Source: Coleofasciculus chthonoplastes F2-STO-03 (GTDB taxonomy: Bacteria > Cyanobacteriota > Cyanobacteriia > Cyanobacteriales > Coleofasciculaceae). From it: a stretch of DNA of 42,046 bases. Positions within the stretch are counted from its first letter, which is position 1. Each line of letters starts with the position of its first letter. This document shows positions 1 through 42,046 of this stretch, piece after piece. The DNA is taken from the NCBI GenBank assembly GCA_040222015.1, contig JAVJWO010000139.1:1-42046 (forward strand), read 5' to 3'. The position numbers and the translations under genes were made by a program. The notes under the pieces were generated by a model. The model did not search any database. It saw nothing but the letters and a program-made list of their open reading frames with translations, and was not told the DNA's origin.

Positions 1-140
1 GAGAGGGGATGGGGGTGAGGGTTCCCCTTCTCCCCACGGTGGGAGAAGGGGTTAGGGGATGAGGGGGAAATGTCGAGGAGTAGACAGACACAGCTTAAAA
101 CCTTGTCAGTATTAGTTTGCACCTTAAGTTGACACCAATG
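1..140. repeat. Cluster of cyanobacterial intergenic repeats
   Basis: CCCCTTCTCCC..GGGAGAAGGGG inverted repeat with GGGGATGAGGG-type arms, then CTTAAGTTGACACCAATG, which resembles a MITE-like terminal sequence. Confidence 0.55.
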
Positions 141-231
141 CCCGCCATACCCAGTCAACATTCCCTAACCCTTAATTTTACCGGGTCGCCTCCCGCAGGG
201 TATCGGTAATTATCTGACACCGTATTTAGAC

Positions 232-293
232 AGGGGCGAGTCGATATAGGTTGATTCTTACACCGCCTACGATGTGCAGCGACTCGCCCCTAC
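232..293. repeat. REP-like inverted repeat (GTAG family)
   Basis: AGGGGCGAGTCG (232-243) is complementary to CGACTCGCCCCT (280-291), followed by AC. Confidence 0.7.
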
Positions 294-318
294 AACCACG
301 ATAATCTTATAATGACTA

Positions 319-1536
319 ATGGATATTGTAGAAAGCATTAAAATGGCGTCCACCACGCTGATGGCGAACAAGCTACGCAGTAGCTTAACCATGCTGGGCA
401 TCATTATTGGCAATGCCTCAGTGATCGCGATGGTGGGAATTGGACAGGGAGCGCAAAAGCTAGCCTCTGAACAGTTTGAAGCTCTCAGTCCTCATGTCCT
501 ATTTGTGATTCCTGGCTCTCGTGAAGCGCAACAGACCACGTTTGATTTGCCGAAAACATTAGTTTGGGAAGACGCTAAGGCGATCGCGACTCAAGTTCCA
601 GCCGTTGCCGAAGTTGCCCCGGAAATTAATTTGAGATATTTAATCACATACCGTAATCGCAATAGTAATTCATTGGTAACCGGAACAACCCCAGAATTCC
701 CATCTGTTCGCAGTTTTAATGTTGCCAGAGGACGATTTTTTACCAATCTTGATATAAAACGTAACAACCAAGTTGCCGTTTTGGGTTCTGAAGTCGTCGA
801 AAAAATGTTTGGCTATCAAGATCCGATTGGTCAATCAGTGCGGATTAAAGATATTCGCTTTGAAGTGATCGGGGTGATGGAACCCAAAGGTACTTTATTT
901 GGAAACAACCTGGATGATGTGGTGTTTATCCCTCTAAGTACAATGGCAAATCGATTGCGAGGGCGCACTTCTCCTTACGGGGTTCAAGTGAGCTGGATTG
1001 CTGTTGCGGCTAAGGATCGAGAGAGTATTAGTGCGGCGAAATTTCAAATTGAAAACTTACTGCGGCGACGCCACAAAATTGTGGGTGAAGATGATTTTGG
1101 TGTTGAAATTCCAGAGAATTTCTTGCAAATCGTCAATGCTGTTACAGGTGCATTAACGATCATGCTTGCCGCGATCGCAGCCATTTCCTTAGTTGTTGGC
1201 GGTATCGGCGTGATGAACATTATGCTGGTGTCAGTTAGGGAACGAACCCAGGAAATTGGACTGCGGAAAGCCGTGGGTGCTAGAGAACAGGATATCCTAA
1301 TTCAGTTTATGATTGAAGCCATTATTCTCTCCGCCGCCGGGGGAATTATTGGAACGGCAATTGGGGTAAGTGGTGTTTTACTTGTCGGTGCTTTCTCACC
1401 GTTAAAAGCTGGAATTTCTCCCATTGCTATTCTCGTGGCTGTTGGCGTTTCTGGTGGAATTGGCTTATTCTTTGGCGTTGTCCCCGCCCGACAAGCAGCG
1501 AAACTTAACCCAATTGTGGCGTTGAGAAGTGCTTAG
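319..1536 (+). CDS. MacB/FtsX-type ABC transporter permease
   Basis: LRSSLTMLGIIIG N-terminal TM helix, periplasmic domain, GGIGVMNIMLVSVRERTQEIGLRKAVGA motif, C-terminal PARQAAKLNP. Confidence 0.93.
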   Translation: MDIVESIKMASTTLMANKLRSSLTMLGIIIGNASVIAMVGIGQGAQKLASEQFEALSPHVLFVIPGSREAQQTTFDLPKTLVWEDAKAIATQVPAVAEVAPEINLRYLITYRNRNSNSLVTGTTPEFPSVRSFNVARGRFFTNLDIKRNNQVAVLGSEVVEKMFGYQDPIGQSVRIKDIRFEVIGVMEPKGTLFGNNLDDVVFIPLSTMANRLRGRTSPYGVQVSWIAVAAKDRESISAAKFQIENLLRRRHKIVGEDDFGVEIPENFLQIVNAVTGALTIMLAAIAAISLVVGGIGVMNIMLVSVRERTQEIGLRKAVGAREQDILIQFMIEAIILSAAGGIIGTAIGVSGVLLVGAFSPLKAGISPIAILVAVGVSGGIGLFFGVVPARQAAKLNPIVALRSA

Positions 1537-1560
1537 AGTGCCATGGCACATCTGTCAATT

Positions 1561-1756
1561 GTAGGGGTGGGTTTAGCGACAATTTGTAGGAGAGGGTTTA
1601 GGCACAATTGTAGGGGCGGGTTTAGGCACAATTGTAGGGGCGGGTTTAGGGAATCAATTCAGCTAATCACCGATAAATGAACAACAAAACCCGCCCTATC
1701 TCACCGATAAATGAACAAAAAAACCTGACCTACCTCACCAATAAATGAACAAAACC
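1561..1756. repeat. REP/REPIN cluster with tandem subunits
   Basis: Four ~24-nt GTAGGGGCGGGTTTAGGCACAATT-like units, a full doublet at 1634-1700, then CACCRATAAATGAACAA units. Confidence 0.85.
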
Positions 1757-1759
1757 GTT

Positions 1760-2119
1760 CTATTGATTTACTAAAAATACAGGAGATTCGATAACATGGA
1801 AATATATTAGTGCTAAAACAAATAAGGTGTAAACCGTTGATGTACCAAAACCAATGAGTAAATCTTTTTTATAATTCCGCTGCTTTTGCTCAAAAAACAT
1901 ATCTGTAGCTCCCCTATGCATCATCAAAATTCCTATAATGTTTGAAAGCCAGTAACCAACAGCGGTGAGCGGCAAGAACAGGTCAGGAAAAATCCAACTA
2001 AACAGATAGGCAAAAAGGTAGGCAATGGGCATATTAAAAAATAAATCATTCCACCAAGACAACGGGGAGAGCATATAGCCAATTCCCATTAAAAATCCAC
2101 CTCTCAGTTTTTTCAGCAT
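1760..2119 (-). CDS. Small cyanobacterial membrane protein (~3 TM helices)
   Basis: 119-aa hydrophobic ORF containing the GYMLSPLSWWNDLFFN motif. Confidence 0.8.
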   Translation of the reverse strand: MLKKLRGGFLMGIGYMLSPLSWWNDLFFNMPIAYLFAYLFSWIFPDLFLPLTAVGYWLSNIIGILMMHRGATDMFFEQKQRNYKKDLLIGFGTSTVYTLFVLALIYFHVIESPVFLVNQ

Positions 2120-2185
2120 TGAATGTACCCGGTATATCTATAGCTTTGATGAAATATAATGATTATACAGCCAAAATACTATTTA

Positions 2186-2341
2186 GTAGGGCGGGTTTTG
2201 TTGTTGAGTTATCAGTGAATACATAATTGAGTTCCTAAACCCGCCCCTACAATTGGCTTTTGTTGTTCCGTTATCAGTAGGGCGGGTTTTGTTGTTTAGT
2301 TATCGGTGAATAAATAATTGAGTTCCTAAACCCGCCCCTAC
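2186..2341. repeat. Two REPIN-like doublets
   Basis: GTAGGGCGGGTTTT...AAACCCGCCCCTAC at 2186-2250 and 2277-2341; reverse-complement relatives of 1634-1700. Confidence 0.85.
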
Positions 2342-2415
2342 AAACCAACTTATTATTTTTCTCTGCCTGCCATACCCCTTACTCCCTTTGTCTTCTTGAT
2401 TAACCTTAGAGCTTT

Positions 2416-3180
2416 ATGCACGACTCTATCAATTTTCCATCGTCTATTCATTCAACGTCAGTGGAAACACCCATCATTATTCGTCTAGAAAATATCTCTA
2501 AGGTTTATGGTACAGGGAACACAGAAGTCAAAGCCCTCAGCCAAGTGAATCTAACCATAAACAAAGGTGAATACTGCTCGATTATGGGGGCGTCGGGTTC
2601 CGGAAAATCAACCGTCATGAATGTTATCGGCTGTCTTGATCAACCCACCTCTGGACGCTATTACCTCGATGGTGTGGATGTTTCTCATCTCAATGATGCC
2701 CAATTAGCTGGGATTCGCAATGTCAAGATTGGTTTTGTGTTTCAGCAATTTCATCTTCTCCCCCAACTCACCGCCTTGGAAAATGTGATGTTACCCATGG
2801 TGTATGCTGGAATTTTCCCCCAAGAACGGCGCGATCGCGCCATGAGTGCTTTAAAACGGGTTGGCTTGGAAAATCGCCAGTTAAATAAGCCCAATCAACT
2901 GTCTGGGGGACAACAGCAACGGGTAGCCATTGCCCGCGCGATCGTCAATCAACCTGTATTACTGTTGGCAGATGAACCAACGGGGGCGCTGGATTCTCAT
3001 ACAACGGCTGAAGTGATTGGGTTATTCAGCCAACTCAATGAGGAGGGAATTACGGTGGTGATGGTGACTCACGAACCAGATGTTGCTCGTTTGACGAAAC
3101 GTATTGTTTGGTTTCGGGATGGTGAAGTTATTCATTCTCATTTAACTCCAGAGGAAATGGTGCAAGTGGCAACAGCATAA
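2416..3180 (+). CDS. ABC transporter ATP-binding protein (LolD/MacB type)
   Basis: Walker A GASGSGKS, signature LSGGQQQRV, Walker B LLLADEPT, H-loop VTHE. Confidence 0.95.
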   Translation: MHDSINFPSSIHSTSVETPIIIRLENISKVYGTGNTEVKALSQVNLTINKGEYCSIMGASGSGKSTVMNVIGCLDQPTSGRYYLDGVDVSHLNDAQLAGIRNVKIGFVFQQFHLLPQLTALENVMLPMVYAGIFPQERRDRAMSALKRVGLENRQLNKPNQLSGGQQQRVAIARAIVNQPVLLLADEPTGALDSHTTAEVIGLFSQLNEEGITVVMVTHEPDVARLTKRIVWFRDGEVIHSHLTPEEMVQVATA

Positions 3181-3191
3181 TCACTCAAAAC

Positions 3192-4058
3192 TTAAGTGCC
3201 AACGGATATCGGTTTTGATTTACTGTTCCGCAAAAAACCCATAAAGTTTTGTACGAAAGATTGACTGAGTGTTTTGCTTTCCGATTCTTCGGTCAATTGC
3301 GCGGGTAAAGGTTCAACGGATTGAGTGGGTAGATTTCCCACGAATAACGGCACTTCTTCAGCTAAACCGACGGTAATCAGAGCAAAAGCAATTTGCTGCA
3401 CTTTTTCTATCGGGAGTCGTAGTTCCCTGGCAATCATTTTCAGCGAAACTGTCCCTTTGGTGTACTCCCAAATCTGCCATTCGACTGGATCTAATCGGGA
3501 ACGAAGTTGACCTGTCTTTGTACTGATTAAACCGCTATTGGGATCAGGTAATTTATCAGCTAAGGTATCCCAGTTTGGCATCACCCGTAATCCCATTAAC
3601 GTGGCTTCAGTGGCGGGTATGCTCAACCCCGTCATTTCTCGCCCCGGTAGAGGTGCATTCTGCTCCAATTTAAATTGAGCATCTTTGAGTTGGAACAGGG
3701 TGCCGATTTGCTGTAAAACCTGAACTTGGAATAACTGCTTGAGATGTTCGGTTTGTAAAACACCGTGATTTTTGAGACACAATCCCAGAGGTTTTCCAGT
3801 CGGACAGCACCATTGGACTAACTTGGCTACCACGCGATCGCTCACCCACTGGTATTGCTCGATCAGTGCGATTAAACCTTGACCATCCAAGCGATTAGCC
3901 GTCGCGACAATACGACCTTGGTGAACCCATACATAATAGGGAATTGATGGGCTGGTTAATGCGGTGCGTAATGTGAGTAACCCGGTTTTTTTCCCTTGTT
4001 CAATCAAATGAAACAGTTCGGGAAGGGACAAGTCCGATAAGTAACCTCTAATAGCCAT
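3192..4058 (-). CDS. DUF4388 (PATAN-like) domain protein
   Basis: GYLSDLSLPELFHLIEQGKKTGLL N-terminus and C-terminal wHTH-like segment; paralogue of 4998-5864. Confidence 0.85.
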   Translation of the reverse strand: MAIRGYLSDLSLPELFHLIEQGKKTGLLTLRTALTSPSIPYYVWVHQGRIVATANRLDGQGLIALIEQYQWVSDRVVAKLVQWCCPTGKPLGLCLKNHGVLQTEHLKQLFQVQVLQQIGTLFQLKDAQFKLEQNAPLPGREMTGLSIPATEATLMGLRVMPNWDTLADKLPDPNSGLISTKTGQLRSRLDPVEWQIWEYTKGTVSLKMIARELRLPIEKVQQIAFALITVGLAEEVPLFVGNLPTQSVEPLPAQLTEESESKTLSQSFVQNFMGFLRNSKSKPISVGT

Positions 4059-4452
4059 AATTTTAAAAGGACAGTTTTAAGAACATCAGCGCAGACTTCA
4101 ATCAGGCAGGACGTGTTAAAGCTTTAAAGGAAGTTAGCTGAATTTTATATTTTCTTAATAATATTATAGCTTAACAATTATTCATATTAGCCGATAGTCT
4201 TAATTTTTTCAGCATGATCCTGTCACATCAGCCCAAGTAGCGAGGACGCCGAAGCCTGCATGAAGCAAAAACATCTGGCTAGCTTACTTCTATATATATA
4301 TATGAACAAAATGCTCACACGATCCATAATGATTTACAAAAATGGAATTTGCCTTCTGTTGCTTCCGGCGTTGGGAATAATTAAATATAGTGATGTAAAT
4401 CTAGTTTTCTATAGAATTTATTTATTAGAAAGAAGTAAAAATTCCCAAACTC

Positions 4453-4995
4453 TTATGTTTTAACAACACAATTTAAATAATGTTCAATTAAGACAATTAG
4501 AGTATCAATAACTGAATCTTTTTCATTCGCATTTAAGGTAACGAAAGGCGGACGAGTTTTTTCATCCACAAACCCTAGAGCGATCGCGACATTTTCTTCA
4601 GACCAAGCGCCTTCACAATCCCTGTGGGTCAAGCCAATTAACATCGGAATATCTACCCGTTGCTTCATAAACGCCAGTAGCTTGCGGGCTGAGCGAAAAT
4701 CGCTAGGTCGGTGAGCATCTACCAAAAGGATATAAGCATGGGCTTTGCGAATCAAGATATCCCACATAAAATCGAAGCGAGCTTGTCCGGGTGTACCATA
4801 GAGATGCAATGCCATTTCTGGGGCAAATTGTAAGCGTCCAAAGTCCATCGCTACGGTTGTTTTTTTCTTCATGTCAGTAGTTTGATCGGTTGAGAGTCGA
4901 TCTGTATCAACTACAGCAATCTCGCTAACTGAGCGAATGAAGGTGGACTTACCAGCACCCACTGTACCCGTAACAACTAGACGCATAATTTCCAC
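4453..4995 (-). CDS. MglA/conservon-type small GTPase
   Basis: GTVGAGKST P-loop, TTVAMDFG, LYGTPGQARFDFMW; GTG start. Confidence 0.9.
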   Translation of the reverse strand: MEIMRLVVTGTVGAGKSTFIRSVSEIAVVDTDRLSTDQTTDMKKKTTVAMDFGRLQFAPEMALHLYGTPGQARFDFMWDILIRKAHAYILLVDAHRPSDFRSARKLLAFMKQRVDIPMLIGLTHRDCEGAWSEENVAIALGFVDEKTRPPFVTLNANEKDSVIDTLIVLIEHYLNCVVKT

Positions 4996-4997
4996 CG

Positions 4998-5864
4998 TTA
5001 CTTGCTGCTCCTCAAGAAACCCAGCAAGTTTTGCATAAACGAAGAACTAACCTGAGAGCCATTATCCTCTTTACTGCCGTGATTGGTGCCAGCAGCTACA
5101 GGCTCTAACACATCTTCTGCCATTGCTTTAGAACGAGACGTCGCCGTCATCATTGGGACTTCTTGGACTAAACCCACGCTAATCAGTCGGAATGCCGTTT
5201 GTTGAATTATTTCTATGGGTTGTTTGAGCTGAGTTGCCATTGTGTTCAGAGAAATCGAGCCATTTGATCGCTGCCAAACTTGCCCTTCCACCGAATCCAA
5301 GCGCAGATGACGCTTGCCAATCACTACTCTCGACAGGGCGGAGGTTGGTTCTGGCAGTTTGTTTGCTAATAATACCCAGTCTCTTAACACTCGTAAACCC
5401 ATTAACGTAGCTTCGGTGGCGCTGAGGCTTAAGCCAGTCATTTCCGTCGTGGGCAAAGTCGCTTTAGTATCAAATTTAAATCGAGCCTCTCTCAGCCGAA
5501 ACAAACCACAGACTTGCCGTAGAACTTGAGCGTGGAACAACAGTCTGAGTTGTTCCGGCTGGAGAAACGATTGAGTCTTTAAATATAAACCAATCGGAAT
5601 ATTCGCTGGGCAACGGTTCACCTGCTCTCGCAACACTTCCGGGCTAATCCAGCCTCGTTGTACAATCATGGCGAGCAAGCACTGGTGATCCAAGCGATTG
5701 GTCACAGCGACAATGCGACCTTGATGTAATAGTACATGGCGTACTCGTTTCTCATGATTCTCCGTCTGAAACCGCAAGGTCAGCAATCCGGTTTTGCTGC
5801 CTTGATCCAGAAATTGAAATAGTTCAGGGAGAGAAAACTCCGACAAACAGCTTGTAATTGCCAT
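4998..5864 (-). CDS. DUF4388 (PATAN-like) domain protein
   Basis: LSEFSLPELFQFLDQGSKTGLL N-terminus; both paralogues are 288 aa and share EMTGLS..ATEATLMGLRV. Confidence 0.85.
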   Translation of the reverse strand: MAITSCLSEFSLPELFQFLDQGSKTGLLTLRFQTENHEKRVRHVLLHQGRIVAVTNRLDHQCLLAMIVQRGWISPEVLREQVNRCPANIPIGLYLKTQSFLQPEQLRLLFHAQVLRQVCGLFRLREARFKFDTKATLPTTEMTGLSLSATEATLMGLRVLRDWVLLANKLPEPTSALSRVVIGKRHLRLDSVEGQVWQRSNGSISLNTMATQLKQPIEIIQQTAFRLISVGLVQEVPMMTATSRSKAMAEDVLEPVAAGTNHGSKEDNGSQVSSSFMQNLLGFLRSSK

Positions 5865-6341
5865 TACTTGTTCACTACTTGCTAAAAACTTGTCAAAAAA
5901 TAGGCAAACTCTAGACTTATTGTCTTAGGTTTACAATTCCAATTGAAGAATAATCAATTTTTTGTTACTTATCTTAGATAAATCATAAATATCTTTATGA
6001 TCTATAGTAATCGTGTTATCCTAACCTTGGCAACATCAGTCAGAGCGCCAAAGCAACAGTCAGGACAAGTTTACACTGCCTGATTCAAGATTGGGTGTCG
6101 GTTCTCAGGATTCTTTCAAATTCAAGACTTACCTGTGAGCGGCGCTTTAGCTTACCTTACCGACTTGATAGAGCTATGGGGATTAAATCTCTATCTTGTA
6201 TTTGAGCTTAAACTCAAGCCCACACTGCATTCTGGATAAACTCACTCTTCGGCGAGTGTAAGAAGTGTAAGAGAGTATCCCACCTCGTCACAGCCATGAT
6301 AGAGGTAGGAGAGCAATTGTGGTTTTTGTCGTGGTCATCAA

Positions 6342-6764
6342 TTATTCAGCGACCTGTGATTGAGTGTCATAAGCTCCTGATATTTTCCGGATTGGATCAA
6401 GCGCCGCCTTCAACTCTGGAATCACACGCTTAATTTCCAGTAACAGTACACCTTGTTTCGCCGCTTTGCTGGCTAAAACCAGTAATACCGCATATTCGCC
6501 GCAATTGGTTAAAATGCCGTAGCCGCGATCGCCTTCCACGTAGATGCGATCAAGAAAGCCTCGGGACAATTCTGAGCCAATCCGCTCTCCCAACGACAGC
6601 ATCGCGGCTGACATGGCGGAAACTCGTTCTTCATCCATCTCATTGGGCAAGCTTGAAGCTAAGGGTAGCCCGTCTGGAGACACCAAAGCTGCTCCCTGAA
6701 CCTCACTGGTGCCCGTCACAAAATTTTGCAAAATGTTCTCAATCTTCGCCGTGTTAATGGTCAT
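6342..6764 (-). CDS. Roadblock/LC7 (MglB-like) protein
   Basis: GAALVSPDGLPLAS and ERVSAMSAAMLSLG motifs; start moved to MTINTAK (GAGG RBS upstream; 6770 is also possible). Confidence 0.88.
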   Translation of the reverse strand: MTINTAKIENILQNFVTGTSEVQGAALVSPDGLPLASSLPNEMDEERVSAMSAAMLSLGERIGSELSRGFLDRIYVEGDRGYGILTNCGEYAVLLVLASKAAKQGVLLLEIKRVIPELKAALDPIRKISGAYDTQSQVAE

Positions 6765-7147
6765 TGTCATCATCCTCGATAAGTCCGGGTTTGAGCTGGT
6801 GAGACAGTCAAAGGGTATGAATACCACTAAATCCATCCATTATCCAAGTATCCAACTCTATCTCACAATCGAACTTATCACGGACGTTTTCGGATTAGGA
6901 TTTTAGGTGCTTGGAGACCAAGCCCCTACTCTTATGTTTACCAAACTTTACAAACAGGGGTCGCCCTCCGATCGGTAGAGTTTGCTTAGGCTCTGTGGTG
7001 CGATCGGCATCTTCCTCTATTCAGAGACGATGAAGTTGGTGGGAAGACAGAGACAATGATTGCCAAATGCAGGATAATGGGCAAAGTTTTCACGTTTTGT
7101 TACCTTAGACCTTCCTCCCTGTCAAAGCACTTATTTTTTCATCGGCT

Positions 7148-8956
7148 ATGCGGACTCATTATTGCGGCGAATTGCGAAGTAACCATGTTGGTGAAACCGT
7201 TACCCTTTGTGGTTGGGTAGATCGGCGACGTGACCACGGGGGGGTGATATTTTTAGATTTGCGCGATCGCACGGGTATTGTGCAAATTGTTAGTGATCCT
7301 CAGCGCACGCCGGATTCTTATCCGAATGCAGAAGCCGTGCGGAATGAATATGTGGTGCAAATTACCGGGCGTGTGAGTCGGCGTCCCGATGATTCGCTCA
7401 ACCCGAATTTATCCACGGGTGAAGTGGAAGTGTATGCGGATCAGATTACACCGTTAAATACGGTGCGGAAGCAGTTACCGTTTCAGGTGTCCACCGCCGA
7501 AGCCGACGCCGTGCGGGAAGAATTACGCCTCAAATATCGGTATCTGGATATTCGCCGCGATCGCATGCGCCAAAATATAGAATTGCGCCATGAGGTGATT
7601 AAGGCGATTCGTCGGTATTTAGAAGATGAGCAACGCTTCATTGAGGTGGAAACTCCAATGTTAACCCGTTCCACACCGGAAGGGGCGAGAGACTATCTAG
7701 TACCTTCTCGCGTGAATCCCGGACAGTGGTATGCACTACCACAATCACCGCAATTATTCAAGCAGTTGTTGATGGTTGCCGGATTAGACCGTTACTATCA
7801 GATTGCCCGTTGCTTTCGGGATGAAGATTTAAGGGCAGATCGTCAGCCGGAGTTTACCCAGTTGGACATGGAAATGAGTTTTATGTCCCAGGATGAGATT
7901 CTCCAGCTTAATGAAGGCTTGGTTTGTCATATCTTTAAAACCGTAAAAGGGATAGACATTCCCCGCCCCTTTCCCCGTTTCACCTACGCCGAAGTCATGG
8001 AACGCTACGGTACGGATAAACCTGATACCCGCTTTGGCTTAGAACTGGTGGATGTCTCGGAATTGTTGAAAGACTCAGGATTTAAAGTCTTTTCCGGTGC
8101 AGTCGCGGCTGGGGGTAAAGTAAAAGTTCTGCCCATTCCTGGCGGTAACGACAAAATTTCCAACGTGCGGATTAAACCGGGTAAGAGTGGTGACTTGTTT
8201 AACGAAGCCACCGCCGCAGGTGCTAAAGGTTTGGCTTATATTCGGGTGCGAGACAACTGGGAAATCGACACAATTGGGGCGATTAAAGATAATCTCAGTG
8301 AAGAACAGAAACAGAAATTACTGGAGATGACAGGGGCAAAACCCGGTCATTTACTCCTATTTGGTGCGGGGGATACGGATGTGGTGAATAAAACATTAGA
8401 TCGTCTGCGCCAAGTATTGGGTCAAGAGTTAGGACTAATTAACCCAACGAAAATTAATTTACTCTGGGTGACAGACTATCAGATGTTTGAATGGAATGCG
8501 GATGAGAAGCGCTTAGAGGCAATTCATCACCCCTTTACCGCGCCACACCCTGATGATATCGATGATCTGAAAACGGCAAGGGCGCAAGCGTATGACTTAG
8601 TGTATAACGGCTATGAAGTCGGTGGTGGCAGTTTGCGGATTTACCAGCCGGATATACAGAAACGGGTATTTGAGGCGATTGGATTGTCGCCAGAAGAGGC
8701 TCAAAATAAATTTGGTTTCTTACTGGAAGCCTTTGATTATGGCGCACCCCCTCATGGCGGAATTGCTTATGGCTTAGATCGGTTAGTTATGTTGTTAGCT
8801 GGGGAAGAATCGATTCGGGATGTGATTGCGTTTCCCAAGACGCAGCAAGCCAGTTGTTTGTTAACGGAAGCACCCGCCCAGGTGGGAGAAAAGCAGTTGA
8901 AGGAATTGCACGTTGCTTCTACCTATAAGCCGAAGAAAGCGTCTGGGGTCAAGTAG
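7148..8956 (+). CDS. aspS: Aspartate--tRNA ligase
   Basis: [59 protein letters not shown]. Confidence 0.98.
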
Positions 8957-8980
8957 ATCGTTCGTTTTGGCAATCAATAT

Positions 8981-9010
8981 AGTAGAGACGCGCCATGGCG
9001 CGTCTCTACT
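8981..9010. repeat. GTAG REP palindrome
   Basis: Perfect 30-nt palindrome AGTAGAGACGCGCCATGGCGCGTCTCTACT between convergent genes. Confidence 0.9.
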
Positions 9011-9157
9011 CGGTGAAGAAATTGTTGAAAAAGCTGGCGATCCGCTTCAGTTAGTCCAGCATTGGATATCAGGGTTATTGTAGCGTGATCCTCCACCCGT
9101 AGGTTGGCTTGAGGCACGTCACTGCCTCGCCATCGGGTATCCCAACCTCGCCATGGG

Positions 9158-10462
9158 TTACAATTCTTCTTTGATTGGAGAAATGGGCAAATACTTCTCA
9201 ATTACTTCACCTAAGCCTAATCCCAAGCACCCAAAGCCCATACCCAACATGATAATACTTAACTCCGCACTGTTAAAAAAAGCCGCGCCTGGTTTAATTA
9301 AGGTCAGTATCAGCATTGCTACTGCCGAAAAACCACTAATAATTAATGCCAATCGGACACTACTTGAAGCAAACGTATAGCGTCCAGTTTCAGCAACGAG
9401 GTAAGCCGCAAAGGGAACCCAAACGGTTGCTACATACACGGCATAAAACAAGATAATGAGACTAATAATTGAACCACCCTTCAACGCGACGGCTAATCCC
9501 AAACCCGTATTGATAATGACAACCAATAGCCGATTCAGTTGAGAATCGGGAATTAATTCAAAATCTAAAACTACCTTCGTCTGCACCCGTAAAATACTAC
9601 TGCCAACACCTAAAGCGGGTACAATTAACGATAAAATCAATAACTGTCCCCCCAAATGATTAGCGCCTCCACCCAGCCATAGTAAAATCCAAGGAATTAT
9701 TTCTTTGCCATCAATATCGGTGGGTAAAATCCCAGCCGTTTTGGTAGCAATCACTACAGCAGACGGTAATAATGCCAGAAACAGAAATAAGATAGCCGCC
9801 AAGACACAGCCGAGATAGAGGCTACGTAAATCCTTAGCTTGCACGACAAATTGGTGATATTTCATATCAATTAACACCAGCAATACTGTCGATAAGGAGA
9901 TGCCGAGTAAAGAAGGAAGACTCATCTGGTGAAGTGCGGGGATAAAATCCACCGGGGCGTGCAAATAGAGGGGAACAGCGTGCAGTTTCGCGATCGCGTA
10001 CAATAATGCCAGGATATTGAATCCCAATAATCCCCGGAATAGCCAACTGGCTTTCTCAATTGGGAGTAGAGAAGAGAGCAGAAAGACCAGTGCTAAGCCT
10101 AGCATACTGGGCTGCACGGGTAAATCCAAAACTTTGAGGATAAATGCGCCAGCAATAATTTGCACCGCAAAAATCCCAATTAGCGATAACCAGGACATGA
10201 TTCCCACCAGCACTTTGACAGTATATCCGTAGCGGTTCCCCAGTAATGTCCAGATTGGTTCAACTGATCGCCAATAGAATCGAGCAAATACCAGGAGTAT
10301 CAGGGTGCCAAGGGCAATGGAAATCGGATAGAGGCTACCCGCCCAACCCAAGGTCAAGGCTTTTTCGGCGGTTCCGAGAACAAATCCCAAACCATAATGT
10401 GCCGATACCAGCAAAGCTGCGAGGGAAAAGAAGCCGAGTTGTCGAGTTTCAGTGTGATTCAC
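9158..10462 (-). CDS. Polytopic membrane protein, sodium:solute symporter (SSS)-like
   Basis: About 12-13 hydrophobic segments; AHYGLGFVLGTAE and LLGNRYG resemble SSS family motifs. Confidence 0.65.
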   Translation of the reverse strand: MNHTETRQLGFFSLAALLVSAHYGLGFVLGTAEKALTLGWAGSLYPISIALGTLILLVFARFYWRSVEPIWTLLGNRYGYTVKVLVGIMSWLSLIGIFAVQIIAGAFILKVLDLPVQPSMLGLALVFLLSSLLPIEKASWLFRGLLGFNILALLYAIAKLHAVPLYLHAPVDFIPALHQMSLPSLLGISLSTVLLVLIDMKYHQFVVQAKDLRSLYLGCVLAAILFLFLALLPSAVVIATKTAGILPTDIDGKEIIPWILLWLGGGANHLGGQLLILSLIVPALGVGSSILRVQTKVVLDFELIPDSQLNRLLVVIINTGLGLAVALKGGSIISLIILFYAVYVATVWVPFAAYLVAETGRYTFASSSVRLALIISGFSAVAMLILTLIKPGAAFFNSAELSIIMLGMGFGCLGLGLGEVIEKYLPISPIKEEL

Positions 10463-10660
10463 AGATGATAATCAAGTAAAGTCTTCACCGGTGAGGACAC
10501 GGCAGTTTTCCCTACCATAACAAGCGAGATAATGGATAGGGTAGGGATACAATACTATCGTGCCCTCCAAGCTGTGGTGTAAATCATCCGAGTTTCATTT
10601 ATCCTAAACCGATTTAATCAGCAGACTAAAATACTCGCATTTGCCACCAGGCAGTCTTTT

Positions 10661-11341
10661 TTATTTTACATAGGCATCAGCATAGTCAGGGTTTATCTTG
10701 ATGATTTGACTGTAGTCGGTAATGGCTCCCCGCTTGTCTCCCTGTTGATTACGGATACCGCCCCGTTTAAAATACGCTTCTATACAAGTCGCTTCTATGT
10801 TGATGATTTGAGTATAGTCAGCAACAGCACCTTGATAATCCTGGATGGCTAGACGAGCATCGCCACGATTAAAGTAAAGAACAGTTTCATCAGGATTAAT
10901 CTTGATCACTTCGGTGAAATCTTCAATGGCTTCTTGATAATTTTCTAGAGCCGCATGAGCATTGCCACGCTGAAAGTAAGCATCAGCATCATTGGGCTTA
11001 TTTTTAATCACCTTGCTGAAGTTGGGAATGGCTTTTTTGTAGTTCTCTAAACCAGCGAGAAGACAACCTCGGATAAAATAGGCATCGATACAATCAGGGT
11101 TAAGCTTGATAACTTGGCTGTAGTCTGTAAGGGCACGTTGATAATCCTCTAGAGTAATGTAAAGTTTACCCCGTCTGAAGTAGATATCAGGATCACTCGG
11201 ATCGAGTCTGATGCTGTTTGTGTAGTCTGAAATTGCCCCTTCGTAATCTTCCTGGGTGGCTAAAATATGTCCCCGATCGCGATAAGCTTCAACATAGTCA
11301 GGATCGATCTGGATAGTTTGGCTGTAATCTGCGATCGCACC
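10661..11341 (-). pseudogene. 5'-truncated TPR repeat protein
   Basis: TPR repeats (GAIADYSQTIQIDPDYVEAYRDRG...) continue in frame upstream of the called ORF to ~11341 with no start codon; homology stops at a HIP1 site. Confidence 0.8.
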
Positions 11342-12012
11342 GTTGTTTGATAATCTTAGATGATGTACAGACTCTTTTTAGCAACGGACAAGTTGCTGAT
11401 GAATACAAACCAGAATACAAGGATTATCAATTCCTGTTCCAACAAGTGGGAGAATTAGCCCATCAGAGTTGTTTAGTGCTGAATACCTGGGAAATTCCTA
11501 GAGAAATTGCTGCTTTAACCACTAACACATCACCCGTTCGCTCACTACGGTTGCAGGGTTTGGGTGTCACAGCAGGCGAGATTCTCCGGGAAAAAGGATT
11601 ACTAGACGAAAATCAATGGGACGAGTTAATTGACCTTTATCGGGGTAATCCCTTATGGTTGAAAATAATAGCCACAATTATTGTGGACTTGTTTGGTGGC
11701 AAGGTTGCAGATTTCTTAAACTGTGAATCATTGTTTTTGAGTGAAGATATTAAATCTCTACTTCACCACCAGTTTATTCGTTTATCAGACATAGAAAAAG
11801 ATGTCATGTCCTGGCTAGTCAATCAACCCAAACCTGTTTCTCTGTCTCAATTACTAGACCATCTCCAATTATCGCCCTCAGCGGTATTGAATGCGATGCA
11901 ATCCTTGGCAAGACGGTCATTGATTGAAAAACAGGAACAAGATCATCAAACCCTTTTTTCTGTTGCGCCTGGGGTTAAACAGTATGTCAAAACTCAACCG
12001 TCTCCAAGTTAA
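11329..12012 (+). pseudogene. 5'-truncated NB-ARC/STAND ATPase
   Basis: Begins at Walker B (LRSHRCLIILDDVQ), has GNPLWLK and a WHD-like region, lacks Walker A. Confidence 0.8.
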
Positions 12013-12021
12013 CCCGCTCTC

Positions 12022-12104
12022 GTTGGGTTACTCTCCGAGAAGGCTGACGCTCCTTACGTCGCTATCGCTGCGCGTCACGCCTACGTTCCAAAAACCCAAC
12101 CTAC
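12022..12104. repeat. Composite REP-like element
   Basis: GTTGGGTT...AACCCAACCTAC arms enclosing other repeat-like fragments. Confidence 0.5.
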
Positions 12105-12149
12105 AAAGGTGATATGCGCCCCAAAAATTTGAGTAAAAAGGCAACCGAT

Positions 12150-13640
12150 CTAATACCCGCTCAAATTTAAAGTGGTCACCTCTAACGTACCTAAATCAAC
12201 ACAACGGATGGCATGATTATTGGTATCAGCGATATAGAGACGAGCCGCGATCGCACTGACTCCAGAGGGCTCAGCAAACTCCGCCTCATGACTCTGACCG
12301 TCTCGGTGACCCGCTTGTCCGTTACCTAACAAAGTCTGACAGCTACCCGTACTCGGATCGACGCGCTTAATTTTGTGATTATAAGTATCTGCGACCCAGA
12401 GGTAATTTTGGGTATATTCCACCCCTAAACAGTGCTGGAGTCGTACCTCTGACTTTTGACCATCTTTATCGCCAAACTCAAACAGTTCACCACTGCCACA
12501 AATTGTCCGCACGGGTAAATTATTAATTAGACCCACTCCCCGAATCGAACTAACTTCACTATCAGCCACGTAGAGTTCTCGTCCATCGCTGGTAATCCCA
12601 CTGGGTTGAGCAAAGGCGGCTTCATGGAGTGACCCATCTAAGCAAGCTTCTGCACCTGTCCCCGCATAAGTGCCAATCTCACCCGTTTCAAGCTGCATTT
12701 CCCAGATTTGATGGGAACCCGCCATCGCAATCAGCAGGCGATTATCAATTTTTTCGATATCCCACGGCGAATTCAATGCTGTTTGTAACCCTAAACCTCT
12801 GTGGGGTTGAATCTGGCGACTTTGCTCCCCCGTACCCGCAATGGTTTCAACTTGCTCAGTTTCTAGATGAATACATCGCAAGCAATGATTTTCTGTATCC
12901 GCGACGTAAAGACGTTGATTGTCGGGATCTAGCGTGATACCTTGAGGCGCAAAAAATTGGGCTTCGGCAAAAGTTCCATCGGTTAATCCCGGTTCACCCG
13001 TACCAATACTATTTAATACTTCACCCGCCAACGTACTCACCACAATCCGATGATGACCCGAGTCAGCAATAAATAGGCGATCGCTAAATTCATCAGCCAG
13101 AACCTTACCGGGAAATGCTAAGGGATTGGTGAGGGGATGTTGCTGTTTTTCCAATGTGAAATGAAGTGGCTCCATTGTCATTGTGTCTTTTTGCTGGTGT
13201 TTCTGAATCAGTTCCCCCATGAGTTGATCGAGAACCTCTCGATTCCCTTCCCCCGCCACATCCCTGATCACATATCCTTCCGGGTCAATCACGACCAACG
13301 TGGGCCACGCCCGAACCGCATACTGCTGCCAGAGATTACCATTAAAGTCTACAACAACGGGATGCTCGACATCGTAGCGAAGAATTGCCTGACGAATATT
13401 TTCTGCATCTTTTTCGTTATCAAATTTAGCTGAGTGAATACCAATCACAGTCAGACTATCTTTATATTTTTGTTCTAAATAGTTTAAGTCTGGCAGAACA
13501 TGGAGACAGTTAATACAACAGTACGTCCAAAAGTCGAGAATAACCACTCGCCCTTTTAAACTCGTCAGGGAAAGTGGGTGATCCGTATTCAACCAGATGC
13601 CGTCTTGGGGAAGTTCTGGCGCTCGAACCCTTGATGTCAT
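12150..13640 (-). CDS. Thioredoxin-like + NHL beta-propeller protein (SOQ1/NHLRC2 family)
   Basis: LDFWTYCCINC motif; NHL repeats IADSGHHRI, VADTENH, VADTYNHKI, IADTNNH. Confidence 0.92.
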   Translation of the reverse strand: MTSRVRAPELPQDGIWLNTDHPLSLTSLKGRVVILDFWTYCCINCLHVLPDLNYLEQKYKDSLTVIGIHSAKFDNEKDAENIRQAILRYDVEHPVVVDFNGNLWQQYAVRAWPTLVVIDPEGYVIRDVAGEGNREVLDQLMGELIQKHQQKDTMTMEPLHFTLEKQQHPLTNPLAFPGKVLADEFSDRLFIADSGHHRIVVSTLAGEVLNSIGTGEPGLTDGTFAEAQFFAPQGITLDPDNQRLYVADTENHCLRCIHLETEQVETIAGTGEQSRQIQPHRGLGLQTALNSPWDIEKIDNRLLIAMAGSHQIWEMQLETGEIGTYAGTGAEACLDGSLHEAAFAQPSGITSDGRELYVADSEVSSIRGVGLINNLPVRTICGSGELFEFGDKDGQKSEVRLQHCLGVEYTQNYLWVADTYNHKIKRVDPSTGSCQTLLGNGQAGHRDGQSHEAEFAEPSGVSAIAARLYIADTNNHAIRCVDLGTLEVTTLNLSGY

Positions 13641-13656
13641 GCGATTCTCAGTGAGT

Positions 13657-13685
13657 GTTGATTGTTGATTGTTGATTGTTTATTG
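13657..13685. repeat. Heptamer tandem repeat (STRR-like)
   Basis: (GTTGATT)x3 plus a degenerate unit. Confidence 0.75.
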
Positions 13686-13742
13686 CTCAGATCCTAACGT
13701 TCACGATAGCCTCGTTCCCAATTTCCGCCTGGGGTTGAGTGT

Positions 13743-13806
13743 GTAGGGGCGGGTTTCACTACTATACTTTTCGGTTGTACCCAGATGTGACTAAACCCGC
13801 CCCGAC
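13743..13806. repeat. REPIN-like doublet
   Basis: GTAGGGGCGGGTTT...AAACCCGCCCCGAC. Confidence 0.8.
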
Positions 13807-13902
13807 TCAGGTATCTAGACTTTCCATGAAAAGTCATCTACTCACCCCTCCCGTCCCCTTTCAAAAGGGGGAAACCAGAGGATGCGGGAGCTAGTCTTCG
13901 CA

Positions 13903-15804
13903 TTATTTTTCAATCAGTTCGGGTAAGGTTGGTGGCAAGTCAGCGTCAGGAACGACAGGCTTAATTTTTGGTGTTGGCGAGGGAGTTGGGGTTTCCTCCT
14001 CCGATGCAGGGGGTTCCGGAGGTAACGATTCATCGGGAGTTACCGATTTCTCTGTTCCCTCTTCTGGGGCTGTTTGGGTTGTCTGTGGATTCAATTCTGT
14101 GTCTTTTGGAATTACCTGGGATGGCTGTGAGGGCGTTTGTTGGGGTGGAGTTACAGGTTCTGTCTCTACTTGCGGTTCCTCTGAGGATGTTTGAGTTTTA
14201 TCCAAGGGTGTAGATGCTTCGGGTTCTGGCGGAGATTTGGTTTCCTCAGTCACGATATCCGAGGCTTCATCAGGAGTTTCTTGGGGTGGAGTTACAGGTT
14301 CTATATCCCCTTGAGGTTCTTCTGAGGATGTTTGAGTTTTATCCAAGGGTGTAGATGCTTCGGGTTCTGGCGGAGATTCGGTTTCCTCAGTCACGATATC
14401 CGAGGCTTCATCAGGAGTTTCTTGGGGTGGAGTTACAGGTTCTGTCTCCACTTGCGGTTCTGGCGGCGACTCGGTTTCCTCTGGCAAAACCTCAGGTTCA
14501 GGTGACGGTGTTTCTAGTTCTTCTGGTTGTTCAGTGGATGGGGTTGGAGACACTTGGGGTTTTTGGAATCGTTCCCTGATGGTTTGATAGAAGCGATTGA
14601 AAAAGCCACGGGCTGGGTATTTTTCTGTCGATTTGACTTCAGGAGTTTCCAACTCTGTGGCTGAGGGGACGGTTGCATCTGGCGTAGCAGGTTCTACGAC
14701 TGTGGGGGATTCTTTCCCTGTTTTGGTTTCAGGTATTGGTTTTTCTTCGACAGGTGTTTCGGATTCAGGGGCGGGAACTTCTGCGGGTATCTCCGGTTCA
14801 GCCGTTGGGGTTTGTTCAACCGGAGTGGGAGACACGGAAGGTATCGGTGTTGGTGCGGCTTGAACTTTATAGTTGGGATCGATAATGCTACGGGCAACTT
14901 CAGTAGAGAGTTCGTTCCGCATTAACTGGGATAAGGTATCATTGCCCCCTGGCTGATAACTAATTAGCCGCGCTGTGTTATTGTAGGCGTTTTTAACCGG
15001 ATTTCCTTGCTCATCCAGAAACTCTAACTGCACCCAGTTTTTACCGGGTTTAAAGCCGTTGAGATAAACAGACTGCCAGCGATCGAGGGTAAAACTTTCA
15101 CCATTGATGGTGACGCGAATTTGCCAATCGACAATCTCGTCTTCTGGGTTTTCCTGAGCGACGAGGTGCAGGGGAGCATTCGTCAGGTAGTAGTCGATCA
15201 GGATAGGTTCAGCACCATAGCTGCCTAGGGGATGGTTGTAGGTTAAGAGCGGTAGGTTGGCTACCGGATTATTATCGTCAGTTTTGGTAAATACGTGAAA
15301 GGTGGTTTGAGCATAGGCGCCTTCATTTTTAAAGCTTTCATGCCAAGGACGAGCGGCGAAAACTCTTAGGGTGTGGGTTCCGGGGGATAAGTCTTCCAGG
15401 ATTAGGGGTTTATCGACGGTGTAAACCGGAATATGAGACTGATTGTCAAGAATTACATTGAGATGAGGACCCATGTTTAATTCTGGGTTTTTGAACAGGG
15501 GTAAGTCCTGCACCTGGAATTGTACGGAGACGGTGGTGTCTTGGAGAATCTGATCCGGAGTGGGACTCAAGATGGTGACTTGAGGCTGATAGGTTTCTAA
15601 GCGGCGGTTCAGTTGCTGAATGACTGGAGGTGGGGCGACTTCTGAGAGTCGGCTAACTGGCTCGGTTGGCGGTGGGGCTTCCTCTTCAATGGGGGGTAAG
15701 GTTTCGGTGCTTTTGCCACATGCCACCAGTCCCACCATCAGCACTACCACCAGTACGACTGAACAAATTGCTTTTACTGTTTTCCACCAGAGATTCCTAG
15801 CCAA
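13903..15804 (-). CDS. Putative lipoprotein with Ig-like core and Pro/Glu/Thr-rich tail
   Basis: Signal peptide with lipobox LVAC; core GPHLNVILDN..PGTHTLRVFAARPWHESFK; low-complexity C-terminus; TTG start. Confidence 0.8.
   Translation of the reverse strand: MARNLWWKTVKAICSVVLVVVLMVGLVACGKSTETLPPIEEEAPPPTEPVSRLSEVAPPPVIQQLNRRLETYQPQVTILSPTPDQILQDTTVSVQFQVQDLPLFKNPELNMGPHLNVILDNQSHIPVYTVDKPLILEDLSPGTHTLRVFAARPWHESFKNEGAYAQTTFHVFTKTDDNNPVANLPLLTYNHPLGSYGAEPILIDYYLTNAPLHLVAQENPEDEIVDWQIRVTINGESFTLDRWQSVYLNGFKPGKNWVQLEFLDEQGNPVKNAYNNTARLISYQPGGNDTLSQLMRNELSTEVARSIIDPNYKVQAAPTPIPSVSPTPVEQTPTAEPEIPAEVPAPESETPVEEKPIPETKTGKESPTVVEPATPDATVPSATELETPEVKSTEKYPARGFFNRFYQTIRERFQKPQVSPTPSTEQPEELETPSPEPEVLPEETESPPEPQVETEPVTPPQETPDEASDIVTEETESPPEPEASTPLDKTQTSSEEPQGDIEPVTPPQETPDEASDIVTEETKSPPEPEASTPLDKTQTSSEEPQVETEPVTPPQQTPSQPSQVIPKDTELNPQTTQTAPEEGTEKSVTPDESLPPEPPASEEETPTPSPTPKIKPVVPDADLPPTLPELIEK
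14140..14470 (-). repeat. 141-nt in-frame tandem repeat
   Basis: TTGGGGTGGAGTTACAGGTTC recurs at 14140, 14281 and 14422 (47-aa period). Confidence 0.9.
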
Positions 15805-16238
15805 AACACCATCTCCTCAACGAATTCTGCTCATTAGGAACTATAGCGAACAATGGCTCCTCTGGAGGGGCAGGGGAGCCATGTAGAGACTAGGCAGGTC
15901 TAGATGAACAATCAACAAAGAATCAATCTGAGATTAAACCCGCCTATTGTTTAGTTTTGTAAATTTTATCAATCAGACTCTTGACTTTTTTGGGAGTTTG
16001 CTCAAATCAAAACCCAAAGTAGACCTTGATTTGCTGAAATTTGAATTTTTGTTAAGTGCAGCCCAAGACTTCCTCCAGCAAGACCTATCATCAACAAAAG
16101 AACTTATCCCCTAGATTTCAAAGGGGATATCGTTTTTCCAGGAAAGTTACGCCAAAAGCGGTACTTTCCGCTAAATTGATAAAAAAGCAAACTTCCTTTT
16201 GGATATTTCTCGTTCCTTGTATAGAGAGGAGACTCCTG

Positions 16239-18494
16239 ATGACAATCAGCCCTCCTGAGCGGGACACGAAGGCAAAGGTAACAGTTGATAAAGATCCCGT
16301 TCCTACTTCATTTGAGAAGTGGTCTAAACCGGGACATTTCGACCGTACCCTAGCCAAGGGACCAAAAACCACCACTTGGATTTGGAACCTACACGCGAAC
16401 GCTCATGATTTCGATAGTCATACCAGTGACCTAGAAGATGTATCGCGCAAAATCTTTAGCGCTCACTTCGGTCACCTAGCGGTTATTTTTGTCTGGTTGA
16501 GCGGCATGTATTTCCATGGCGCTCGGTTTTCCAACTACGAAGCTTGGCTTACTGATCCAATCAATATCAAGCCAAGCGCTCAAGTAGTCTGGCCCATCGT
16601 GGGTCAAGACATTTTAAATGCGGATGTCGGTGGCGGGTTCCACGGCATTCAAATCACGTCAGGATTCTTCCAAATCTGGCGTGCATCTGGAATCACGAAT
16701 GAATTCCAACTTTACTGCACCGCCATTGGTGGTCTAGTCATGGCAGCCCTGATGCTGTTTGCTGGCTGGTTCCACTACCACAAGCGGGCGCCCAAGTTGG
16801 AATGGTTCCAGAATGTAGAGTCCATGATGAACCACCACTTAGCTGGATTGTTAGGGTGTGGATCATTAGGTTGGGCGGGTCACCAGATTCACGTCTCTCT
16901 GCCGATCAACAAGCTACTGGATGCTGGGGTAGCTCCTGAGGATATTCCTCTCCCCCACGAGTTCATCCTGAACAAGAGCTTGATGGCAGAGTTGTATCCC
17001 AGTTTCGAGCAAGGGTTGAAGCCGTTCTTCACCCTGAACTGGGGGGCGTATTCTGACTTCCTCACCTTTAAAGGTGGGTTAAACCCAACCACAGGTGGAT
17101 TGTGGCTCTCAGACACCGCGCATCACCACTTAGCGATCGCGGTTCTGTTTATCATCGCAGGTCACTTCTACCGGACGAACTGGGGAATTGGTCATAGCTT
17201 TAAGGAAGTTCTGGAAGCTCATAAAGGTCCCTTCACTGGTCAAGGCCACAAAGGGATGTATGAGATCTTCACAACCTCCTGGCATGCTCAACTGTCCTGG
17301 AACTTAGCGCTGCTCGGTTCGCTGACCATTATCGTGGCGCATCACATGTACGCGATGCCTCCGTATCCGTACTTAGCCACCGATTATGGAACGCAATTGT
17401 CCATCTTTACCCACCACATGTGGATTGGTGCATTCTGTATCGTTGGGGGTGCTGCTCACGCGGCAATCTTCATGGTGCGGGACTATGATCCGAATATTCA
17501 TGTGGATAACCTATTGGATCGGGTCATCCGTCACCGGGATGCGATCATTTCTCACCTGAACTGGGTTTGTATCTTCCTCGGCTTCCATAGCTTCGGTCTG
17601 TACGTTCACAACGACACGATGCGGGCTTTTGGTCGTCCTCAAGATATGTTCTCGGATACGGGGATTCAACTCCAACCGATCTTTGCTCAGTGGGTGCAAC
17701 ATTTGCATACCCTGGCTCCTGGCGGAACCGCTCCCAATGCCCTAGAACCTGTCAGCTACGCCTTTGGCGGTGGCATGGTTGCTGTGGGTGGCAAAGTGGC
17801 AATGATGCCGATCACCTTGGGAACGGCGGACTTTATGATCCACCATATTCACGCCTTCCAGATTCATGTCACCGCACTGATTCTGCTCAAAGGTGTGCTA
17901 TATGCCCGGAACTCTCGGTTGATTCCTGACAAAGCCTCCCTGGGATTCCGCTTCCCCTGCGACGGTCCAGGTCGGGGTGGTACTTGCCAAGTTTCAGCTT
18001 GGGATCACGTCTTCCTCGGTCTGTTCTGGATGTATAACTGCATCTCGATCGTGATTTTCCACTTTAGCTGGAAGATGCAGTCCGATGTTTGGGGAACGGT
18101 GGCGTCCGACGGTACCGTGTCTCATATCACGGGGGGTAACTTTGCCACCAGCGCAATTACGATTAACGGTTGGTTGCGTGACTTCCTGTGGGCGCAAGCC
18201 TCTCAGGTGATTAACTCCTACGGCACAGCGTTGTCAGCTTATGGCATCCTGTTCTTAGGCGCTCACTTTGTCTGGGCATTCAGTTTGATGTTCCTGTTCA
18301 GTGGTCGCGGCTACTGGCAAGAGCTGATTGAGTCCATCGTTTGGGCGCATAATAAACTAAAAGTGGCTCCAGCGATTCAGCCTCGCGCTCTGAGCATTGT
18401 CCAGGGTCGGGCTGTAGGGGTAGCTCACTACCTCCTAGGAGGAATTGTCACCACTTGGGCATTCTTCCTGGCACGAATACTAGCAGTCGGATGA
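16239..18494 (+). CDS. psaA: Photosystem I P700 apoprotein A1
   Basis: MTISPPER start with [25 protein letters not shown] motif; 751 aa. Confidence 0.99.
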
Positions 18495-18522
18495 CGGCTG
18501 TTTGAATCGATACCACTATAAA

Positions 18523-18597
18523 GCAGGACACCATGTCTTGCCTGTCTCGACCCTATACCAAACTGGAACTTCGGTTCCAGGGGGTCACCAAAGACAG
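18523..18597 (+). promoter_or_regulatory. Structured psaA-psaB spacer
   Basis: Hairpin GCAGGACA/TGTCTTGC plus nested stems CTGTCT-GACCC-CTGGAAC(TTCG)GTTCCAG-GGGTC-AGACAG. Confidence 0.55.
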
Positions 18598-18649
18598 AAA
18601 ACGAGCAGCAAAAGCATAAGTCTCTGTAGGATTTCCTAACGAAAGACAG

Positions 18650-20878
18650 ATGGCAACAAAATTTCCGAAATTTAGCCAGGATCTCGCTCAAGATCCGACA
18701 ACACGTCGAATCTGGTACGGAATTGCCACCGCCCATGACTTTGAGAGCCATGATGGCATGACGGAGGAAAATCTTTATCAGAAGATTTTCGCCTCTCACT
18801 TCGGTCATCTTGCAATCATTTTCCTGTGGACCTCTGGCAGTCTGTTCCACGTCGCCTGGCAAGGCAACTTTGAACAGTGGATTAAAGATCCGCTCAACGT
18901 CCGTCCGATCGCCCACGCGATTTGGGACCCTCAATTCGGTCAACCGGCTGTTGATGCGTTTACTCAAGCCGGTGCGTCTAACCCTGTTGATATTGCTTAC
19001 TCTGGGGTGTATCACTGGTGGTACACCGTAGGGATGCGGACAAATGGGGATCTGTATCAAGGGGCATTATTCCTCCTGGTGCTATCCGCCGTCTTCCTGT
19101 TTGCAGGTTGGCTGCACTTACAACCCAAGTTCCGTCCCAGCTTGGCTTGGTTTAAAAATGCTGAGTCTCGCCTAAACCACCACTTAGCGGGTCTGTTTGG
19201 GGTGAGTTCCTTAGCATGGACGGGTCACCTGGTTCACGTTGCGATTCCCGAAGCTCGGGGACAGCATGTGGGTTGGGATAACTTCCTGTCCGTCAAGCCA
19301 CACCCAGCGGGTTTAGCTCCGTTTTTCACAGGAAACTGGGGGGTTTATGCCCAGAATCCAGATACAGCAAACCATATCTTTGGTACGTCCGAAGGTGCTG
19401 GCTCTGCGATTCTTACCTTCTTAGGTGGGTTCCATCCTCAGACTGAATCCCTGTGGCTGACCGACATTGCTCATCACCACCTAGCGATCGCTGTTCTGTT
19501 TATCATTGCAGGTCACATGTACCGGACAAACTTCGGTATAGGCCACAGCATGAAAGACATCATGGCAGCGCACAATCCCCCACCGGGAACCCCGTTTGGT
19601 GGCATTTTGGGTGAAGGTCACAAAGGAATCTACGACACCTATAACAACTCGCTGCACTTCCAGTTAGGCTGGCACTTGGCTTGCTTAGGGGTGGTTACCT
19701 CGCTGGTGGCGCAACACATGTATTCCTTGCCGCCTTATGCATTTATGGCGCGGGATTATACCACGCAGGCAGCGTTGTATACTCACCACCAATACATTGC
19801 GGGCTTCTTAATGGTTGGAGCCTTCGCCCACGGAGCAATCTTCCTGGTGCGGGACTACGACCCCGAAGCGAATAAGAACAATGTGTTGGCACGGGTATTG
19901 GATCACAAGGAAGCAATCATCTCTCACTTGAGCTGGGTTTCCTTGTTCCTCGGATTCCACACCTTAGGTCTTTATGTTCACAACGATGTGGTTGTGGCAT
20001 TTGGCACGCCTGAAAAGCAAATTCTAATTGAGCCCGTTTTCGCTCAATGGATTCAAGCGGCTCACGGTAAGCTGCTCTATGGATTCGATACGCTGCTATC
20101 TAATCCAGATAGCATTGCGACTACGGCTTGGCCCAACTACGGGAACGTTTGGTTACCCGGTTGGTTAGATGCGATTAACGATGGTGGGAACTCCTTGTTC
20201 CTGACCATTGGTCCTGGTGACTTTTTAGTTCACCACGCGATCGCACTCGGTCTGCATACCACCACTTTGATTCTGGTCAAAGGTGCGTTGGATGCCCGTG
20301 GTTCTAAGCTGATGCCGGATAAAAAAGACTTCGGCTACAGCTTCCCCTGCGACGGTCCCGGTCGTGGCGGCACTTGCGATATCTCCGCTTGGGACTCTTT
20401 CTATCTAGCGATGTTCTGGATGCTGAATACCATTGGTTGGGTAACCTTCTACTGGCACTGGAAGCATCTGGGCATCTGGCAAGGCAACGTAGCTACATTT
20501 AATCAGAACTCAACCTATCTGATGGGTTGGCTACGTGATTACCTCTGGCTGAACTCCTCTCAGCTAATCAATGGGTACAACCCGTATGGCACGAATAACC
20601 TGTCCGTTTGGGCTTGGATGTTCCTCTTAGGACACCTGATCTGGGCGACTGGCTTCATGTTCCTGATTAGCTGGCGTGGTTACTGGCAAGAACTGATTGA
20701 AACGTTGGTTTGGGCGCACGAGCGCACTCCTCTGGCGAACCTGGTTCGTTGGAAGGACAAGCCGGTTGCTCTGTCCATCGTTCAAGCTCGTGTGGTTGGT
20801 TTAGCTCACTTTACGGTGGGGTATATCTTGACCTACGCGGCGTTTGTGATTGCCTCGACTGCAGGTAAGTTCGGTTAG
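18650..20878 (+). CDS. psaB: Photosystem I P700 apoprotein A2
   Basis: [36 protein letters not shown]-terminal STAGKFG. Confidence 0.99.
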
Positions 20879-20906
20879 CGAACTGAAGCCTTGTAGGTAA
20901 TTAAAT

Positions 20907-20936
20907 AAATCCCCTGCCTTCGGGTGGGGGATTTTT
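20907..20936 (+). terminator. Intrinsic terminator of psaAB
   Basis: AAATCCCCTGCC-TTCG-GGTGGGGGATTT stem-loop followed by a T tract. Confidence 0.85.
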
Positions 20937-21008
20937 CGTTTAAGCCCTTTTTTACTCCAGCGACTGGAAGTCACGGCTACACAAACAAAGTCCGCCTACG
21001 CGGACTTA

Positions 21009-21114
21009 TATAGCAACCGCCATGGCTGTTAGGACACATCATTTATGTAGAGACCAAACATGGACGGTCTCTACAATGGTGCCGAACGTCCTAATCGATG
21101 TGTCTATTGCTATA
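21009..21114. mobile_element. MITE-like element with internal REP
   Basis: Termini TATAGCAA/TTGCTATA, inner TTAGGAC/GTCCTAA, central GTAGAGACC..GGTCTCTAC. Confidence 0.7.
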
Positions 21115-21175
21115 AAGGATCTAGCTAACCCAGATGGGGTTGCACTTACACCAGGGAGAAGCTAAATGCATCATT

Positions 21176-21703
21176 CTATGCAGCTATGGCTTCAAAGTTG
21201 AAATTATCGGTTTTCCTCTTCTCTATTAGTGAAGCTGTATCATCAATTACCAAAAAAACTGTTTCTTGTTGCAATTCTGTTAGCAATTGGAGGATGAAGT
21301 CTTCTAACTTGGGAAGATGGTGCAGCAGTTCTGCCTCTGTCATCCAAACTTCGACTTCAAAAATTGACTCACTGATGAGGCGATAATCACTACTTTGATA
21401 GAAACCGACAAATTTTTTACAAATACTGCCCCCAAAACATTCACTCAATAGTTGGTTGGCTTGTTCCACATAAGCCGAAGTTTCCCAAGGAATATCAATA
21501 TGAATGGTAGACGGAATTAACAGGCGAAGTTTATGGTTCATTATTTTGCAGATGCGAATTTTGGATGACGTTTTTAACGTTTGGTCTACTTTCGCAGACA
21601 AATTTTTACCTGATAGTGGGACATTGACCGAGTTGAGAGTGTTGAGCAAATGTTGCGAAGTTGGTTCTTCTGCAAGGATTTGAGCAGTATATTGTAAAGA
21701 CAT
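21176..21703 (-). CDS. Hypothetical protein, DUF3574/PII-like fold suspected
   Basis: Pattern LLSECFGG....VGFY....E...VEV....L.QETVFLVID; the true start may be downstream (MNHKLRL). Confidence 0.55.
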   Translation of the reverse strand: MSLQYTAQILAEEPTSQHLLNTLNSVNVPLSGKNLSAKVDQTLKTSSKIRICKIMNHKLRLLIPSTIHIDIPWETSAYVEQANQLLSECFGGSICKKFVGFYQSSDYRLISESIFEVEVWMTEAELLHHLPKLEDFILQLLTELQQETVFLVIDDTASLIEKRKTDNFNFEAIAA

Positions 21704-21877
21704 CAGTGTATCTCCTCAAAACGTTCCATTTGTTTCAAGCCTATCGAGGTTAGTGAGTTAATGTCCAGACGAAATAAATGTAAATAAGTCTTGATTTCTT
21801 ATTCGCACTTAACCACAGTTATCGGCATTGTGAATATTTTTGAGTACAGTAGAAGTAAATCCATCTAATTACCACTC

Positions 21878-23475
21878 ATGACTCAGCAACGCAGAAGAGG
21901 TTTTCTGGCTAGCCAAGATGGTTCGAGACATCTTGACAACAAAATGCGCGAAATGAGTTATACCCAAGAACGTCTAGCAACAGAGGCTGAGGTTGGCGAA
22001 CAGCAGGTTAAAAATTTATTACATCCTCACTGGGGACGTAAAACTCAAAAAGACGCAATCCAGAAAATTGCCAAAGTCCTCCAGCTAGAACCCACAGATA
22101 TCGTTGATCCCAATCATTGGTATCCACCTGTTCAAACCAGAGAGTCTACTGATTCGCTTGTCGTTAAACCGAGTCGTGAACGTTTAAGCACACTTCCAAA
22201 TCAGAACCTACCCCCACAGGATAATAAATTCATCGGTCGTGAAAAAGAACTATGCGACTTGATGAGATACCTATCTGAGGATCATGCCGCTCCAATTATT
22301 ACAGTAGATGGGATTGGTGGTGTTGGAAAGACGGCTTTAGTTGTAGAAGCAGCATATCGCTGTCTTGAGTACAGAGAATACGGAAATGCTAGGTCTGATA
22401 GTTCTACCCTTTCAAAAATCACTTGTGAAATCCCTTTATTTGATGCAATTATTTTTACCTCCGCCAAAGAAAATCGACTTTTACCAGACCGAATTTTAGA
22501 TAAACTCACTTCTCAGCGTACACTCCAAGAAATTATGAGAACAATTTCAATTACATTAGATGAGCCGTCAATCATGCATGAAAATGAGATAGAACGAATA
22601 AGGAAAAGACTCCGACAGCAAAAAGTTTTATTAATTATTGATAACCTGGAAACAATCGAAAATAAAAATAGAGTATTGTCTTTTCTTTACGAATTACCCA
22701 AAACTGTGAAATCAGTCATTACTACCCGTGAGCAAATAGGTGTTTGTTTTGTCCCTATTCACTTAGAGTCATTATCTAAACGGGAAAGTAAACAACTAAT
22801 TCAGCAGCAAGCTGATGATAAAGGAATTTCTCTAACGAATGAGGATAAAAATAACCTGATTAAAGCTAGTGGAGGGATTCCTATTGTCATTTATTGGAAG
22901 CGTGGGAATTACGCCAATACGGTGATTTTGATGATTTAGACTACTTAACAAATCACTTAGCTGGACTTTATCTTCGCTTAGAAAAGCCGGAAGAAGCACA
23001 CAAGTGGTTGAACCGAGAACAGGAAATTCTGAATGATAAAAATTTGACGAACGAAAAGCGTATTGCTCATCAAATTTATATAGATAGAGAACGATCAGAA
23101 GTATTATTTGAGCAAGGTCGATATTCTCAAGCTCAAGCTCTTTGTAATCAGGTCATTCAAGAATCAGATAAAATAAAAAATCAACGCCAGAAAAATTACA
23201 GTCAAAAAATCCTAGCTGATATTGCTATTGCTGAAGGTGAATTCGATAAAGCTGAAAATCTTCTTTTCATTGGATTTGATGAAGTTAAAGCGGCTAAAGA
23301 CAAACGTAGAACAGCCTATTATTTGGCTTCTTTTGCTAAGTTGGAAAAGGCTAGGTCAAATTTTAATAAAGCAAGAGAATATGCAAACAAAGCACATAAT
23401 TATTTTATCGAGCTAGGTATGATACGAGATGCTAAAAAAGTCAAATTCTTGTTGAATTCCATAATTTGTAAATAG
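21878..23475 (+). pseudogene. HTH-NB-ARC-TPR (STAND/NLR-like) gene with internal deletion and frameshift
   Basis: N-terminal XRE-like HTH, Walker A GIGGVGKT, Walker B LLIIDNLE; right after GGIP the frame switches (~22890) to a TPR-only ORF. Confidence 0.78.
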
Positions 23476-23544
23476 GGGTTGCTGAATAAATGTTGAACCC
23501 AAGGTCGTTTAACGCTAGTGGTGTTCAACCGAAGTGTATTGCGT

Positions 23545-23757
23545 CTACTCCTCTAAAATCTCAACCACATCCTCAATCATCACATCAAAGGTTCGAGCCA
23601 ACTTATAAATCGCGGTAAAGTCTACCATTGACAACTCGGAACGACGAGCATAGCTTTTGACTGTGTTGTACATCACACCAGAACGATCAGCAACCTCCTT
23701 GAGCGTCCAGCCTTTCTCAGCCGCCAGTTCTCGAATTTTCAGCCTGACTAAACCCAT
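23545..23757 (-). CDS. XRE-family HTH regulator, copy 1
   Basis: 70 aa, WTLKEVADRSGV..TV helix-turn-helix. Confidence 0.88.
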   Translation of the reverse strand: MGLVRLKIRELAAEKGWTLKEVADRSGVMYNTVKSYARRSELSMVDFTAIYKLARTFDVMIEDVVEILEE

Positions 23758-23759
23758 AC

Positions 23760-23867
23760 TTGACTATCGGTGCAATTGCACCTTATGATAATTCCGATAT
23801 ATAAAGCGATCGCTCTTTCCGTCTGACAAACCTAAGAGCGATCGCGCCAATGTCCCATTAAATGGGA
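23760..23867 (+). promoter_or_regulatory. Cassette 1 promoter/operator and HIP1 hairpin leader
   Basis: TTGACT-N18-TATGAT with palindrome GGTGCAATTGCACC in the spacer; GCGATCGCTCTT..AAGAGCGATCGC stem at 23806-23845; TCCCATT-A-AATGGGA hairpin. Confidence 0.65.
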
Positions 23868-23877
23868 AGTATTTTCT

Positions 23878-23966
23878 ATGTTATCAACACATACCACAAA
23901 AACGCCCATCCTTGTTAACCGATCCACAACTGAATCACAATTGCTACCTTGGAGAGAGTTGAGCCG
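23878..23966 (+). pseudogene. Deleted relic of the 156-aa cassette gene
   Basis: MLSTHTTKTP is joined almost directly to NRSTTESQLLPW (compare NRATSESQLLAW, ~aa 112-123 of the intact copies). Confidence 0.75.
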
Positions 23967-24179
23967 CTACTCTTCCACAATCTCAACCATATCCTCAACC
24001 ATCACATCAAAGGTTCGAGCTAGCTTCTGGACAGAAATAAAGTCAATCTTTGACATTCCAGGACAACGAGCATAATGTCTCACGGTGCTGTAAATTACAC
24101 CGGAACGCTCAGACACTTCCTTGAGTGTCCACCTCTTCTCTTGTGCAAATTCTCGAACCTTAAGCCTGACTCGCCCCAT
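23967..24179 (-). CDS. XRE-family HTH regulator, copy 2
   Basis: Start moved to MGRVRLK so the length matches copy 1 (70 aa). Confidence 0.88.
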   Translation of the reverse strand: MGRVRLKVREFAQEKRWTLKEVSERSGVIYSTVRHYARCPGMSKIDFISVQKLARTFDVMVEDMVEIVEE

Positions 24180-24181
24180 AC

Positions 24182-24320
24182 TTGACAAGTGATTGAGTGC
24201 CGTCATTTAATAGATTTATCGGAAAAAGCGATCGCTCTCCCCGTCGAGCAAACGCAAGAGCGATCGCACCAATATCCCATTACAAGGGAATGACTTACCA
24301 TTGCAGGGGAATTACTTTCT
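24182..24320 (+). promoter_or_regulatory. Cassette 2 leader
   Basis: TTGACA adjacent to the XRE start; GCGATCGCTCT..AGAGCGATCGC stem; duplicated CCATT..GGGAAT hairpin. Confidence 0.6.
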
Positions 24321-24791
24321 ATGTTATCAACAGATACCACAAAAACGCCCACCTTTGAAGCCTCAAAACTAAATTACAAATCCTCCACCCGTCATCCCCT
24401 GGCACGATTCGTCACTGTCGAGACAGTCGCCTTGCTGTTTAACCGCTCTCCCGACGAGATTTATCGCATCGAATGCTGGCAACATATCGTTTACGTTCAT
24501 GGTAAAGGGTTGAGCCGATTTGTCAGCTATGCCGACTTTCCGCCCATCCTGGAAGCTGAACCTCCCACGCCTCAAGACATGGTGCGTTGGCGCAAGCGCT
24601 GGAAGTCTCGAATTGCTCCAGAGTTTTGGACAATATTCTATAGATATCAGTTCAACCGAGCCAAGAGTGAGTCGCAATTGCTAGCGTGGGGACAATTTGT
24701 TGCTCTGGTAAAAGGATTGCTCTCAACAGCTGCCTTACAACACCTGCGCCAAGCCTACCAGCTAGAACAATATTGGTGGCGTCACTTTTGA
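24321..24791 (+). CDS. Unknown 156-aa Trp/Arg-rich protein, cassette copy 2
   Basis: Intact ORF, 149/156 identical to 31447-31917. Confidence 0.85.
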   Translation: MLSTDTTKTPTFEASKLNYKSSTRHPLARFVTVETVALLFNRSPDEIYRIECWQHIVYVHGKGLSRFVSYADFPPILEAEPPTPQDMVRWRKRWKSRIAPEFWTIFYRYQFNRAKSESQLLAWGQFVALVKGLLSTAALQHLRQAYQLEQYWWRHF

Positions 24792-24854
24792 CGACTGAAT
24801 CTGGCTTAACGAAGGAGAACAATATGATGACAGATCAAGGTGCGATCGCTCATC

Positions 24855-24897
24855 ATCACCCAGCTATGACCACAGTGACGATTAGCCCCTAAGATAA
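24855..24897 (+). repeat. 43-nt imperfect direct repeat, copy A
   Basis: ATCACCCAGCTATGACCACA...CTAAGATAA, repeated at 32783-32825. Confidence 0.8.
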
Positions 24898-24929
24898 GAG
24901 ATAATCACTGCTCCTTTAGCTAAGAGTTT

Positions 24930-26047
24930 ATGTTACGTGATCTCACTATACAAAATTATCGCTGCTTCAATAACTTTCATATCGACGGGTTAGCACGAGT
25001 TAATTTACTCGTGGGCATGAATAATTGTGGCAAAACAACATTACTGGAAGCTGTGTATCTACCACATTACTGGAAGCTGTGTATCTATTCGTTAATCAAG
25101 GTAATCCTCAGTGTTTAGGATATTTACTCTATAACCGAGGTGAACTGGTTGAACGCTCCATTTTTAGCCTGCCCGGTGAACCCCAGCGCCCTTTGTCTTA
25201 CTATCAAATTAGCCATCTATTTTACGGTTATGTACCGAGCTTAAATTCAACAATCCGTTTTAGTTCAACCCAAGATAATAATTTACAAGTTGAAATCATT
25301 AGACAAAAAGCAGAGACACCTAAAATTATAACTCCCTTTGAATTAATTGTTCGATTAAACTCAAAAGAGGTAACATATAATGTTCCTGTATATTCGGATG
25401 ATTTAATCGAATATAGATTGCTGACATTTCCTGGATTTCCAAATCAATATTCTGGTTCATCGAAGCTAGAAGAAAAATCCATAAATAATAGTTGGTTGAT
25501 TCCAACTAATAATTTAAGCAATCAAAATATATCTGATATGTGGAATGATATTACTCTCACACCAAAAGAAAATCAGGTAATAAACGCCTTAAAAATTTTA
25601 GATGAAAATATAGAGCGAATTAGTTTTACAAACAAGCCCAACTTCAACAGTGGCATTTTGTGTAAGCGCAGTAAAGAAGAATATCCAATTCCTCTCAGTA
25701 GCATGGGCGAAGGAATGCGACGCATTTTAAACTTAGCCATGGCAGCCGTGACAGTTGAGAATGGTGTCTTGCTGATAGACGAAATTGAAACAGGTCTATA
25801 TTATGAAGCCCAAACTGATATGTGGAGATTTATACTAGAAGTAGCCAATGAATTAAACATACAAGTTTTTGCAACAACTCATAGTTGGGACTGCATTTGT
25901 GCGTTTCAAGAAGCTTTGGATGAATTCGATGATCCATCAGTGGGCAAATTATTTCGATTGAGTCGTAAGGGTGAAGATATACGTCCGGTTGAATACGATT
26001 CTGAAAAATTGGGTGTTGCTGTGCGTCAAAATATTGAGGTTCGCTGA
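24930..26047 (+). pseudogene. AAA_15/AAA_21 ABC-type ATPase, frameshifted
   Basis: GMNNCGKT Walker A, MGEGMRR signature, LLIDEIETG, ATTHS; a 26-nt tandem duplication at 25038-25087 breaks the frame. Confidence 0.88.
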
Positions 26048-26293
26048 TGCCAAAAAAACCAAAACCTCATCAGCTATTGGTAGAAGGAAAAAATGATCGC
26101 CATGTGATCTGGGCTTTGTGTAATCAATATCAGTTGCCAGAAACATTTTCTGTAGAAGTAGCGGAAGAAAAAGGAACAGAGGGGATAGAGGCACTTTTAG
26201 CTGGATTACCAGCTAGAATATTAGGAATTGTCGTTGATACAGATCAAAATTTACTGGCACGATGGCAAGCGGTACAAAATCGACTCATGGAGA

Positions 26294-26572
26294 GTCAACG
26301 ACCCGCCGCTAACCCCTTAGGGATAGCGGCGGCTCTTCAAAGCCCTACGTTGACCAGTCTCCCTCAATCAAAGGCTTTTTGAGGGTAAGCGATATCTCGG
26401 TCACAACACCTACGAATGCGTGTCTAGCCAACTTAAGCCAGTTTGTAGCTCTGTTGTTCAGCATTAACTAGCAAGTACGGGTTTACGAGCCGTGTGCTGA
26501 GCGTAAAAAGCCAAGATATCAAAGACGAGGCACACTTAACCGGAGAAATCCGAGTTCGGCGGGAGTAATCCC
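26294..26572 (+). ncRNA. HEARO/omegaRNA scaffold
   Basis: GTCAACG..CGTTGACCAG 5' stem, ACACC..TGC..CCAG..GCTCTG, GACGAGG..ACTTAACC, and 3' GNRA hairpins CGGA-GAAA-TCCG and GGGA-GTAA-TCCC. Confidence 0.8.
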
Positions 26573-26793
26573 AACCCCTATGCGTACAGGTTAAAAGCAC
26601 GAGCTTGTAACTGCCCAAGCGAAAGGCAAATGCAATATGTCGAACGGTTGCAATTTAGTCCAAGGCGGTAGGAGTGATGCCGTTTTTTCTTTTTTTAATT
26701 TGATTCGCTGTCGCTCAACTTATTAGTTAGCGAACCCTTCCCCGGACGCTGATCTTTGGTGGTACAGGCGTCCGCCCCCTTGCGGCATTTTAG
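26294..26793 (+). mobile_element. Non-autonomous IS200/IS605 (IscB-type) element
   Basis: Exact 500-bp insert with no clear target duplication (only a GT ambiguity); subterminal hairpins at 26303-26332 and 26743-26774; no tnpA or iscB ORF. Confidence 0.8.
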
Positions 26794-27222
26794 GTGGATA
26801 TCAGGCGATTCCGACAGTACCTCCCCCAGATGGCTGGGTGTATACACAACCAGATAAACCCCAAATAGGCGTTTGGTTAATGCCTGATAATCAACTTCCT
26901 GGAATGTTGGAAGATTTTGTTGCCCATCTAATCCCTTCTGATGATAGTTTGCGTCCAAAAGCCGAGGCGATTGTGCAAGAGATTGAACAGTTGAAATTGA
27001 ATCGTTATACGCCAATTCATCATCCCAAAGCTTTAATTCATACGTGGTTAGCTTGGCAAGAAAAGCCAGGAATGCCAATGGGACAAGCCATTACCGCAAA
27101 GGTGCTGAGTTATAATGCTGAAATCGCGACAAAGTTTTTTGAATGGTTAAAACGTCTATTTGAGTTAGCGAATGCTTCAGCATAAAGGTGGCAAATCAAG
27201 GGTTAATGACGAATGACAAATG

Positions 27223-28512
27223 TCACGTAGTTTTGACATTTTGTTCTGTCTCTTCTTCTGATTCATCTCTGACGTGGAAATACCAGTAGAGGTTGGCAAC
27301 GGCTAAGTTTGAAGCTTTTTCCAAATTGGTAGGAACTAAGGTTTTGTAACCCGCGATCGCAGCTTGCTGAGTGATGTACGTTTCCCACTCTCGACGTAAC
27401 TTAGGTTTGATCATAAATTGCAGTTGGTTAAGCAAAGATGCGGGATGAGATTTTTGCTTTAAGTTCTCATAGAGTAGTTGTTCGGGGGGTTCTGCTAAGA
27501 CGTTTAAATCTGCACTGGCGTCTGGGGTAGCTGTGGCGTCTGAGTTGTTGAAGTCGGCACTTTGAAGCAGTTTGACTTCCGATGGAGGAAGCGATTGCAT
27601 CCAATCCACCTGATTTTGCCAAGACTCTAGTACGAGTAAATCATGGTGATGAATTCGGGTGAGTTCAGGGAAGAGAAAATCTAACTCGTCTTCGGTGTCA
27701 CAGCGTTCAATTACAGTGAGGGCATCTTGACGGATTTTATCCTGGAGGTGGGAGAGGCGATCGCTCACGGCGGCTAACTCATTTTGCTGTTGATAGGAGA
27801 GTGAGATCGTCTGATCAATTGCCCAAGCACATTCATATCTTCGCAGTTGTCCGGCGGTACAGGTTTCTGATAATAGGCGAGGATTGTTATAGTCTGCTAA
27901 TGCTTCTGATAACATCTGCCGTGCATTGGCTAAGTCTGCATTTTTGATACTCGCGTCTTCACATGACATAGCGGTTTTCATCAGCCTGGTTGCTTCTAAG
28001 AACCGTCCATAAGCCTGAACTAAAACTAAACGATGCTGCTCAAATTTGATATCCTGGGCAACTTCGTCAATGTGTTGGATTATTTCTGTCCCTTGGTCTT
28101 TTAGGGCTTTTTTGAGGTCAATAAAGCCGTCTCGAACATCAAGCTTTAGTTGTTTTACGTCTTGCCTCAGTTTCAAAGTCTGCCACAGGTTCACGGCTGA
28201 CAGTGCCACTCCTGCTACAGTTCCCACACCAATCACGGCTGTCGTAGCTTGCAGAACTCCCAAACTAGCTTGGACAGCTTGAAATCCCCCCTGAATTTGA
28301 TACATCTGTCCTGCACTCATTGCCATCTGGGGAACAGCGACTAGCGGATTCAGTGCAGCACCACTATTATTGAGGAGACCGACTGCATTACCAACAAACC
28401 GACCTGTTGCTGCATCTCTCGCCGCACTTATGGGGACTCCTTCGGATAAGACTTGGGCGTACTTGCCAGCAGCAAGACCAGCCTGAATTACCGGGGGAAA
28501 TTGAAACAGCAT
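27223..28512 (-). CDS. Hypothetical helical protein with a hydrophobic hairpin
   Basis: 429-aa intact ORF; VIGVGTVAGVALSAVNLW followed by a coiled coil. Confidence 0.75.
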   Translation of the reverse strand: MLFQFPPVIQAGLAAGKYAQVLSEGVPISAARDAATGRFVGNAVGLLNNSGAALNPLVAVPQMAMSAGQMYQIQGGFQAVQASLGVLQATTAVIGVGTVAGVALSAVNLWQTLKLRQDVKQLKLDVRDGFIDLKKALKDQGTEIIQHIDEVAQDIKFEQHRLVLVQAYGRFLEATRLMKTAMSCEDASIKNADLANARQMLSEALADYNNPRLLSETCTAGQLRRYECAWAIDQTISLSYQQQNELAAVSDRLSHLQDKIRQDALTVIERCDTEDELDFLFPELTRIHHHDLLVLESWQNQVDWMQSLPPSEVKLLQSADFNNSDATATPDASADLNVLAEPPEQLLYENLKQKSHPASLLNQLQFMIKPKLRREWETYITQQAAIAGYKTLVPTNLEKASNLAVANLYWYFHVRDESEEETEQNVKTT

Positions 28513-28650
28513 TGTTTTGCCTGAGTGGAAGTTCTTTTCTTAGAGCTTAACCTGTCGTATTAAGAAAAATCACCATGTTTATCGAAACTTTAAACACTTG
28601 GAGAGAAAACTAGGCAATACTAGAGTTAAGCCGATTCGCTCACAAAGATT

Positions 28651-30273
28651 ATGGATACAGCGCTAGTTAGTCCGGAGGCGGTTGCTCTATTGTCGCGGAT
28701 TACTGGGCAAAAGCTCAGTCAACGGCAACTCACTCCTCCCGTAATCTTCTTGGCAGCTTTGGTAACGGTTCTGCTGGGAGTGATGTTTGCCGATGGTACA
28801 GTTACTGATGAAGAGAAGCAACAGCTACAGGCGATCCTTGACAATTTAACTCCTTCAGGAAGCAAACTGCGTAAATTGGCACAACTCCTACTCAAGGGAG
28901 TTAAACAGCATCAGGTTTATACAAAATTAGATCAGTTGACGACACTGACAATCCCGCTTTCAGAAGCAGAAAAGCTATTAGTCATTAGCTTTGGCTATAA
29001 AATGTTAGCCAATACTAGAGGTATAAACTCTCGTGAAACAAGCTACTTGCAATTTCTCACCAACCAGCTAGGGGTTAATTCTAAATATTTAGCCGTTCTT
29101 GAAGCTGGATTCAGCGGACAAGAAAATATTAATCTAGAAGCCTTACAACAATTTCACTCTTTCCTCAACCCAGCTAATTTTCAATCAATTGACCTCTTAT
29201 TTGTTAATGCTGCTAGCTATATCCTAACCGAGTTACCTGCTATACCCCCGTCCCTCGGCAACCAGGCAGTTAACAGTTATTCCCTGGAACTGCAACAATC
29301 TGCTACTAAAATCAAGGAATCCCTTCAAGTCTGTTTAAATGAGCTGGATCAAGCTGAGACTGTTTGGAATACCAAGCCAAAAATTGCGAAGCTAGCTAAA
29401 CAGGAAATTTTGGAAAAACTAGGTGAATGCAGTGGGCTTTATGTCAAAATATGCAATCTAGATGATAAACTCAAAAATCAGACAATCGAGCAGGCAAAAA
29501 TATCTTGGCAAGAATGGTTAGATAAGCTGAAAGAGGATTTAAAAGAGGAGTGGTTTTCTGATGTTAGTCTTGAGGAGCAAAAGGTTGAAGATAAAAATAA
29601 GCTAGCTCGATACTATGCTAAGGAGTTTAGTCAAGACCTGATGGCTGAGGTGGATAACTGGTTTAATGACTTGATCAAGCTAAACATCCAATGTATTGAT
29701 CAAGATTTAGAAATAATTTTGGAACATCTAATTTTATTTAATCAGGAGATAACGCCTGACTGTGGTACTCACATCATAAACGAGATTGAAGAAATTAAGA
29801 AAAATTTATATAGCACTACCGAAGAGCTTCACGATTACTTTGGGGGGAATGAATCAGAATCTGATTTATTAGGGTGGATAGTTGATGGAACTGGCTTTAT
29901 CGTAGGATCGGTGACCAGTGGGATTGCAGGAGTCTTCAAATTTGGTGGTCGAGGAAATGATGCTCCCCAGCCTTCAATCAAGCAAAAAATTTTTGAGAAA
30001 GGTTGGGAAAGATTGGAGCAATCCCAAGATGAAATTTTAAATAAAATCAAAGAGATTCTTGTTTTAGTCATTGACAAAAAAATCCAATCAGCCACCGATA
30101 TTGCTGAACAAGCCGTATCATTCTATGAAGAATTTCTACAGCGGCAAGACAGATACCAGGAAGAAACAGAACAACAGCGTAATGCAGAGAAAGCTTGGAT
30201 ATCCCAACAACGTCAAGAATTGGAAAAAGTGCAGAAGAATATCGAGGTAGTTTTATCAATGCCGTCTTCTTGA
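28651..30273 (+). CDS. TerB-like domain plus dynamin-like helical C-terminus, no visible GTPase domain
   Basis: VMFADGTVTDEEK TerB motif; helical body with a GFIVGSVTSGIAG paddle-like segment; no P-loop seen. Confidence 0.7.
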   Translation: MDTALVSPEAVALLSRITGQKLSQRQLTPPVIFLAALVTVLLGVMFADGTVTDEEKQQLQAILDNLTPSGSKLRKLAQLLLKGVKQHQVYTKLDQLTTLTIPLSEAEKLLVISFGYKMLANTRGINSRETSYLQFLTNQLGVNSKYLAVLEAGFSGQENINLEALQQFHSFLNPANFQSIDLLFVNAASYILTELPAIPPSLGNQAVNSYSLELQQSATKIKESLQVCLNELDQAETVWNTKPKIAKLAKQEILEKLGECSGLYVKICNLDDKLKNQTIEQAKISWQEWLDKLKEDLKEEWFSDVSLEEQKVEDKNKLARYYAKEFSQDLMAEVDNWFNDLIKLNIQCIDQDLEIILEHLILFNQEITPDCGTHIINEIEEIKKNLYSTTEELHDYFGGNESESDLLGWIVDGTGFIVGSVTSGIAGVFKFGGRGNDAPQPSIKQKIFEKGWERLEQSQDEILNKIKEILVLVIDKKIQSATDIAEQAVSFYEEFLQRQDRYQEETEQQRNAEKAWISQQRQELEKVQKNIEVVLSMPSS

Positions 30274-30280
30274 AGAAAAA

Positions 30281-30404
30281 AGTGAGTCGCAATTGCTAGC
30301 ATGGGGACAATTTGTTGCTCTGGTAAAAGGATTGCTCTCAACAGCCGCTTTACAACACCTGCACCAAGCCTGCAAACTAACAATATTGGTGGCATCACTT
30401 TTGA
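30281..30404 (+). pseudogene. 3' relic of the 156-aa cassette gene
   Basis: Near-identical to the last ~125 nt of 24321-24791 (SESQLLAWGQFVAL...) with a 2-nt deletion. Confidence 0.85.
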
Positions 30405-30451
30405 CAAAACACTGAATCTGGCTTAACTAGAGTAAAACAAGACCATTGAAT

Positions 30452-30658
30452 ATGAACACTCAACTCGTTGACTCTCTAATCCAAGTTATTCTCTCTCTCT
30501 CGAAAGAGGAGCGTCATTTACTTGAGCAAAAGCTGTTTTTTGAATCATTAAGTCCTTCAACGGGTGACTTAATGCAAATGGCTCAAAAGGGTGGCTCGTT
30601 CAACTTCCTGTACGATGAACCCGATTTGTATACTCTTGAAGATGGGGAACCCATATAA
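30452..30658 (+). CDS. Putative type II antitoxin
   Basis: Small protein with acidic C-terminus GGSFNFLYDEPDLYT; TAATG overlap with the toxin gene. Confidence 0.75.
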   Translation: MNTQLVDSLIQVILSLSKEERHLLEQKLFFESLSPSTGDLMQMAQKGGSFNFLYDEPDLYTLEDGEPI

Positions 30659-31005
30659 TGTCTGTCAAAAAAGGAGATATTGTTTTAGTTCCCTTCCCTT
30701 TCACAGATTTGAGTACAACAAAACTGCGTCCGGCTGTAGTCTTATGGGTAGATTCTACAGGTGATGACGTAACCCTCTGTTTTATTTCATCTCAAAATTT
30801 AACCCGTCTCAGTCCAGATGAATTTGTTCTAGATGCTTCAGATCCCGAATTTTCCAATACTGGACTAAAGGTTGCTTCTAAAGTTAGGGTGACACGAATC
30901 GTTACTCTTGAACGTCGATTGATTACACGACGTATCGGCAAGTTAGGAGTCAATCAAATTCAGCAATTGAACTCAGTTATGCTTCAAGCCTTTCAACTTT
31001 TGTAA
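30658..31005 (+). CDS. PemK/MazF-family toxin
   Basis: KGDIVLVPFPFTD..K.RPAVV, TGLK..S, IGKL. Confidence 0.9.
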   Translation: MSVKKGDIVLVPFPFTDLSTTKLRPAVVLWVDSTGDDVTLCFISSQNLTRLSPDEFVLDASDPEFSNTGLKVASKVRVTRIVTLERRLITRRIGKLGVNQIQQLNSVMLQAFQLL

Positions 31006-31041
31006 TTGAGTTTTAATGTGAATGGTACCGAAATTTTGGCT

Positions 31042-31062
31042 GGTGGGCAATGCCCACCCTAC
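31042..31062. repeat. REP palindrome
   Basis: GGTGGGCA-A-TGCCCACC-CTAC. Confidence 0.8.
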
Positions 31063-31116
31063 TTAACGTCCTTAACTGGTTATAGCGTTGTTTTAATTAT
31101 GGCGCTTGGCTTACGT

Positions 31117-31329
31117 CTACTCTTCCACAATCTCAACCAAGTCCTCAATCATCACATCAAAGGTTCGAGCTAACTTATAGAGGGCGGTATAATCGACCAT
31201 TGACAACTTGGAACGACGGGCATAACTTCTCACCGTACTGTAAATTACGCCGGAACGGTCGGACACTTCCTTCAACGTCCATCCCTTCTCTTGTGCGAGT
31301 TCTCGAATCTTTAGCCTAACTAATCCCAT
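31117..31329 (-). CDS. XRE-family HTH regulator, copy 3
   Basis: 70 aa from MGLVRLK; 60/70 identical to copy 1 and 51/70 to copy 2 (hand count). Confidence 0.88.
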   Translation of the reverse strand: MGLVRLKIRELAQEKGWTLKEVSDRSGVIYSTVRSYARRSKLSMVDYTALYKLARTFDVMIEDLVEIVEE

Positions 31330-31331
31330 CC

Positions 31332-31446
31332 TTGACAAGTGATGCAGTTACATCGTCTAATAGAATCTGAAAAAGCGATCGCTCTCCCAGTCGAAGAAAC
31401 TTAAGAGCGATCGCGCCAATGTCCCATTAAATGGGATGTAATTTCT
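31332..31446 (+). promoter_or_regulatory. Cassette 3 leader
   Basis: TTGACA, imperfect palindrome GATGCAGTTACATC, HIP1 stem at 31375-31414, TCCCATTAAATGGGA. Confidence 0.6.
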
Positions 31447-31917
31447 ATGTTATCAACACATACCACAAAAACGCCCACCTTTGAAGCCTCAAAACTCAAT
31501 TACAAATCCTCCACCCGTCACCCTCTAGCACGATTTGTCACCGTCGAGACAGTAGCCTTGCTGTTTAACCGCTCTCCCGACGAGATTTATCGCATCGAAT
31601 GCTGGCAACATATCGTTTACGTTCATGGTAAAGGGTTGAGCCTATTTGTCAGCTACGCCGACTTTCCACCCATCCTAGAAGCTGAACCCCCTACCCATCA
31701 AGACATGGTGCGTTGGCGCAAGCGCTGGAAATCTCCAATTGCTCCAGAGTTTTGGACAAACTTCTATAGATACCAGTTCAACCGAGCGACGAGTGAATCA
31801 CAATTGCTAGCGTGGGGACAATTTATTGCTCTGGTGAAAGGATTACTATCAACAGCCGCCTTACAACACCTGCGCCAAGCCTACCAGCTAGAACAATATT
31901 GGTGGCGTCATTTTTGA
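31447..31917 (+). CDS. Unknown 156-aa protein, cassette copy 3
   Basis: Intact paralogue of 24321-24791. Confidence 0.85.
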   Translation: MLSTHTTKTPTFEASKLNYKSSTRHPLARFVTVETVALLFNRSPDEIYRIECWQHIVYVHGKGLSLFVSYADFPPILEAEPPTHQDMVRWRKRWKSPIAPEFWTNFYRYQFNRATSESQLLAWGQFIALVKGLLSTAALQHLRQAYQLEQYWWRHF

Positions 31918-32107
31918 TGGTTGAATCTGGCTAAACTAGAGGAAAACTATACCTTGAATATGACCATTCAAATGGTATCAACACTTAGAGCAAAAACGCT
32001 TAATAAAATTGAGACGCTTATGTCGTAGCATCGGTAAAAGAGATATAGGTTGAGGACTGCTATTATGGTTAACATCATTGATTTAGCGTTGGTGTTCAGC
32101 CATCATT

Positions 32108-32716
32108 ATGAGCAAAGCCAGGATTCTTGACCCATCCGAGAGCTATACGTTCAGCAAATATGCCCAATTAGCCTACGATACTGCTGATATCCTAGCTGAA
32201 TTCGGTGTCACCCTTAAAAATAGCTCACTCCAACTCCCACAGCAGTTGCCAATCGATCCACAACCCCTGAGAATAGAACTGCAAGAAAATCTCACGCTGG
32301 TCGATCCGGTTTCCGAGATAGCTAGACGTGAAGCCTTGATTTTTCCAATTCTCAAAACGATTTGTAAGTTTATTCAAGTCCCCCTCAAAATTGAATATCC
32401 TGTGCAAGTAAGCAATTGGCTCAAAGGCAGTTTTGATTATTTCATTTCTACTGAACAAAGTTTATTAGTGATTGAAGCGAAAAATGCTGATTTAGCCAAA
32501 GGTTTTACTCAGTTGGCGGTATAATTGATTGCCCTCGATCAATGGACAGATTCAACTGTGCCGATGCTCTATGGCACGGTGACAACAGGGGATACCTGGA
32601 AATTTGCTATTTTTCAGCGTCAAGAAAAAATAGTTCACAAAGATATCAATACATACGCCATTCCTAGCGATCTGAATTGGGTGCTTTCTACTTTGTTTGG
32701 TATAAGTTTGAGTTAG
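32108..32716 (+). pseudogene. PD-(D/E)XK restriction-endonuclease-like gene with a nonsense mutation
   Basis: SE..RRE..I.P, G..DY, VIEAK, GFTQLAV*LIALD, G.VTTG..WKF; in-frame TAA at 32522-32524. Confidence 0.8.
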
Positions 32717-32782
32717 GGGGAGATTTAGAGTGATCGCGTTTCCTGGTTCTTCGGTAAACTCAAGGGTAGTCTTCACCTGATT

Positions 32783-32825
32783 ATCACCCAGCTATGACCA
32801 CAATAATGATTGGCGTCTAAGATAA
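32783..32825 (+). repeat. 43-nt imperfect direct repeat, copy B
   Basis: Matches 24855-24897 at an offset of 7928 nt. Confidence 0.8.
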
Positions 32826-33079
32826 AACAAACCCACCCCACTTAAAAATCTGTCTAATGATCTGATCGCGATCGCTCTCCCTAAAATGATACAAAACTTA
32901 ATTTTATGTCACTTAATTGTCTCCAATTGCATTGTCGTAGACAATTAGGCGTGGTACAGTTCAATGTGGTGTAAAAGTACAGTAAACCGACCAAGTTACC
33001 GTAGATTAAATCGGTACACTATAAATCACGGAACTGGAAACAACCACAAGACGGGTAAGAAGACTGGGAGTTTAGGGAA

Positions 33080-33838
33080 ATGGTAAGTGCGATCGCACAG
33101 AAAACTCAACTGGATCTAGAGGGGGTTAATCGACAACTCGTCGATGCCGATGCTACCTCAATGGTTAAATGGGCAGGCGAAACCTTTGGCGATGGTTTGG
33201 TGATGAGTACTAGCTTCGGCATCCAATCAGCGCTGATGCTGCACTTAGTTACTCGCATCGTGCCTGACATTCCCGTAATTTGGGTCGATACAGGGTATCT
33301 ACCCCCAAAAACCTACAGATTTGCTGAACAGTTAACCGAACAATTAAATCTGAATCTACACATCTATCAGTCGCCCATTACTCCAGCCCGTATGGAAGCC
33401 ATCTATGGCAGACTCTGGACAAAAGATGATCCCGAAGCGCTGAATCAGTATGACTATATGCGTAAAGTTGAACCCATGCAACGGGCATTACGAGACTTAA
33501 AGGCAACAGCATGGCTAGCGGGATTGCGGGCTCAACAGACACATCACCGTCAGACATTGCGTCCAATCGATATTCAGTCTGGGATTTACAAAGTATTACC
33601 TATTCTGCACTGGAATAGCCAAGATGTCCATGAGTACATCACGAAACACAATCTGCCCTATCACCCCTTACGTGAACTTGGCTATGCGACTGTAGGCGAT
33701 TGGCACTCAAGCCGCCCAGTGACTACAGAAGATCAGCACGAACGCGACACCCGCTTCCGGGGAATTAAGCAAGAATGTGGTTTACATCTGCCAAAAACTC
33801 AAGGTGAAGCCCAGAGTCTCGATTCCAGTTCACTTTAA
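33080..33838 (+). CDS. cysH: Phosphoadenosine phosphosulfate reductase
   Basis: STSFG, VDTGYL, RKVEP, C-terminal ECGLH. Confidence 0.95.
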
Positions 33839-33876
33839 GGATACTTCTTCAGCGGGGTAATTCCTTCCCAGCACAG

Positions 33877-33907
33877 TTGTAGGGGCGCAAGCCTTGCGCC
33901 CCTACAA
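33877..33907. repeat. GTAG REP palindrome
   Basis: TTGTAGGGGCGCAA-GCC-TTGCGCCCCTACAA. Confidence 0.88.
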
Positions 33908-33950
33908 AATTCATCCAATTAGGTGTGCCACTCTAATGACACAATTTTAA

Positions 33951-34868
33951 TCATTCTAAAAAGCCTTCTTGGATCAGAAATTCTCTAGCCACCTCAGCCG
34001 GTTCGCGCTTTTTGCCACTCACTTCATAATTCAGTCGTCGCATCGTTTCATTGGTTAACTTGGGCGCTAGCTGATTCAGCGCGTCTCGAATTCCTGGATG
34101 CTTGTCTAGTGTTTCTTGACGCACCACGGGTGCAACTTGATAGGGCGGAAAAAAGTTTTGATTATCCTCTAATACAACCAAATTCAACGCGCTGATTTCA
34201 CCATCAGTACCAAATGCGACAGCGACATCGGCTTGCCCTTCGCTTAAGGCTTGATATCTTAACCCCGGATCAGTCGGAATAAATTTTTTAAGTTGAAAGT
34301 CCCCATACACTTGTTTTAACCCAGGTAATCCATCCTCACGTACCTCAAATTCTGGTGGACCAATCAGAGTTAATTGACTTGCCTGATCAACCATATCAGA
34401 AATTGTTTCAATATTATATTCTTTCGCCTCCTCTGGCGTCATTACCAACGCTTGCGTATTATTCATCGGTGCAGGTTCTAACCAAACCAAATTATATTTC
34501 TCCTGATAACTATCCGCCACTGTTTGATAAACCTGCTGCGAATCACTACTGACAGGCCGCTTTAACACAGTTAACAAAGCCGTCCCCGTATACTCTGGAT
34601 ATAAATCAATTTGACCACTTTCCAAACCCGCTTGCGCCACAGGTGTTCCGCCCAAATTTAATTTGCGTTCGACTTCAAACCCTTGATGTTCAAGTACCAA
34701 CGCATACATTTCCCCTAAAATAAATTGCTCAGTAAAATCTTTCGATCCGACCTTAATTGCACTCCCACCTCCCTGACACGCGATCGCGAACAGCATCGTC
34801 AACACAGCCAGTCCAATCAGCGTAACAGTTCGACGCATTCGGGGCATAAATCTACCAAGTCTCAACAT
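33951..34868 (-). CDS. Glycine betaine/osmoprotectant ABC substrate-binding lipoprotein (OpuCC/OsmF type)
   Basis: Lipobox AIAC, VGSKDFTEQ, YPEYTGT, EDNQNFFPPY. Confidence 0.9.
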   Translation of the reverse strand: MLRLGRFMPRMRRTVTLIGLAVLTMLFAIACQGGGSAIKVGSKDFTEQFILGEMYALVLEHQGFEVERKLNLGGTPVAQAGLESGQIDLYPEYTGTALLTVLKRPVSSDSQQVYQTVADSYQEKYNLVWLEPAPMNNTQALVMTPEEAKEYNIETISDMVDQASQLTLIGPPEFEVREDGLPGLKQVYGDFQLKKFIPTDPGLRYQALSEGQADVAVAFGTDGEISALNLVVLEDNQNFFPPYQVAPVVRQETLDKHPGIRDALNQLAPKLTNETMRRLNYEVSGKKREPAEVAREFLIQEGFLE

Positions 34869-34911
34869 TCTTGTATAGTATCAACAAACATCTAGACCAA
34901 GTCTAGTCCTA

Positions 34912-35793
34912 ATGACCAATGACCGGGAAAGCTATACTGAATTTATAGTCATGCAGAACGCGATCGCGAATACTATGATTTGTCATAAAAATTGGATGCT
35001 AGCTTGTTTAAGCTCATGGATAAGTCTAATTGGATTAGCAATTTCACAGCCAGCCCAAGCCGAGTCTTGGCTTGTCACAAATTTTAATAATGAAACTCAA
35101 ATTAAAGATTTGATAAAGTGTGGCTATACTAAGGAACAAATTACGCTGAAAGCTCCTGATAAGGAAGTCTTGAATCAATTAGACATTACACCAGGAAATA
35201 GGATTGAAGACTATGCCGCAACTCGTTGCCAAGGATACCGCCCGCCGATTCCGTTAATGGCGTTAATCCCTCAATCTACATTGGGCAAAACTCTCGATGA
35301 ATATCCAACATTATATTTTTATATTCCGGACGTAAGTTTAAAAAATGTTAAAGCTGAGTTGAGTTTCTACGATCAAAACTTAAAAACTATCATCTATGAA
35401 AAAGAAATACCGCTACAAGGGAGTGATAGCATTGTTGCCGTTGATCTAGCCAAGGCTCCAGATTTACCCCCCTTAGAGGTGGGCAAACCCTATTTCTGGT
35501 ATTTCAGTATCATTTTTGATCAGTATGACCGCAGTGACAGCACTTATGTCGCGGGGTGGATACACAGAGTTACGCCAAATTCCCGAATTAATCAGGAATT
35601 AAACAGAGCTACCCCTGAGGCGAAGCCTGCTATATATGCCAATCATGGGATTTGGTATGAAACTCTTGACAGTCTAGCCCAGTTGCGTTGTTCCGAGCCT
35701 GAGGATTCTACTCTAGCATCAAATTGGCAATCTGTATTGCAGCAAGTTGGATTATCCGACATTGCTAGAAAACCGTTGGCGCAATGTCATTGA
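34912..35793 (+). CDS. DUF928-domain secreted protein
   Basis: Signal peptide (AQA); LMALIP..G.T...PTLYFYIP, LEVGKPYFW, YANHGIWYETL; start uncertain. Confidence 0.85.
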   Translation: MTNDRESYTEFIVMQNAIANTMICHKNWMLACLSSWISLIGLAISQPAQAESWLVTNFNNETQIKDLIKCGYTKEQITLKAPDKEVLNQLDITPGNRIEDYAATRCQGYRPPIPLMALIPQSTLGKTLDEYPTLYFYIPDVSLKNVKAELSFYDQNLKTIIYEKEIPLQGSDSIVAVDLAKAPDLPPLEVGKPYFWYFSIIFDQYDRSDSTYVAGWIHRVTPNSRINQELNRATPEAKPAIYANHGIWYETLDSLAQLRCSEPEDSTLASNWQSVLQQVGLSDIARKPLAQCH

Positions 35794-35921
35794 GCCCTAA
35801 TAGCCGATCAGTTCTCGGAATCGACGGAGTAACCTGAGTATAGGGGATCACAAGGAACCCATCCAGTTTAGCGCTAAGCTAATCTGGGATCATTCTTGCC
35901 AGATTCATTACAACCAATACT

Positions 35922-36812
35922 ATGGCGTGGGTATTTTCAGGACAATTAAGGGTTGAGCGGATAACGGTTGCGATCGCGAATTTGCCGCCGTCGTTGCAAG
36001 GAACCAAATTGGTACAGCTTACCGATTTACATTATGATGGTTTTCGCCTGTCGGAAGCGATGTTAGCTGAGGCAATTCAAGTCAGTAATCAGGCTGAACC
36101 AGATTTAGTGCTGTTAACCGGAGACTACATCACATATCAGCCAGAACCGATTCATCAACTGGTACGACGATTAAAATACCTGGAAAGTCGTGCTGGAGTC
36201 TATGCGGTACTGGGAAACCACGATATTTATCATCACCAAGCCAAAACCACAGTCACTGAGGCGCTAACCCAGATTGGCGTGCGTGTTTTATGGAATGAAA
36301 TTGTCTATCCTTTAGGGAAGGAATTAGCCTTGGTGGGATTAGCGGATTTTTGGTCGCGTGAGTTCAATCCCGCCCCGGTGATGAACCAAATCGATCCTCA
36401 AATACCCCGTATCGTCTTATCTCATAACCCAGATACGGCTGAACCTTTGCAGGAATGGCGCATTGATTTACAACTATCGGGTCATACCCATGGGGGTCAA
36501 GTGGTTATTCCCGGATTTGGACCCATCGCCTTATTGCTACCGATTCTGCGGCGATATGTCCCTCGACCTCTGCACAAATGGATTCCCTTCCTGAGAGAAT
36601 GTTATCAAGTGGTCGATCATTGGGAATGGGGTCAAGGAATGCATCAGATTGGTGCAAATTGTATGTATGTGAATCGTGGATTGGGAACTTACGCACCTGG
36701 ACGCCTATTTTGTCCGCCAGAAGTTACCATAATTACTTTGGCGAGGGCAAAGGGAACAGGAAACAGGGAACAGGGAATGGGCAAACCAGTATCGCTAGAA
36801 ACAGGTAATTAA
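35922..36812 (+). CDS. Metallophosphoesterase (YkuE/YaeI-like)
   Basis: DLH, GD, GNHD, SHNP, GHTHGGQ motifs. Confidence 0.92.
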
Positions 36813-36813
36813 T

Positions 36814-37938
36814 ATGTTGGGGTTCATCCGGTCAGATTTGGCTCAATTTACGGCTTACACTCCTAATCCAGGGGGAGATTCGGGTAAGCCAATCCTATCG
36901 TCGCGCGATCGCGTGGATGCGAATGAAAGTCCTGATGATTTGCCCGTTGAATTAAAAGAAAAGCTGACATGGACATATCAACAGGAGATTGAGGCGAACC
37001 GCTATCCCGATGGTTCTCATCAAGCCCTCAAAGACGCGATCGCGCATTATGTGACGGAATCAGCTGATCTAGAAACACCCGTAACCTCTAGCCAAATCTC
37101 AGTCGGTAATGGTTCGGATGAACTGATTCGTTCTCTATTAATTGCCACCTGTTTACGGGGAGAAGGGTCAATTCTCGTCGCCAATCCCACGTTTTCCATG
37201 TACGGGATTCTGGCGCAAACCCTGGGTATTCCTGTGGTAACAGTTGAGCGTTCTCCGGATAACTTTGAGATTAACCTAGATCAAGCCCAACGTGCGATCG
37301 CCCAATCTGAACATCCCCCTATCCGTGTCGTTTTCGTTGTTCACCCCAACTCCCCGACAGGCAATTCTCTCACGGCGTCTGAACTCAAATGGTTGCGAAG
37401 TTTACCTGATCATATTTTGGTGGTGATTGATGAGGCATACTTTGAATTTAGCCAAACCTCTGTGGTTAAAGAATTAGCGCAGCATCCCAACTGGGCAATT
37501 CTGCGAACTTTTTCCAAAGCCTTTCGCTTAGCCGCCCATCGGGTAGGATACTGTATCGCCCACCCCGAATTAATTGCCGCATTAGAAAAAATGCGCTTAC
37601 CTTATAATTTACCCAGCTTTTCCCAAGCCGCCGCCCTTGTCGCCCTGACTCACCGCGATCAACTCTTAGCCGCGATTCCCCAAATTATTGCCGAACGCGA
37701 TAAATTATTAGCAGCATTATCAGAGTATCCCGGCTTACAAGTTTGGTCGAGTTCTGCCAATTTTATTTATATTCGCCCTCGCCAATTGGAACAAAATAGC
37801 TTAATTCAGATTGTTCAACAAATGAAAGCCCAAGGTACAGTAATCCGGAATACAGGTGGCGGATTACGCATTACTGTGGGTTCTCCAGAGGAGAATCAGC
37901 GCACCTTACAGCGATTGCAAACAGTTCTGCTCCATTGA
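36814..37938 (+). CDS. hisC: Histidinol-phosphate aminotransferase
   Basis: [37 protein letters not shown]. Confidence 0.93.
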
Positions 37939-37969
37939 CTTAGTTTTTTATTCTTTAGGCGATTGGATA

Positions 37970-38041
37970 AGTATTAATACTGCTCGAAAAGATCTGGGTA
38001 TTAATACTTGATTGACATTCCTTTGAATAATGAACTATACT
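37970..38041 (+). promoter_or_regulatory. Sigma70-type promoter with tandem palindromic operators
   Basis: GTATTAATAC at 37971-37980 and 37998-38007; TTGACA (38012)-N18-TATACT (38036). Confidence 0.6.
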
Positions 38042-38342
38042 GACTCCATCAAGACAAAGGGAATACAGCTCAGCTAAATCATCTTACAAAATTTATATTC
38101 TGCACAATGATCAGCCAAGCTTTTTAATAATCTAAGAGTCTTGGGTTGACTCAAGATTATTAACTTGCTTTAAATCAGCCATATATGCCTGTGCAAAGTA
38201 TCACTTGATGCAAATGATGCAAATGATCGATGCAGCTAATGCTATTCTCACCCATCCTATCCTGAGGTTGAAAAGCTTTGGGAGCTTGACTGCAAGTATG
38301 ATTTTTTCAGACTAACAGCAGAGTGAGAGTGAGGATACACAA

Positions 38343-38654
38343 ATGATTGACAAAGTAGCCAACAGTTTTGGGGCTAAGATTAACCTACAGCTTCCCCAGT
38401 CGAATCAACACCAAACATTTTTGGTCAAATCGGCTTATCCCCAAGTCAATCTTCCAGCTCTCATCTCCTCCCAGGGAGGGCAAATTTTAATTGATGGCAG
38501 AGTATGGGTAATTGCCCAACTTATGTTCCATCAGGCTATGGAATTACGCAAGCTTCGTGAAATTGCTTTCGTTGGAGGTATCACCTTAGATCCTCAGCGT
38601 TTTACCGCCTTTTCACAGCCTTTAGAAAACTCGCAGGGTTCATCTTATAACTAA
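38343..38654 (+). CDS. Hypothetical protein
   Basis: 103 aa with GAGG RBS; first gene of a co-directional cluster. Confidence 0.6.
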   Translation: MIDKVANSFGAKINLQLPQSNQHQTFLVKSAYPQVNLPALISSQGGQILIDGRVWVIAQLMFHQAMELRKLREIAFVGGITLDPQRFTAFSQPLENSQGSSYN

Positions 38655-38693
38655 GGTCAAACTAACATTCTAGTTTTAGAAGAGGAATAAATC

Positions 38694-39215
38694 ATGCCCA
38701 GCGTTGGACAAGAACTTCTCGATGTGCCACTTCCCGAAATGGTAGCCAAGCTAGCAATGGGTATTGCCACCGCCCAAGCTGCCTTAGACGAGAATTCGGT
38801 TAACACGGCACAGTTACTGGCAGAAACAGAAGTTCCGGTTGTGTTCGGTGTTAGTCAGATTATTGCTGAGGATGGCACAGTCAGCTTTACCCAATCACCT
38901 CCTATCGATGTCTCACTTTTACAAATTGGTCTATTGCCGACATTTTACCAGTTTTCTGAAGCCACTATTGAGGTTTCAATGGACATTAAAACGACAACCA
39001 GTCGGCAGACTAATGTTAACGTATCCGCCAAGGCAAAAGTTGGCTTTGCCTTATGGAGTTCATCGGTAAGAGTTGATGTCTCTCATAACCGCAAATTTGG
39101 CAAGGAAGTGCAGGGGACAAGTCGCTTGTTTACTCGCCTCGCTCCCGTCCCCCCACCCGAACGGATTGCACCTATATTGACAGTGGTAGATAATCGTCCT
39201 GATGGAGGTGCATAA
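38694..39215 (+). CDS. DUF2589-like protein with amphipathic beta-hairpin
   Basis: GIATAQAALD, SLLQIGLLPTFYQFSEATIEV, LAPVPPP; GAGG RBS. Confidence 0.75.
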   Translation: MPSVGQELLDVPLPEMVAKLAMGIATAQAALDENSVNTAQLLAETEVPVVFGVSQIIAEDGTVSFTQSPPIDVSLLQIGLLPTFYQFSEATIEVSMDIKTTTSRQTNVNVSAKAKVGFALWSSSVRVDVSHNRKFGKEVQGTSRLFTRLAPVPPPERIAPILTVVDNRPDGGA

Positions 39216-39748
39216 TGGCATTCGATCTCACACCCAAAGATCCAAATGAGCCAATTCAGGAACTGGCGGGTGCGTCATTAGCGGAAGTCCTGACTCAACT
39301 TGCAGAAGCAATTGCCGAAGGACAGGCGAGGCTTGATCTATCATCCGCCCAAGTTGTTCAGGAGTTAGCACAAACTCAAGTTGATATTGTCCCCAGTATT
39401 CGGCAGATTATCCGAGAAGATGGGACGGTAGAATTTCAACAAGCTGAACCTGTCAGGGTGAGCTTACTTGATTTGGGCATATTGCCGACGTTCCTTGCCT
39501 TTTCTGAAGCAACAGCAGAGGTAGTCATGGATCTGAAAGTGGTGGAGAATGTCACTCAATCTGCTGGCAATACCAACAAACGCAAGTCTCTGTTTGCGGC
39601 GACTCAATCCCTAAGAACAGAACGACGTTTGAATCGGGACGTTAGCGTACACACAAAATTGACGGCTAAATTAGTGCCAGTACCCGTACCCGCTCGTTTA
39701 CAACCGATAATCACCGTGGAAGATCAACGCGAGGGAGGGGGTGTCTGA
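39215..39748 (+). CDS. Paralogue of 38694-39215
   Basis: AIAEGQARLD, QIIREDGTV, SLLDLGILPTF..FSEAT.EV, LVPVPVP; TAATG coupling. Confidence 0.78.
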   Translation: MAFDLTPKDPNEPIQELAGASLAEVLTQLAEAIAEGQARLDLSSAQVVQELAQTQVDIVPSIRQIIREDGTVEFQQAEPVRVSLLDLGILPTFLAFSEATAEVVMDLKVVENVTQSAGNTNKRKSLFAATQSLRTERRLNRDVSVHTKLTAKLVPVPVPARLQPIITVEDQREGGGV

Positions 39749-40239
39749 TGGCGAACGATAAGATGCGTATTGATGCCTTTCTTAGTGAGTTCGGCAAGTC
39801 GATGATCCAAGCTCAAGCTCAGATCAATGCTGAGGTACTGGAGCATCCTGTTGGTTTTGAAGGGTTACAAACAGGTATCGCCATCAGCGAGACGGAGATT
39901 GACTTAAAAATGGTCTTCGACGAAGACAGTTCTGGAGTTAATATTCGACCTGTGAGTGCGGGAGAGGCAAGACTAGCGGATCTTAATCCTGGTGTTCTAT
40001 CTGGGTTACGCGCTCGCTTGGTGGCAGTCCCTAATGAGGAAATCCGTCCACCCGTGCGGAAACCGTCAGACATTCGCGAGCAGGTTCTTTCTCGTCCCGA
40101 TATCACTCGCTTGCAGGACGTCTTTGGCGAACTGCAAGTCGAAACCACCTACGTCGGTGCGGCACGACGGTGGATTGTAGATGTGAAGGAACTCAGAGGT
40201 CAAACCCTTCGCAGTATCCAGATTTCCGATAGTGAATAG
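39748..40239 (+). CDS. Distant DUF2589/Trypco-like protein
   Basis: SMIQAQAQIN helix, AISETEIDLKM strand, LSGLRARLVAVP; TGATG coupling. Confidence 0.7.
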   Translation: MANDKMRIDAFLSEFGKSMIQAQAQINAEVLEHPVGFEGLQTGIAISETEIDLKMVFDEDSSGVNIRPVSAGEARLADLNPGVLSGLRARLVAVPNEEIRPPVRKPSDIREQVLSRPDITRLQDVFGELQVETTYVGAARRWIVDVKELRGQTLRSIQISDSE

Positions 40240-40379
40240 TCATTAGCTCAGTTGAGCTATACAAATCTCCAGAATTGGGGTACAATTATAAGCTTTGGTG
40301 TTTTGTTCCTACTTAGAGTTTGTACCCTCATTCTTCCATTGAAAAGTATATTAACATAAATTGAGAGTAGTACAAAAGT

Positions 40380-40898
40380 ATGGTTGAAGCACTAACGATC
40401 AAGGAGGCTCAACAGCAAATCGAGGGGTTAATCAAAGAAAATCGGCTATCCAGTGAAACCATCGAAGCTCTTGAGAAAGAGATTAATCTATTTAAACAGA
40501 AAACCCAAGAGGCGGTTCAAGCTCAGCAAAAAGCCGAGACAGAAATAAAGGTAGCTCAGCAACAAATACAGGATCTACAGCCTCAAGTTGCTCAGTTAAA
40601 AGAACTTAATACTCAGCTTCAATCTCAAGTTCAACGCTTGTCTGCACAGGTAAAAGAAACTCCACTACAACCCCTGACTCCAGAGGAAGGTTCAGCTCTG
40701 CTTGACCGAACGTTCCAAGCCTTCCGTGGCATAAAAAATTTGAGAGTGGTAGACGCTGACATCACACTCAAGCTAGCGACTGGCAAACTCGGAGATCAGT
40801 CTGTTTTAATTTTTCCACAACCGGGTTCTGTTGATTCTTCAACTCTCCATGAAATAAAGTTTAAGCTCCGCAGTGACGATTCACTGAGTCAACCCTGA
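40380..40898 (+). CDS. Coiled-coil protein with Trypco-like C-terminal domain
   Basis: ~95-aa Q/E/K heptad region, then helix, LRVVDADITLKL and LHEIKFKL. Confidence 0.7.
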   Translation: MVEALTIKEAQQQIEGLIKENRLSSETIEALEKEINLFKQKTQEAVQAQQKAETEIKVAQQQIQDLQPQVAQLKELNTQLQSQVQRLSAQVKETPLQPLTPEEGSALLDRTFQAFRGIKNLRVVDADITLKLATGKLGDQSVLIFPQPGSVDSSTLHEIKFKLRSDDSLSQP

Positions 40899-40946
40899 GC
40901 TTGATATATAGCAAAAGGCTTCAGGGCATAAGGTTTATTACTGTGA

Positions 40947-40974
40947 TAGAGACGTTCCGACGGAACGTCTCTAC
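40947..40974. repeat. GTAG REP palindrome
   Basis: TAGAGACGTTCCG-A-CGGAACGTCTCTAC. Confidence 0.85.
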
Positions 40975-40981
40975 GAAATTC

Positions 40982-41398
40982 TTATCTCAAAGGACAGGTA
41001 ATTTGCTCGGATTCTTTCTCAAGCTGACGCACTAAGTCTTGATCTCCTTTTGCCCTCGCGACGTCTAAGCGACGTTCCAAGGACTGACAGATATTTTCCA
41101 GATGAGTAATGCTGGTTTGCTGAAAGGCTTTTTGGCGCGAATTCTTCAGAAACCAAGAACGAGTTCCGGCTATCGTCATCGGTGTCTCGACTGGCGTAGA
41201 TTTGACAACACGGGGTTTTCCTGTGTGATATCCAGCGCCTCGCCACTTCAAATCATGGGTAGGTGGGGGTTCGGGAATATGTCTGAGATAATGAAATCGC
41301 CAATTTTGACCCCGATAGGTGCCGCCAATCTCGCCTTCGCTTACGTCTAATGTGGATGGTGTTTCATCGTAATGAACACCCCGATAACAACGTTTCAT
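40982..41398 (-). CDS. DUF4278 protein with PirA-like C-terminal domain
   Basis: Start moved to MKRCYRGVHY (AAGGAG RBS); YRG/WRG motifs; HLENICQSLERRLDVARAKGDQDLVRQLEKE. Confidence 0.82.
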   Translation of the reverse strand: MKRCYRGVHYDETPSTLDVSEGEIGGTYRGQNWRFHYLRHIPEPPPTHDLKWRGAGYHTGKPRVVKSTPVETPMTIAGTRSWFLKNSRQKAFQQTSITHLENICQSLERRLDVARAKGDQDLVRQLEKESEQITCPLR

Positions 41399-41466
41399 CT
41401 GCCTTGTCTCCTTTAAGTCTTTTAAAAAAATGGTTTGAATTGAGTGATGTCTAGACTCTAAGCGTC

Positions 41467-41667
41467 TTAGCTGCGCCGATAAGTGACACCTCGATAGGTC
41501 AGTTCCGTTGATCCTTGGCGTCCAACTGACCCTGGGCGTCCCCGGTGCAGCTTCGGCTTGTGAATTTTCCAAGTGTGCCCCCGGTATGTGCCACCAGTCT
41601 CACCTTCGGTTACGTCTGCTATTGATGGCTCTGAATCGTAGTTGACTCCTCGATAATGAAGTTTCAT
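41467..41667 (-). CDS. DUF4278 small protein
   Basis: MKLHYRGVNY, GTYRG, LTYRGVTY; GGAGG RBS. Confidence 0.85.
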   Translation of the reverse strand: MKLHYRGVNYDSEPSIADVTEGETGGTYRGHTWKIHKPKLHRGRPGSVGRQGSTELTYRGVTYRRS

Positions 41668-41803
41668 GGTTCATGCCTCCGATTGATTTCCACCACCAGC
41701 AAATCTTGGCTTGGGGGAAATGGGCTTCTTGCTCTAATTGGACTGAAAATGCATCTGACTTGGGATAGATTCCTGAATTCAGATAGCTTTATCAAAATAT
41801 TTC

Positions 41804-41819
41804 TGTATATATTTTTACA
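41804..41819. promoter_or_regulatory. NtcA binding site
   Basis: TGTA-TATATTTT-TACA, a perfect GTA-N8-TAC, ~137 nt upstream of the DUF4278 genes. Confidence 0.7.
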
Positions 41820-41900
41820 TTTTTAAGCCAAAAGTGTCAATTATCCAGAAATGATCACATAAAAGTGGTGATTTCCCACCAATTCCAGTACCGAGGCGAT

Positions 41901-41936
41901 GAGGGAGTAGGGGGAGTAGGGGGAGCAGGGGGAGCA
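41901..41936. repeat. 9-mer tandem repeat
   Basis: GAGGGAGTA GGGGGAGTA GGGGGAGCA GGGGGAGCA. Confidence 0.85.
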
Positions 41937-42046
41937 CTCGGTCGTAACCGTACACGAAGGACACCGCCGGTCGAACTGCGGCGACGCCGCCCGAGTTGCA
42001 CACGGTCGCCTCGACTGAGCCTGGCGCCCCAACCTCGAACGACGCG
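41937..42046 (-). other. High-GC foreign fragment, CARDB/Ig-like coding
   Basis: 76/110 GC; minus-strand frame reads ..GSVEATVCNSGGVAAVRPAVSF.. Confidence 0.5.

What the first reader, a model, noticed from the sequence alone, without database searches (positions are those of the whole stretch)
26294..26793. Stand-alone omegaRNA (HEARO) mini-element with a readable guide and TAM
Seen: an exact 500-bp insertion (ATG GAG A|insert|GT GGA TAT) whose removal restores the DUF3226 frame. It begins with an omegaRNA-like scaffold; the ATG where iscB should start (26580) stops after 4 codons; a terminal hairpin is retained. Knowledge: IscB omegaRNAs take their guide from the 5' flank and need a 3' TAM, and TnpA can act in trans. 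Inference: the guide is ...GTACAAAATCGACTCATGGAGA and the TAM begins GTGG. A trans-supplied IscB could therefore cut intact copies of this defence gene, which matters in a polyploid cyanobacterium.
Basis: partly seen in the sequence, partly recalled or inferred. Interest (0 to 1): 0.72.

Follow-up and report, generated by a model that had tools for sequence, protein, structure and literature searches.

The report
Nuclease-less IscB guide-RNA mini-transposon
A 500-base mobile element that carries the guide-RNA scaffold of an IscB (Cas9-ancestor) nuclease but no nuclease gene has split a candidate phage-defence gene of a cyanobacterium; it is a clean new example of an already described kind of element, and it would likely be served by a nuclease and a transposase encoded elsewhere in the genome.

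Summary
Window 26294-26793 is an exact 500-bp insertion with no target duplication (junction ambiguous by 2 nt). Five congeners show the untouched site ...ATGGAGA|GTGGATAT. Its first 247 nt match Rfam HEARO, the IscB omegaRNA (103.3 bits, cut-off 83).

It is a protein-less derivative of an ISC (IscB-family IS200/IS605) transposon, and a mosaic:
- an omegaRNA 89-90% identical to that of an intact IscB element in the same genome;
- a structured ~100-nt module found so far only in IscB-less copies;
- a transposon end homologous to the ends of full-length elements.

That end type is followed by GTGG in 13 of 15 independent insertions and ATGG in 2. This is the published ISC target site and fits the published NTGG/NTGA TAMs.

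The genome holds 26 HEARO copies. Five have a full iscB and 16 have none. It also holds Y1 transposase genes.

Cutting of the empty site in trans, and mobilisation in trans, are inferred and not shown. The "ATG where iscB should start" is part of the conserved module and not an iscB remnant. The neighbouring ATPase gene is also broken. The element is a new member of a known kind. The 3' module is the only possibly new feature.

The parts
24930..26047 (+). AAA ATPase gene of the two-gene candidate defence system (PDC-M38A / AbiLi-like). It is broken by a 26-nt tandem duplication (25038-25063 and 25064-25089).
   Evidence: PADLOC PDC-M38A at 221 bits and Pfam AAA_15/AAA_21. The duplication is absent from congener G008. 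Removing one copy restores one frame.
26047..26293 (+). Left piece of the interrupted DUF3226 / PDC-M38B gene.
   Evidence: Pfam DUF3226 profile 2-81 and PADLOC PDC-M38B. It lacks 21 nt (7 codons) that are present in G005.
26278..26293 (+). Predicted guide: the 16 nt of flank next to the scaffold.
   Evidence: The position follows from the established rule that the IscB guide is the flank 5' of the scaffold (Meers 2023 preprint). The 16-mer is unique in the genome. It is identical, and followed by GTGG, in the empty sites of G007 and G003. The guide length is recalled and not tested.
26294..26540 (+). omegaRNA (HEARO) scaffold, which is also the 5' end of the element.
   Evidence: RF02033 at 103.3 bits, full model. 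89% identical over 248 nt to G000:C193:38381-38631; 90% in a global alignment, with the next best copy at 62%.
26541..26572 (+). Two small GNRA-loop hairpins (26541-26552 with loop GAAA; 26561-26572 with loop GTAA) that continue the omegaRNA beyond the Rfam model.
   Evidence: In hairpin 1 all 4 pairs show compensatory changes. The same hairpin is present in full-length elements just before the iscB start. Meers 2023 notes that RF02033 lacks downstream structures. Hairpin 2 was read by eye only.
26577..26672 (+). Conserved structured 3' module: a closing stem (26577-26585 with 26664-26672) and two hairpins (26603-26620 and 26625-26641). It contains the ATG at 26580.
   Evidence: 12 copies in G000 at 68-89% identity. 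91.6% of cells are paired against 28-40% in slid controls, and 9 pairs show compensatory change. G-U pairs make the structure specific to the + strand. It has no Rfam match and is never next to an iscB.
26662..26696 (+). Terminator-like hairpin followed by a run of T; a possible 3' end of the transcript.
   Evidence: Consensus scan only. The other copies of the module do not have it.
26702..26793 (+). The transposon end on the side where iscB would have ended (the left end in TnpA terms), with the subterminal hairpin at 26744-26773.
   Evidence: 84% identical to the end of a full-length IscB element in G002, directly after the IscB stop codon. The last 26 nt are 92% identical to the end of the full-length element G000:C31. 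DNA fold.
26794..26797 (+). GTGG: the target-site motif and predicted TAM.
   Evidence: It is present in the empty sites, so it comes from the target. The same end type is followed by GTGG in 13 of 15 insertions and by ATGG in 2. GT|GG is a published ISC target (PMC4810608). IsrB TAMs of NTGG, NTGA and NTG are published (PMC9581776).
26794..27185 (+). Right piece of the DUF3226 / PDC-M38B gene.
   Evidence: Pfam DUF3226 profile 85-208 at 165 bits; PADLOC PDC-M38B at 159 bits.

Best explanation
Window 26294-26793 is a 500-bp protein-less derivative of an ISC (IscB-family IS200/IS605) transposon, inserted without duplication in front of a GTGG motif inside a DUF3226 (PDC-M38B) gene; it would likely be moved by a Y1 transposase and served by an IscB nuclease that are both encoded elsewhere in the genome.

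Shown:
- the exact insertion and the empty site;
- a complete HEARO/omegaRNA scaffold that starts at the element's first base;
- an end homologous to the ends of full-length IscB elements;
- the recurrent GTGG flank;
- an intact IscB whose own omegaRNA is 89-90% identical;
- Y1 transposase genes in the genome;
- sense orientation within the host gene.

Inferred:
- Read-through transcription from the ATPase/DUF3226 operon makes an RNA whose 5' part (...AATCGACTCATGGAGA) is the guide.
- The RNA's body is the scaffold plus two GNRA hairpins and a ~100-nt structured module.
- IscB from contig C193 (or its 81%-identical paralogue on C31) loads this RNA.
- The complex cuts any copy of the site that lacks the element (guide match followed by GTGG).
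- The occupied site is spared because GTCA stands where GTGG should be.
- Repair from an occupied sister chromosome would then put the element back. [quoted passage not shown]
For: Identity:
- HEARO at 103.3 bits against a cut-off of 83.
- frame restored, and the empty site seen in 5 of 8 congeners.
- end homology, with GTGG in 13 of 15 and ATGG in 2 of 15 independent insertions.
- PMC4810608 (passages read) reports ISC insertion at GT|GG, GT|GA or N|ATGA without duplication, and mobilisation in trans by Y1 transposases.

Parts available in trans:
- 26 HEARO copies over the cut-off.
- 5 of them have a full iscB, 3 have remnants, 16 have none, and 2 lie at contig ends.
- the C193 IscB is 427 aa, with RRXRR at 246 bits, an HNH domain, and matches to solved IscB structures.
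- the window's omegaRNA is 90% identical to C193's, and the next best copy is 62%.
- 17 Y1_Tnp matches.

How such elements arise:
- In G004 an internal-deletion derivative sits at the locus where G001, G002 and G007 carry the full-length element.

Mechanism from the literature (Meers 2023 preprint, passages read):
- The IscB TAM equals the motif next to the native element.
- The omegaRNA needs transcription from outside the element.
- PATEs that carry omegaRNAs would need a nuclease in trans.
- IscB and its omegaRNA work from separate promoters.
- IsrB TAMs are NTGG, NTGA or NTG (PMC9581776).

RNA:
- A 212-nt contig in a microbial-mat metatranscriptome is 100% identical to 26431-26642. It bridges scaffold and module, while the gene flanks have no cover in the RNA runs.
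Against: - No experiment or read data shows cleavage, excision or an empty-site allele in this organism. No public run holds half of the stretch and no joint was seen.
- The RNA contigs come from relatives. They may include DNA, and they say nothing about RNA ends.
- The window's scaffold has the lowest HEARO score of its subgroup: 103 bits against 114.5 for C193.
- TAM fit is not certain. The C193 element itself is flanked by TTGG and its four closest relatives in the genus by ATGG.
- The element with the same end type and a GTGG flank (C31) has an omegaRNA that is at most 57% alike.
- This exact composite is single-copy in the genome, and its end type has only one full-length partner there.
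- The ATPase partner gene is frameshifted and the DUF3226 piece has a 21-nt deletion. The locus is therefore decaying, which also fits an old, idle insertion.
- A crude orientation test on the other IscB-less copies gave 4 same, 3 opposite and 9 undecided.
Confidence: 0.6

Rival explanations
1. Inert relic. The element is a dead deletion derivative that landed once. Any RNA it makes is a by-product of the broken operon, and no nuclease or transposase in this cell uses it.
For: - This composite is single-copy.
- The surrounding system is decaying, with a 26-nt duplication in the ATPase gene and a 21-nt deletion in the DUF3226 piece.
- It has the lowest HEARO score of its subgroup.
- There is a TAM mismatch between the omegaRNA-cognate C193 element (TTGG) and this site (GTGG).
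- No empty-site or excision evidence was found.
Against: - The scaffold still matches the full model above the cut-off and is 89-90% identical to that of an intact element.
- The end hairpin and the terminal 26 nt are conserved.
- The insertion is absent from 5 of 8 congeners, so it is not ancient.
- A near-identical scaffold-module junction occurs in an RNA library.
Confidence: 0.3
2. An RNA with a life of its own. The scaffold plus the conserved 3' module works without IscB cleavage, for example as a regulatory or decoy RNA. The module, and not guide function, would explain why IscB-less copies are kept.
For: - The module is structured, specific to the + strand, and conserved at 68-89% between copies whose scaffolds are not alignable by blastn.
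- It is found only in copies without iscB: 0 of 15 public loci and none of the G000 copies have one adjacent.
- The largest IscB-less family in this genome has only iscB remnants as partners.
Against: - No known family matches the module, and nothing was found that points to a target or partner.
- Conservation may simply reflect recent amplification and recombination among elements.
- The scaffolds of IscB-less copies keep the highest HEARO scores, up to 153 bits, which fits guide function.
Confidence: 0.08
3. Assembly or alignment artefact: the 500 bp were joined to this gene by misassembly of a repeat.
For: The element belongs to a multi-copy family, and the genome is a 219-contig draft.
Against: - The boundaries fall to the base on the Rfam model start and on a homologous transposon end. 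The motif next to that end is the same as at 13 of 15 independent insertions.
- The flanks are colinear with five congeners.
- This composite is unique in the genome, so no second copy exists to be confused with it.
Confidence: 0.02

Closest known systems
ISC transposons with GT|GG target sites (Kapitonov, Makarova and Koonin 2016, PMC4810608; passages read)
   Same: - 5' end GTCA...
- Subterminal hairpins.
- Insertion at GTGG without duplication.
- No transposase of its own, with mobilisation in trans by a Y1 TnpA predicted.
- The paper's examples include mat-forming cyanobacteria.
   Different: The described ISC elements are 1.3-1.7 kb and encode IscB. This one is 500 bp with no protein gene, and a structured non-coding module stands where iscB would be. 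The paper places the cut inside GT|GG. Here the data fit N|GTGG equally well because of the 2-nt ambiguity.
PATE-like protein-less relatives of the IscB element ISGst5 in Geobacillus stearothermophilus (Meers et al. 2023 preprint, 10.1101/2023.03.14.532601; passages and legends read)
   Same: The ends resemble those of a nuclease-bearing element and there is no coding gene. The authors state that such elements often encode omegaRNAs that would need the nuclease in trans.
   Different: - Different phylum, end family and TAM (TTCAT there, GTGG here).
- This element has an exact empty site in relatives.
- It is a three-part mosaic.
- It has an extra conserved 3' RNA module.
- I could not see their Extended Data figure, only its legend.
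HEARO RNA, Rfam RF02033 (the IscB omegaRNA)
   Same: Full-length match above the gathering score. The 5' end coincides with the element boundary, and the guide position lies in the upstream flank.
   Different: No adjacent HNH/IscB ORF. The transcript probably runs on through two hairpins and a ~100-nt module that the Rfam model does not cover.
IsrB/IscB nucleases with NTGG or NTGA TAMs (Hirano et al. 2022, PMC9581776; passages read)
   Same: The TAM is a 4-nt motif 3' of the target with the form N-T-G-(G/A). This matches the flanks seen here: GTGG, ATGG and TTGG for this end family, and ATGA for the other family in this genome.
   Different: Those TAMs were measured for IsrB proteins of other organisms. 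No TAM has been measured for the IscBs of this genome.

Membership tests
HEARO / IscB omegaRNA (RF02033) | Covariance-model score at or above the curated gathering score, over the whole model | tested here: met
   103.3 bits against 83, model positions 1-211 of 211, E = 2.4e-20 for the window.
HEARO / IscB omegaRNA (RF02033) | Scaffold starts at the transposon boundary, so that the 5' flank supplies the guide | tested here: met
   The model starts at 26294, which is the first inserted base as defined by the empty sites, within 2 nt.
HEARO / IscB omegaRNA (RF02033) | An IscB (RRXRR + HNH) ORF directly downstream | tested here: not met
   No RRXRR match on this contig. The only ORFs inside the element are 61 aa or shorter and have no Pfam match. 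This defines the RNA-plus-ORF unit and not the RNA family.
HEARO / IscB omegaRNA (RF02033) | Binds IscB and guides DNA cleavage | not testable with these tools
   Would need biochemistry or an interference assay.
Non-autonomous ISC / IS200-IS605 element (PATE-like) | Insertion without target-site duplication at a specific 4-nt motif | tested here: met
   Empty site ...GGAGA|GTGGAT in 5 congeners. GTGG follows 13 of 15 and ATGG follows 2 of 15 homologous ends.
Non-autonomous ISC / IS200-IS605 element (PATE-like) | Both ends homologous to the ends of nuclease-bearing elements, with subterminal hairpins | tested here: met
   The 5' 248 nt are 89% identical to G000:C193. The 3' 92 nt are 84% identical to G002:C46, and the last 26 nt are 92% identical to G000:C31. 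Hairpins fold: z = -6.1 at the 5' end, but only -1.7 at the 3' end.
Non-autonomous ISC / IS200-IS605 element (PATE-like) | No protein-coding gene inside | tested here: met
   tblastn with the C193 IscB finds nothing next to the module in 15 related loci.
Non-autonomous ISC / IS200-IS605 element (PATE-like) | Excision and integration by a Y1 (HUH) transposase supplied in trans | not testable with these tools
   17 Y1_Tnp matches exist in the genome, 16 of them over the cut-off. Which one, if any, recognises these ends is unknown.
PDC-M38 candidate defence system (host locus) | Adjacent PDC-M38A ATPase and PDC-M38B (DUF3226) genes | tested here: met
   PADLOC gives 221 bits for the A protein, and 66.6 and 159 bits for the two B pieces. 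The intact congener B protein scores 252 bits.
PDC-M38 candidate defence system (host locus) | Both genes intact | tested here: not met
   B is split by the element. A is frameshifted by a 26-nt tandem duplication.

The most novel reading that the evidence does not exclude
The IscB-less copies are not debris. They form a distinct, amplified lineage of stand-alone guide RNAs that has swapped the nuclease gene for a dedicated ~100-nt structured 3' RNA module. In this genome 16 of 26 scaffolds lack iscB while only 5 keep a full one. The genome would thus run a one-nuclease-many-guides network, a natural half-way house between OMEGA elements and CRISPR arrays. The module would be the adaptation that lets an omegaRNA be made, stabilised or loaded without its nuclease encoded in cis. 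Here one such guide is aimed at the intact allele of a defence gene.
Probability: 0.2. Interest if true: 0.7.

Novelty: new member of a known kind. Interest (0 to 1): 0.38.

Why it matters
This is a well-resolved natural case of a guide-RNA-only OMEGA element. The insertion is defined to within 2 bases, the empty site is visible in sister species, and the guide and TAM can be read. A candidate nuclease lies in the same genome. That makes trans-loading of omegaRNAs, and homing of a nuclease-less element, directly testable with a handful of constructs.

It also shows a candidate defence gene knocked out by such an element. If the guide is active, it would oppose restoration of the intact allele.

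The conserved 3' module, seen so far only in nuclease-less copies, may deserve its own study. In itself, however, the element is of a kind already described in print and already met several times in this scan.

Tried and rejected
- Tail against the C193 element's end. Short-word blastn found nothing, so the tail first looked unique. Relatives later showed it to be a genuine transposon end.
- Empty site for the C193 element. Not found in the 9 genus genomes. Its TTGG flank therefore rests on end alignment only.
- Module as an iscB remnant. All three frames hit stops by eye, and tblastn with the C193 IscB found nothing in 15 module-bearing loci. Rejected.
- Module as a hammerhead-like three-way junction. 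By eye there is a GAAA between the two hairpins but no CUGANGA core, and no Rfam match at E up to 1. Rejected.
- Module as a structure for the transposase. Its G-U pairs make it specific to the + strand, whereas the transposase's active strand would be the other one (the strand convention is from Meers 2023). Judged unlikely.
- Orientation bias of the other HEARO copies relative to upstream open frames. Among IscB-less copies: 4 same, 3 opposite, 9 undecided. The 90-aa threshold missed even the window's own 82-aa piece. Inconclusive.
- Public reads. 20 runs were listed and none holds half of the sampled words. In the 4 runs laid there was no joint across the element and no contig across either junction with 31 or more letters on both sides. 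Empty-site alleles and RNA ends could therefore not be assessed. One RNA contig starts 5 nt upstream of the scaffold, which I do not count as a guide.
- Sister copies of this exact composite. None was found in G000, and none above about 76% identity over the scaffold-module junction in the 40 relatives.
- Papers not held: Weinberg 2009 and Altae-Tran 2021. What I say of them is recalled.
- No structure prediction, complex prediction or large protein search was run, because none would bear on the open questions.

Full report
OBSERVATION. The finding is real and sits at the stated coordinates.
- Rfam's HEARO model (RF02033, the omegaRNA of IscB) matches window 26294-26540 on the + strand. The score is 103.3 bits (gathering score 83) over the whole model, and it is the only Rfam match in the 42-kb window.
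- Removing 26294-26793 joins 26047-26293 and 26794-27185 into a single 213-codon frame. Pfam DUF3226 covers profile positions 2-81 on the left and 85-208 on the right.
- A search of 40 relatives found the two flanks contiguous in 5 of 8 genomes of the same genus (G002, G003, G005, G007, G008). They read ...CGACTCATGGAGA|GTGGATATCAG. The other three congeners gave only partial matches.
- There is no target duplication.
- The junction is ambiguous by two bases, because GT begins both the insert and the right flank.

ANATOMY (+ strand).
- 26294-26540: omegaRNA scaffold.
- 26541-26552 and 26561-26572: two small hairpins with GNRA loops.
- 26577-26672: a structured module, made of a closing stem with two internal hairpins.
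- 26662-26696: a terminator-like hairpin and T run (consensus scan only).
- 26702-26793: a transposon end with a subterminal hairpin, GGACGC...GCGTCC.
- 26794-26797: GTGG in the flank.

No ORF inside the element has a family match. In full-length elements iscB begins 5-31 nt after the Rfam model end, right after the first GNRA hairpin, whose trailing GGAG looks like the ribosome-binding site.

A MOSAIC DELETION DERIVATIVE. The three segments have three different nearest relatives.
- Bases 1-248 are 89% identical to G000:C193:38381-38631, the omegaRNA of a full-length element. In a global alignment the figure is 90%, with the next best copy at 62%.
- Bases 279-382 are 68-89% identical to a segment in 11 other places in the genome. 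Eight of these lie about 35-40 nt after a HEARO of a different subtype (5' GTCAGGAACCCC), which blastn cannot align to the window's scaffold.
- The last 92 nt match nothing else in the genome at blastn E 1e-3. They are 84% identical to the end of a full-length IscB element in congener G002, directly after the IscB stop (...ADGYEYAF*). They are more weakly similar to the end of the full-length element on G000:C31, where the last 26 nt are 92% identical.

Deletion derivatives of every size occur.
- In G004 a roughly 410-nt element keeps the scaffold, the last codons of iscB and the end. It sits at the locus where G001, G002 and G007 carry the full-length element.
- G004:C8 and G000:C150 hold elements of about 65-100 nt, made of the scaffold's first hairpin joined to the end.

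TARGET MOTIF AND TAM.
- I searched 301 genomes of the order with the last 100 nt of the element, and 21 had a match.
- I examined 31 loci. Of these, 19 had a match reaching the terminus and 12 did not; the 12 were dropped.
- After merging rows that are the same or orthologous places (L109 with L111, L087 with L103, L091 with L093), 15 independent insertions remain.
- I re-registered five rows by one base on the conserved ...TT(W)AG. The flank then begins GTGG in 13 and ATGG in 2, and diverges after that.
- Because the empty sites contain GTGG, the motif belongs to the target and not to the element.
- The four genus elements whose iscB is closest to C193's end ...GCATTTAAG|ATGG, and C193 itself ends ...ACATTAAG|TTGG. 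The family motif is therefore N-T-G-G.
- A second end family in this genome ends ...AATTTTCG|ATGA.

Both motifs are in print.
- ISC transposons insert at GT|GG, GT|GA or N|ATGA without duplication (PMC4810608, passages read).
- Measured IsrB TAMs are NTGA, NTG and NTGG (PMC9581776, passages read).
- For a Geobacillus IscB, the TAM equals the motif beside the native element (Meers 2023 preprint, passages read).
- At the occupied site GTCA stands where GTGG would be, a two-base difference. This is the kind of difference Meers et al. report as protecting the occupied site.

PARTS AVAILABLE IN TRANS.
- The genome is a cyanobacterium: it has 10 phycobilisome-protein matches, and the control rang only in Synechococcus.
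- It has 35 HEARO matches at E up to 0.001, 26 of them over the cut-off.
- It has 18 RRXRR (IscB/IsrB) matches, 11 of them in open frames of 351 aa or more.
- Of the 26 scaffolds, 5 are followed by a full iscB, 3 by remnants and 16 by nothing; 2 lie at contig ends.
- The C193 IscB is an open 427-aa ORF with RRXRR (246 bits) and HNH domains. It matches solved IscB structures such as TbaIscB and OgeuIscB.
- It is 81% identical to the C31 IscB.
- There are 17 Y1 transposase matches, 16 over the cut-off.
- The 16-nt flank next to the scaffold is unique in the genome. It is identical, with GTGG following, in the empty sites of G007 and G003. G005 and G002 have one mismatch, and G008 has several.

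THE 3' MODULE.
- I aligned 12 copies from this genome.
- For my proposed structure of hairpin 1, closing stem and two hairpins, 91.6% of cells form standard pairs, against 28-40% when the partners are slid by 1-3 columns.
- Nine of 21 pairs show changes on both sides, and the covariation score is 0.416 against 0.05-0.13 for the slid versions.
- Several pairs are consistently G-U. The structure therefore exists on the + strand, the strand of the omegaRNA, and not on the strand the transposase would use.
- An exact-pattern scan of public genomes found 15 loci. Twelve of them are titled Coleofasciculus sp. MAGs. One (Acidimicrobiales) is a chance match, and two break off after the core.
- Ten of the 15 have a HEARO over the cut-off directly upstream. 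None of the 15 has an IscB-like tblastn hit within 2.2 kb.
- The module matches no Rfam family.
- Its role is unknown. My best guess is a 3' structural cap of a stand-alone omegaRNA.

RNA EVIDENCE (weak).
- No public run holds half of the stretch.
- In three metatranscriptome runs from one microbial-mat study, contigs cover 26289-26657 only. None covers the gene flanks (26100-26285 and 26658-27000).
- One 212-nt contig is identical to 26431-26642 and so bridges scaffold and module.
- Other contigs, about 96% identical, run on into an iscB start like that of C31. A full-length relative with a closer scaffold therefore exists in nature.
- These are contigs from relatives. DNA carry-over cannot be excluded, and contig ends break at repeat borders, so they show neither transcription of this locus nor RNA ends.

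HOST LOCUS.
- The interrupted gene and the ATPase gene before it are the two genes of PADLOC's candidate system PDC-M38. The ATPase also resembles AbiLi.
- The ATPase gene carries a 26-nt tandem duplication just after the Walker A motif. It is absent from G008 and shifts the frame.
- The DUF3226 piece lacks 21 nt that are present in G005.
- The system is therefore dead twice over in this genome.

MECHANISM AND RIVALS.
- Most likely (0.6): a non-autonomous ISC element whose RNA is made by read-through from the host operon. It lies in the sense orientation, as IscB omegaRNAs require. The RNA is loaded by the C193 or C31 IscB in trans and is aimed at the empty site plus GTGG. A Y1 transposase in trans does the moving.
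- Identity and architecture are shown. Transcription, loading, cutting and mobility are inferred.
- Main rival (0.3): the same element, but idle.
- Minor rivals: an IscB-independent role of the RNA module (0.08), and misassembly (0.02).

KNOWN OR NEW.
- Protein-less, omegaRNA-bearing relatives of IscB elements that would need the nuclease in trans are mentioned in print (Meers 2023 preprint).
- The GTGG target and trans-mobilisation of ISC elements were described in 2016.
- HEARO copies without the ORF, and trans-acting omegaRNAs, are also things I recall from Weinberg 2009 and Altae-Tran 2021, which I could not open.
- Earlier notes of this scan report three IscB-less HEARO mini-transposons in other genomes and an IsrB element with an ATGA TAM in this genome.
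- This is therefore a new member of a known kind.
- My four literature searches did not turn up the conserved 3' module restricted to nuclease-less copies. Those searches were not aimed at it, and I could not see supplements or figures.

Noticed in passing
window 25038-25089: A 26-nt tandem duplication sits in the PDC-M38A/AbiLi-like ATPase gene just after the Walker A motif. It shifts the frame and is absent from congener G008.
   Followed up: yes
window 26200-26230 (against L064): The DUF3226 left piece lacks 21 nt (DEPKLQT) that are present in the G005 orthologue. The deletion is in frame.
   Followed up: partly
window 8982; G000 genome-wide: A 28-nt perfect palindrome (GTAGAGACGCGCCATGGCGCGTCTCTAC) occurs 119 times in the genome (up to 2 mismatches), once in this window. 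It has inserted into several HEARO elements (contigs C48, C49, C95, C120).
   Followed up: partly
L073 (G004:C104) against L074-L076 (G001, G007, G002): The same locus carries a full-length IscB element in three congeners and, in a fourth, a roughly 410-nt internal-deletion derivative (scaffold, last iscB codons and end). This catches a mini-element in the making.
   Followed up: partly
G000 contigs C216, C215, C49, C165, C45, C33, C18, C48, C120 and others: The largest IscB-less HEARO family (5' GTCAGGAACCCC, ends ...TTTTCG|ATGA) has only iscB remnants (C5, C95) as partners in this assembly. Yet these copies have the highest HEARO scores, up to 153 bits.
   Followed up: partly
G000:C193 and G000:C31: Two IscB proteins are 81% identical, but their omegaRNA scaffolds are at most about 57% alike in sequence. 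Scaffolds, nuclease genes and ends appear to be reshuffled among elements.
   Followed up: partly
L077 (G004:C8) and G000:C150 near 9055: These are tiny PATE-like elements of about 65-100 nt, made only of the first hairpin of the scaffold joined to the terminal hairpin of the GTGG-type end.
   Followed up: no
G000:C178:70322-70550 and C177:6622-6850: Two further IscB-less HEARO copies share a different downstream sequence, with no module. This may be another non-autonomous lineage.
   Followed up: no

What the first reader, a model, noticed from the sequence alone, without database searches (positions are those of the whole stretch)
38343..40898. Uncharacterised operon of DUF2589/Trypco-like paralogues: candidate heteromeric beta-barrel pore or filament
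Seen: five co-directional genes, the middle three translationally coupled (TAATG, TGATG). 38694 and 39215 align end to end (IA..Q..LD, QII.EDGTV, SLL..G.LPTF..FSEAT.EV, L.PVP.P). 39748 and the C-terminus of 40380 repeat the same helix / E.EI.LK strand / closing strand layout, and 40380 adds a long coiled coil. None has a signal peptide, TM helix or enzyme motif. Knowledge: this layout resembles DUF2589 and trypsin-co-occurring (Trypco) domains, which are poorly characterised. Inference: four subunits with one fold and coupled stoichiometry suggest a co-assembling oligomer (pore, tube or fibre) used in conflict, adhesion or structure.
Basis: partly seen in the sequence, partly recalled or inferred. 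Interest (0 to 1): 0.8.

Follow-up and report, generated by a model that had tools for sequence, protein, structure and literature searches.

The report
Five-gene pore cassette with propeptide guard
Five linked genes that recur as one unit in many bacterial phyla and in archaea encode four distant relatives of a known pore-forming protein plus a protein predicted to fold like a protease inhibitor, and they likely build an undescribed multi-subunit membrane-piercing machine.

Summary
Real and conserved. All five genes recur together in 54 of 59 loci with enough flank, in 12 bacterial phylum-level groups and haloarchaea, with unrelated neighbours. The cassette fills a variable slot: 3 of 8 other genomes of the genus carry it. 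38694 (g1) is a distant DUF2589 relative with median 70% identity across phyla, and it alone has an amphipathic hairpin long enough to cross a membrane. 39215, 39748 and the C-terminus of 40380 share its helix-plus-strands module, shown through intermediate families, with weak Trypco2/Pepco hits. No protease is linked, so this is not a Pepco-protease system. In a wider family, subunits carry PASTA, lectin, OmpA or HhH domains, and 9 of 28 loci with a linked next gene have a leaderless wall hydrolase, phospholipase or RIP-like enzyme. Best reading: a heteromeric beta-barrel envelope-breaching machine restrained by the propeptide-like protein. No paper on it was found. This scan reported the same cassette earlier on other DNA (e1-3092052).

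The parts
38012..38041 (+). Sigma-70-type promoter-like site (TTGACA-18-TATACT, 11 of 12), about 300 nt upstream of g0; inside the variable segment
   Evidence: The number of sites found (4) equals chance (4.5); this one is the best match. Function not shown.
38343..38654 (+). g0: stand-alone protein predicted to have a subtilase-propeptide (inhibitor I9-like) ferredoxin fold, with a conserved G[GP]V..D..RF tail
   Evidence: AF2 pLDDT 76.8. VIA-align best hits: pro-subtilisin E Z 9.7, rmsd 1.6, 60 aligned; subtilisin propeptide Z 9.2; POIA1 Z 7.4. ESM Atlas CspB prodomain 0.94. Tk-subtilisin propeptide E 0.91. Present in 77 of 80 loci.
38694..39215 (+). g1: DUF2589-like, most conserved subunit; N-terminal helix and a long beta-hairpin whose distal part (about 106-131) alternates hydrophobic and polar residues around a GF-x-x-W tip; predicted membrane-inserting stave
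39215..39748 (+). g2: paralogue of g1 (44%) without the hydrophobic hairpin tip; translationally coupled to g1 and g3
39748..40239 (+). g3: Pepco/Trypco2-like module (about 1-98) plus a conserved C-terminal alpha/beta domain, which PASTA + DUF4332/HhH replaces in some relatives
40380..40898 (+). g4: coiled coil (about 7-95; much longer in relatives) plus a C-terminal copy of the module; archaeal and other relatives add PASTA repeats and HhH
37918..40981 (.). Variable segment between hisC-like aminotransferase and DUF4278 genes that holds the whole cassette; about 1 kb of other DNA replaces it in genomes G302 and G307
   Evidence: (joint 37917 to 40982 in run X1, short side 30 letters)

Best explanation
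The five genes form a self-contained cassette found in some strains and not others, and its four related subunits likely co-assemble into a beta-barrel machine that would pierce a cell envelope in microbial conflict, likely held in check by the propeptide-like fifth protein. Shown: the cassette, its conservation, the shared module of g1-g4, the amphipathic hairpin in g1 only, and the absence of a linked protease. Predicted: the propeptide-like fold of g0. Inferred, step by step: (1) g1 forms a ring like the 9-11-mer Pepco barrel, and its hairpin tips cross a membrane. (2) g2, g3 and g4 lack that tip and form the part outside the membrane, carrying the coiled-coil stalk and, in relatives, swappable wall- or glycan-binding domains (PASTA, ricin-B, LamG, OmpA). 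(3) g0 keeps the producer safe, either by blocking a subtilase encoded elsewhere that would arm the barrel or by binding a subunit as a chaperone or cap. (4) With no signal peptides, the particle would leave the cell by lysis or a non-Sec route. It would act on neighbouring cells, as a bare pore in this strain and with a leaderless enzyme payload in some relatives.
For: All five genes in 54 of 59 loci with enough flank. g1 median identity 70%, against 24-27% for g0, g3 and g4C in the same set of loci; this points to selection on a many-interface structural subunit rather than recent transfer (inference). Alternating hydropathy and aromatic tip in g1; 33-residue paired strands in the model. Homology chain to Trypco2-like modules. 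Pepco (=Trypco1/2) forms SDS-resistant 9-11-mer barrels and kills cells after cleavage (10.1101/2025.11.14.688446, section 8 read). PASTA and HhH sit on different subunits in different lineages, as expected for one complex. PASTA occurs on archaeal subunits although archaea have no peptidoglycan (the latter point is general knowledge). In 80 wider-family loci, 9 of the 28 with a co-directional next or internal gene carry RIP-like (2), phospholipase-C-like (3), amidase (2) or M15 peptidase (2) genes, tightly linked and without a hydrophobic leader. A lytic transglycosylase gene lies inside the G196 variant. The slot is strain-variable.
Against: In the window's own clade, none of 140 flanking ORFs from 39 loci gave a Pfam hit to a wall hydrolase or toxin family (mechanical ORF picks), and the window's subunits have no targeting domain. 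The 9 payload loci fall into only 4 families and come from one search seed. Very high conservation of g1 is unusual for a toxin. No signal peptide or export gene is linked. The g1 model is weakest (pLDDT below 50) exactly in the hairpin tip, residues 100-141. The g0 profile does not match the prodomains of the genome's own subtilases, and ferredoxin folds are common: unrelated proteins reach Z 7.4. HhH/DUF4332 fusions are not explained by this model.
Confidence: 0.42

Rival explanations
1. Self-directed pore: the same barrel opens the producer's own membrane, as abortive-infection defence or controlled lysis. g0 would be a bait or guard whose binding or cleavage by a phage or stress protease releases the pore; linked wall hydrolases would act like endolysins.
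For: The nearest characterised relative, Pepco, is a suicide pore. All subunits are leaderless, hence cytoplasmic. Pore plus amidase, M15 or SLT resembles a lysis cassette. TPR and TIR genes lie in or beside some wider-family operons. The cassette is patchily present.
Against: PADLOC gives only coiled-coil noise for the five proteins. No sensor or protease recurs among the flanking ORFs. PASTA on archaeal subunits and a ricin-B plus RIP-like pairing point outward.
Confidence: 0.27
2. Non-lethal structural assembly: a tube, fibre, membrane scaffold or conduit (for example for DNA, given the HhH domains) built from stacked rings, with g0 as assembly chaperone.
For: g1 conservation of 60-88% across phyla and domains is typical of structural polymers. 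No payload in the window's clade. HhH/DUF4332 fusions recur. Several archaeal genomes keep it at one shared site among housekeeping genes.
Against: The amphipathic hairpin is confined to g1. Toxin-like and wall-lytic neighbours occur in relatives. It is absent from close kin.
Confidence: 0.21
3. The paralogues form separate homo-oligomers and do not share one complex; the operon bundles parallel effectors.
For: Pepco is a homo-oligomer. Direct g1-g3 and g1-g4 profile similarity is low.
Against: The fixed gene set is kept across 13 phylum-level groups. The middle genes are translationally coupled. Accessory domains move between subunits.
Confidence: 0.1

Closest known systems
Pepco (Trypco1/Trypco2, PF19631) protease-activated beta-barrel pore (Evans et al., bioRxiv 10.1101/2025.11.14.688446)
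   Same: Small leaderless helix-plus-beta-strand module; weak Pfam Trypco2 hits in g3 relatives (9 of 42) and one g2-profile hit; amphipathic strands in g1.
   Different: Pepco is one gene beside a trypsin- or caspase-type sensor protease and forms homo-oligomers. Here there are four diverged subunits, a coiled-coil subunit, a propeptide-like protein and no linked protease.
DUF2589 (PF11655) tandem clusters, e.g. Archaeoglobus fulgidus AF0414-AF0417 (PMC3949148, one passage read)
   Same: g1 and g2 are distant DUF2589 relatives; clustered paralogues; function unknown.
   Different: The window's proteins get no Pfam DUF2589 hit. The partners g0, g3 and g4 define a distinct cassette. I did not check whether the Archaeoglobus cluster is the same cassette.
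Subtilisin propeptide / inhibitor I9 (POIA1; CspB prodomain PF18425)
   Same: Best structural matches of the g0 model; ESM features.
   Different: g0 stands alone: no longer fusion among 7996 candidates (weak evidence) and no adjacent subtilase. It has extra N- and C-terminal elements. Inhibition is untested.
Long-stem beta-pore-forming toxins (aerolysin, lysenin, PA-type translocases)
   Same: Long amphipathic hairpin; these families fill many of the weak Foldseek rows.
   Different: No significant match (best E 0.26, TM at most 0.19); the likeness is generic to long hairpins.

Membership tests
Pepco-protease defence module | Adjacent trypsin- or caspase-like sensor protease | tested here: not met
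   No protease among the five genes. Among 140 flanking ORFs only scattered single peptidases (S8, M3, M13, S41), none recurring, none trypsin or caspase. No protease Pfam label among 16 long fusions.
Pepco-protease defence module | Pepco/Trypco domain by profile | tested here: inconclusive
   Trypco2 in 9 of 42 g3 relatives, best E 0.0015, searched to E 0.1; none for the window's protein.
Pepco-protease defence module | 9-11-mer beta-barrel | not tested
   Complex prediction unavailable; the monomer model is compatible with a barrel stave.
Pepco-protease defence module | Activation by removal of a disordered C-terminal tail after a conserved Ile | not testable with these tools
   g1 and g2 end in a conserved PVP-P motif plus a predicted strand, not an obviously disordered tail.
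DUF2589 (PF11655) | Pfam score above the gathering cut-off | tested here: not met
   No hit for the window's g1 or g2 at E up to 1; 7 of 54 g2 relatives weak, best E 2.7e-4.
DUF2589 (PF11655) | Distant homology by language-model features | tested here: met
   Score 0.96, 225/256 features, 29 of 30 hits.
Inhibitor I9 / subtilase propeptide (g0) | Propeptide-type ferredoxin fold | tested here: met
   Z 9.7 and 9.2 to subtilisin propeptides, the only two rows at Z 8 or more of 48,161 chains; predicted model.
Inhibitor I9 / subtilase propeptide (g0) | Sequence-family membership | tested here: inconclusive
   No I9 Pfam hit in 68 members; one PDB propeptide at E 0.91.
Inhibitor I9 / subtilase propeptide (g0) | Binds and inhibits a subtilase | not testable with these tools
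   Needs an assay; the genome has 11 Peptidase_S8 matches, none on this contig.
Accessory of extracellular contractile injection systems | Co-occurrence with eCIS core genes | tested here: not met
   Pvc16_N in 4 of 18 carrier genomes; no sheath or tube genes in the flanks.

The most novel reading that the evidence does not exclude
An undescribed, cross-domain protein delivery machine: a minimal three-to-five-gene heteromeric beta-barrel injector with a conserved membrane-piercing subunit, swappable target-binding subunits and swappable leaderless enzyme payloads, guarded by a stand-alone protease propeptide and used by archaea and bacteria against neighbours.
Probability: 0.25. Interest if true: 0.92.

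Novelty: new variant of a known kind. Interest (0 to 1): 0.72.

Why it matters
It ties three unexplained pieces (DUF2589, the Pepco/Trypco barrel module and a stand-alone propeptide fold) into one compact cassette that cultured bacteria and archaea carry, so it can be tested directly. If it is an outward-acting pore or injector, it adds a very small conflict machine shared across domains. It would also bear on how archaea attack bacteria, a question raised in PMC12352652 (search listing and start of abstract only). If it is a suicide pore, it reverses the Pepco logic: an inhibitor is encoded instead of a protease.

Tried and rejected
Pfam and NCBIfam on the five proteins: only coiled-coil noise. 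PDB sequence searches with the g2, g3, g4C and wide-family profiles: nothing under E 0.19. Foldseek of the g1 model: no PDB match at E 0.001 or better; one unnamed viral protein matches full length, A0A516MP19, E 5e-3, TM 0.49. The VIA-align search of g1 never ran, so g1's fold is not shown to be new. Complex prediction of g1 with g2 was not available, so there is no result either way. Phage origin: no match in 50,697 phage records or in viral contigs; one plasmid record, Sphaerotilus. Gas-vesicle link, suggested by the hosts: PF00741 in 0 of 18 carriers, but no control rang, so this is inconclusive. eCIS link rejected. Expression: four RNA runs of 24 listed were laid; contigs of X1 and X7 cover the cassette, but they also span intergenic DNA and both strands, so transcription is not shown. 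No terminal repeats bound the segment. A PepSY-like reading of the g3 C-terminal domain (recalled motif) got no support. The g2-g3 direct profile match does not beat its shuffles (28.8% against up to 33.6%), so only the intermediate chain counts. The PD-T4-6 PADLOC hit of one relative covers just its PASTA region.

Full report
Names: g0 = 38343-38654, g1 = 38694-39215, g2 = 39215-39748, g3 = 39748-40239, g4 = 40380-40898.

1. Observation. The five ORFs, the two overlapping stop/start junctions and the quoted motifs are in the sequence. g1 and g2 are 44% identical. g3 and g4 do not align directly. The cassette is single-copy in the genome. The host is a Coleofasciculus-type cyanobacterium: the nearest loci are 97-100% identical in g1. 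Pfam and NCBIfam name none of the five. RefSeq calls all five orthologues hypothetical on a Sphaerotilus plasmid.

2. A conserved unit. g1 has 850 relatives among 972 candidates. I examined the best 80 of 103 loci from species genomes. g0 is present in 77 of 80, a g3-position gene in 75 and a g4-position gene in 66; of the 59 loci with enough flank, 54 have all five. Three of the five exceptions lack g4 by my thresholds; the one I scanned (L042) has g3 fused to PASTA and DUF4332. Hosts fall in 13 phylum-level groups, including haloarchaea (quick tree, weak backbone, so no donor is claimed). Gene order is mostly kept, but g0 moves. Flanking genes do not recur beyond close kin: with 140 of 155 mechanically picked ORFs scanned and three further large ones. 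Median identity to the window is 70% for g1, 45% for g2, 27% for g0, 27% for g3 and 24% for g4C. Presence is patchy: 2 of 301 cyanobacterial genomes, counting this one, the other being a distant variant; 3 of 8 other genomes of the genus; 17 of 251 genomes of the haloarchaeal host's phylum with the wider profile. In G302 and G307 about 1 kb of unrelated DNA lies between the same flanking genes.

3. One module, four times. A profile search with g2 found 986 representatives. One of them (P0180) seeded a second set of 80 metagenome loci, the best 80 of 95. Their core is a g1-like protein, a 130-aa paralogue and a coiled-coil protein with a terminal module (57 of 80), and 11 of 80 also show a g0-like gene. 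Ten of 12 archaeal regions fetched show a g0-like gene too. These intermediates link the four subunits by hhalign: g1 to adapter 99.7%, adapter to g3N 92.4%, g3N to coiled-coil domain 96.7%, and that to g4C 91.6%. Reversed controls give 2% or less, and the maxima of 15 block shuffles are 26.6, 8.3, 5.9 and 3.8%. g0 scores under 1% against all of them. g1 maps to DUF2589 in the ESM Atlas, and g3 relatives weakly to Trypco2.

4. Anatomy. The g1 model (pLDDT 59.5) has a long N-terminal helix, a small hairpin and two strands of about 33 residues, 84-118 and 121-152. Across 92 aligned rows (a few are archaeal g2), positions 108-118 and 125-129 alternate between hydrophobic (mean hydropathy +1.5 to +4.2) and polar or charged, around a GF-x-x-W tip; g2 has a polar tip instead. 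By general knowledge of beta-pore-forming proteins, this is the pattern of a membrane-spanning stave. g0 folds with confidence and best matches subtilisin propeptides, in line. Against this, its profile does not detect the genome's own subtilase prodomains. g4's coiled coil varies widely in length (proteins of 168-537 aa in the bacterial loci).

5. Clues from relatives. I scanned 74 of 116 listed neighbour or long-subunit ORFs plus 8 others. PASTA, HhH/DUF4332, ricin-B lectin and L7/L12-like domains are fused to the adapter in some lineages and to the coiled-coil subunit in others. Ig-like, LamG and OmpA domains are fused to g1-like proteins. Of 28 loci with a co-directional gene inside the cassette or within 400 nt downstream, 9 carry an RIP-like, phospholipase-C-like, amidase or M15 enzyme without a hydrophobic leader. 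These are four families; four of the nine labels rest on Pfam hits above the cut-off, two RIP-like labels on one hit above and one just below it, and three on family membership only. The other 19 are housekeeping, unknown, or single cases such as a TIR protein. In G196 a lytic transglycosylase gene sits between the g1-like and adapter genes. The window's own clade shows no such payload.

6. Mechanism. Pepco forms 9-11-mer barrels with a hydrophobic outside and kills after cleavage by a linked protease. This cassette keeps the module but has no linked protease; it encodes a propeptide-like protein instead. I commit to an outward-acting heteromeric barrel restrained by g0 (0.42), ahead of a self-directed pore (0.27), a non-lethal structure or conduit (0.21) and separate homo-oligomers (0.10). 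That some membrane-inserting g1 barrel exists, whatever its target, I put at about 0.7.

7. Literature. Full-text searches: DUF2589, 2 papers, each a passing mention (one passage read in each); PF11655, 0; Trypco2, 8 versions of 4 works, and Trypco1, 5 versions of 3 works; Pepco, one relevant paper; DUF4332, 1 unrelated (listing only); PASTA+Methanosarcina+coiled-coil+operon, 1; propeptide/I9+pore, 0. I read passages and section 8 of Evans et al., and passages of PMC7159879 and 10.64898/2026.01.04.697583. None describes this cassette in what I read. The supplements of these papers were not read (those of preprints are closed) and might list such neighbourhoods, and most subscription journals are outside the library.

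8. Earlier notes of this scan. e1-3092052 describes what appears to be the same five-gene cassette in another genome. Other notes describe DUF2589 cassettes beside wall-lytic enzymes. These are unchecked leads, not support. The propeptide-like g0, the g1-only hairpin and the payload counts come from my own calls and are not in the lines of those notes that I saw.

9. Verdict. A real, undescribed cassette of the DUF2589/Pepco superfamily that fails the Pepco membership test on the protease; its function is inferred. Interest 0.72.

Noticed in passing
L174:2693-3460 (G307), L172:643-1311 (G302), L173: In strains without the cassette the slot holds a 141-aa ORF (read as the end of a 222-aa frame in L172 and L173), preceded in G307 by a 75-aa ORF. 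By recalled likeness they look like an orphan toxin-tip and immunity pair; no Pfam or PADLOC hit.
   Followed up: partly
L180:709-1234, L181:2431-2908: In G303 and G306 a YefM/YoeB-like toxin-antitoxin pair (label recalled from the sequence) lies next to the DUF4278 gene, so this site takes different conflict modules.
   Followed up: no
L103:1957-2814, L105:10626-11321: Wider-family cassettes followed by RIP-like genes; in L103 the adapter subunit carries a ricin-B lectin domain, an AB-toxin-like arrangement.
   Followed up: partly
L131:6394-15146, L121:3521-8845, L133, L141: Expanded 7-9-gene operons with several paralogues, TPR proteins, HhH repeats and L7/L12-like domains.
   Followed up: partly
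L184:8550-12524 and 5279-6874: One archaeal genome has two coiled-coil subunits, one of 1324 aa.
   Followed up: no
L078:9470-9865: The tail of this haloarchaeal g0 resembles the C-terminal strand of g1, hinting that g0 might mimic or cap a g1 edge; seen by eye only.
   Followed up: no
window:40947-40973: Perfect 13-bp inverted repeat just after g4, part of a short repeat with many copies in related genomes.
   Followed up: no
window:40982-41398 (-): The DUF4278 gene has the deepest contig in RNA runs X7 and X10; contigs cannot rank expression.
   Followed up: no
window:28651-31005: A TerB-like 540-aa protein (weak Pfam) and a small gene pair resembling a MazF/PemK-type toxin-antitoxin module (recalled) lie about 8 kb upstream.
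   Followed up: no
BFVD A0A516MP19: An unnamed 178-aa viral protein matches the g1 model full length (E 5e-3), so some phages may carry the fold.
   Followed up: no
run X10, window 39071-39929: One low-depth contig skips 857 nt, removing most of g2; it may be a deletion variant or a misassembly.
   Followed up: no
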